DNA of 38,956 nucleotides from a virus (Duplodnaviria > Caudoviricetes), in the IMG/VR virus record IMGVR_UViG_3300019765_000008, positions 1-38,956 of that record. One strand, written 5' to 3'. The position numbers and the translations under genes were made by a program. Below the pieces are notes generated by a model that had not been told where the DNA came from, did no database searches, and saw only the letters and a program-made list of their open reading frames with translations. Every line of letters starts with the position of its first letter. Positions within the stretch are counted from its first letter, which is position 1. Positions 1 to 38,956 of this stretch are shown one piece after another.

Positions 1-2
1 CT

Positions 3-131
3 AAAGAACTTATGTTAAAAGCACCAGAAGACCTACAGCCAAAAATAGAGGCTTCTTTAAATGCTTGTAAAAATAACGAAGAACTAAACCGTATTGTTAA
101 AAAACTGGAAGGACTAACTAAAAGTGAGTAG
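3..131 (+). CDS. 3' end of a gene truncated by the window edge (KELMLKAPEDLQPKIEASLNACKNNEELNRIVKKLEGLTKSE*)
   Basis: Open frame from base 3 to TAG at 129-131, overlapping the next start; product not identifiable. Confidence 0.6.
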   Translation, partial: KELMLKAPEDLQPKIEASLNACKNNEELNRIVKKLEGLTKSE

Positions 132-312
132 CAAAAAAGAAATCACTGTAGAGAAAAAACTAAACTATCTTTTAGAAAGGCACATGAAATCAGAGATAGC
201 TGTATGGTGTAACGTGGAAGACACGCGCACCATAGGCATGTGGGCAGCTAGAAAAAGTGTACCGAAAAAATACCATGAAATTATTAAACGTAAATATGAA
301 GAGGTGGGCTAA
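124..312 (+). CDS. Small hypothetical protein, possibly Cro/HTH-like
   Basis: 62 aa, GTG start; KSEIAVWCNVEDTRTIGMW..RKSVP resembles an HTH; overlaps both neighbours. Confidence 0.55.
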   Translation: MSSKKEITVEKKLNYLLERHMKSEIAVWCNVEDTRTIGMWAARKSVPKKYHEIIKRKYEEVG

Positions 313-797
313 TGAATCCAATTAAAAAAGCAGGTAAATTTAAAATTGTAAAAGTACAAGACTTTACACTTGGAGAAACTTCAAATAACAATGTTTATGC
401 GAGAGCATATCTTGTAATTGAAGACGGTGGAGAACAATACACAACAGTTTGGACTGGTTTTTTTACTGAGAAGACAAAAGCCAGAACAATAAGTCAAATT
501 AGAAAACTTGGAGCTAAGACTTTTGACTTTGAAGAGTTGTTAAGTGTAAATGCTTCAGATAATTTTGAACCAAAAAACGTAACAGTTACAGTTGAAAGAA
601 GCGAGACAAGCACAGGATTAGAAATATTCACGGCGAAATGGATTAACCATATTTCAGAAAGCAATGGAAAGACAAAAGACGAGCAAAAGAATTTAGCAAA
701 AAAACTAAATCTTTCTGGGCTTCTCATGGCAAGCATGAATAAACATTCTGATGCGCCAAAAGAAAACCCTAAGACCTTAGAAGACATTCCATTCTGA
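312..797 (+). CDS. Putative single-stranded DNA-binding protein (phage SSB/DUF669-like)
   Basis: Beta-rich 161 aa with the acidic-aromatic C-terminus EDIPF typical of SSBs; GAGG RBS; replication module context. Confidence 0.65.
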   Translation: MNPIKKAGKFKIVKVQDFTLGETSNNNVYARAYLVIEDGGEQYTTVWTGFFTEKTKARTISQIRKLGAKTFDFEELLSVNASDNFEPKNVTVTVERSETSTGLEIFTAKWINHISESNGKTKDEQKNLAKKLNLSGLLMASMNKHSDAPKENPKTLEDIPF

Positions 798-960
798 TGA
801 ATTGGTGCTTATGTGTCCATTGCCCTGAGAAGCAAGGGGGATTAAGTTAAATGGGATTTGAAGATTCCAGCCAATTAATTTAATCAAACTAAAATTATAT
901 TTATGTCCGTTTATCGGGCTAAATATTACTTCACTTTAAACAACAAAACAAAACAACATA

Positions 961-1125
961 ATGAACATGAATAAAAAAAACACACACCAAATTTATTGTG
1001 ATGCTTGCAATAGTCCAGAGCCGATGCTTTTACATGATAAAGAAGAAAATACATATTACTATATATGTGTAGATTGTATGACATTTGAAGCAATAACGGA
1101 AACAAAACAACACAATGAAGCTTAG
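961..1125 (+). CDS. Small zinc-ribbon protein (54 aa; not in the supplied ORF track)
   Basis: Hand translation MNMNKKNTHQIYCDACNSPEPMLLHDKEENTYYYICVDCMTFEAITETKQHNEA*; two CxxC motifs; overlaps helicase start. Confidence 0.65.
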   Translation: MNMNKKNTHQIYCDACNSPEPMLLHDKEENTYYYICVDCMTFEAITETKQHNEA

Positions 1126-4100
1126 AGACTATCAAGAAAAACTAATCCATTTGGTTAGACAAGAATTTGCTAAGGGACACAGAAAAATTATCGCTTGGCT
1201 GGCTACGGGCGGCGGTAAATGCTATTGCCCTGATGCCGAAGTTATAATGTTCGATGGATCCATTAAAAAAGTAAAAGACATAATTGTTGGTGATAAACTA
1301 ATGGGGCCAGATTCAAAACCCAGAACAGTTTTAGCTACAACAAAAGGGTTTGGTCAACTATACAAAGTAAACCCAATAAAGGGTGATAGCCATATTTTTA
1401 ATGAAGATCATATCTTTACGCTTAGGGCAAGCTTTAACACCAAACATTACAATCAAGGTGAATTATACGACATAAGCCTAAAAGATTATGTTGATTCAAC
1501 AAAAGACACCAAAAGACAACTTAAGTGGGCTAGGTCAGAAGGGATAAACTTTCCAGAAAAAGAAGTCTTTGATCCTTATCTTGTAGGTGTTTACCTAGGT
1601 GACGGCAGCAGGCATTGTCAATCTATCACCAACGGAGATATTGAAGTACAAACATACTTAGAAAAAATATGTAAAAGTGTTTATCAAGATAGAAAATCCT
1701 GTAAACAATACAGGTTTAACAAAGAAATAAAAGAAGAATTTAAAAAATGTTTGACCAATGGAATTGAAGAGAAATTTATCCCAGATGAATACAAAATAAA
1801 TTCAAGAGAAAACAGGCTTAAAATACTTGCTGGACTTATAGACACTGATGGGTACATGCACCACAACCACTGGGAGATAACAACTAAATTCCCCAAGCTA
1901 CATGATGACATATTATACTTATGTAGATCGCTTGGATTTGCAGCCTATTCAACTATTAAAAAAGTCAAACTAAAAACATGGACAGAAAGTAGAGAATATT
2001 TTCGGATTACAATATCAGGTGACTTAACAGAGGTTCCAATAAAAGTTGAAAGAAAAAAGACAAAATCTAGAGAACAAATAAAAAATGTTTTAAACACTGG
2101 ATTCAAATTAGAAAAAATTGAAAAAGGTGAATACGCTGGATTTGAACTAGACGGAGATGGAAGACACCTAATGAGTGATTTTTCTATTACCCACAATTCA
2201 GCTATCACTATCCAGCTAATTAAAAACCTACGCGAGAATAATAAATCTGTTATTTTTGTTGTTCGACGTAGACAGCTAGTTGTCGAAACCGCACGCAAGT
2301 TTGAGAAGATGGGCATTAAGTGCGGTATCATCATGGGAAACATGAAGGGCTTCGATGATTCTTTACCCGTTCAAGTTTGCTCGATTGATACAGTTAGACC
2401 AACAAAAAATGAAGACGGTGAGCCAGTATTAAAAGACAAACACAAATTCTTGCTTGGTTTTGATTCTATAGTTGTTGATGAATGTTTACACAAAGACACC
2501 TACGTTTTAACAGAAAACAAAAGGGCATGGAAAATTGAAAGGTTTGAAAGAGAACTAAAAAAGGACTGGCCCAAAGTATGGACTTACAACGAGAAGAATG
2601 GGAAGAAGGAACTAAAAAAAGTAGTTCGTGTTATACCAAGGAATAAAAACAATATATGGATTATATCATGCACTAAGACAAAAATAAAATGCACAGATAA
2701 CCATAGATTTTTTACCCAAAGAGGTTGGGTTAGAGCCGACAATCTTACTCTAAATGACGGTATTTTTTTTACCAAAAAAAGCTTAAAAGAAAATATATCT
2801 TGTGACTTTTCAAGAGTAAAAAACATACAAATAAATAAAGAAATAGAAAAAACTTATGATTTAGAAATTGAAGACAATCACAATTTTTTTGTTAATCACT
2901 CTTTGAACAATAATTATTTTTTACTCGCGCACAACTGCCACGACACTACCAGCCCAAGCTATAGAAACCTTTTTTCACTTTTCAAACCAGAGACTATTTT
3001 CATTGGTGTAACAGCAACACCTTTTCAGGTGGGTAATAAGGTGCATGACTTCTGGGAAACTTGCGTTAAGTCTATCGAGATAAAAGACTTGATAGACAAG
3101 GGCTATTTAGTTAAGCCGAGAATGTTTGTGCCAGTGGAGCAAGATCTTTCTGGAATTAAAACCACGGGCGGGGATTACAACAATAAACAGCTAGGCGAAG
3201 AGATGAGCAAGCTTAACATTATTGGAGATGTAATAGACAATTATAAAAAGTATGGAGAAAACAAAGCGGCTATATGCTTTGCAGTAAACAAACAGCACAG
3301 CAAAATACTTTGTGAAAAGTTTAACGCTAACGACATACCAGCAATTCACTGCGACGAATCGACAAATCAAAAAGACCGAGACAAAGCAATCAATGATTTA
3401 AAATCGGGTAAAATAAAAGTGCTGTGTAATGTAGACATTTATTCCACAGGCTGTGATATACCAGAAGCAGAAATAGGAATACTGGCAAGACCAACACGTT
3501 CGGAAACTTTATTTATTCAACAAGCTGGAAGACTTTTAAGACCATATAGAAAATGTGGACGCTGCAAAAAGCAGTATGATAATTCTCCATCTTGTCCAAA
3601 TTGTGGTTATACAGAACCAGAGTATATAAAAGAATATGCTGTATTGATAGACCACGGAAACAACATACAACAGCATGGTACACCTTTGGATATTAGGGAA
3701 GCTGCATTAACCAAAGAAGACCTAGAGAAGAAAAAGAAAAAGAAAAAGCTAGAGGAAAAAGAACCACAGATAAAAGCGGTTAAGTGTAAAGCTTGTTTTT
3801 TAATCTATGACCCAAGTTTTGATAAATGTCCTTCATGTGGACACGTCAACGAACAAAAAAAGATAGTGCATAAAAAAGGAGAGCTAGTAGAACTTGGTGA
3901 CGTAGAGCCAGAGCCGATAGAACTTAAAAGAATGAGAGGCAAGCTTGCTACGCTTCAGAAGAAACAAAGGCTAAATGGATATAAAGAAAACTATCCATAC
4001 TTTAAAATGTATGAACACTATGGAGACAAGATATATAAATACCCAGAGTTGAAAATACCAACATGGATTAAACGCTATGCAGGCAAGAAGAAACAAGAGC

Positions 4101-4156
4101 AAGAAGAAGCAGATAGAATTTTAGAAAGGTTAGATGAAAATGTTAGATTTTTTTAA
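1115..4156 (+). CDS. Superfamily 2 DNA helicase (ResIII/YejH-RadD-like) precursor containing two inteins; about 536 aa after splicing
   Basis: Q motif LRDYQ, Walker A ATGGGK|S, Walker B VVDE|CH, motif III TATP, motif V STGCDIP, motif VI QQAGRLLR; two CxxC..CxxC zinc modules in the C-terminal part. Confidence 0.93.
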   Translation: MKLRDYQEKLIHLVRQEFAKGHRKIIAWLATGGGKCYCPDAEVIMFDGSIKKVKDIIVGDKLMGPDSKPRTVLATTKGFGQLYKVNPIKGDSHIFNEDHIFTLRASFNTKHYNQGELYDISLKDYVDSTKDTKRQLKWARSEGINFPEKEVFDPYLVGVYLGDGSRHCQSITNGDIEVQTYLEKICKSVYQDRKSCKQYRFNKEIKEEFKKCLTNGIEEKFIPDEYKINSRENRLKILAGLIDTDGYMHHNHWEITTKFPKLHDDILYLCRSLGFAAYSTIKKVKLKTWTESREYFRITISGDLTEVPIKVERKKTKSREQIKNVLNTGFKLEKIEKGEYAGFELDGDGRHLMSDFSITHNSAITIQLIKNLRENNKSVIFVVRRRQLVVETARKFEKMGIKCGIIMGNMKGFDDSLPVQVCSIDTVRPTKNEDGEPVLKDKHKFLLGFDSIVVDECLHKDTYVLTENKRAWKIERFERELKKDWPKVWTYNEKNGKKELKKVVRVIPRNKNNIWIISCTKTKIKCTDNHRFFTQRGWVRADNLTLNDGIFFTKKSLKENISCDFSRVKNIQINKEIEKTYDLEIEDNHNFFVNHSLNNNYFLLAHNCHDTTSPSYRNLFSLFKPETIFIGVTATPFQVGNKVHDFWETCVKSIEIKDLIDKGYLVKPRMFVPVEQDLSGIKTTGGDYNNKQLGEEMSKLNIIGDVIDNYKKYGENKAAICFAVNKQHSKILCEKFNANDIPAIHCDESTNQKDRDKAINDLKSGKIKVLCNVDIYSTGCDIPEAEIGILARPTRSETLFIQQAGRLLRPYRKCGRCKKQYDNSPSCPNCGYTEPEYIKEYAVLIDHGNNIQQHGTPLDIREAALTKEDLEKKKKKKKLEEKEPQIKAVKCKACFLIYDPSFDKCPSCGHVNEQKKIVHKKGELVELGDVEPEPIELKRMRGKLATLQKKQRLNGYKENYPYFKMYEHYGDKIYKYPELKIPTWIKRYAGKKKQEQEEADRILERLDENVRFF
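1220..2197 (+). mobile_element. Intein with LAGLIDADG homing endonuclease (326 aa) inserted in helicase Walker A
   Basis: Starts CYCPDAEVIMFDGS after GGGK and ends ITHN before Ser; block B NEDH; endonuclease motifs YLVGVYLGDG and ILAGLIDTDG. Confidence 0.93.
2483..2935 (+). mobile_element. Mini-intein (151 aa, no endonuclease) inserted in helicase Walker B
   Basis: Starts CLHKDTYV after VVDE; block B CTDNH; block F TYDLEIEDNHNFF; ends AHN before Cys; splicing restores DECH. Confidence 0.92.
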
Positions 4157-4493
4157 GTTGAATGAGAATGGAAAACCAGAGAAAGTAAAAGTAAATAATT
4201 TTTATGATTCAGATGAACTTCTTGAATATAACAACAGAAAAATATGTATTCATGTAAATGATGATTTTTTGATAAGCACCTATTTTATGCCGATGTGTGA
4301 TGATGGATATTTTTTTGAAACAACTATTTACGCAGAACATATGAAAGCATTTCCACCAGGAGGAAGTGAAATACAATCTAAAACACTAACACAAGCTTTA
4401 ATAAACCATATGAAGCTAGTCGAAACTTACATGATGAAAAAAAGCAAAAACATAAAAACAGTTTATATAAAGAGTTTTAAAGATGCCCGCTAA
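4134..4493 (+). CDS. Hypothetical protein
   Basis: 119 aa ORF overlapping both neighbours; contains an ISTYF..FFETTIY segment of a kind seen in small phage proteins. Confidence 0.65.
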   Translation: MKMLDFFKLNENGKPEKVKVNNFYDSDELLEYNNRKICIHVNDDFLISTYFMPMCDDGYFFETTIYAEHMKAFPPGGSEIQSKTLTQALINHMKLVETYMMKKSKNIKTVYIKSFKDAR

Positions 4494-4770
4494 AAAAGTA
4501 ACACAAAAACAAGAAGACAGAGTGATAGCCTACAAGCTTGCGGGCTATACCTACAAACAAATAAACCAAAAAACTAAAATACCAATATCAACTATATGGA
4601 GGATTTTAAGAGAGAACAAAGCAATGGACAGAGACAATAAAAAGTTTGACTTGGAAAAGATGCACAATCTTTTAAACGAAGGAAAGTCTATTGCAGAAAC
4701 AGCTAGGATTTTGAATAAACCATACACAACAATTTATTCTAGGATATATTACAACATAAATTATAAATAA
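4483..4770 (+). CDS. Tandem helix-turn-helix DNA-binding protein
   Basis: GYTYKQINQKTKIPISTIWRIL and GKSIAETARILNKPYTTIYSRI are two HTH-like segments. Confidence 0.75.
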   Translation: MPAKKVTQKQEDRVIAYKLAGYTYKQINQKTKIPISTIWRILRENKAMDRDNKKFDLEKMHNLLNEGKSIAETARILNKPYTTIYSRIYYNINYK

Positions 4771-4823
4771 AAATCGGTCATTTTTTTCACAATATTTTTT
4801 TCTTACAAATCCATTCCCATTTT

Positions 4824-4832
4824 TGCTATCAT
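4824..4832 (+). promoter_or_regulatory. Extended -10 promoter candidate TGCTATCAT
   Basis: TGnTAnnAT about 30 nt upstream of the 4864 start; same pattern at 10141, 13811 and 16751. Confidence 0.45.
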
Positions 4833-4863
4833 TGCTTTTCAACCAATAACAAAAAGTAAACAG

Positions 4864-5229
4864 ATGGCAAAACCAAAAAGGCGGGACTACTACCGCCAAC
4901 ATCAAAACTTAATCAAACGCTTTAAGCTACTAGCAAGCACTGAGTTACCCGAAGCACGTTTCTTTGATAGACACGTTGGCCAGTTTTTTACAAAGACAGG
5001 GCAGCAAGTTAAAATCAATGAAGCGGGTATGTCCGATCTTTACGGAATTATCAAAACCGAAAACGGTTTAATCCATATTGAGATAGAAGCAAAAACTGGG
5101 GGCGGTAGACTTTCAGCCGCGCAATTAAAATGGAAACATTTTATTACTGAAATAATGGGCGGTAATTTTTACTTGTTAAGAGATGAAAAAGAAACTATTG
5201 ATAACATCAAGAACGATTTATACAAATAA
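4864..5229 (+). CDS. VRR-NUC family PD-(D/E)xK nuclease (possible Holliday junction resolvase)
   Basis: GMSDL...IEIEAKT..GRLS..Q..W motif. Confidence 0.85.
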   Translation: MAKPKRRDYYRQHQNLIKRFKLLASTELPEARFFDRHVGQFFTKTGQQVKINEAGMSDLYGIIKTENGLIHIEIEAKTGGGRLSAAQLKWKHFITEIMGGNFYLLRDEKETIDNIKNDLYK

Positions 5230-5269
5230 AAAACCCACCAAACAAAACAACATAAAGCCGGTGGGTTTT
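5230..5269 (+). promoter_or_regulatory. Stem-loop (10-bp stem, 20-nt A/C-rich loop) between nuclease and primase; terminator or attenuator candidate
   Basis: AAAACCCACC (5230-5239) pairs with GGTGGGTTTT (5260-5269). Confidence 0.5.
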
Positions 5270-5303
5270 CATATAATAACCTTTAGCATGAAAAGGCTTT
5301 CAT

Positions 5304-7793
5304 ATGATAACAAAACTTTCTAATAAACTTCAAGACTTTTCTAGTGAATTTAATGAAACAGCACCACCGATAAACTTCGATAAAGAAATCATGCGCTGGG
5401 GAAAAAATAATCACCTTTGGGCAATTGCTCACAGATGGGAATTCCGCGGGAATTGGTACGGCGTACTTCATTGCGGAACATGGAAAGACCCAGAAGCTAA
5501 TCGAGAATTTAAAAGTTGGGACGAGTACGAGCAGACTAGCAAGCATTTTAACATGCGGGCTAAAGAAGAAATGGAACTTCTTAAAGTCAGGCTTGAAACT
5601 GAGAAGCAGGAAAAGCACAAAGCATGTGCCGACAAATGGAGGCCCATTTATGAAAACGCAAAGAAGGCGCCAAAGAATCACTGGTATCTTGAAAAGAAAA
5701 AAGTCACCGCATACAATTCTAAGCTACATAATTCTACACTGTTAATCCCGTTTTATAATGTAAACGGGTTTACTGGTGTCCAGATGATTTACTTGGACGA
5801 TAACAACGAAGGACAGAAAAGATTTTCAAAGGGCATACAGCTACGGGGTTCTATTTGTCCTCTTACTCCATTTAGATCAGCCGAGTATTGTTATTTGTCC
5901 GAAGGCTTTGCAACAGCCGCTACGATACAAGAAGCTTTCCCAAAAATTCCATCTATTATGGGAATCAATGCAGGAAATTTAACGCAAGCAATCTACACAA
6001 TCAGAGACATAAACCCAGACATTAAAATAGTAATAGCCGCCGACCGCGACGAATCAGGGACAGGGAAAAAATACGCGGAGATCGCAAAACGCACGTTTAA
6101 AAATGTGGCTGTAAAGCTTCCAGAGTTTGAAGAACGAAGGCCAGAATGGTCAGACTTTAATGATCTTGCCCTGGCTGAAAACTTAGGCCAAGTCAGAAAG
6201 CAGCTAAAAATATCCAAGGCGCTTTTTATGTCTATAAACGCGCTGGGAGTGAATGGAGGGACATACTATTACACGACAGACGAAAACCCACAGATCATTA
6301 GCTTGGACATAGGAAAGCACACAGAAGCCCATTTTTGCAGTTTAATCACTGATAAATTCTGGTGGCAAGCCAACTATGGTTTTGAGGACAAGGACGGAAA
6401 CGTAAAAGTAAGCTGGCCAGATGTGCGCCTGGATCTTGTGGGAAAATGCCACGAGAAAGGAGTGTTCACGCCGGACAATATTAGAGGGCTTGGGTTATGG
6501 TTAGAAGAAAATCAAACGTATGTCATTAACAATGGGAGAGTTGCAATGAACCAGCCCGATGAATCAAAATACTACTACATAAAAAAGCGCGGTTTTAATT
6601 TGGTTAAAAATCCAAACATAGAACCAGCATATAATTTTTGTCAAATGCTCGCAGAGATACATTGTAAAAAGCCAATCGGCAATGCTTACTTGATTGCATG
6701 GTGGGTTCAATCGCATATCTTTCCAGTTTTACCATGGCGCTTCCATCTTTGGTTAACTGGCTCACGCGGAACGGGAAAATCAACTATACTAAAATATTTC
6801 AAACAGTCTTCTCCATTTAGCGAAATGGTGCAAGACACTACAGCCGCGGGACTTAGACAAAAGTTTGGCTCGGACATGAAAGCAATTTTATACGACGAAG
6901 CAGAGCCGACCAACAAAAAAGTGCCGAGCGCAATTGATCTCGCGCGGGAATCTTCTTCCAACGACGGAGCGAAAACACTACGCGGAACGGCAGGTGGTAA
7001 AGCGATAGAACACAACACACAAATGAATTTTCTTTTTTCCAGTATTCAGACACCCAACATGCAAGCCGCCGACAAGTCGCGTTTCTTAGAAGTAGAACTG
7101 GCAAGCATCAAAGGCCAGCCGCTAGAGCGACATAAAGAGATGCAAGACATAGCTAAAGCCGTAGAGTATAAGCCAATGGATTTTTTTTCGTGGGCTGTGA
7201 ACCATTTGGACTTTGTTGAAAAAGCGAAAGAAGCAGCTATAGACAAGCTCAGAGGCGATAAAATAGACGCCAGGCAAGCTGATACCCTTTCAACAGTTAT
7301 TGCTTGTATAGCCATATTTGACGCGGAAGAAGGTAAACCAGATGAAGCAGTTGACAAGGTGATGGCTACTTATGATTTTTATAACACGGAGTATGTGGAC
7401 GAATCAAAAATAGACGATTCAGAGCTGGCGCTAGACGAGCTAATGGACATAATCATAGACATGAAAACGAGCGAGACCGTGGCGAGTGCGGTGTCTGAGT
7501 TGAGATCTTTGTACGAAGTTAGTCCCGATGAAGATGAATCTGATACATTTAGAAATTTAACTAAGCCGCTGGCAGCCCATGGCATGCGTTATCTTCACGG
7601 AAAAAATGCGCTGTTTATCTATCACAAGAACAGAAACCTGATTAAGAAAATGGATAAATACCCTAACTTTGCTGATGTGATGGCGCGGGATAAAACCATG
7701 CGGTTTGAAAAAGGAGCTGTGCAAAGATTATACAACGGGAAAGATGGCGGGAAAACTAACAAACTGCTTAAAGGCTGTATGCTATATTTGTAA
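5304..7793 (+). CDS. Bifunctional DNA primase (TOPRIM) / P-loop helicase
   Basis: TOPRIM motifs LSEGFATA, IAADRD and SDFNDL; Walker A LTGSRGTGKST; Walker B ILYDEAE; ADKSRF arginine-finger-like motif. Confidence 0.88.
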   Translation: MITKLSNKLQDFSSEFNETAPPINFDKEIMRWGKNNHLWAIAHRWEFRGNWYGVLHCGTWKDPEANREFKSWDEYEQTSKHFNMRAKEEMELLKVRLETEKQEKHKACADKWRPIYENAKKAPKNHWYLEKKKVTAYNSKLHNSTLLIPFYNVNGFTGVQMIYLDDNNEGQKRFSKGIQLRGSICPLTPFRSAEYCYLSEGFATAATIQEAFPKIPSIMGINAGNLTQAIYTIRDINPDIKIVIAADRDESGTGKKYAEIAKRTFKNVAVKLPEFEERRPEWSDFNDLALAENLGQVRKQLKISKALFMSINALGVNGGTYYYTTDENPQIISLDIGKHTEAHFCSLITDKFWWQANYGFEDKDGNVKVSWPDVRLDLVGKCHEKGVFTPDNIRGLGLWLEENQTYVINNGRVAMNQPDESKYYYIKKRGFNLVKNPNIEPAYNFCQMLAEIHCKKPIGNAYLIAWWVQSHIFPVLPWRFHLWLTGSRGTGKSTILKYFKQSSPFSEMVQDTTAAGLRQKFGSDMKAILYDEAEPTNKKVPSAIDLARESSSNDGAKTLRGTAGGKAIEHNTQMNFLFSSIQTPNMQAADKSRFLEVELASIKGQPLERHKEMQDIAKAVEYKPMDFFSWAVNHLDFVEKAKEAAIDKLRGDKIDARQADTLSTVIACIAIFDAEEGKPDEAVDKVMATYDFYNTEYVDESKIDDSELALDELMDIIIDMKTSETVASAVSELRSLYEVSPDEDESDTFRNLTKPLAAHGMRYLHGKNALFIYHKNRNLIKKMDKYPNFADVMARDKTMRFEKGAVQRLYNGKDGGKTNKLLKGCMLYL

Positions 7794-7811
7794 GCAGTAA
7801 GATTTTTTTGC

Positions 7812-7845
7812 GGCAGGGCTAATTAGACGGCCCTGCCTTTTTTTT
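7812..7845 (+). terminator. Rho-independent terminator after primase-helicase
   Basis: GGCAGGGC...GCCCTGCC stem followed by a T tract. Confidence 0.85.
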
Positions 7846-7856
7846 ATACTAAAATC

Positions 7857-8195
7857 TGTGGATAACCTTGTTTGTTACCTTCTGTTACCTTGCTCGTTAC
7901 CGCTGGTTTAATCCTAAAAAGTTAATCATTATAATGAGTTAAGTGGTCTTGTTACCTTTGTTACCTTTTTACCTCGTTTCCGAGCAAAATATGTGTAAAG
8001 GGGTATATATATAAATAACGGCACCTGCCGTTGTATCTTTCTTTCTTTCTTTGTATATATATATATATTTAGGTAACAAGGTAACAAAGTAAGTAAGGTT
8101 ATTGAAATCATTGGGAAAATCTTGTTACCTCGGCTGTTACCTTGTTACCAAATTGAGTTTAACTATCTGATATTATTTAAAAAAAGACAGGTAAC
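7857..8195. repeat. Putative replication origin: GTTACC iteron array with AT-rich core and DnaA box
   Basis: GTTACC at 7874, 7884, 7896, 7951, 7960, 8124, 8136, 8144; GGTAAC at 8072, 8080, 8190; TGTGGATAA (DnaA box) at 7857-7865; (TA)n tracts; lies directly downstream of primase-helicase. Confidence 0.75.
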
Positions 8196-8289
8196 AATCT
8201 TTAAACATGCCGAAAACTTCCTCTTATGGCTCGATTCTTCGGCGGGGTAGATAGGGGAGCGGCAGGGCAAAATAAATTATCTTTTTTTG

Positions 8290-8318
8290 TTGACAAAAAT
8301 GATAACATATAGCATAAC
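8290..8318 (+). promoter_or_regulatory. Sigma70-like early promoter
   Basis: TTGACA-17 bp-CATAAC upstream of ORF 8360; GGAG RBS. Confidence 0.65.
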
Positions 8319-8359
8319 AACAATGTGAGCGGCACTAACACAAAACAGCGGAGTAAATC

Positions 8360-8677
8360 ATGGGCATGGCAAAAGACATTAAGTACGCAAGAGATATCCA
8401 ATTTAACGTGGAATCTAAGAAAGGTGAGGCTGTTAAAATCTTTGGGGTACGTTATGATAGCTTAATCAATTTAAGCTTTCAGATTGGCGATGAAGCCGTT
8501 TATGACGCATACAACTTTTCTTACACTGGCAAAATTGTCTCAATCACTGACAAGACAGTGACAATCAAGGGAAGCCGCACCCGCCGCTTAAAGCTGGAAG
8601 ACTTCGGGCGCTGGAACTATGACTTCGACGCGGAGAAGATAGCGCGGGAGCGTTACGAGTGGATCCACTACAGCTAA
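8360..8677 (+). CDS. Hypothetical early protein (SH3/KOW-like beta fold possible)
   Basis: GGAG RBS; FQIGDEAVY...YTGKIVSITDKTVTI. Confidence 0.75.
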   Translation: MGMAKDIKYARDIQFNVESKKGEAVKIFGVRYDSLINLSFQIGDEAVYDAYNFSYTGKIVSITDKTVTIKGSRTRRLKLEDFGRWNYDFDAEKIARERYEWIHYS

Positions 8678-8678
8678 T

Positions 8679-8723
8679 TTTTTTAAATAAACTGTTGACA
8701 ATAATGTAAACAAGTGAGATAAA
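8679..8723 (+). promoter_or_regulatory. Sigma70-like early promoter (copy 1 of a 28-bp repeat)
   Basis: TTTTTTAAATAAACTGTTGACAATAATG at 8679-8706; TTGACA 8695-8700; weak -10 GATAAA at 17 bp. Confidence 0.65.
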
Positions 8724-8779
8724 GACTCTGCAAGGGGGGCGGCTCCCAAGCAGAAACAAAACAACAACGGAGAAATGAA

Positions 8780-9097
8780 ATGAAAGACTTTATCAAGAGA
8801 AGAATAAACGATTTAAACAAAGATACGGAAGAATATATAAAATCTTTACAAGAAAACATGCTTAAAACAATGGAACTTAAAATGGTTACTAATGTTAAAA
8901 ATGCTTTAAAGCTAGAGCTTTACAATGAGTTATTAAATTCTTCTTTAGAATCAAAAGAGGAAATGATGGAATTTGTGAAAAGTAAAATAATTTCTTTATC
9001 TTTAAATAAATCATATTGCAGCAATGAAGGCAGGAACTTTGTAGAAAGTCAAACCCCATCTGCCTACGGCGAAGTTTTATCGGCATTTGTTTTTTAA
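8780..9097 (+). CDS. Hypothetical early protein
   Basis: 105 aa helical ORF with GGAG RBS. Confidence 0.75.
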   Translation: MKDFIKRRINDLNKDTEEYIKSLQENMLKTMELKMVTNVKNALKLELYNELLNSSLESKEEMMEFVKSKIISLSLNKSYCSNEGRNFVESQTPSAYGEVLSAFVF

Positions 9098-9134
9098 ATA
9101 AACTGTTGACAATAATGATAACGCTAGATATATA
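9090..9134 (+). promoter_or_regulatory. Sigma70-like early promoter (copy 2 of the 28-bp repeat)
   Basis: Identical 28-mer at 9090-9117; TTGACA 9106-9111; TATATA at 17 bp. Confidence 0.7.
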
Positions 9135-9182
9135 TACACCATAGCCGAACGGCACTAACAAAACAACGAAGGAAAAGACGAC

Positions 9183-9356
9183 ATGATTTTAAAGCTAGAT
9201 GAAATAAAAGAGTTTTATAATATCTTAATCTCTCATGGTTTGGATAAATATGATTCAGAGATAAGTTATCCTGCTTTCATGCGTGTGCAAAGAGACAATA
9301 TAAATCATCTTCATTATCACTTAAAGGAAATGGTTAGAGTGCATGGGCTTAAATAA
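9183..9356 (+). CDS. Hypothetical protein (57 aa; not in ORF track)
   Basis: MILKLDEIKEFYNILISHG...VRVHGLK*; AAGGA RBS; follows a promoter and overlaps the next ORF. Confidence 0.65.
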   Translation: MILKLDEIKEFYNILISHGLDKYDSEISYPAFMRVQRDNINHLHYHLKEMVRVHGLK

Positions 9357-9537
9357 AATATTCTTAATTCTTTTAATCGCAGGTTGTAAAGATTACAAAT
9401 TTGATTACAAGTGTAGTAACGAAATGGCAACAATGAAAACAGGCAAAGACGGGACTATGTATCATTATGACATAGACGGCGAGCCGGTTAAGTGTGGTAA
9501 GGATTATTATGAAACTAAACGAAATAGAAACCTATGA
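9343..9537 (+). CDS. Small putative lipoprotein
   Basis: Signal peptide with lipobox LIAG-C. Confidence 0.65.
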   Translation: MGLNKIFLILLIAGCKDYKFDYKCSNEMATMKTGKDGTMYHYDIDGEPVKCGKDYYETKRNRNL

Positions 9538-9709
9538 AGATGCTCAGGCTGAAATAGAAGCACAGCTTTCCAATTCTGGTATGTACATGCATAACATTTT
9601 GGGCATGTTGTTAAGACACGTTGACGAAAACATAGGACGCAAAGAAGCTAATCAGTTGATAGAAGAATACTGTTTAGACAACTATGGACTTAATCAGGAG
9701 CATGAGTAA
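9509..9709 (+). CDS. Hypothetical protein
   Basis: ATG at 9509 follows AAGGA and is preferred over the 9494 start in the track. Confidence 0.65.
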   Translation: MKLNEIETYEDAQAEIEAQLSNSGMYMHNILGMLLRHVDENIGRKEANQLIEEYCLDNYGLNQEHE

Positions 9710-9767
9710 TGAGCAATCACGCGCCTAATTCATTCTTTGAACTAATTTCATTTATAGTGATGGCAAT

Positions 9768-9959
9768 ATGGCACTATTTAAAAAAGCTATTCAATCGTCT
9801 TTTTTGTCGATTGTAGTTTACATTATTATATTTGGTGTCTATCCATTGTTTTTGATTGGGGTGTTTGCTTATGTTTATTTTGAAAGGTATTGGGTTTATG
9901 TCTGTCTATTTATTATTACCATTTATCTTCTGGTGGTTTTTGGTTGGGTTTTTAGTTGA
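9768..9959 (+). CDS. Small membrane protein (2 TM)
   Basis: Almost entirely hydrophobic 63 aa. Confidence 0.45.
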   Translation: MALFKKAIQSSFLSIVVYIIIFGVYPLFLIGVFAYVYFERYWVYVCLFIITIYLLVVFGWVFS

Positions 9960-9968
9960 GGTTTTTAA

Positions 9969-10151
9969 ATGAACAAAGAACTTTTAACTTTTCAATCAAT
10001 ATTCATGCTAATCATTGGCATATCTGTTATTTATCGAAAAGATAAATTATCTAAAATCCCGCAATGGTCTATTGGGCTTCTCACCTTATTGCTTCTATGT
10101 TGGGCTTTTTTTGATATGTCTAAATATGTTTATTCCCTTGTGATACAATAG
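9969..10151 (+). CDS. Small membrane protein (2 TM)
   Basis: GAGG RBS; two hydrophobic segments. Confidence 0.6.
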   Translation: MNKELLTFQSIFMLIIGISVIYRKDKLSKIPQWSIGLLTLLLLCWAFFDMSKYVYSLVIQ

Positions 10152-10172
10152 ACCTAATTGCAGGGGGAAATT

Positions 10173-10433
10173 ATGGACGCTTCAGAAGTTGTCAAGATAA
10201 TAATCGGCGTTTTTGTCGGTATGTTTGTGTATCTCATTAGAGACAAGCTAGGCAAGGTTGAGAAAGTAGAATCAAAAGTTGGATTAAAAATAGATCAGAT
10301 TTTAGAAAAGATTGTTTCCATCGAAAAAAAGCTGGTTGAAATAAATTCACTTAGAGATACAGTAGTGCGGTTAGAGACTAGGATAGAGTCTATAGATAAA
10401 AGAGTTAATAGGATAGAGAAGGATTATACCTAA
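10173..10433 (+). CDS. Membrane-anchored coiled-coil protein, holin/XhlA-like candidate
   Basis: One N-terminal TM helix then heptads (VVRLETRIESIDKRVNRIE); directly precedes the endolysin; GGGGG RBS supports start 10173. Confidence 0.6.
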   Translation: MDASEVVKIIIGVFVGMFVYLIRDKLGKVEKVESKVGLKIDQILEKIVSIEKKLVEINSLRDTVVRLETRIESIDKRVNRIEKDYT

Positions 10434-10435
10434 CA

Positions 10436-11290
10436 ATGAGAGACCCATATTACATAGAGATAAAAAACTTTAAATGGTCTATGACCCTAGACGAACTTAA
10501 AAATCTTCAGGTTGAAAAAGGTTCGGCAGTCGATAGTGTTGAAGTAAGTATTGATTTTAATTCAGTAGATGAATACGAGCCTAGGCTTAGTGATAATGAC
10601 GTTCTTGTTCATGTTTCAGGTTTAAATCGACATGGTGAAATGAGAGTAAAAAAAGAGTATGGCATTAAGCTATTGGCAGACCAAATTAAAGAAGAGCCAG
10701 ATAGAAAAAATGCTTACACTGGCTTTTATCCAAAGGGAGAAATAGTAGACATTGGGATGCCAGTAAGGTGGAATAATGACCCAAAGGGCTTAATTGTTCA
10801 CTATACTGCTGGATGGTCTAACACAGAGCAAAAGTCTATCAATACTTTACGCGGTGGAAAAAAGAACGGTTATACATATTGGACTATGAGCGAATCGGGT
10901 ACGGTTTACATGGACACTAAAGCAACGGAGCATGGCTATCATTGCGGCACGTATCATCATAGAGATCATTTGGGAATCGAAATAAACAATGGTGGCAAGC
11001 TTGGCTCAGATAAAAAGACTTGGTTTAAATATGCTCCACCACAAAACCGCATAAGATACGCTGATTATCCGAACCAGGAAAAAGGCTTTTATATGACTTA
11101 CACTAAAGAGCAAGAAGAAAGCTTGGTAGATTTATGTTATTGGCTTAAAGACACTTACCCTTCATTCTCATTCGATAACGTACTTGGACATGATGAAGTA
11201 GCCAAAGGGAGAAAGAACGACCCTGGGGGAAGTTTATCTATGTCTATGAAGGACTTTAGGCAGTTTTTGAAAGACAACTACAAATCATGA
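10436..11290 (+). CDS. Endolysin, N-acetylmuramoyl-L-alanine amidase (Amidase_2 family)
   Basis: LIVHYTAG, LGIEI, VLGHDEV and KNDPG zinc/catalytic motifs; extra N-terminal region of about 100 aa. Confidence 0.9.
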   Translation: MRDPYYIEIKNFKWSMTLDELKNLQVEKGSAVDSVEVSIDFNSVDEYEPRLSDNDVLVHVSGLNRHGEMRVKKEYGIKLLADQIKEEPDRKNAYTGFYPKGEIVDIGMPVRWNNDPKGLIVHYTAGWSNTEQKSINTLRGGKKNGYTYWTMSESGTVYMDTKATEHGYHCGTYHHRDHLGIEINNGGKLGSDKKTWFKYAPPQNRIRYADYPNQEKGFYMTYTKEQEESLVDLCYWLKDTYPSFSFDNVLGHDEVAKGRKNDPGGSLSMSMKDFRQFLKDNYKS

Positions 11291-11355
11291 TAAAATGATC
11301 TTGCTTAAAAGCGGTAAAGCAACCGGCCTGTATTTGTAATAAACGCGGTTTGCAT

Positions 11356-11384
11356 GGGGGGACGATAATTCCCTCCTTTTTTTT
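11356..11384 (+). terminator. Rho-independent terminator after endolysin
   Basis: GGGGGGA...TCCCTCC stem (one G-U pair) plus T8. Confidence 0.7.
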
Positions 11385-11394
11385 ATTTGGCACG

Positions 11395-11422
11395 TTGACA
11401 AAAAAGATAACCAGTATACATT
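11395..11422 (+). promoter_or_regulatory. Sigma70-like promoter of the ParB/PAPS-reductase cassette
   Basis: TTGACA-16 bp-TACATT; the GTTGACAAAAAAGATAAC context matches the early promoter at 8290 (GTTGACAAAAATGATAAC). Confidence 0.65.
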
Positions 11423-11447
11423 ATTTTCAAATAACATGGAGTATTTT

Positions 11448-12581
11448 ATGGACATTCAAAAAAACATGCTGGAGTTGGTTAGTTATATCGAAGGGTTAGA
11501 TCTTGATGAAAAGGTAGAGGCGATAAACTTTGTACGGTCTGTTATTCATGACATTAGCCCTTTTCGGGACGAGCCGGTTGATTTTGTCAAGTGGGTAAAA
11601 AACGACACTGTTGTATCAAACGACTATAATCCAAATAAAGTAGCACCAACAGAGATGAAGCTTCTAGAGTTATCTATCCATAATGATGGATACACTCAGC
11701 CGATAGTTTCGTGGAGCAATCCAGAAAAAGATAAAACAGAAGTAATTGACGGTTTTCACAGGCACAGAGTAGGTAAAGAGTCTAAAGCAATACGTGAAAG
11801 GGTTAAGGGTTATCTTCCCGTTGTTGACATACGAAAAGAGCAAAGCGGCAAGAAAGACAGAATAGCATCTACGATCAGGCACAACAGGGCTAGGGGAAAA
11901 CACCAGATTGATGCAATGAGCGAGATTGTCATTGAGCTAAAGAATAGAAATTGGAAAAATTCTAGAATTGCTAGAGAACTCGGCATGGACGAAGAAGAGG
12001 TTTTAAGACTTTGCCAGATATCGGGGCTTGAAAATCTTTTTAGCGATAAGGATTTTAGTAGAGCATGGGAAGCTCAAGATTCTTTATCTGATGCTGATTG
12101 GCAAGATATAACTGACGATGACGGCGACGACGATGTTAGAATACCGCACATGAACGACGAACAAAGAATATTTCACACCTACCACCATTGGGAATGTCAC
12201 AAGGCAGGATTCTACGCTTCTAACGTTGAGGGGAAAACAAAAAAACAGTGTGAAGAAGAGTATAAAAACTTTTTATCTGACAAAAGTTTATTTAAAGAAA
12301 CTTTAGAGAAAGTCATAACAGAATGGAAGTTTTCATGTGAGCATTATCTTACTAATAAAGCTATGAATAGAATTGCTTGGCTTGGGCAAGCTTCGGCGTG
12401 TTATGCTCTTGGTTTGCCGTCAAAGTTTTGTGGTGGTTTTAATTTGATGTCTGAAGAAGAGAGACACGAGGCTAACTTGATAGCGTTGGATGCTCTGAAT
12501 AAATGGCTTACAAATAATGGTATGGATGTGGTAAGTCTTGAGCAAGGTTTAAACGCTACTAAGCAAGTGGAGCTATATTAA
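11448..12581 (+). CDS. ibrB: IbrB/YbdM-like ParB/Srx-fold protein fused to an additional C-terminal domain
   Basis: SPF.DEPVD, NDYNPNKVAP.E, DGYTQPIV, IDGFHR, STIRHNRARGKH, ELGMD.EEVLRL, FSRAWE; then an acidic linker and a domain of about 140 aa; GGAG RBS supports start 11448. Confidence 0.85.
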   Translation: MDIQKNMLELVSYIEGLDLDEKVEAINFVRSVIHDISPFRDEPVDFVKWVKNDTVVSNDYNPNKVAPTEMKLLELSIHNDGYTQPIVSWSNPEKDKTEVIDGFHRHRVGKESKAIRERVKGYLPVVDIRKEQSGKKDRIASTIRHNRARGKHQIDAMSEIVIELKNRNWKNSRIARELGMDEEEVLRLCQISGLENLFSDKDFSRAWEAQDSLSDADWQDITDDDGDDDVRIPHMNDEQRIFHTYHHWECHKAGFYASNVEGKTKKQCEEEYKNFLSDKSLFKETLEKVITEWKFSCEHYLTNKAMNRIAWLGQASACYALGLPSKFCGGFNLMSEEERHEANLIALDALNKWLTNNGMDVVSLEQGLNATKQVELY

Positions 12582-13787
12582 GTGTCTAAGAAAGTTTATT
12601 TAAAAAAGTCTGTTTTAGCAGCATCGAGAGAAAGAATATCCGAGGCTTTTGATAGCTTTGAAAGGCTTTACATTAGTTTTTCTGGGGGTAAAGATTCTAC
12701 TGTCATGACTCACTTGGTGATGCGAGAAGCCATTAAAAGAAAGCGAAAGGTTGGGCTTTTAATTATAGATTTAGAGGCACAATATACAGCAACTATATCG
12801 CACATAGAGGAGATGGTTGAGAGGTATCGAGATCACATAGACCTTCATTGGTTTTGTGGTGAGTTGTTGTTGAGGAATGCCGTTTCAAACTATGAGCCTA
12901 AGTGGGTGTGTTGGGACGAAGACAAAAAGGATATTTGGGTAAGAGAAAAACCAAAGCTTGCTAGTGATCTAAGCCAGTATAGTTTTTATGTTCCCAAGAT
13001 GGAATTTGAAGAGTTAATGGTTATTTTTGGTAAGTGGTACTCTCAGGGGAAAACATGTGGTGCATTTATCGGGATTAGGTCAGATGAAAGTTTGCATCGG
13101 TATAGGGCTATAGTTTCTGAAAAAAATGGTTTGATGATGAACAATAGAAAATGGACGACAAAAGTAGCTAATGGCCTTTATAATATTTATCCGATATATG
13201 ACTGGAGGACTGAAGACATTTGGTTGTTTCACTCTAAACATAAGGAATATTGTTATAATAAAATATATGATCTTATGACTAGGGCGGGGGTTAAGTTTAG
13301 CAATCAAAGGTTGTGTCAGCCTTTTGGTGATGACCAGAAAAAAGGGTTGTGGCTTTATCATATACTTGAGCCGGACACTTGGTATAAGTTAATCAATAGA
13401 GTAAGTGGAGTTAATTCAGGTGCTTTATATGCTCAGGAGACTGGTAATATAAACGGAAGCAATAAGATAGAAAAACCGAAAGATCATACTTGGCATAGTT
13501 ACACTAACTTTCTTTTGAAAACCCTTCCAAAGAAAATGCAAGAAAATTACCGTGAGAGGTTTAGCAAGTTTATAGGTCAGTGGAAAAAGAGAGGTTATGA
13601 CACTATTCCAGATTATGCTCCACATGATCTGGAGGTAAAGCAGTGGGCGCCATCGTGGAGAAGGATGTGCCGTTGCATTTTGAGGAACGACTACTATTGC
13701 AAGGGATTGGGTCAGACTCAGCCTTTTTCAGAAGCTTACGGTAAGTACAAATCTTTGAAAGAAGTTGAAAAGATCAACATGGCCTGA
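12582..13787 (+). CDS. ibrA: IbrA/YbdN-like PAPS reductase-family (PP-loop) protein with DUF3440 domain
   Basis: PP-loop SFSGGKDS, IDLEAQY, GIRSDES, YPIYDW, RLCQPFG, PSWRRMC..ILRNDYYC. Confidence 0.9.
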   Translation: MSKKVYLKKSVLAASRERISEAFDSFERLYISFSGGKDSTVMTHLVMREAIKRKRKVGLLIIDLEAQYTATISHIEEMVERYRDHIDLHWFCGELLLRNAVSNYEPKWVCWDEDKKDIWVREKPKLASDLSQYSFYVPKMEFEELMVIFGKWYSQGKTCGAFIGIRSDESLHRYRAIVSEKNGLMMNNRKWTTKVANGLYNIYPIYDWRTEDIWLFHSKHKEYCYNKIYDLMTRAGVKFSNQRLCQPFGDDQKKGLWLYHILEPDTWYKLINRVSGVNSGALYAQETGNINGSNKIEKPKDHTWHSYTNFLLKTLPKKMQENYRERFSKFIGQWKKRGYDTIPDYAPHDLEVKQWAPSWRRMCRCILRNDYYCKGLGQTQPFSEAYGKYKSLKEVEKINMA

Positions 13788-13841
13788 TTTTTTTATTTGC
13801 GCTTGTTTCATGCTAAAATAAAGTAAAAAACAGGTGTAAAA

Positions 13842-14591
13842 ATGAGAACTCATTTTGTTATCTCTGATACTCAAGTAAAGCCTAGTGTAAGTCAAAATCA
13901 TATAGACTGGTTAGCTAGAGCTATCTGTCATTATATGCCAAACGAAATTATATGCCTTGGCGATTGGTGGGACATGGAAAGCCTGTCAACGTATGACATG
14001 GGAACTATAAACGCTGAAGGCAAAAGATACTATCAAGACATAGAAGCGGGCAATGAAGCTATGAAGCGGCTAATAAACCCGATTAAAAAGCGAATGAAGC
14101 TTAAGAAGAAGTGGAAACCTAAATTTACTTTTCTACTGGGCAACCATGAGCAACGTATTATTCGGACGGTAAAAAACTACCCGCATTTAAAAGACAAGCT
14201 AAGTTATGATGATTTATATTTGAAAGACTGGAAAGTTTTCGATTTTTTAAAAGTCGCTAAAATCGACGGTGTTTCTTATTCTCATTATTTTGTTAATCCA
14301 ATGACCGGCAATCCTTACGGCGGAAATATTCAAAACTTGATTGCAAAGCTTGGATATAGTTTTGTGATGGGACATAAGCAAGTTTTAGAGTTTGGGAGAA
14401 AAGACTTAACTGACGGCAATGTGGTTATGGGCTTAATTACTGGCAGCTACTATCTACATGACGAAATGTACAAAGGCCCACAGGGTAATTATCATTGGCG
14501 CGGGTGTTGTGTGCTTCACAATGTTAGAAGCGGCGTGTTTGATCTTGAGACTTTATCGCTGGATAGAATGAAGCGAGAGTATGGAAAATGA
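13842..14591 (+). CDS. Calcineurin-like metallophosphoesterase
   Basis: VISDTQ, LGDWWD, LGNHE, YSHY and MGHKQ motifs; preceded by extended -10 TGCTAAAAT at 13811. Confidence 0.88.
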   Translation: MRTHFVISDTQVKPSVSQNHIDWLARAICHYMPNEIICLGDWWDMESLSTYDMGTINAEGKRYYQDIEAGNEAMKRLINPIKKRMKLKKKWKPKFTFLLGNHEQRIIRTVKNYPHLKDKLSYDDLYLKDWKVFDFLKVAKIDGVSYSHYFVNPMTGNPYGGNIQNLIAKLGYSFVMGHKQVLEFGRKDLTDGNVVMGLITGSYYLHDEMYKGPQGNYHWRGCCVLHNVRSGVFDLETLSLDRMKREYGK

Positions 14592-14899
14592 AAAGCTTTA
14601 GAGATTATCCAAAATTAGTTGATGTTGAGTCGATGAATTGGGAAGTTAGATTCAAAAGGAAACTTTTTCATGAGGGGAAAGAAGTAGACGGTTTGTGTGA
14701 CTATGACGAAAAAGTGATTTATATTCGCATAAAGAAAGACCGTTGCGATATGTTTAGGGTATTTGTCCATGAAGTCTTACATGCCATAGAATATGAGAAC
14801 GATCACGACATACCGCATAAATACATAGAACAAATTGACACCGGCCTAGCTAAGTTTATGAGGAAAAACATTGATAAATTGATAAAGATAATTGTTTAA
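14588..14899 (+). CDS. Small zincin-like metallopeptidase-domain protein (HExxH)
   Basis: DGLCDY...IYI...FVHEVLHAI. Confidence 0.75.
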   Translation: MKSFRDYPKLVDVESMNWEVRFKRKLFHEGKEVDGLCDYDEKVIYIRIKKDRCDMFRVFVHEVLHAIEYENDHDIPHKYIEQIDTGLAKFMRKNIDKLIKIIV

Positions 14900-14931
14900 T
14901 ATAGAATTTATGATCTAACCTTTTTCGCTTG

Positions 14932-14965
14932 GGAGCCGTCATTTTTTGACGGTTTCCTTTTTTTT
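14932..14965 (+). terminator. Rho-independent terminator
   Basis: GGAGCCGTCA...TGACGGTTTCC stem plus T tract. Confidence 0.85.
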
Positions 14966-15022
14966 ATTTTGGTGCAATAATAAACACAATTTTGTAAACA
15001 TTTTTGTCGAAAGGATTTTGTT

Positions 15023-15286
15023 ATGGCTGAAAAAGGCATAAAAGAAATTAAAGAAGTTTTGGAAGGTGTGTTTGCTCTTTACGATTTTATGAAGAAAGAA
15101 GCGGAAGATGGGCTAGACTGGACAGACGCGGGAAGTCTTATTGTTAAGATTGTAGACGATGAAGAGTTTAGAACTAAGCTGGTTGACGCTTTCCAAGGTT
15201 ATGAAGAACTTGGTGGGGAAATTTCTGACTTGTCTTTTAAAGAAGGTATTGAGTTGGTGGAGCTAGTTCTTGAAAAACTCAAGTAA
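15023..15286 (+). CDS. Hypothetical acidic helical protein
   Basis: 87 aa; AAGGA RBS. Confidence 0.75.
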   Translation: MAEKGIKEIKEVLEGVFALYDFMKKEAEDGLDWTDAGSLIVKIVDDEEFRTKLVDAFQGYEELGGEISDLSFKEGIELVELVLEKLK

Positions 15287-15446
15287 ATCATACTTTAGAA
15301 GTAAGACAGTTTTTTTTAACCTAGTCTTAATTGCCGGGGGTATGTTTGCCCCTGGTTTAACTTCAGAAGTTAGGAATATTCTAATTACCAACGGCGTTAT
15401 TGGGCTTGGCTTAAGGGCTAAGACAGATAAGCCATTGAGGTTTTAA
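15270..15446 (+). CDS. Putative small holin (58 aa; TTG start; not in ORF track)
   Basis: MKNSSKSYFRSKTVFFNLVLIAGGMFAPG...ILITNGVIGLGLRAKTDKPLRF*; SKTxxxN...LRxxTxxP pattern of small phage holin-like proteins; GGAG RBS at 15259; exactly fills the gap to 15447. Confidence 0.65.
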   Translation: MKNSSKSYFRSKTVFFNLVLIAGGMFAPGLTSEVRNILITNGVIGLGLRAKTDKPLRF

Positions 15447-16145
15447 ATGCGCTACATGCTTTTAGCTTTAATTATTTTCGGTTGTTCATCTATCGAAAAA
15501 GAAGAAAAGAAAAACACTTTACACTTTGATGATTCTAATTATCGGCGAGAGCTAAAGTTTTCTGTAAATGGTCAAGAGATTGACGGCTACGGTACGGCCA
15601 AAAAATCCCCGTTTGGCTATACCGTCGAGGCTAAAGTTTCCGACGAAATCTTTCGTGGTTTTGTTCGTTCTTGTAATGGAACCAAAAAGCTTGAAATACA
15701 AGAGCAGGGAACTTTTAAAAAGAAAAAATATTTTAAAACTTTCATTCCAGTATTAGGGGAGCCTTTCGACATATCCTGCTTAATAGAAATATTTTTGTTT
15801 AGCGGTAACGGTGTCCATCTTTTCGGTGTGTTTGATACTATCGGAGAAGAAAAGCTTCGGTTTCAATCTTCATGCAATTATGACAACGGCCCAAAGGTAG
15901 GCTCTGATTTTTGTCATAGCTCTGTTGGTGATTATTATTTTTTAGACTTCAAGGGAAAAAAAGTTAAATTTTTCTTTGATGAAAATTTATGCCCCGAACC
16001 AGAAGCTTTAGATGAAAATGGAAAGTATCAAATCAGGATAGTTAAAACACCATGTATATATTTAATTGCTCACAAATTATTCAAACAACGTGCTAGAATT
16101 ACAATTATGGGATGGAATGATATCTTTTTAAGGGAAATATTTTGA
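15447..16145 (+). CDS. Putative lipoprotein, cysteine-rich
   Basis: Signal peptide with lipobox IIFG-C; GAGG RBS; several further Cys. Confidence 0.7.
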   Translation: MRYMLLALIIFGCSSIEKEEKKNTLHFDDSNYRRELKFSVNGQEIDGYGTAKKSPFGYTVEAKVSDEIFRGFVRSCNGTKKLEIQEQGTFKKKKYFKTFIPVLGEPFDISCLIEIFLFSGNGVHLFGVFDTIGEEKLRFQSSCNYDNGPKVGSDFCHSSVGDYYFLDFKGKKVKFFFDENLCPEPEALDENGKYQIRIVKTPCIYLIAHKLFKQRARITIMGWNDIFLREIF

Positions 16146-16327
16146 TTTATAAATATGTCTTTTACATAAATCTTATTTGTATTCTTGGCTTGATTGTTAC
16201 AGATAAATGTAATGATGGGCTTTTAAAGGAGATGATTAAAGACTTTTATGTAATAATTTTTACATTGACGAGCGCGGGTGTTTGTATCTTGGAATTTATG
16301 ATTATTTTTAAGCGAGGTTATTTTTAA
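16142..16327 (+). CDS. Small membrane protein (2 TM)
   Basis: Two hydrophobic segments; coupled to both neighbours. Confidence 0.55.
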   Translation: MIYKYVFYINLICILGLIVTDKCNDGLLKEMIKDFYVIIFTLTSAGVCILEFMIIFKRGYF

Positions 16328-16695
16328 TGTGGGGAGCAATTGGAACTATAGCCAGCATTTTGATGTGGGTTTTAGACAAAATCGGCGTTTCTAAAGAGCG
16401 ACAAGATAAAATAAAACGTGAAATAAATATTCAAGTTAGGAAGATAATAAAAGGCCCAAGCAATAGCACAATCATACGAGATCAATACAGGGATTTAAAA
16501 GACCAAGTGGACGATTATTTGAGCGATGAGCCAAAAAAAGATGATTTGGCAAAACCCGTGAAAGACCCACGCACCAAGGTTTCTAGGATAATCAAGGTTA
16601 AATGCCCTATATGTGAAAGAGTTAGTGAAGTGGTTTCTCTTTACCCAGATGGAGACATGGTGCTAAAGTGTGGTCATATAAAGCCGAAAGACTAA
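16327..16695 (+). CDS. Protein with N-terminal amphipathic/TM helix and C-terminal zinc ribbon
   Basis: MWGAIGTIASILMWVL; CPIC...LKCGH; GAGG RBS. Confidence 0.7.
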   Translation: MWGAIGTIASILMWVLDKIGVSKERQDKIKREINIQVRKIIKGPSNSTIIRDQYRDLKDQVDDYLSDEPKKDDLAKPVKDPRTKVSRIIKVKCPICERVSEVVSLYPDGDMVLKCGHIKPKD

Positions 16696-16718
16696 TAGGC
16701 TTGGTTTATGGCTTTTGG

Positions 16719-16747
16719 TTCGCCTCTTTGTAGGCGAATTTTTTTTT
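16719..16747 (+). terminator. Rho-independent terminator
   Basis: TTCGCCT...AGGCGAA stem plus T9. Confidence 0.75.
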
Positions 16748-16779
16748 GTGTGCTAAGATGTTTACAAAAGGAAGTTTTT

Positions 16780-17025
16780 ATGATTGTAGTTTTGAGGCTT
16801 AAAACTTACAAAGACTATAAGTATATCAATTTTGCTAACGTGACATACTTTGAGCGGTACACAGAAGACGAAACAAAGAGCATGGTTTATTTTGTAAACC
16901 GAGAGCCTCTTTTAGTTCATGTTGACGCTGAGATTATACACGAAGAATTGCAAGAAATCATAGAGGGTATTTTACTTGGCGAAAAAGAGGAACAAAAAGA
17001 AGCAGGGGAAAAAGATCGTCATTAG
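16780..17025 (+). CDS. Hypothetical protein (weak FlbD/LytTR-like pattern)
   Basis: Start 16780 follows AAGGA and the extended -10 at 16751; YINFANVTYFE...VYFVN.EPLLV. Confidence 0.65.
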   Translation: MIVVLRLKTYKDYKYINFANVTYFERYTEDETKSMVYFVNREPLLVHVDAEIIHEELQEIIEGILLGEKEEQKEAGEKDRH

Positions 17026-17506
17026 TGAGGAAGAATTTAAAAAAGCTTCTTCTGACTTAATGGAGTTGGTCGCTATTGCTGTTCGTGAAGGATACTCTAT
17101 TACTGATATAGTTAGACGATTTGAGGTTGATAGAGATAAGGTTCAAATTATACAAGACCAAGAGCTAGAGATTGCAAAGCAAAATGCACTAAGCCAAAGA
17201 ATACTTTTTAGGCAAGATGTCAGAGACAAAATGAATCACGCAAAGAAATTTATGTCTGATGTTATGAAGGGTGATTATGATTTTGAACCTCACAAAAGAA
17301 CTTCTCTTAAACTAAGAGCGGCGCAAAGTCTGTTAAGTTTTGGTAAAAGCTTCATTGATGAAGACCCTTTAACGCTTTACGTCGAAGCACCTACGGATAA
17401 TGTGGAAAAACTTAATAAACCTCATTTTGAGGTTGGCATGGATGAGACCGGAAAGACTACCTTTGATGTGGATTACGTAGAGATTAAACCTGATGAAGAT
17501 AACTGA
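16976..17506 (+). CDS. terS: Probable terminase small subunit
   Basis: Directly upstream of and overlapping TerL; HTH-like GYSITDIVRRFEV; LKLRAAQSLL helix. Confidence 0.6.
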   Translation: MAKKRNKKKQGKKIVISEEEFKKASSDLMELVAIAVREGYSITDIVRRFEVDRDKVQIIQDQELEIAKQNALSQRILFRQDVRDKMNHAKKFMSDVMKGDYDFEPHKRTSLKLRAAQSLLSFGKSFIDEDPLTLYVEAPTDNVEKLNKPHFEVGMDETGKTTFDVDYVEIKPDEDN

Positions 17507-19007
17507 TGACATGCTACCGGCGCTTTTGAGGAGAAATCTTCCCAAAAGACCCCAAGCGCCAATTCGGTTTTCTTTGCCGGCTGGATATCATGAATGGCAG
17601 AAAATGCTCATGACAAGCGATATTAAGCTTATGGTATTCCCTTGCGCTACAAAGGTAGGTAAGACCCTTGGGGGAACAGGAAGGCTAATAGGAAAGAGCC
17701 TAGCGGCCCCTGATGGGCTTGATGCGACATTTAGAACCATTGCCCCTACCGTTGCATTAACTAGGCTCACATATCAATACTTAAATAGACTGGTCCCTGA
17801 AAACTGGCCACAGCCTAACAATATGTCTTTATCCGATTACCAAGACTTAAACGAAACATGGAGGGCTTTTACACCAGATAGGAGTCAACATAAAGGGACG
17901 ATGTTTTGGCGGCATAATAGCGCCTTAATCGAGTGTATCCATGGTGATAATCCAGAGGTAACAATTGAGGGTGCTAGGGTAATGGGTAACTGCTTTGACG
18001 AAGCTGCAAAGTTAAAGAAGCAGGTTTTTGATTCAGCGGTTTCCACGACTACCCAGACAAACGGCTGGAACTGTCTTTATGGTACTCCACGCGGCAAGAA
18101 TTTTTATTATGATCTTTTTATGGAATGCCAGATTCACATGCAATGGGCGGCTAAGAACAATAAGCCACTTGAAATGTTTGCAATGCAAGCTAGAACGATT
18201 GATAATCCTTTTGTACCAAGGGAAACAATCGCGCGGGCAATGAAATATTTATCAAAGAGAATTTTTAGGCAGTTATTTCTAGCCGAGTTTTTAGATGATG
18301 GCTCGGTTTTTGTTGGGCATAGGGACTGCATTAAAGGCCCACTACTGGACTTTCCAGAAGAAAAGAAGGTGCAATCTTGGTTAGCAGAAGGAGCCGATGA
18401 AAAGTCTGTTGTGCTTGGCGTAGACTGGGCGAAACGTCAAGATTATTATGTAGCCATTGCGATAGATGTAAAGTCTGATGTGCCTAGAGTGGTTGGCTTC
18501 CAACGGGTAACGGGTATTAGCTATAAAAAATGTGTGGGGATGCTTTATAAATTCTCGCAGGAATTTTTAGAAGTGGTGACATGCAGACACGATAGGACGG
18601 GTGTGGGCGATGTAATTGATGAGATGTTAGAGCCTTTACCTTTTCCGATTGAGCCTGTAGTATTCTCGAACACAAGCAAGTCTAACATGGTCGAAGCTTA
18701 TATGGTGGCGCTGGAAGAAAAAGATGTAGAGCTACCGAACTGGCCGGAACTTCTTAAAGAACATGATAATTTTGATGTAACCACAACAAGTTTAGGGCTT
18801 CCAAAGTACGAAGCTAGCGGCGGTGGGCATGACGATATTATCATGGCTTTAATACTTGCATATTTTGCAGTTTCCGAGATGAAAGATTCAGATTTTAGTG
18901 TTAGGATACTAGAAGACCTTTCAAGGGAAAAAGATTTAGAAAAAGAAGAGGTTGATTATTTGAATGATTTAATCAATCAATTTGAAGATGAAGAAGACTA
19001 TTTTTAA
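17493..19007 (+). CDS. terL: Terminase large subunit
   Basis: Walker A-like CATKVGKT, Walker B CFDEAA, motif III GTPRG, nuclease LGVDWA and HDDIIMAL. Confidence 0.93.
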   Translation: MKITDDMLPALLRRNLPKRPQAPIRFSLPAGYHEWQKMLMTSDIKLMVFPCATKVGKTLGGTGRLIGKSLAAPDGLDATFRTIAPTVALTRLTYQYLNRLVPENWPQPNNMSLSDYQDLNETWRAFTPDRSQHKGTMFWRHNSALIECIHGDNPEVTIEGARVMGNCFDEAAKLKKQVFDSAVSTTTQTNGWNCLYGTPRGKNFYYDLFMECQIHMQWAAKNNKPLEMFAMQARTIDNPFVPRETIARAMKYLSKRIFRQLFLAEFLDDGSVFVGHRDCIKGPLLDFPEEKKVQSWLAEGADEKSVVLGVDWAKRQDYYVAIAIDVKSDVPRVVGFQRVTGISYKKCVGMLYKFSQEFLEVVTCRHDRTGVGDVIDEMLEPLPFPIEPVVFSNTSKSNMVEAYMVALEEKDVELPNWPELLKEHDNFDVTTTSLGLPKYEASGGGHDDIIMALILAYFAVSEMKDSDFSVRILEDLSREKDLEKEEVDYLNDLINQFEDEEDYF

Positions 19008-19009
19008 TT

Positions 19010-19219
19010 ATGGCTTATGTGACTTATCTAAAACGCGGCGAAGCATTAAAGATCGGGGATAGTGTTATGATTCTCGAATCTGCTAGAGGTGCAAAGATAG
19101 TTTTAGAAGTTGACGATGATACCGTCATACATAAGCTTTCTTCAGAGGAATTAAAAAATGCCAGATACCGCAAAGCGCCGACATTATCCCAGCCAAAAGA
19201 AAAAGATAAAAAAACCTGA
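19010..19219 (+). CDS. CsrA/RsmA-like small protein (divergent)
   Basis: VTYLKRGEALKIGDSVMILE...AKIVLEVDDDTVIHKL aligns by eye to CsrA LTRRVGETLMIGDEVTVTV...VRIGVNAPKEVSVHRE. Confidence 0.6.
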   Translation: MAYVTYLKRGEALKIGDSVMILESARGAKIVLEVDDDTVIHKLSSEELKNARYRKAPTLSQPKEKDKKT

Positions 19220-21332
19220 AGACATTGGAGAGACTAAGTACATAGACATATACGGAAGACTAGGCGAGCCTACGGGTGGCTTTTGGTCGAGTGAAAACCG
19301 TGCTTATATGGATATACTTACCATTAAGACCCTTTTCCAATCTGAAGATTGGGTGTTTCTAGCGGTTGACGCGATTGCAGACCCTATTAGTACACTTCCC
19401 CTTAAAGTTTACAAGGTAAGCTACAACGACGAAGGAGAGAGGGTTTTAGACGCTGACATGAGCCATAAGGTAAATGTTAGACTGAGAAAACCAAATAAGT
19501 TTTCTACCCAAAAAGATTTACTTTATGGATTAGCCGCTGACTATGTACTAGCTGGCAATTCATTCGCATGGCTTGGAGATGCTGGAAACCTTTACCATGT
19601 ACCGGCTGAGAAGGTTTTATATAGATGGGGTACTGATAATATTCCAAATGGTTATTATATCGTATCGGATTTTGACGATGCAATGCCGGTTCCACAGTTT
19701 GAAACAGACTTAGACGAGATGGGACATACAAAAAGACCTAACCCAAGCAGCACAATCTACGGGCTTTCACCTTTTGCACCGGCTAAAAGATCGGTTCTTT
19801 TTAACAGGTATTCACAAGAATATTTGAACAACTTCTATCTTAAAGGTGCTACTCCACAAATGGTGCTAGAGCTACAGAAGGAAGCACAGGAAAAGAGTTT
19901 GAACAGACTTCAGACAACTTTCGAGCAAAGCTTTGTCGGACGTAGAAACCAACGTAGAACAATGATTTTGCCAAAAGGTGTTCAATCTAAAGTTATTGAG
20001 AATAAAATAGCAGATCAAAACTTGATTGAGCTAATCGAGATGAATGCAGACAGAATTTTGTCAGTGTTGAAGGTTCCTAAACATGTAGTCGGAAGACAGG
20101 AAAGCGGTTCACTTGGTAGCCAAGAAATGAAAATGGCTATAAAATATTTCTGGCAAACTACAATCACAGATACGGCTAACGCTTTAAGTCAGACATTATC
20201 GAGATTGTTTTATAAACAACTTGGCCCAGAGTACACAATAGAATTTGATTTTGACAATGTGCCAGAGCTACAGGAAGACGTTTACCAAAAAGCAGAAATG
20301 TCTAACAAGATGTTGGGCTTTATGACTGTGAACGAAGTCAGGAAAATGTACTGGGGTTTAGACCCCGTGGCGGGTGGAGATGTTTTAGCATCGGCGCAGC
20401 AAACGCAACCGTTTTTTATGCCGCAAACTTTGTCAATTCCACAGAGTAACGGCGAAAAAAAAAACGAAAATAAGTTAGACCCTGAAAAAATTAAGCAAGC
20501 TATTAAGCAAGTTGACGAAGAGATGCGCGGCATTGAGAAAGATAAGTTTGATTCAAGAAACGAAGCGGCATTGGGTGTTTTAATCGAGCAGAATTTAGAA
20601 GCGGTTGACCTTCTAAGAAAGATGGGAAAGAAAACTCTTAAGGCAAGAATAAAAGAATTTTCTATCAACAAAGAAGAATTTGAAAAAAGGCTTTTTGATT
20701 CTTATGAAGCCATGAAAGATGAATATTTGGCTGGGCATGCTGGAGACTTGCAAGAAGTTACTGACCTTGGTTTTGACCAGCAGTTGGTTTTATATACAGA
20801 TAGATCTAATGCCGAAGCCGTTGCTGCTTTGAGAGAAAGAACCAAAGATGGAAGGTATGCTCTTTTGGCTAATAGGGGTATTTTTAGTTTTAACAGCATA
20901 AGAAGCACTACGCTAAATAATGTGATGAAAGAAATAGCTAAAGGCACAGAAGAAGGGCTTTCCATTGACGAAGTAGAACAGAACATTAAAAAATATTTTG
21001 AGGTTAATTCTGTCAATAGGGCAAATACTGTAGCTAGAACAGAAACGCTTCAAGCTTTGACTGTTGGACAAAACTCGGTTTTTGACGAAGCCAAGAAAGC
21101 TGGTATAGAATTTAAAAAGGTTTGGATTACAGCACAGGACGAAAGAGTTAGAGCCGATCATGTGGGCGCAAATGGTCAAGAGGCTAGCGACGATGGATTT
21201 TTTAATGTTGGTGGTGAGATGTTGAAATATCCTCGTGACCCTTCTGGAAGTGCTTCAAATACAATCAATTGCAGGTGTACGGTTTTGATGTTGCCAAAAG
21301 ATGAAGATTTTGACTTAGGAGAAATTGCATAA
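19158..21332 (+). CDS. HK97-family portal protein fused to a Mu gpF/SPP1 gp7-like minor head domain
   Basis: Portal motifs AVDAIA..ISTLPL, LAGNSF, YGLSP, LKVPKHVVG, MTVNEVR; C-terminal RANTVARTET, KKVWITAQDERVRADH, YPRDP...INCRC. Confidence 0.9.
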   Translation: MPDTAKRRHYPSQKKKIKKPEDIGETKYIDIYGRLGEPTGGFWSSENRAYMDILTIKTLFQSEDWVFLAVDAIADPISTLPLKVYKVSYNDEGERVLDADMSHKVNVRLRKPNKFSTQKDLLYGLAADYVLAGNSFAWLGDAGNLYHVPAEKVLYRWGTDNIPNGYYIVSDFDDAMPVPQFETDLDEMGHTKRPNPSSTIYGLSPFAPAKRSVLFNRYSQEYLNNFYLKGATPQMVLELQKEAQEKSLNRLQTTFEQSFVGRRNQRRTMILPKGVQSKVIENKIADQNLIELIEMNADRILSVLKVPKHVVGRQESGSLGSQEMKMAIKYFWQTTITDTANALSQTLSRLFYKQLGPEYTIEFDFDNVPELQEDVYQKAEMSNKMLGFMTVNEVRKMYWGLDPVAGGDVLASAQQTQPFFMPQTLSIPQSNGEKKNENKLDPEKIKQAIKQVDEEMRGIEKDKFDSRNEAALGVLIEQNLEAVDLLRKMGKKTLKARIKEFSINKEEFEKRLFDSYEAMKDEYLAGHAGDLQEVTDLGFDQQLVLYTDRSNAEAVAALRERTKDGRYALLANRGIFSFNSIRSTTLNNVMKEIAKGTEEGLSIDEVEQNIKKYFEVNSVNRANTVARTETLQALTVGQNSVFDEAKKAGIEFKKVWITAQDERVRADHVGANGQEASDDGFFNVGGEMLKYPRDPSGSASNTINCRCTVLMLPKDEDFDLGEIA

Positions 21333-22591
21333 TGAAGAAAACTTTAGAAAGCTTTTTGCATATCAAAAGTGCAAAGCAAGACGAAAAAAGCGGTGTTGTG
21401 ATTGAAGGCTATGCTAATTACAACGAGATGGATCGAGTTAAAGAAAGAATGGATCCCAAGACGGTTAAGCTAGAAAACTTTCTAAAAAACCCGATTCTTC
21501 TCTTTAATCATGACATGGATTACCCAGTGGGAAAGGTGATTGATGTAGAGCCAAGGGAAGAAGGGCTTTATGTCAAGGCCCGCGTATCAGGTGCCAAGAG
21601 TTCTAAAATCGAATATATTAGAGAGCTAGTGCTAGAAGGTGTTTTAAAAGCTTTCTCAATTAGGTATGATGTTGAAGACGTTTCCAAAAGCTTTCATGAT
21701 GACCCAGACAACAAGGACGGCACCCTAATTACCGATTGGGAATTACAGGAGCTATCCATTGTTACAATCCCATGTCAACAAGATAGCTTGTTTAATTTGG
21801 CTCAAGTAAAATCATTAGGAGAGGCTAGAGACATGGCACTAAATTTAAAAGGCGCGAGCGCCGCGGCGATGATTAACAAGGCTATTGAGGCAGCGGTAAA
21901 AGGTGGAGCCGAAAAAGGTGACATTATTGAAAAGCTTTCCAAGGTATCAGGCTTAGAGTTGGGCGAAATTAGCCAAGCATTAGCTGGAGACATGACCCCG
22001 CTACCAGATCAATTTAAAGAGGCTTGCAAAGATATTCTCGAAATCGAGTCAAATGATCTTGATAACGCTGATGCTCAAGACGTTGAGAACCAAAAGTCTA
22101 AAGAGGGCGACGAAGAAAAAGAAAAAGGTTCGGATGAAGACAAGGGTGAAGACAAGAAAGAAGAGGAAGCAGACGAAGACAAAATGCCTATGGATAAAGA
22201 AAAAGCCGTAGAGCCTGGGCATGAAAACCCGATGCTAGACAAGCTTGATTCTCTTATATCCATCATGGGAGCCGTTGTTAATAAGTTGGATCTTATGGCA
22301 CAAATGATGGAAGGCATGGGCAAGACCGAAAAGCTTGAGTATGAAGACGCAGAAGGCGGCGAAGAAAAAATGACCGAAGAAGAAAAAGAAGCCGAAATGG
22401 ACGTTGAAGACGACGATAAAGGCGGCGATTACAAAGAAGAAGACGATAAGGGCGATTATAAAGAAGACGAAGAAGACGAAGAAGAACAAATGAAAAAGGG
22501 CATTAACGAGCTACGCGAAAAATATGCTGACCAGTGTAAAAAAGCGGGAATTGATCTTGATGAGTTTTTGAAAGACTTAGAAGAAGAATAA
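21332..22591 (+). CDS. HK97-family prohead maturation protease with long acidic C-terminal extension
   Basis: IEGYAN, NPILLFNHD, PVGK, LKAFSI, LQELSIVTIPC. Confidence 0.9.
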   Translation: MKKTLESFLHIKSAKQDEKSGVVIEGYANYNEMDRVKERMDPKTVKLENFLKNPILLFNHDMDYPVGKVIDVEPREEGLYVKARVSGAKSSKIEYIRELVLEGVLKAFSIRYDVEDVSKSFHDDPDNKDGTLITDWELQELSIVTIPCQQDSLFNLAQVKSLGEARDMALNLKGASAAAMINKAIEAAVKGGAEKGDIIEKLSKVSGLELGEISQALAGDMTPLPDQFKEACKDILEIESNDLDNADAQDVENQKSKEGDEEKEKGSDEDKGEDKKEEEADEDKMPMDKEKAVEPGHENPMLDKLDSLISIMGAVVNKLDLMAQMMEGMGKTEKLEYEDAEGGEEKMTEEEKEAEMDVEDDDKGGDYKEEDDKGDYKEDEEDEEEQMKKGINELREKYADQCKKAGIDLDEFLKDLEEE

Positions 22592-22646
22592 TTTAGTTCT
22601 ATGGTGTTGCTGTTAACAGAAAACTATAATATGCTAGAGGTATCCA

Positions 22647-24029
22647 ATGTCAAAGAAAGTTAAATCAAAATTAAACGCGATAGAATCTAAAATCAAAGAA
22701 GGGCTTGAAAAGTCTGAAAATGAAAAGGCTTCTGTCATTCATGGTGGTAACAAGATCACCAAGGAGAACAAAACTATGACTACGAGTTCAGAAAAAAGAT
22801 TGCTTCAAAGCTTTGGCGTAAAAGACGTTAAGGGACTTTTGGAAGTGAACATTGGAGCGCCTAAGTATGCTCACCTTGATGCAGGGATGAAGCAAGCTGC
22901 AATTCAATTAAAGCAAGATATTGACTGTGCAAGATTTACCGCACAAATTTTTGACGGTGCGCCTTTGGACACTGACAAAAGAGATGCGAAAGTTAAGTTT
23001 TTAGATTCAAGCTATGCTAAAAATGTTGACCTTAAAGGTAGACTAAAAGCATTTGGTTCTGAAGTAGTTGGTGAAGGTGACGAGTGGGTTCCTACTCTTA
23101 TCTCTCAAAACTACATTGAGGAATTTCACCTAGAGCAAAAGCTTGCTAAATACTTCAAGCAGGTTCCTATGGCTTCTTCTCCTTTTGAACTTCCCGTACA
23201 AACTGATTCAAAGAAAGCTAAACTAGTTGGCGAAGGTGCTACTAACACTTCAAGAACTTTCGGAACTGAAAAACTAAGCTTCTCAGCTAAGAAAGCTTCT
23301 GAGTTTTATGAGTTGCCAGAAGAACTTAACGAAGATTCAGCACCAGCTATTCTACAACTTGCAAGACAAGAAGTAGTAGACGCAGTTACTCGCGCAATTG
23401 AATCAGCTATTATCAACGGTGACACTGCTGGAACTCACCAAGATTCTGACATTGTTGGAGATGACTTTGACAAGGCTTGGGACGGACTTAGAAAAGTTGC
23501 ACTAGCCGCTTCTTCCACCACTGATTTTGGTGGCGCTGCAATTGACAAAACAAACTTAAATGCTATGCGTAGAAGCATGGGCAAGTACGGTGTAAACCCC
23601 GCTAGACTTGCTTGGGTATTTGGCCCTAGTGCTTATTCACAAGCGCAAAACCTTGAGATTGTTGAGTCGCTAGAGAAGTACGGCCCTAATGCAACGGTTC
23701 TTTCTGGTGCGCTTGGTGTTTACAACGGTATCGCCGTATGTGTTTCTGAGTGGGTTCGTGAAGACCTTAACGCTACTGGCGTTTATGACGGTGTTACTAC
23801 CGACAGAACAGCTATCCATCTTGTTAACATTGACCGATTCATGATGGGAATGAGAAGACCTATTAGAATCCGAGTTGCACAAGACCCAAGAGCTGAGTTT
23901 GACAGATGGCAGCTAGTTTCCTACACAAGACAAGCCTTCACTGGCCACAAGCAAGCTGGAACTGCTTACGCAAGCGGTACGGTTTCTTCAGAGCGTTCAA
24001 GTGTTCTTGGAATCAACATACTAGCCTAA
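22647..24029 (+). CDS. Major capsid protein (HK97 fold)
   Basis: Follows the protease; WVPTLIS, LVGEG, LPEELNEDS, AIINGD, YNGIAVCVSE. Confidence 0.9.
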   Translation: MSKKVKSKLNAIESKIKEGLEKSENEKASVIHGGNKITKENKTMTTSSEKRLLQSFGVKDVKGLLEVNIGAPKYAHLDAGMKQAAIQLKQDIDCARFTAQIFDGAPLDTDKRDAKVKFLDSSYAKNVDLKGRLKAFGSEVVGEGDEWVPTLISQNYIEEFHLEQKLAKYFKQVPMASSPFELPVQTDSKKAKLVGEGATNTSRTFGTEKLSFSAKKASEFYELPEELNEDSAPAILQLARQEVVDAVTRAIESAIINGDTAGTHQDSDIVGDDFDKAWDGLRKVALAASSTTDFGGAAIDKTNLNAMRRSMGKYGVNPARLAWVFGPSAYSQAQNLEIVESLEKYGPNATVLSGALGVYNGIAVCVSEWVREDLNATGVYDGVTTDRTAIHLVNIDRFMMGMRRPIRIRVAQDPRAEFDRWQLVSYTRQAFTGHKQAGTAYASGTVSSERSSVLGINILA

Positions 24030-24051
24030 TAAGCTTTAAAAGTTTACAATC

Positions 24052-24076
24052 AAAGGGGCAAATGCCCCTTTTTTTA
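24052..24076 (+). terminator. Rho-independent terminator after capsid gene
   Basis: AAAGGGGCA-AA-TGCCCCTTT plus T tract. Confidence 0.85.
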
Positions 24077-24117
24077 GATGTTGCTGCAAACATAACACTT
24101 CACCAATTAACGCCGGT

Positions 24118-24687
24118 ATGATTATGTATAAGCTTTTTTTAAACATAGTGGAAAGCATTAGCCGAAACGTTGGCTATATTTATGTGCCTTTTAATAATCG
24201 AAAGATAAAGGCTAGGCACTATAGATACATGGAAAAGAGACTAATGGTCGGTGATATAATACTATGTAAAAGCAATGGTTATTTGTCTAATTTGTTTATT
24301 GGCAAATATACTCATGTGGGAATATATGCGGCCCATGATACGGTGGTGGAAGCTACTCCAAAAGGTGGTGTTTTAAAGACTGACTTGATAGACTTTAGTT
24401 TAAAAAGAGATAAAGTTTTAATTTTAAGACCTAACTTCTTAACAGAGCCAGTTGAAAGAATTGAGATACAAGACAGGCTATATGAGCAGGTTGGCAAAGA
24501 TTATGATTTTAGTTTTCAAGCGGATATTAAGGATTTTTATTGCTCTGAGTTGGCTTTATACGCTTATAAGAATCCGAAGCTAAAATTCAAAGATAGGTAT
24601 GGAAGTTTGACTTTTATTCCTGATGATTTTATTGATTACATAGGAACAGAATTTAGGGTGATTTATGATTCTCAAAAACAAAAGTAA
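24118..24687 (+). CDS. Permuted papain-like NlpC/P60 enzyme (YiiX/YebB family)
   Basis: GDIIL, YTHVGIY, VVEA, GKDYDF, FYCSEL (His before Cys, i.e. permuted order). Confidence 0.88.
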   Translation: MIMYKLFLNIVESISRNVGYIYVPFNNRKIKARHYRYMEKRLMVGDIILCKSNGYLSNLFIGKYTHVGIYAAHDTVVEATPKGGVLKTDLIDFSLKRDKVLILRPNFLTEPVERIEIQDRLYEQVGKDYDFSFQADIKDFYCSELALYAYKNPKLKFKDRYGSLTFIPDDFIDYIGTEFRVIYDSQKQK

Positions 24688-24901
24688 AATGCACATTATT
24701 GTACACAATGGAAAAACATTTGAAAAGATTGAGGCAGGTGGCGTTTCTAGTGACATGCCTGAAAAAGTTGCACAAGAGCAATTGCAAAAGTTTAAAGGAT
24801 TAGGTGAAGCTTTAGAGGTTTATGTTGAGAAAGAAAAACCTCTGAACAAGAAAGCGCCGAAAAAAGGCAAAGATAAAAAAATGGAAAAACTAGAGGACTA
24901 A
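24665..24901 (+). CDS. Small hypothetical head-region protein (start may be 24689)
   Basis: Lys-rich C-terminus; located before the head-tail connector. Confidence 0.6.
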   Translation: MILKNKSKMHIIVHNGKTFEKIEAGGVSSDMPEKVAQEQLQKFKGLGEALEVYVEKEKPLNKKAPKKGKDKKMEKLED

Positions 24902-24902
24902 T

Positions 24903-25529
24903 ATGCCTTTAAACGAAAATGCTTTGGTTGATTTAGACACGATGAAAAATTGGTTAGGTATTGACCTTCTCAATACTGACTTTGATTTTAAAATAGAATT
25001 GTTTATAAATTCAGCAAGCAAAAAAATAGAGACTTACTTAAACCGCAAGCTATCGAAGCGCCAATACACAGTCAGAAAAGACGGCGTAAGATCGGCTAAG
25101 ATTGTGCTTAGGCATTATCCAGTGGGTGCGGTTACAAGCTTGTCTCTAAGCAACGATTGGGACTTTTCGGAAACCGTGGATACTGCAAATTATATCTTTT
25201 CAGAAGACGGCGTTATAACGCTTAGAGAGGTAGTCGCAGGACGCGGTAATGCCAACATACAGGTGGTTTACGAAGCGGGGTATGTAACCCCTCTTAGTCC
25301 TATTCAAACGGGAGAGGCTTTACCTAGTGATATCGAGATGGCTTGTATTACTTTTGTTAAATGGCTTTGGAATTTAGACCATGATGAGAGAATGGGCATA
25401 CAGAGCCGCGACAAGCAAAACCAGAATACAACTTACATTAACGGTATACCGGCCGAAGTATGTCAGATGATCGAAGACCATAGACGGGTTGAGGTTACTT
25501 CTGAAAATGCTGTTATTGAGATGTTTTAA
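24903..25529 (+). CDS. Head-tail connector/adaptor (HK97 gp6-like)
   Basis: VDLDTMKNWLGID, IETYLNR, LRHYPV, VVYEAGY, LPSDIEMA. Confidence 0.82.
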   Translation: MPLNENALVDLDTMKNWLGIDLLNTDFDFKIELFINSASKKIETYLNRKLSKRQYTVRKDGVRSAKIVLRHYPVGAVTSLSLSNDWDFSETVDTANYIFSEDGVITLREVVAGRGNANIQVVYEAGYVTPLSPIQTGEALPSDIEMACITFVKWLWNLDHDERMGIQSRDKQNQNTTYINGIPAEVCQMIEDHRRVEVTSENAVIEMF

Positions 25530-25981
25530 TGGATGTTGAAAAGCTTATAGCCAAATTAAAAAGATACGATAAAAAAATTGCGTCGAATCAAATCCTTCAC
25601 CGTATTGGGTTAAGGCTGACTAACAGGCTAAAAGTTGAAGTCACTAGGCTAAAAATAATTGATTCTGGCAGGCTTAGAAACTCTATTGGGTATGATGTTA
25701 AAGGCGACGAGTTATCAGTCGGTGTGTTCGGCGTGAGGTACGCTAAATTTCATGAATTTGGGACAAAGCCAAGCGCAAGGATGGCTAGGTTTATTCTTTG
25801 GAAAGCTAGACAGAGCAACGTAAAGAAGCCGAGCAAAGGTGTGATTGAGTGGAGCGGGAGAGGTAGAGATTTAAAAGCTAGGATTAGACCTAGACCGTTT
25901 TTCTACAATACTATAGAATCTGAAAAAGATTATATTTATGACATGATAAAAGCTTGGTACTCGATAAATGCCGACACCTAA
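25529..25981 (+). CDS. Neck/tail-completion protein (HK97 gp10 / virion morphogenesis-like)
   Basis: DSGRLRNSI, YAKFHEFGT, IRPRPFF. Confidence 0.82.
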   Translation: MDVEKLIAKLKRYDKKIASNQILHRIGLRLTNRLKVEVTRLKIIDSGRLRNSIGYDVKGDELSVGVFGVRYAKFHEFGTKPSARMARFILWKARQSNVKKPSKGVIEWSGRGRDLKARIRPRPFFYNTIESEKDYIYDMIKAWYSINADT

Positions 25982-26411
25982 TATTGACAGAGCAATCTTA
26001 GACGCAATGCAGACTACACTAGAGGCAATCCCTTGGGTTTCTAAGGTGGAGACTGAAGACATAGTTGTAGCTTTTGATTCTGATGAATACCAAATCCCTA
26101 TGATTCAGGTTTTTGGAAATGGACAAAAGTTTACACACGAAAGAAATGGGCGGGTAAAAGTTGAATGGTCTGTTATTGTAGAGCTAATTTTAAAAGAAGA
26201 TCGAAACGGATCATATAATCAAAGAGACTTGCTAGACAAAAGGCAAGATATAGAACAAGCTATTGGTGGTAACGTAAGGTTAGGTATCCCAGAAGTATTA
26301 AATGTGTTATATTTAAACAATCTTGACGACATTGGATTAGTTCGACCGTTTTATGTAACACAGTTAGAATTTAGTGTGGAATACCATAAGACCTATGCGG
26401 GTTTTTGCTAA
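25968..26411 (+). CDS. Probable tail terminator protein
   Basis: Size and position between the gp10-like gene and the tail tube. Confidence 0.6.
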   Translation: MPTPNIDRAILDAMQTTLEAIPWVSKVETEDIVVAFDSDEYQIPMIQVFGNGQKFTHERNGRVKVEWSVIVELILKEDRNGSYNQRDLLDKRQDIEQAIGGNVRLGIPEVLNVLYLNNLDDIGLVRPFYVTQLEFSVEYHKTYAGFC

Positions 26412-26448
26412 GGACTAGCGCAAATTATTTTTTCAAAAGAGGTAAAAA

Positions 26449-27681
26449 ATGGCAAAAAATTATGCAAGTTTGTATAGTTCAGCGTTAGATTCTTCGGCGC
26501 TTAATCAAACACTATACGTTAAACAAGAAACTGTTAATGGTACGATGATCGCACCAACAGACTCAGACTTCACTTTCATTCTTGAGGGTGGCTCCATGAA
26601 CTTTAGTCAACCACTAGAAAGCTCTTTGCATCGAAGTGGAAGACATAATAACAACACAATTCTTAAAAAGAAGACGCTAGAGTGGTCATATCCTACCTAT
26701 ATCAACATAGATACAGGCGTTGCGGCTGGTGCTTCAGAAATTGAGGACGGTATTAAGACTCTTTGGAGATCTGCTTTAGGTAGAGAAACAATTGACGTCA
26801 CTGGTTGCGCTTATGATTCAGCGAATGACCCTAGCACTACATTTACAATTTTTGAAGTGGGTGATATGTGGTGCAAGCAGGGTTATGGATGTTTTGTTGA
26901 TAGCGCCGAAATTCAGTTTGTTGGTGATGGTGAATCCCAAATTAACTGGAGCGGAATGGGTGTTGAGTCTTACCTAGTTGGCATGTCTCAATCTATTATA
27001 GATAACAACGGTGGAAACACTGTAACAGTGGCAGCGGGAGAAGGTAAACGCTTTCCGGTTGGATCAATGGTCATGCTTGTTGAGTCAGACGGTGTAACAC
27101 GTTCGGCTGATACTCCAAACGGTTCACCGAGAATTGTAACAGATGTTACCGGCGATGTTGTAACGCTTGATGGAGCCGTATTAGCTGACGCTGATGGATC
27201 TGTCACACCTGTTTATTTGGTTTACTATGAGCCAGAAGCACCAGTTGGAATAGACAATCCTCAAGTCGGCTTAGTAGGTGACTTTATATCTGCCTCTATG
27301 GGTGGTCAGTGTGTTCGTAATGCGACAATATCCATTGCTAACAACCATGAGCCTGTAAACTACTGCTTTGGTACTGATGCCCTTGACGGATCTATATTTG
27401 TACCAGCATCGCGCCTAGAGGTTACTGCTAGTGTTGAAATCAACATGAGTAAAGCAAATGTTGGGATATACAACGACATTCAAAACCAAATTGCACAAGA
27501 TTTACAGTTTATTTTGGGTGATTCAACTACTAGACACTTACAAGTAACACTTCCAAGGGTTGAGTTTACAACACCTTCGATTGATGTTCCTTCTAGTGGT
27601 TCTATTCCTGTTACCTTTGAAGGCGTAGCTTATCAGACTTCACTAGACGCGGCGGATGAGATTGAGGTAAAATATCTCTAA
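26449..27681 (+). CDS. Major tail tube protein with internal accessory domain
   Basis: GAGG RBS; position before terminator, chaperones and tape measure; LQVTLPRVEF..P and IPVTFEGVA C-terminal tube-like strands. Confidence 0.78.
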   Translation: MAKNYASLYSSALDSSALNQTLYVKQETVNGTMIAPTDSDFTFILEGGSMNFSQPLESSLHRSGRHNNNTILKKKTLEWSYPTYINIDTGVAAGASEIEDGIKTLWRSALGRETIDVTGCAYDSANDPSTTFTIFEVGDMWCKQGYGCFVDSAEIQFVGDGESQINWSGMGVESYLVGMSQSIIDNNGGNTVTVAAGEGKRFPVGSMVMLVESDGVTRSADTPNGSPRIVTDVTGDVVTLDGAVLADADGSVTPVYLVYYEPEAPVGIDNPQVGLVGDFISASMGGQCVRNATISIANNHEPVNYCFGTDALDGSIFVPASRLEVTASVEINMSKANVGIYNDIQNQIAQDLQFILGDSTTRHLQVTLPRVEFTTPSIDVPSSGSIPVTFEGVAYQTSLDAADEIEVKYL

Positions 27682-27712
27682 GCTTTTATTCATTGCTCCA
27701 TTTACTCTATGT

Positions 27713-27745
27713 AAAGAGAAGTCTTTTCAAGGCTTCTCTTTTTTT
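27713..27745 (+). terminator. Rho-independent terminator after tail tube
   Basis: AAGAGAAG...CTTCTCTT stem plus T tract. Confidence 0.8.
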
Positions 27746-27793
27746 GTATACTGCAAGCAATTATCTTAAACATTTTTTTAAGGATTAAAAAAA

Positions 27794-28300
27794 ATGGCAC
27801 TATTCTTTTCTGCAATTAAATCAAAAGAAATTAAAGTTATCTCACAAAAAGACGAAGCATTAGACAATGTATCGGTTGAAGATTATCAGGAATATTTGAA
27901 AGATTTAGACGAATCAAAATTAACTTTTAAAGAAGGCGAAACACCGACATATTTTGTTTTAAAAACAGCCGGAACTCAGAAAGAAATCTTAAGTCAAAAA
28001 GATGGAATGGCCAGCCTTGCTATGAAATCAAAAGATACTGGTGAAATGCCTATTTATTCTCTTATGCTTGCTACGGTTAGAACGGCTTTAAAGGATATGA
28101 TTACAGACGGTGAAAGCCAAATGGTTAAAGATAAGTCAGGCTTGGCTTCTGAGGAGTTTATGACTTGGCTTGTATCCAATGATATTGTGGGCGATTTATA
28201 TACAGCACTAGAAAGCCAACGTGGTGCAACAGATCAAGAAATACTTAAAAAAAAATCAGCGCAATCATCGACCTCAACTTTGCAGATCATGGAGAGCTAA
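27794..28300 (+). CDS. Tail assembly chaperone (lambda gpG analogue)
   Basis: Between tail tube and tape measure; A9 slippery run near its 3' end. Confidence 0.75.
   Translation: MALFFSAIKSKEIKVISQKDEALDNVSVEDYQEYLKDLDESKLTFKEGETPTYFVLKTAGTQKEILSQKDGMASLAMKSKDTGEMPIYSLMLATVRTALKDMITDGESQMVKDKSGLASEEFMTWLVSNDIVGDLYTALESQRGATDQEILKKKSAQSSTSTLQIMES
28247..28255 (+). promoter_or_regulatory. Programmed -1 ribosomal frameshift site (A AAA AAA)
   Basis: CTT AAA AAA AAA TCA; the -1 frame is open from 28255 through 28716. Confidence 0.78.
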
Positions 28301-28716
28301 AAAAGCAGGGTAGAAACTTTGATTGCTCAACATGTAGGGTTTCACACCTTAGAAGATGCAAAGAAGACAAGTGGGATTTTAACGAAATGGATTCAAACGT
28401 CTTTCCAATGTATGTTCATAAGGGTGGAACTCTTTATGGTTTTTGCCCTGCAAAAGCAACTTGGGATAATGAAGCTACTGAGTTGTATAAGACCTTAATC
28501 GTATCGCGTGAGTGTGGTATAATGCTATCAAAAGGCGGTGTTTTAGATCAACCAGCATGGTTTATAGATTTACTCTCATGGTTCACAACTAGATACGACC
28601 ATGAGAAATTTGTTTCACGCGCTAGAATGGTTTTAGGTGATGGCAAACCCAGTAAGGGAAACTTAAAAAATGGCAATCAACACGGACGAACTAAAAATAA
28701 AAGTAGTAATAGATAA
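28255..28716 (+). CDS. Frameshift-accessed tail chaperone extension (lambda gpT analogue)
   Basis: The -1 frame reads ISAIIDLNFADHGELKKQGRNFDCSTCRVSHLRRCKEDKWDFNE into the 28387 ORF; GGVLDQPAWF motif. Confidence 0.72.
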   Translation: MSAIIDLNFADHGELKKQGRNFDCSTCRVSHLRRCKEDKWDFNEMDSNVFPMYVHKGGTLYGFCPAKATWDNEATELYKTLIVSRECGIMLSKGGVLDQPAWFIDLLSWFTTRYDHEKFVSRARMVLGDGKPSKGNLKNGNQHGRTKNKSSNR

Positions 28717-31700
28717 TGAAAAAGCTTCTAAGGCTATAAAAGAAACAAATAAAAACATAAAAGATTTATCTACTGTTGTTAACATAAATGAGGAATCTTT
28801 TAAAAATCTCTCAATTCAAATTGGTCAAATTCAAAATGTTACAAAGCAAGGCACTATTTTAAATGATGCTTTAGCTGGTTCTTATGACGAAGTAGCTAAA
28901 TCAGCAATAAACTCTGCTGATGAAATGAGAAACCAAATTGATATTATGAGGGATTTAAAAGACATACTGGCAAGCACAGCTAGTTTTGTCACTACTGTAG
29001 TTAAAGCGTCTTTTTTAGGTGCTGCTGCTGGTTTTGTTTCTTATAAGACTGGATTTTCTGACATGATTAAGGAGACAAAAGCTTTTAAGGTTGTGTCTCA
29101 TGATGTTAAGCAACTTCTTGGTGTGGGCAATATATTTGAACAATCCTTTAAAGATATTAAAAACGGTGAATACAGAAAATCATTAGCTTCTTTTACTAAC
29201 CAGATGAAAAACACTTCAAAAGCACTAAGTATTTTTTCGATCGGTTCTATTCTAGCTGCTGAAAGACTTTCTTTTTTAGCAAAAGGATTAGTTGGTTTTG
29301 GCTTTGCTCTTTCATCTTCTGAAAATGCTTTGGTTTCTCTTATTGGTAAAATAACTATATTTATAGGCATACTTACTGGTGGTTTTTCGGTAGCTCTTTT
29401 TTATGTCATTTCTATAGTGGGTGAATTAGCTATTTCACTTGGAGATAGTTTATCAAAAGGAATGAATAAGGCAGTAGAGGCTTTTCAAAAAGGCTATGAT
29501 TCAATCAGGAAATTTGGATTGATCACTCAAAATGTTTTAAATGAGCAACTAGAATCAGGACTAATTTCAAATGTTACAGAAGAACTAGGCAGATACACTG
29601 ATGCAATTGAAAAAGCTGCAAGAGCCACTATTTTTAGCGGTGATGCAATAAGGGATTCATTGAAGCTTATTATTGCAGAAAGTAGAATGTTTGGTTTTAC
29701 TTCTGAAGAAAACATAAAAATATTTAATAGAGCCACAGAAATTGCTTCTGCTACTGGCAAAGAGCTGCAAGACGTTACCCTTAGAATAATTCAAGGGCTT
29801 GCCGGTTCTTCTCAAGGGCTTCTAGCTTTGGGTATTAACCTTAAAGATACTCATGTAGAACTTAAAAACTTTCAAGAGATGCAAGGGCAATCACTTCAAA
29901 GCTTTTCAGAGCAAGAAAAAGCTATGTTTAGGCTAAATGACCTTATGGGACAATCTAAAATTTTCCTAGGTGCAAACGCTATAGCAATGGATAGCTTTAC
30001 GGGTGCAAACATTAGAGCAGAAAAAGCGATATCGGATGTTATTGCCAAACTTGGACAACAAGGTGAAATAATCCTATTCCTAAAAGGTTTGTATGCTGGC
30101 TTCTTAGAAATGATAGCAGAATTGCCAGACTTTTTCTTTGAGGTTTCTGGTGCTGTTGCTGATGTTGGTGCTGTTTTATTAAAAGTTGTTGGTGTATTTT
30201 TAAAATATGCCGCGGTTATTTTGTTGTTGAAGGCATCATATAGTGGGCTTTCTTTTGCTGTATCATCTTTAATTGTTGTCCAAACGGTATTAAACAAAGT
30301 TTTTGCTTTTACAGCAGCAAAAGCAGGTGTTGCGGTGTTGCCTGTAACGAGTCTAAAAATTGCATTTATAAACCTTGGAAGAATATTAAAAGCGGTAGTA
30401 ATTAAAGATTTAGCTCTTTTAAATGCTTGGCTTATAGCCACAACTAAAAGCGCCTTGGCTCTTTTCGCAGCTCTTTTAAAAAATCCTTTTACTTGGTTAG
30501 CTATTTATGTAGTTATGCTTACCAAGGCTATGATTGACTTAAATAGAGAAACAAAAATATTAGATGAATTTTTTAATATTTTTTCTGGTTCAACAGAGGA
30601 AGTTAACAATCAACTTGAGAAACAAGCCGAAGAAGTTGGATTTTTAACAAAATCTTGGACGTTTTTAAAAGACGTATTTAAAAGCGTTGTTGTTGTCATA
30701 CTTAATGCTATTTCTGTGATAATTGGACTTTTTGCCGAAATACTTAAATCTATACCGTTTCTAGGTGATTCTATAGTTAAATACTTAGATTCAGTATCCA
30801 CAAAAGCAGCCGCTTTCTCTAAAAAAATGGAAGATCTAAGAGCCGAGATAAACGAAAACCTTGGAAGCGGCGTTGCTACCGCAGCGGAAAGAGGCTCGGA
30901 AGCAGTTGATAAGCTTGACAAGAAATTTAAAAAGCTTGGGCTTACCAGTGAAGAACTTACTAAAAAAATAAAAGAATGGGCTGACCTATCCAAAGACATT
31001 GCCAAGCAATCATTTGAACTTGGTTTAACTTCTTCTTTTGATGATTCTGAACTCGGAAGGCTTAAAGCAATGATTAAGCTTAAAGAAGAAGAGTTAAAAA
31101 TTGAAGAAGAAAAAATTAAATATTCTGGCATACCGATGGCCAATGTTACTCTTAAACCTGATGAAGTCAACAAAGGCATAGAGGAACTAAGAAAGCTTAG
31201 AGAAGAATACGAGAAATTGTTTAAGCTTCAAAGAGTCAGAATAATTAAAACAAACATTAAAACAGATTTTACACAATCTAAAATGCTTCTTGATGCTCAG
31301 AAAGATGTTGAAGACACTTTAAAAAATAATCTTCAAATCCAAAATCAAATCACCAAAAGCAGGCTTGGAACTTTTGATGTTGTTAGGATGGAATTTAAAG
31401 AAAAAAGAAATATTGTCGATGAGCAAATCAATCAGTTAAAACTTGAAAACGATATTATAAAAGCCAACAGAGATAGACTAATTGCTTTAGGTGCAAGCAA
31501 AAAAGAAATCCAAGAAGTAAACGACCTTTTGGAAAAAAGAAAAGATTTAATATCAGCTAAAGAATCACAAAAAGATATTTTAAGCTCACAACAGCAAACA
31601 GAAATAGAAAACATTGGTATTTCCATTGGAACTAACCTTGTAAATGCTGCGAAGTCAGGTGCAGATGCTTTAGTTGGTACGGCAATTTCAGAAATAGGAA

Positions 31701-33520
31701 AAGCCATTGGCCCTATAGGTACACTTGTTGCGGAGTCTATTAACCTTCTCAGACAAGGCTATGAAGCTATGTTTGAACTAGGAAGGGATTTTTTCAAGAT
31801 ATTAGCAAATTTACCTAAAATGATCACAGAAGGAATACAAGGCTTAATAGAAGGCTTAATACAAGGGGTTTTAGATCTTTTGACAGACCCAGAATTGCTA
31901 TCTAGTATTTATTCTTCGATAGTAACACTTTTCCCTAAGCTCCTTACGGCAGCATTTAAAGCATTGCCGAAGTTGATTAAGTCACTACTCAATCTAAACT
32001 TTTGGATGGAAGTTTTAGAGTCTTTTGTTGATGCTATCATTCAATCTTTTGTGGAGGCATGGCATACGTTTTTAGATATGCTCACTGGTGATTTGCCAGA
32101 TGCCATAGGAAAAGCCTTTAGTGATGGCATAAAAGCAGTTCCTGATACTCTTATGGGGTTTGCACAAGATATGTTTTCAGTAGTTGAAGATTCAGCTATT
32201 GGAATGATGGGTGGTGGTAAAGATTCTAGCCTTGTCGAACAAGCGGCCGAAGCTGGTAAAACCATATGGGAAAGGTTCATAGAATTTCTTGTCAAAGGAT
32301 GGCATTTCTTCCTAGATGCTGGTGAAGCTATTTGGTTAGCTTTCCGAGATGGGCTTGTAGGGCTTGGAGACTTTTTAGTTGAAGCTGGCAAAGAATTTTT
32401 TGATTTTATTATGACTATCCCAAAAGCCTTATGGGACAGTATTGTTTATTTTATAGAAAAATTCCCTGGACAATTGTTTGAAGGTCTGATGGACTTCGGT
32501 GAAAAAATGTGGATTCTATTTAGGGATGCATTTTCTAGCCTTGGTGGTTTCTTCCTAGATGCGTTTAAAGGAATTGCAGGTGGTTTGTGGCAGGCTTTCA
32601 AAGATGCATTTTCTGGTATTGGTAATTTCTTTTCAAATATTTTTGGTGACCTTTGGGACGGTTTTAAAGACGGTATATCAAACTTATTCAGTTTCCCAGA
32701 GAGCAAAGGGACTGTAGAAGGTTGGATGGGTGTTGACTTACCAGTTTTGAAATTTGCTGAAGGTGGTGTTGTACCGGGCATAGCACCAGTGAGAGGAGAT
32801 TCACCAAAGAACGACAATCAACTATCAATGCTTTCACCGGGTGAGTGGGTGATACCAAGAAGTATTACACAAGACAAAGAAAAGGCAACACAGCTACAGC
32901 AAGTTATTTCTGGAGATGTCCCACAGTTTTTCATGGGAGCCATTAGAAAGGCTGGAGAAGTAACGGGTGTTTCAAAAGCCATTAGTGATGTTGGCGAAGC
33001 AACGGGTGTAAATAGTATTTTAGAAGAAGCTGAAAATGCTTTCAAGGGTTTAAGCACTACCTTAAAAGCTGTTTATAATTGGGTTTCTGATAATATTGGT
33101 GCAGTAGACATAGTTAAATTTGTAGAAAATCCAGTTAAAGCAGTTATGAAAATGATTGAAAACGGAATGGCAGGATTTGTTGAGCCTAGAGCAAGCGGAA
33201 TTATAAAATCATTAGCGCAAAAATCCTTCCACAGCGGCGGCTTTGTCGGTAACAACGGAATGGCTAACCTACAGGGTGGTGAGTTTGTTATGAGAAAATC
33301 AGCCGTTAATAACATTGGACTTCAAAACCTAATGGGAATGAATGCAGGTAGCTCAATGGCTGGTAGTAACCAAGAATTTAATATTGATATAACACTTAAC
33401 ACGACCGAAAAAGTTGACGAATCATTTTTGACTAATAGACTTATGCCAGAATTTAAACAGCAACTAAAAGACGCTTCTTTAAGGGGTGATTTTGTTATCT
33501 CTCAAAAAGGAATTAGATAG
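28670..33520 (+). CDS. Tail tape measure protein
   Basis: 1616 aa; helical/hydrophobic with W/F-spaced repeats; ELKIKV N-terminus; FAEGG...PGEWV motif near the C-terminus. Confidence 0.92.
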   Translation: MAINTDELKIKVVIDNEKASKAIKETNKNIKDLSTVVNINEESFKNLSIQIGQIQNVTKQGTILNDALAGSYDEVAKSAINSADEMRNQIDIMRDLKDILASTASFVTTVVKASFLGAAAGFVSYKTGFSDMIKETKAFKVVSHDVKQLLGVGNIFEQSFKDIKNGEYRKSLASFTNQMKNTSKALSIFSIGSILAAERLSFLAKGLVGFGFALSSSENALVSLIGKITIFIGILTGGFSVALFYVISIVGELAISLGDSLSKGMNKAVEAFQKGYDSIRKFGLITQNVLNEQLESGLISNVTEELGRYTDAIEKAARATIFSGDAIRDSLKLIIAESRMFGFTSEENIKIFNRATEIASATGKELQDVTLRIIQGLAGSSQGLLALGINLKDTHVELKNFQEMQGQSLQSFSEQEKAMFRLNDLMGQSKIFLGANAIAMDSFTGANIRAEKAISDVIAKLGQQGEIILFLKGLYAGFLEMIAELPDFFFEVSGAVADVGAVLLKVVGVFLKYAAVILLLKASYSGLSFAVSSLIVVQTVLNKVFAFTAAKAGVAVLPVTSLKIAFINLGRILKAVVIKDLALLNAWLIATTKSALALFAALLKNPFTWLAIYVVMLTKAMIDLNRETKILDEFFNIFSGSTEEVNNQLEKQAEEVGFLTKSWTFLKDVFKSVVVVILNAISVIIGLFAEILKSIPFLGDSIVKYLDSVSTKAAAFSKKMEDLRAEINENLGSGVATAAERGSEAVDKLDKKFKKLGLTSEELTKKIKEWADLSKDIAKQSFELGLTSSFDDSELGRLKAMIKLKEEELKIEEEKIKYSGIPMANVTLKPDEVNKGIEELRKLREEYEKLFKLQRVRIIKTNIKTDFTQSKMLLDAQKDVEDTLKNNLQIQNQITKSRLGTFDVVRMEFKEKRNIVDEQINQLKLENDIIKANRDRLIALGASKKEIQEVNDLLEKRKDLISAKESQKDILSSQQQTEIENIGISIGTNLVNAAKSGADALVGTAISEIGKAIGPIGTLVAESINLLRQGYEAMFELGRDFFKILANLPKMITEGIQGLIEGLIQGVLDLLTDPELLSSIYSSIVTLFPKLLTAAFKALPKLIKSLLNLNFWMEVLESFVDAIIQSFVEAWHTFLDMLTGDLPDAIGKAFSDGIKAVPDTLMGFAQDMFSVVEDSAIGMMGGGKDSSLVEQAAEAGKTIWERFIEFLVKGWHFFLDAGEAIWLAFRDGLVGLGDFLVEAGKEFFDFIMTIPKALWDSIVYFIEKFPGQLFEGLMDFGEKMWILFRDAFSSLGGFFLDAFKGIAGGLWQAFKDAFSGIGNFFSNIFGDLWDGFKDGISNLFSFPESKGTVEGWMGVDLPVLKFAEGGVVPGIAPVRGDSPKNDNQLSMLSPGEWVIPRSITQDKEKATQLQQVISGDVPQFFMGAIRKAGEVTGVSKAISDVGEATGVNSILEEAENAFKGLSTTLKAVYNWVSDNIGAVDIVKFVENPVKAVMKMIENGMAGFVEPRASGIIKSLAQKSFHSGGFVGNNGMANLQGGEFVMRKSAVNNIGLQNLMGMNAGSSMAGSNQEFNIDITLNTTEKVDESFLTNRLMPEFKQQLKDASLRGDFVISQKGIR

Positions 33521-34912
33521 ATGACTACGTTAGGATATTTAGAAACAGACTATGCCACAATTCAATATGGTGGCGGTATCGCAACAAAGGTACTGCCTAG
33601 CCAGTTTGAAGCGGTTTCTAGTGTAGATGAAAGGCTTCTGGCTGAGTTTGAGGGTGTCAACACAGTCACCAATTTTTTAAATGCACAGTTTGAAGCAGTT
33701 GTAAATAATGACAAGGTTTTGAATACGCAACTTGAGGCACTACGTTTAGACTTTGACGATGGACTATCCACCGAGTTTACGGGAGCAAACCCTGATAACG
33801 AAAAATCTTTCGGTATCCAATTTTATAAAACGCCAATTAAAGCGGTTTCTATTGGTCAGTATTTGAGCCAAGACGATTACGCAACTTATTCTTATGCTTC
33901 CCCTGTTTTTGCAAAGTGCATGAATACGCAATTTTTTGCAGTTAATACCCAGGCTAAAAAATTAGGTGTTCAGTTTGAAGGAAAAATTACGACCGACGAC
34001 ATAACCGGCGTACAGTTTGAAGGAAAGATTACTTCGACTAAAACAGTTGGTTCGCAGTTTGAATCATTTATTATTAAAAACCTTAATGTGCAATTTAGAG
34101 CCGTTATTTATAACACTACGCAACTTAGGTTTCTTTATGAATTCCCTAGCCGAGGTTTAGACGGTCAAAGCTGGACGGCTTCGAGTACGGCAACAAGTAG
34201 CTCGGATGCATTTGACGTAAACAACTTAAACAATGACATTGTGGAAAAAGCTTGGAGATCAGCGTTAGGTGGCGCTCAAACACTTACTTGTGACACTCAA
34301 GACACTGGTGGAGTTTTCCTAGATACCCTTGCCATACTTGAGCATAACATCACAAGGGGTGGAAATGTTCAACTTCAAGGTTCAAATGATAACTTTATCA
34401 CTACTCCATTTGTCACTCAGTTAACGGTTGAAGACAAAAACATGTACTATATTTCTGAAGACCTACCGCTTCAGTCTTATAGATATTGGAGAATAGAAAT
34501 CAATGATGTTGCTAACCCAGATGGATATATTCAAATTGGTTCTATCGTGTTTGGTTCTTCTATTGTATTTTCTTCTGAAGAAAACATAACTGAAGATGTA
34601 GACTTTGGGATAACCCAATATGCGGATAACATTTTCACAGAAGGTTTCACGAATGTTTCTAATGACCGTGGCCAGAAGAAACAGCTAGGGCTTCAGTTTA
34701 AAAACCTTGAAGCACAAAATAGAAACTTTATAGAACTTAGAAGAATGTTTGAAGCAGTTGGAAACATCCAAAAAGTTCTATTTATACCTACGCCGCAAGA
34801 CGCGAGCGAATTTGCAGTATTTGCCAAGATGAAACAAATTCCAAAAGAACGACATAAGCAAATGGGTAAGCACTATGTTTCACTAAATATCGACGCTGAC
34901 GAGAGTTTATAA
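33521..34912 (+). CDS. Distal-tail/tail-tip protein with N-terminal repeats and a discoidin-like module
   Basis: Immediately after the tape measure; QFE(A/G) repeats; WTASST..AFD, AWRS, YRYWRIEI. Confidence 0.65.
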   Translation: MTTLGYLETDYATIQYGGGIATKVLPSQFEAVSSVDERLLAEFEGVNTVTNFLNAQFEAVVNNDKVLNTQLEALRLDFDDGLSTEFTGANPDNEKSFGIQFYKTPIKAVSIGQYLSQDDYATYSYASPVFAKCMNTQFFAVNTQAKKLGVQFEGKITTDDITGVQFEGKITSTKTVGSQFESFIIKNLNVQFRAVIYNTTQLRFLYEFPSRGLDGQSWTASSTATSSSDAFDVNNLNNDIVEKAWRSALGGAQTLTCDTQDTGGVFLDTLAILEHNITRGGNVQLQGSNDNFITTPFVTQLTVEDKNMYYISEDLPLQSYRYWRIEINDVANPDGYIQIGSIVFGSSIVFSSEENITEDVDFGITQYADNIFTEGFTNVSNDRGQKKQLGLQFKNLEAQNRNFIELRRMFEAVGNIQKVLFIPTPQDASEFAVFAKMKQIPKERHKQMGKHYVSLNIDADESL

Positions 34913-34913
34913 G

Positions 34914-36860
34914 ATGCCAAGTAGAGACAGAACACCATACGAATCGGCAACGGTACTAGACCAAGACCTTCTTGACGAGATGCAAGACAATCTAAGAAAC
35001 GGCCTTCGGTCGATCATAGAAGTAACGGCGCCGGATGATAGCATCATTAGGGTTTCAGATCGAAACACCTATGTTGGTGAACACTTCTATGAAGCTAGGA
35101 CAAACTTTCCAGCAATCACAAGAAACGTAGGAGACTGGCTGGGTGGTTCACTGGTTTTTTCTGAAATTGAATTTGTCATTTCTAACGCCGATGGATTTTA
35201 TAACAATCTTTTACCCGCTGGAGATGACTTTTCAGACTGGAAGGGAAGACCCGTAGAGCTAAAAATTGGGCTTGGTGAAATAGAATCTACATATATTTCA
35301 GTATTCAAAGGCACGATAAGCAATGAGGGCGGTTTTAGTAGAGATGTGACTAGCTTTAAAATACGGGCTAGAAATGATCTTGAAAAAGTGAATGTAAGTT
35401 TTCCAAACACTGTATTTACAAACCTGAGTCATCCAAAAGGAAACGATGAGCTATGGGGTTCTACGGTTCCCCTTGTCTATGGAGATTGGACGGTTGAAGT
35501 TACTGGTGGTGGTGCTAGCTTACCTGCATTAGTTACCAATGGAGCTGATATTTACGTTAATGGTGAATCTATACCCGTAGAAATTTCTGTTGGTTCACCG
35601 GCTATTTTTACAAGCGCAAGACATAGGCTAGATGTTAACAACAAGATAGAGCTAGAAACAGACGGGACTTTGCCCACAGGGCTTTCCCCTGGTGAATACT
35701 TTGTGAAGCAAGTTGTTTCTGTTGACACTTTTACAGTATCAGCAACAGCCGGTGGCGCTGCAATCAATACAACAGGAGCGGGTAGCGGTAGTCATACAGT
35801 CAGAAAACCAGACGCCGAAAGCTTTGGAAACGTACAGTTAACTATATCCGAAAATGACCTAGAAAGTTTTACCACTTCAGAGGTTTATCTTATTCGGTCG
35901 GACCTTTTCTTTAAAATACCGGCTTCACTTGTCACAAGTGTTGGCGCTGGAAACAAGACTTTTGAGATTATTCAAAATAGTGCGTCTTTTCAGATTGACG
36001 GTCAAAACTGGACTTACACAAATTCTGATGAATTTTATGTAAAAGCTAAAGGCAAAGAGATTGACGGCAGTTATAATAATAACCCAGTATGGATAGCTAG
36101 GGATATTTTAAAAACTTACGGCGGTTTAATTGACAGTGATTTTAATTCCAGTTGGGCTACTTTTAGGGATAAGCCTAGTGTATCTAGCACGAAGGCTAGA
36201 GCATATATTAGAGAGCCACAAAACACCATGGAATACACTGTCTCTCTTATGGAGCAAGTCGCGCTAGAGCCGTTTGTAAACCGTGATTTAAAGTTTTCTA
36301 TCAATTCACTTCAGTTTGATGATTGGGACGCTAGCGCCGATTTTAGAGTCAAGAATTGGGATGTAGAAAGAAACACCTTTAAACCAACAATTGACCAAAG
36401 AAATAATTTTAATCGGGCTAGGGGTATTTACAATTTTTTGCCAAATCTTGGAGAAAACGCTTGGTCAACAAATTATTACAGAAATCAGGCGGCAATTGAC
36501 CAGCAAGGGATTAGCGAGACAAAAGCACTAATATATCCTAATTTGTACCAAGAAGACCGCGTGGAATACTTCTTAACCGAAACCCTAAAACTAACAAGCG
36601 CCTTTAGAGAAGTTGGGAATTTTACCGCAACCCCAAGAGCGTTCTTGCTAGATATTGGGGAATTTATTAAGATAGATGTACAAATCGGTTCATCTATTTT
36701 TGACGATGTACCGTTCATGATTAGAAATATTAGCTATGACCCAGCTACACTGAAAATAAGCATGAGCGGTTGGATTATGTCAATGGTTCCTTTCCCTGGT
36801 TACGAGCCTAACTATGCTGGAACTGTTGGTGGCTACAACGCAACGATTACAGAAGAATAA
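34914..36860 (+). CDS. Tail tip / baseplate hub-like protein
   Basis: Position; ISNADG, VFKGTI, VPLVYGD, NPVWIARDIL, LDIGEFIKI patterns typical of hub/central tail proteins. Confidence 0.72.
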   Translation: MPSRDRTPYESATVLDQDLLDEMQDNLRNGLRSIIEVTAPDDSIIRVSDRNTYVGEHFYEARTNFPAITRNVGDWLGGSLVFSEIEFVISNADGFYNNLLPAGDDFSDWKGRPVELKIGLGEIESTYISVFKGTISNEGGFSRDVTSFKIRARNDLEKVNVSFPNTVFTNLSHPKGNDELWGSTVPLVYGDWTVEVTGGGASLPALVTNGADIYVNGESIPVEISVGSPAIFTSARHRLDVNNKIELETDGTLPTGLSPGEYFVKQVVSVDTFTVSATAGGAAINTTGAGSGSHTVRKPDAESFGNVQLTISENDLESFTTSEVYLIRSDLFFKIPASLVTSVGAGNKTFEIIQNSASFQIDGQNWTYTNSDEFYVKAKGKEIDGSYNNNPVWIARDILKTYGGLIDSDFNSSWATFRDKPSVSSTKARAYIREPQNTMEYTVSLMEQVALEPFVNRDLKFSINSLQFDDWDASADFRVKNWDVERNTFKPTIDQRNNFNRARGIYNFLPNLGENAWSTNYYRNQAAIDQQGISETKALIYPNLYQEDRVEYFLTETLKLTSAFREVGNFTATPRAFLLDIGEFIKIDVQIGSSIFDDVPFMIRNISYDPATLKISMSGWIMSMVPFPGYEPNYAGTVGGYNATITEE

Positions 36861-36871
36861 AGGATTTAAAA

Positions 36872-37579
36872 ATGGCTGTTAATTTATTTGTGTGTCCAAC
36901 ACTTGTTGCTTCAGACACTAGCGCACCTTCTGAATTTTCTGATTCATTAGCCGGTGGTGGCTCAGGGCTTAACCTTGGCCAAGTTGCAAATGGGCTTTAT
37001 GCGCCGATTGTAGACCAAGGGCTAAACCAAGGAGCGCAATTAGTTTATCTTTCTCACGATGCTACAATCGACCCGATTACAGATGTAAAGATTTACATTG
37101 GGCAATACTCAGGAACTTACGGTGGTGCGGTTTCAGCGGCTTCAGATTTTTCTAGTATCGTAGCAGAAGGCCAAAATTCAAGCGCAACTACCGGCGACAA
37201 AAACAATTCCAATGGAACGGCTTCTGGTGTTTGGATAGACTTTCAGTGGGACGTATCCGAGACAAATCAATTTGACATTGCTACCAGAGCAACGGACGTT
37301 AAAATATTTGGAGACAACGGAACAGACGGTATTGACGCGGTAAGTGCTTTCGATCTTCCTGCTAGTTCTATGCTTTACGCTGCAAACTCGGCGAGTGAAG
37401 CGGCACCGAACACCCCTGAAGCTGGAAAGATCGGTATTTCTACAGGTGGCGGCTTTGGTGGAGACTTCACACTAGGAAACAGAGCCAAGGTTAGAAACAG
37501 AATCTATCTACGTTCAACATTCCCAGACGGTGGGATTTTTCAATACGATACACTTTTCAGGTATTCATTTACTGCTTAA
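36872..37579 (+). CDS. Putative virion structural protein
   Basis: Gly/Ser/Ala-rich 235 aa in the tail module; AAGGA RBS. Confidence 0.65.
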   Translation: MAVNLFVCPTLVASDTSAPSEFSDSLAGGGSGLNLGQVANGLYAPIVDQGLNQGAQLVYLSHDATIDPITDVKIYIGQYSGTYGGAVSAASDFSSIVAEGQNSSATTGDKNNSNGTASGVWIDFQWDVSETNQFDIATRATDVKIFGDNGTDGIDAVSAFDLPASSMLYAANSASEAAPNTPEAGKIGISTGGGFGGDFTLGNRAKVRNRIYLRSTFPDGGIFQYDTLFRYSFTA

Positions 37580-37594
37580 AAGGATTTTAAAACT

Positions 37595-37984
37595 ATGGCG
37601 CAAGTATTGCCCAAAGGTAAGTATGAAGCATGTTGGTTTATCGACTATTCAAACGATAGGCCAACAAAAAAAGGAATCTATAATTTTGCAAGCAATCGAC
37701 CAGAAGAGATGGCATACTCTCAGCCTAAAGATCATATAGCTAAAGCTGGTATTTTAGCTCGGTGCGGTAACAGGGTTGAAAGAGTTGTTTTAAATTGTGA
37801 AGGTTATGATTTTTGCAATTTTGAATGGGTTGCTGGTAAATCTGCTTTGACTGGAAAATCAGGGCTAAACGGTTTAACATTAGTAACAAGAAACGAAAGA
37901 GCTACTTTTTTCTTTGACGGTTCGGTGGACATTAAGAAAAGAGATAATTCAGAAGATAAACTTTTTCATTACGGTAGAGGCTAA
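37595..37984 (+). CDS. Hypothetical protein
   Basis: 129 aa; AAGGA RBS. Confidence 0.7.
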   Translation: MAQVLPKGKYEACWFIDYSNDRPTKKGIYNFASNRPEEMAYSQPKDHIAKAGILARCGNRVERVVLNCEGYDFCNFEWVAGKSALTGKSGLNGLTLVTRNERATFFFDGSVDIKKRDNSEDKLFHYGRG

Positions 37985-37987
37985 ATC

Positions 37988-38956
37988 ATGGCAGAAACTA
38001 CAACGGACTACGGACGGCAAAACCTACCTTGGCCAGATTTGGGCTTTGATGCTGGTGTGAATCTTCACGCTGCAATCGTGGGAAGTGTTGCGGTTTTATC
38101 CGATCAAATAAGCGCGAAATGGTCAGGCTCGCAAGCAATACCAGCGGGCAACACAATCCAACTTGCCCATAACTTCGGGCTAAGTTTAGGTGAACTTAGA
38201 ATTAGAATTGTTGAGTCAGGCGCAGAATTGACCCAAGGTAATGATACTGATTTTGGTATCAGTGAAGTTGATGTTAACACCATTAACATTCAAAACAATG
38301 ATGCGGTTGCAAGAACTATTGAAATCTATGTTTACCCACGCGCAAAAATGCGAGGAGAAGACCTAGACCCTGCTATAGTGATTAACACCACAGGAAACGC
38401 TACTGTTGGCAATATGACCGTAACAGGTGACTTAGAGGTTCAGGGTACTACCACGACACTAAACACCGAAACGCTGGACGTTGAAGACGCGAATATTACC
38501 ATTAACAAAGGTGGTACAGATGCAAGTGCTGAAGGTGCTGGGCTTACCATTAAAGGGACTGGAGGTAGTGACCTTGGTGGTGTTGAATACGATTCATCTT
38601 TAAATTCTAAGTTTAAAGTTGGTGACGCGACCAAGAGAGAAATTTTAACAGCCGATGGCCAGCAAAGTGTTACCAACAAAGATATAGACGGTGGGACGGC
38701 AAGCAATACAAGTAGAATAGCGGTTCCCCGTGGTGCTGATTTGGCTACGCTTCAAGCTTTAACCAGAAAGCAAGGCGCGATTGTTTACAATCAAGATAAA
38801 GATGAATTTCTTGGAGACACAGGCACAGAGTTAAAAACCATTGGCGGTGGCGGTGGTCTTGTCCCATTGGCCATAGATCATACCTTTGCAGGGACGATTG
38901 AAAGAGATACAGAATACATGGTGGATCTTTCAGCCGGTTCACTTGCTGTAAATCTA
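37988..38956 (+). CDS. Tail fibre-like protein, truncated at window end (not in ORF track)
   Basis: ATG at 37988 after GAGG; open to the end of the window: MAETTTDYGRQNLPWPDLGF...TVTGDLEVQGTTTTLNTETLDVEDANITINKGG, a phage fibre-type motif. Confidence 0.78.
   Translation, partial: MAETTTDYGRQNLPWPDLGFDAGVNLHAAIVGSVAVLSDQISAKWSGSQAIPAGNTIQLAHNFGLSLGELRIRIVESGAELTQGNDTDFGISEVDVNTINIQNNDAVARTIEIYVYPRAKMRGEDLDPAIVINTTGNATVGNMTVTGDLEVQGTTTTLNTETLDVEDANITINKGGTDASAEGAGLTIKGTGGSDLGGVEYDSSLNSKFKVGDATKREILTADGQQSVTNKDIDGGTASNTSRIAVPRGADLATLQALTRKQGAIVYNQDKDEFLGDTGTELKTIGGGGGLVPLAIDHTFAGTIERDTEYMVDLSAGSLAVNL

What the first reader, a model, noticed from the sequence alone, without database searches (positions are those of the whole stretch)
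11395..13800. Stand-alone ParB-fold + PAPS-reductase (IbrB/IbrA-like) cassette: candidate phage DNA/nucleotide modification or anti-defence system
Seen: two abutting genes (stop 12581, GTG 12582) placed right after the endolysin terminator. They have their own TTGACA promoter, whose context matches the early promoters, and the next gene has its own extended -10, so the pair looks like an independently and probably early-expressed moron. Known: the proteins match the IbrA/YbdN (PP-loop PAPS-reductase-like plus DUF3440) and IbrB/YbdM (ParB/Srx fold) families, whose biochemistry is unresolved. PAPS-reductase-like adenylating domains also drive DNA phosphorothioation (DndC, SspD), and ParB-like domains recur in phage base-modification loci. 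Inference: the pair activates a DNA or nucleotide substrate with ATP and installs a modification, possibly sulfur-containing (Cys in RLCQPFG, RRMC and DYYC), that protects the phage genome from host nucleases. The ParB gene comes first here, opposite to the ibrA-ibrB order described in E. coli.
Basis: partly seen in the sequence, partly recalled or inferred. Interest (0 to 1): 0.85.

Follow-up and report, generated by a model that had tools for sequence, protein, structure and literature searches.

The report
Removable phage IbrB-X/IbrA enzyme cassette
A freshwater phage carries a likely removable two-gene cassette with its own predicted promoter, from a widespread but chemically unsolved family (a ParB-like protein fused to an unnamed third domain, plus a PP-loop enzyme), which likely uses ATP to put a tag, probably not sulfur, on phage DNA to evade host defences.

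Summary
The pair is the known, biochemically unsolved IbrB/IbrA (YbdM/YbdN) module. Three additions. (1) The ParB gene also carries a fused 150-aa helical domain with no family. It is a separate gene in other phages and sits just upstream of IbrA, or of a mini-copy of IbrA's tail, in 202 of 206 cases. (2) The cassette looks like a true moron: its promoter shares a 17-nt motif with three other promoters, a 12-nt direct repeat bounds it, and one public run holds a sister-strain contig lacking it. That junction has 30 letters a side, one under the tool's bar. (3) The sulfur idea weakens: no cysteine is invariant among 69 diverse IbrA proteins, while the adenylation motifs are. Best reading: ATP-dependent, non-sulfur tagging of phage DNA against host defence (0.4); substrate and product are untested. 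ParB-first order is common, not special. This scan has reported the same three-part module on other DNA several times.

The parts
11356..11389 (+). Intrinsic terminator after the endolysin; its T tail holds the left copy of the 12-nt boundary repeat (11378-11389)
   Evidence: hairpin -11.3 kcal/mol
11395..11424 (+). Predicted sigma-70 promoter with the phage's shared 17-nt motif; lies inside the removable segment
11448..12080 (+). IbrB/YbdM-type ParB/Srx domain plus helix-turn-helix (NDYNPN, DGYTQP, DGFHR, TIRHNRARGKH near-invariant); likely start 11448, first ATG 11436
   Evidence: (Noc 7ol9, E 0.024)
12081..12128 (+). Acidic low-confidence linker, weakly constrained (dN/dS about 0.8)
12129..12581 (+). 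Unnamed all-helical third domain (C or X), fused here and a separate gene in other phages
12582..13787 (+). IbrA/YbdN-type PP-loop enzyme (PAPS_reduct + DUF3440): SGGKDS, GxRxxESxxR, PxxDWxxxDxW; C-terminal ~75 aa also occurs as a stand-alone mini gene in relatives
13788..13799 (+). Right copy of the 12-nt boundary repeat; removable unit about 2,410 nt (11390-13799)
13811..13819 (+). Extended -10 candidate for the downstream metallophosphoesterase gene, outside the removable unit

Best explanation
This is a likely mobile three-part IbrB-X/IbrA cassette with its own predicted promoter, in which the PP-loop enzyme IbrA likely uses ATP to adenylate an acceptor and the ParB-like IbrB likely holds it on DNA, so that phage DNA would gain a non-sulfur chemical tag that would block some host nucleases. 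Shown: the genes, domains, conserved motifs, purifying selection, the gene-order rule for domain X and a cassette-less contig. Inferred: (a) adenylation chemistry, from the CysD/CysH/FAD-synthase-type motifs; (b) DNA as substrate, from the ParB plus HTH architecture and the neighbours; (c) X docking on the IbrA tail as an adaptor or specificity part, from gene order alone; (d) anti-defence benefit, from analogy.
For: IbrA residues kept in 99-100% of 69 representatives under 70% identity include S34, G36-S39, D63, E65, G164, R166, E169, S170, R173, P204, D207, D212, W214, R243, R273. The nearest solved relatives by sequence are CysD, APS reductase and FAD synthase, all weak (E 0.03-0.18); two of the three are adenylyltransferases (established knowledge). 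IbrB keeps DGFHR and HNRARGKH in 99-100% of 77 representatives (K155 91%) and models as a ParB-type domain followed by helices in the HTH position. dN/dS is 0.13-0.32 in the folded domains, from only 15-34 unsaturated pairs each. Genes inside or beside relatives' cassettes are GNAT acetyltransferases (5 of 6 tested), ectoine-synthase-like cupins (2 of 2), PD-(D/E)XK proteins (2 of 4, weak) and SNF2 proteins (2 of 2). Distant homologs sit beside genes annotated as methyl-, glucosyl- and acyltransferases. In phage D4276 IbrA lies three genes after AcrIIA5. A phage PAPS-reductase-Dam fusion, moved with one neighbouring gene, defeats Dnd defence (10.1101/2021.05.05.442762, passages). Presence/absence between sister strains fits an optional host-range gene.
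Against: No substrate, product or phenotype is shown here or in the papers found. The window still avoids GATC, GGCC, CCGG and many 6-bp palindromes, which argues against an old, broad shield against restriction. E. coli K-12 keeps ybdNM as a chromosomal operon under a LysR repressor tied to citrate genes (PMC9068703, passages), which fits metabolism or regulation as well. The cupin and GNAT partners suggest small-molecule chemistry. PADLOC gives only weak DndC/BrxP matches (E 6e-7 to 2e-6). The anti-Dnd protein has a Dam domain and no DUF3440 is described for it; I did not compare its sequence. X is absent from at least 26 IbrA-IbrB loci, so it is not essential.
Confidence: 0.4

Rival explanations
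1. The module makes, modifies or destroys a small molecule or nucleotide (or adenylates a host protein) and helps the phage without marking DNA; IbrB would act as a Srx/SerK-like phosphotransferase.
For: Ectoine-synthase-like cupins and GNATs insert into the cassette. The IbrB motif DGFHR resembles the small-molecule kinase branch of the ParB/Srx fold (recalled, not tested). Bacteria keep the pair chromosomally.
Against: IbrB carries a conserved HTH-like segment; SNF2, nuclease-like and methyltransferase partners point to DNA.
Confidence: 0.22
2. The pair is a transcriptional co-activator of phage or host genes, as the E. coli ibrAB name implies.
For: [quoted passage not shown] IbrB has an HTH-like segment.
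Against: Both proteins keep full catalytic-type motifs across unrelated phages and hosts, while promoters do not travel with them: the 17-nt motif is within 2 mismatches in only this phage's 3 copies among 71 loci. An effect on expression could be secondary to a DNA mark.
Confidence: 0.14
3. The cassette installs phosphorothioate or another sulfur group on phage DNA, like DndC, SspD or TdpC, using host cysteine desulfurase.
For: Weak DndC similarity. C245 and C373 are invariant among the 52 close relatives. TdpC alone suffices for phosphorothioate synthesis (PMC12914056, passage).
Against: No cysteine is invariant across the family (16-87%); no CC or CxxC in this protein; the Hendrix homolog has no cysteine; no partner ABC or ring ATPase nearby.
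Confidence: 0.1
4. IbrA is a decoy or direct inhibitor of host phosphorothioate-based (Dnd/Ssp/BREX4) defence.
For: Anti-Dnd precedent for a phage PAPS-reductase domain; PAPS reductases occur in anti-CRISPR-associated operons (PMC13551039, passage).
Against: A decoy would not need an invariant ParB partner and a third domain; the module spans hosts far beyond the roughly 10% with PT systems.
Confidence: 0.1
5. IbrA is a sulfur-assimilation auxiliary gene (CysH), as databases often label it.
For: PAPS_reduct match; DUF3440-bearing viral proteins were counted as CysH (10.1101/2021.01.05.425418, passage).
Against: No ECG catalytic tail, CC or CxxC; scores far below CysH cut-offs (26-30 bits against 154-254); no cys genes among recurring neighbours.
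Confidence: 0.02

Closest known systems
IbrA/IbrB of E. coli and its phages; K-12 YbdN/YbdM (phrog_2302, phrog_2159; PF01507 + PF11922)
   Same: Same two domain sets and motifs; 41% (IbrA) and 54% (IbrB domain) identity to phage PhiR5_2 proteins.
   Different: ParB gene first, fused to an extra 150-aa domain that PhiR5_2 lacks; own phage-type promoter; apparently removable unit.
Microcystis phage Mwe-JY13 genes XAI95149/XAI95148/XAI95147; Pseudomonas phage Amjad_SA
   Same: Same order ParB, X, IbrA; IbrA 61.5% identical in Mwe-JY13.
   Different: X is a separate gene there (labelled ParB/sulfiredoxin or hypothetical); nothing is characterised.
DNA phosphorothioation enzymes DndC, SspD, BrxP, TdpC
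   Same: PP-loop PAPS-reductase-like fold acting with ATP on DNA; DndB is also a ParB-superfamily protein (PMC10853773, passages).
   Different: Only weak similarity (E 1e-4 to 6e-7); no invariant cysteines; no DndD/SspC ATPase or DndE/SspB; has DUF3440.
Vibrio phage 44E38.1 p0018 PAPS-reductase-Dam anti-Dnd protein
   Same: Phage gene with a PAPS-reductase domain, swapped between sister phages and changing host range.
   Different: Fused to a methylase; no ParB partner or DUF3440 described; sequences not compared here.
CysD, CysH and FAD synthase
   Same: Shared PP-loop and PxxDW motifs; nearest solved sequences.
   Different: No reductase cysteines; twice-extended C-terminus; ParB partner.

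Membership tests
IbrA/YbdN | PAPS_reduct PP-loop domain followed by DUF3440 | tested here: met
   (both above cut-off)
IbrB/YbdM | ParB/Srx domain of the IbrB type encoded next to IbrA | tested here: met
   phrog_2159 E 2e-69; 54% to PhiR5_2 IbrB
IbrA/IbrB | Activation of prophage gene expression (recalled phenotype) | not testable with these tools
   needs an experiment
CysH (PAPS/APS reductase) | C-terminal ECG catalytic motif; CC and CxxC cluster ligands in APS reductase (motifs recalled) | tested here: not met
   none present; scores far below cut-offs
Dnd/Ssp/BREX4 phosphorothioation | Conserved cysteines for sulfur transfer or Fe-S binding | tested here: not met
   16-87% conservation in 69 representatives; TIGR03183 21 bits against 290
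Dnd/Ssp/BREX4 phosphorothioation | Partner ATPase (DndD, SspC, BrxC) and DNA-recognition subunit in the cluster | tested here: not met
   window annotation and 28 recurring or adjacent neighbours scanned
Tdp (TdpC) adenylation route | Homology to TdpC and DNA backbone adenylation | not tested
   no TdpC sequence or model fetched; known to me only from a sentence and a title in PMC12914056
ParB/Spo0J partition protein | ParA partner and parS-type role | tested here: not met
   no ParA in the window (record 75% complete); partner is always IbrA
ParB CTPase clamp | CTP binding and sliding on DNA | not testable with these tools
   only a weak match to Noc (E 0.024)
Phage moron | Own promoter, bounded unit, absent from a close relative | tested here: met
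   one contig in 1 of 7 runs, 30 letters a side; no hairpin terminator found after IbrA

The most novel reading that the evidence does not exclude
IbrA/IbrB is a widespread phage DNA-tagging system with new, sulfur-free chemistry (a stable AMP or AMP-activated adduct on DNA) loaded by a ParB-type clamp, in which domain X plus the IbrA tail form an exchangeable targeting module and GNAT or cupin add-ons diversify the tag.
Probability: 0.2. Interest if true: 0.88.

Novelty: new variant of a known kind. Interest (0 to 1): 0.55.

Why it matters
IbrA-like genes are very common (7,087 clusters among 8,000 candidates scored; 224 phage records) and are often counted as sulfur-metabolism genes without evidence. 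This copy is a compact 2.4-kb unit with all three parts in two genes, no accessory enzymes, and apparently a natural cassette-less sister strain, so it is a clean construct for finding the chemistry. A new DNA tag would add a class of phage counter-defence and correct many auxiliary-gene annotations.

Tried and rejected
Fold searches for both models could not be run, so the fold of domain X is unassigned. The complex prediction of X with IbrA was not available, so docking is untested. Family for X: no hit for the window's domain in Pfam, PHROGs, NCBIfam or PADLOC; 4 of 29 aligned members had one unrelated weak Pfam hit each; PDB sequence search gave only a chance-level RNF146 match; Atlas best score 0.81; no homology to IbrA (probability 0.5%). 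A Walker-A-like string in X is not conserved. Slot comparison in IMG/VR and JGI contigs found only cassette-bearing copies of this phage; the other 26 phosphoesterase relatives (38-44% identity) carry no part of the cassette nearby but are too distant to count as empty sites. Two RNA-library runs hold patches of the region, but as contigs that may be DNA, so expression is not shown. GC and codon use do not separate the cassette from its neighbours. The tree's group counts are unusable because one outgroup name was mislabelled as fused, and the tree is the quick version. The short/long IbrA classifier was crude: 3 loci were called long with X and no mini gene, and L176 is visibly short. Papers PMC3763556 and PMC4241021 were not held. 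No supplements were read; supplementary figure S10 of PMC13551039 may show whether its PAPS reductases are IbrA-type.

Full report
Setting. The window is a virus record of 38,956 bases, estimated 75% complete, held almost word for word in freshwater metagenome runs. It is a tailed phage: helicase, primase, small genes, endolysin, the cassette, a metallophosphoesterase, then terminase, portal, capsid and tail genes, all on the + strand.

Observation. The two ORFs, their junction, the upstream terminator and the promoter are as described. The TTGACA at 11395 is part of a 17-nt motif that recurs at 8290, 8695 and 9106, all intergenic and ahead of small genes. Four matches against 0.08 expected is strong, though the pattern was taken from these sites. 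The motif is specific to this phage: within 2 mismatches it precedes the cassette in 3 of 71 viral loci, all copies of this phage. The likely start of ORF1 is 11448.

The cassette as a removable unit. A 12-nt sequence occurs exactly twice in the window, at 11378 and 13788. In run X18 one contig joins 11362 to 13789 with 13 other letters between, which read as the rest of a variant terminator hairpin (depth 20.3). The cassette lies on its own contig, 11333-13818, at depth 10.2, and the downstream flank starts at 13789 at depth 45.4. Upstream, two endolysin versions have depths 12.8 and 34.3. I read this as an assembly bubble in which a commoner sister strain lacks the cassette. Limits: it is one contig in 1 of 7 runs laid; it has 30 letters on a side where the tool asks for 31 (30 is what a 31-letter assembly graph gives, from my own knowledge); the depths do not add up exactly; all 3 IMG/VR and 3 JGI copies carry the cassette. 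Gain or loss cannot be told, but the phage-specific promoter inside the unit suggests long residence in this lineage.

Three parts, not two. ORF1 is 381 aa, while IbrB proteins are about 170-220 aa. Residues 232-381 match no family yet have 856 relatives at the 50%-cluster level. The model is confident and all-helical (block pLDDT 89-98 over residues 241-370) and is joined to the ParB part by a low-confidence acidic linker. Best-kept residues among 265 representatives are E253, W252, W297, N311, G317 and A350. In Mwe-JY13 and Amjad_SA the domain is a separate gene between ParB and IbrA; in Gaia and XCL1123 it follows them. Of 80 viral loci found with this domain alone, 79 have IbrA beside it and the last is cut by the contig end. 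Over all loci, the next core gene after X is IbrA or a 85-100-aa copy of IbrA's tail in 202 of 206 cases (one of them fused); three exceptions end at contig ends and one has IbrA upstream (seven redundant copies of this phage's own locus were left out, other near-copies were not, and the loci were chosen by searches for these genes). The 21 mini-tail genes accompany a long-tailed IbrA subtype (17 classed long, 4 unclassed, 0 short). This predicts that X works with the short-type tail. X is optional, since 26 loci have short IbrA and IbrB without it. In a quick tree of 74 IbrA proteins the 10 fused-form rows fall inside one 15-row clade with SH-aLRT 99.

What the enzyme keeps. Among 69 IbrA proteins under 70% identity, the PP-loop, the GxRxxESxxR and PxxDWxxxDxW motifs and several arginines are at 96-100%, whereas C245, C363, C365 and C373 are at 67, 71, 16 and 87%. 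Among the 52 close relatives C245 and C373 are invariant, so a role in this subgroup is not excluded. The protein has no CC, CxxC or ECG, the mini-tail genes mostly lack the tail cysteines, and the distant Hendrix homolog has no cysteine at all. The model (mean pLDDT 76, pTM 0.68) is low-confidence around the substrate loops, and could not be fold-searched. So this is not CysH and probably not a DndC-like sulfur transferase; what remains is the adenylation core shared with CysD and FAD synthase (weak matches; chemistry from established knowledge). IbrB keeps NDYNPN, DGYTQP, DGFHR and HNRARGKH and a helical segment in the HTH position, which suggests nucleotide binding and DNA binding.

Neighbours. 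Close relatives (66-85% IbrA identity in other phages) sit among varied flanking genes, mostly replication and recombination genes, with synonymous sites near saturation: a mobile unit under strong constraint. Genes slotted into or beside the cassette elsewhere are GNATs, ectoine-synthase-like cupins, PD-(D/E)XK-like proteins and SNF2 proteins. Distant homologs cluster with genes annotated as methyl-, glucosyl- and acyltransferases and extra ParB genes. This fits a tagging pathway with optional tailoring steps; the cupin and GNAT also fit small-molecule chemistry.

Against the shield idea. The window under-represents GATC (140 against 238 expected, both strands counted), GGCC, CCGG and many 6-bp palindromes, and has no methyltransferase motif in a long ORF. 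That is ordinary restriction avoidance and suggests any protection is narrow or recent.

Literature. Ten searches of the held library found no biochemistry for IbrA/IbrB or YbdN/YbdM and no mention of a third domain; subscription papers are mostly not held. Read as passages only: 10.1101/2021.05.05.442762 (anti-Dnd PAPS-Dam gene), PMC13551039 (PAPS reductases in Aca operons, and part of the reference list), PMC10853773, PMC12839542, PMC12707154, PMC12914056, PMC9068703, 10.1101/2021.01.05.425418, PMC4541368, PMC4490671, PMC8092301. The original ibrAB study is recalled only; the Tdp paper was seen as a title and one citing sentence. No supplements were read.

Earlier notes of this scan describe the same module, the extra domain, and the cupin, GNAT and SNF2 variants on other genomes; none concerns this genome. 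I had noted the third domain before reading them and re-tested it.

Verdict. A real, well-bounded copy of a known but unsolved system in a three-part variant. Most likely an ATP-dependent, non-sulfur DNA tag (0.4). Interest 0.55, because it makes an open question directly testable rather than because the family is new.

Noticed in passing
window 7850-8190: About a dozen GTTACC/GGTAAC repeats on both strands between the primase and the first shared-motif promoter; likely a replication origin.
   Followed up: no
window 1115-4156: The helicase has two intein-like regions (Hom_end-associated Hint plus homing endonuclease at aa 36-303; Intein_splicing at aa 483-598).
   Followed up: no
window 11267-11389: A TTGAAA plus extended -10 site overlaps the endolysin stop about 80 nt before the terminator; possibly a small RNA; it folds at -21 kcal/mol including the terminator.
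   Followed up: partly
window 10433-11039: The endolysin N-terminal region is variable between strains: 367 extra letters at 10433 in runs X11, X17 and X2, and a different version in X18.
   Followed up: no
L201, L206, L269: Loci with two IbrA genes: a long-tailed IbrA with IbrB, followed by X and a second IbrA.
   Followed up: partly
L164:420-1994: Domain X and IbrA lie in one 524-aa reading frame, a possible X-IbrA fusion.
   Followed up: no
L123:1628-2164, L173:2673-3212, L227:5589-6104, L262:5585-6100, L270:2213-2746: A 171-179-aa PD-(D/E)XK-like gene is repeatedly inserted inside the cassette.
   Followed up: partly
L009:1984-5765 (Streptococcus phage D4276): AcrIIA5, an unknown gene, an SNF2-like gene, IbrA and IbrB are contiguous.
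   Followed up: no
window 24118-24687: A papain-like C92 peptidase gene lies among the head genes.
   Followed up: no
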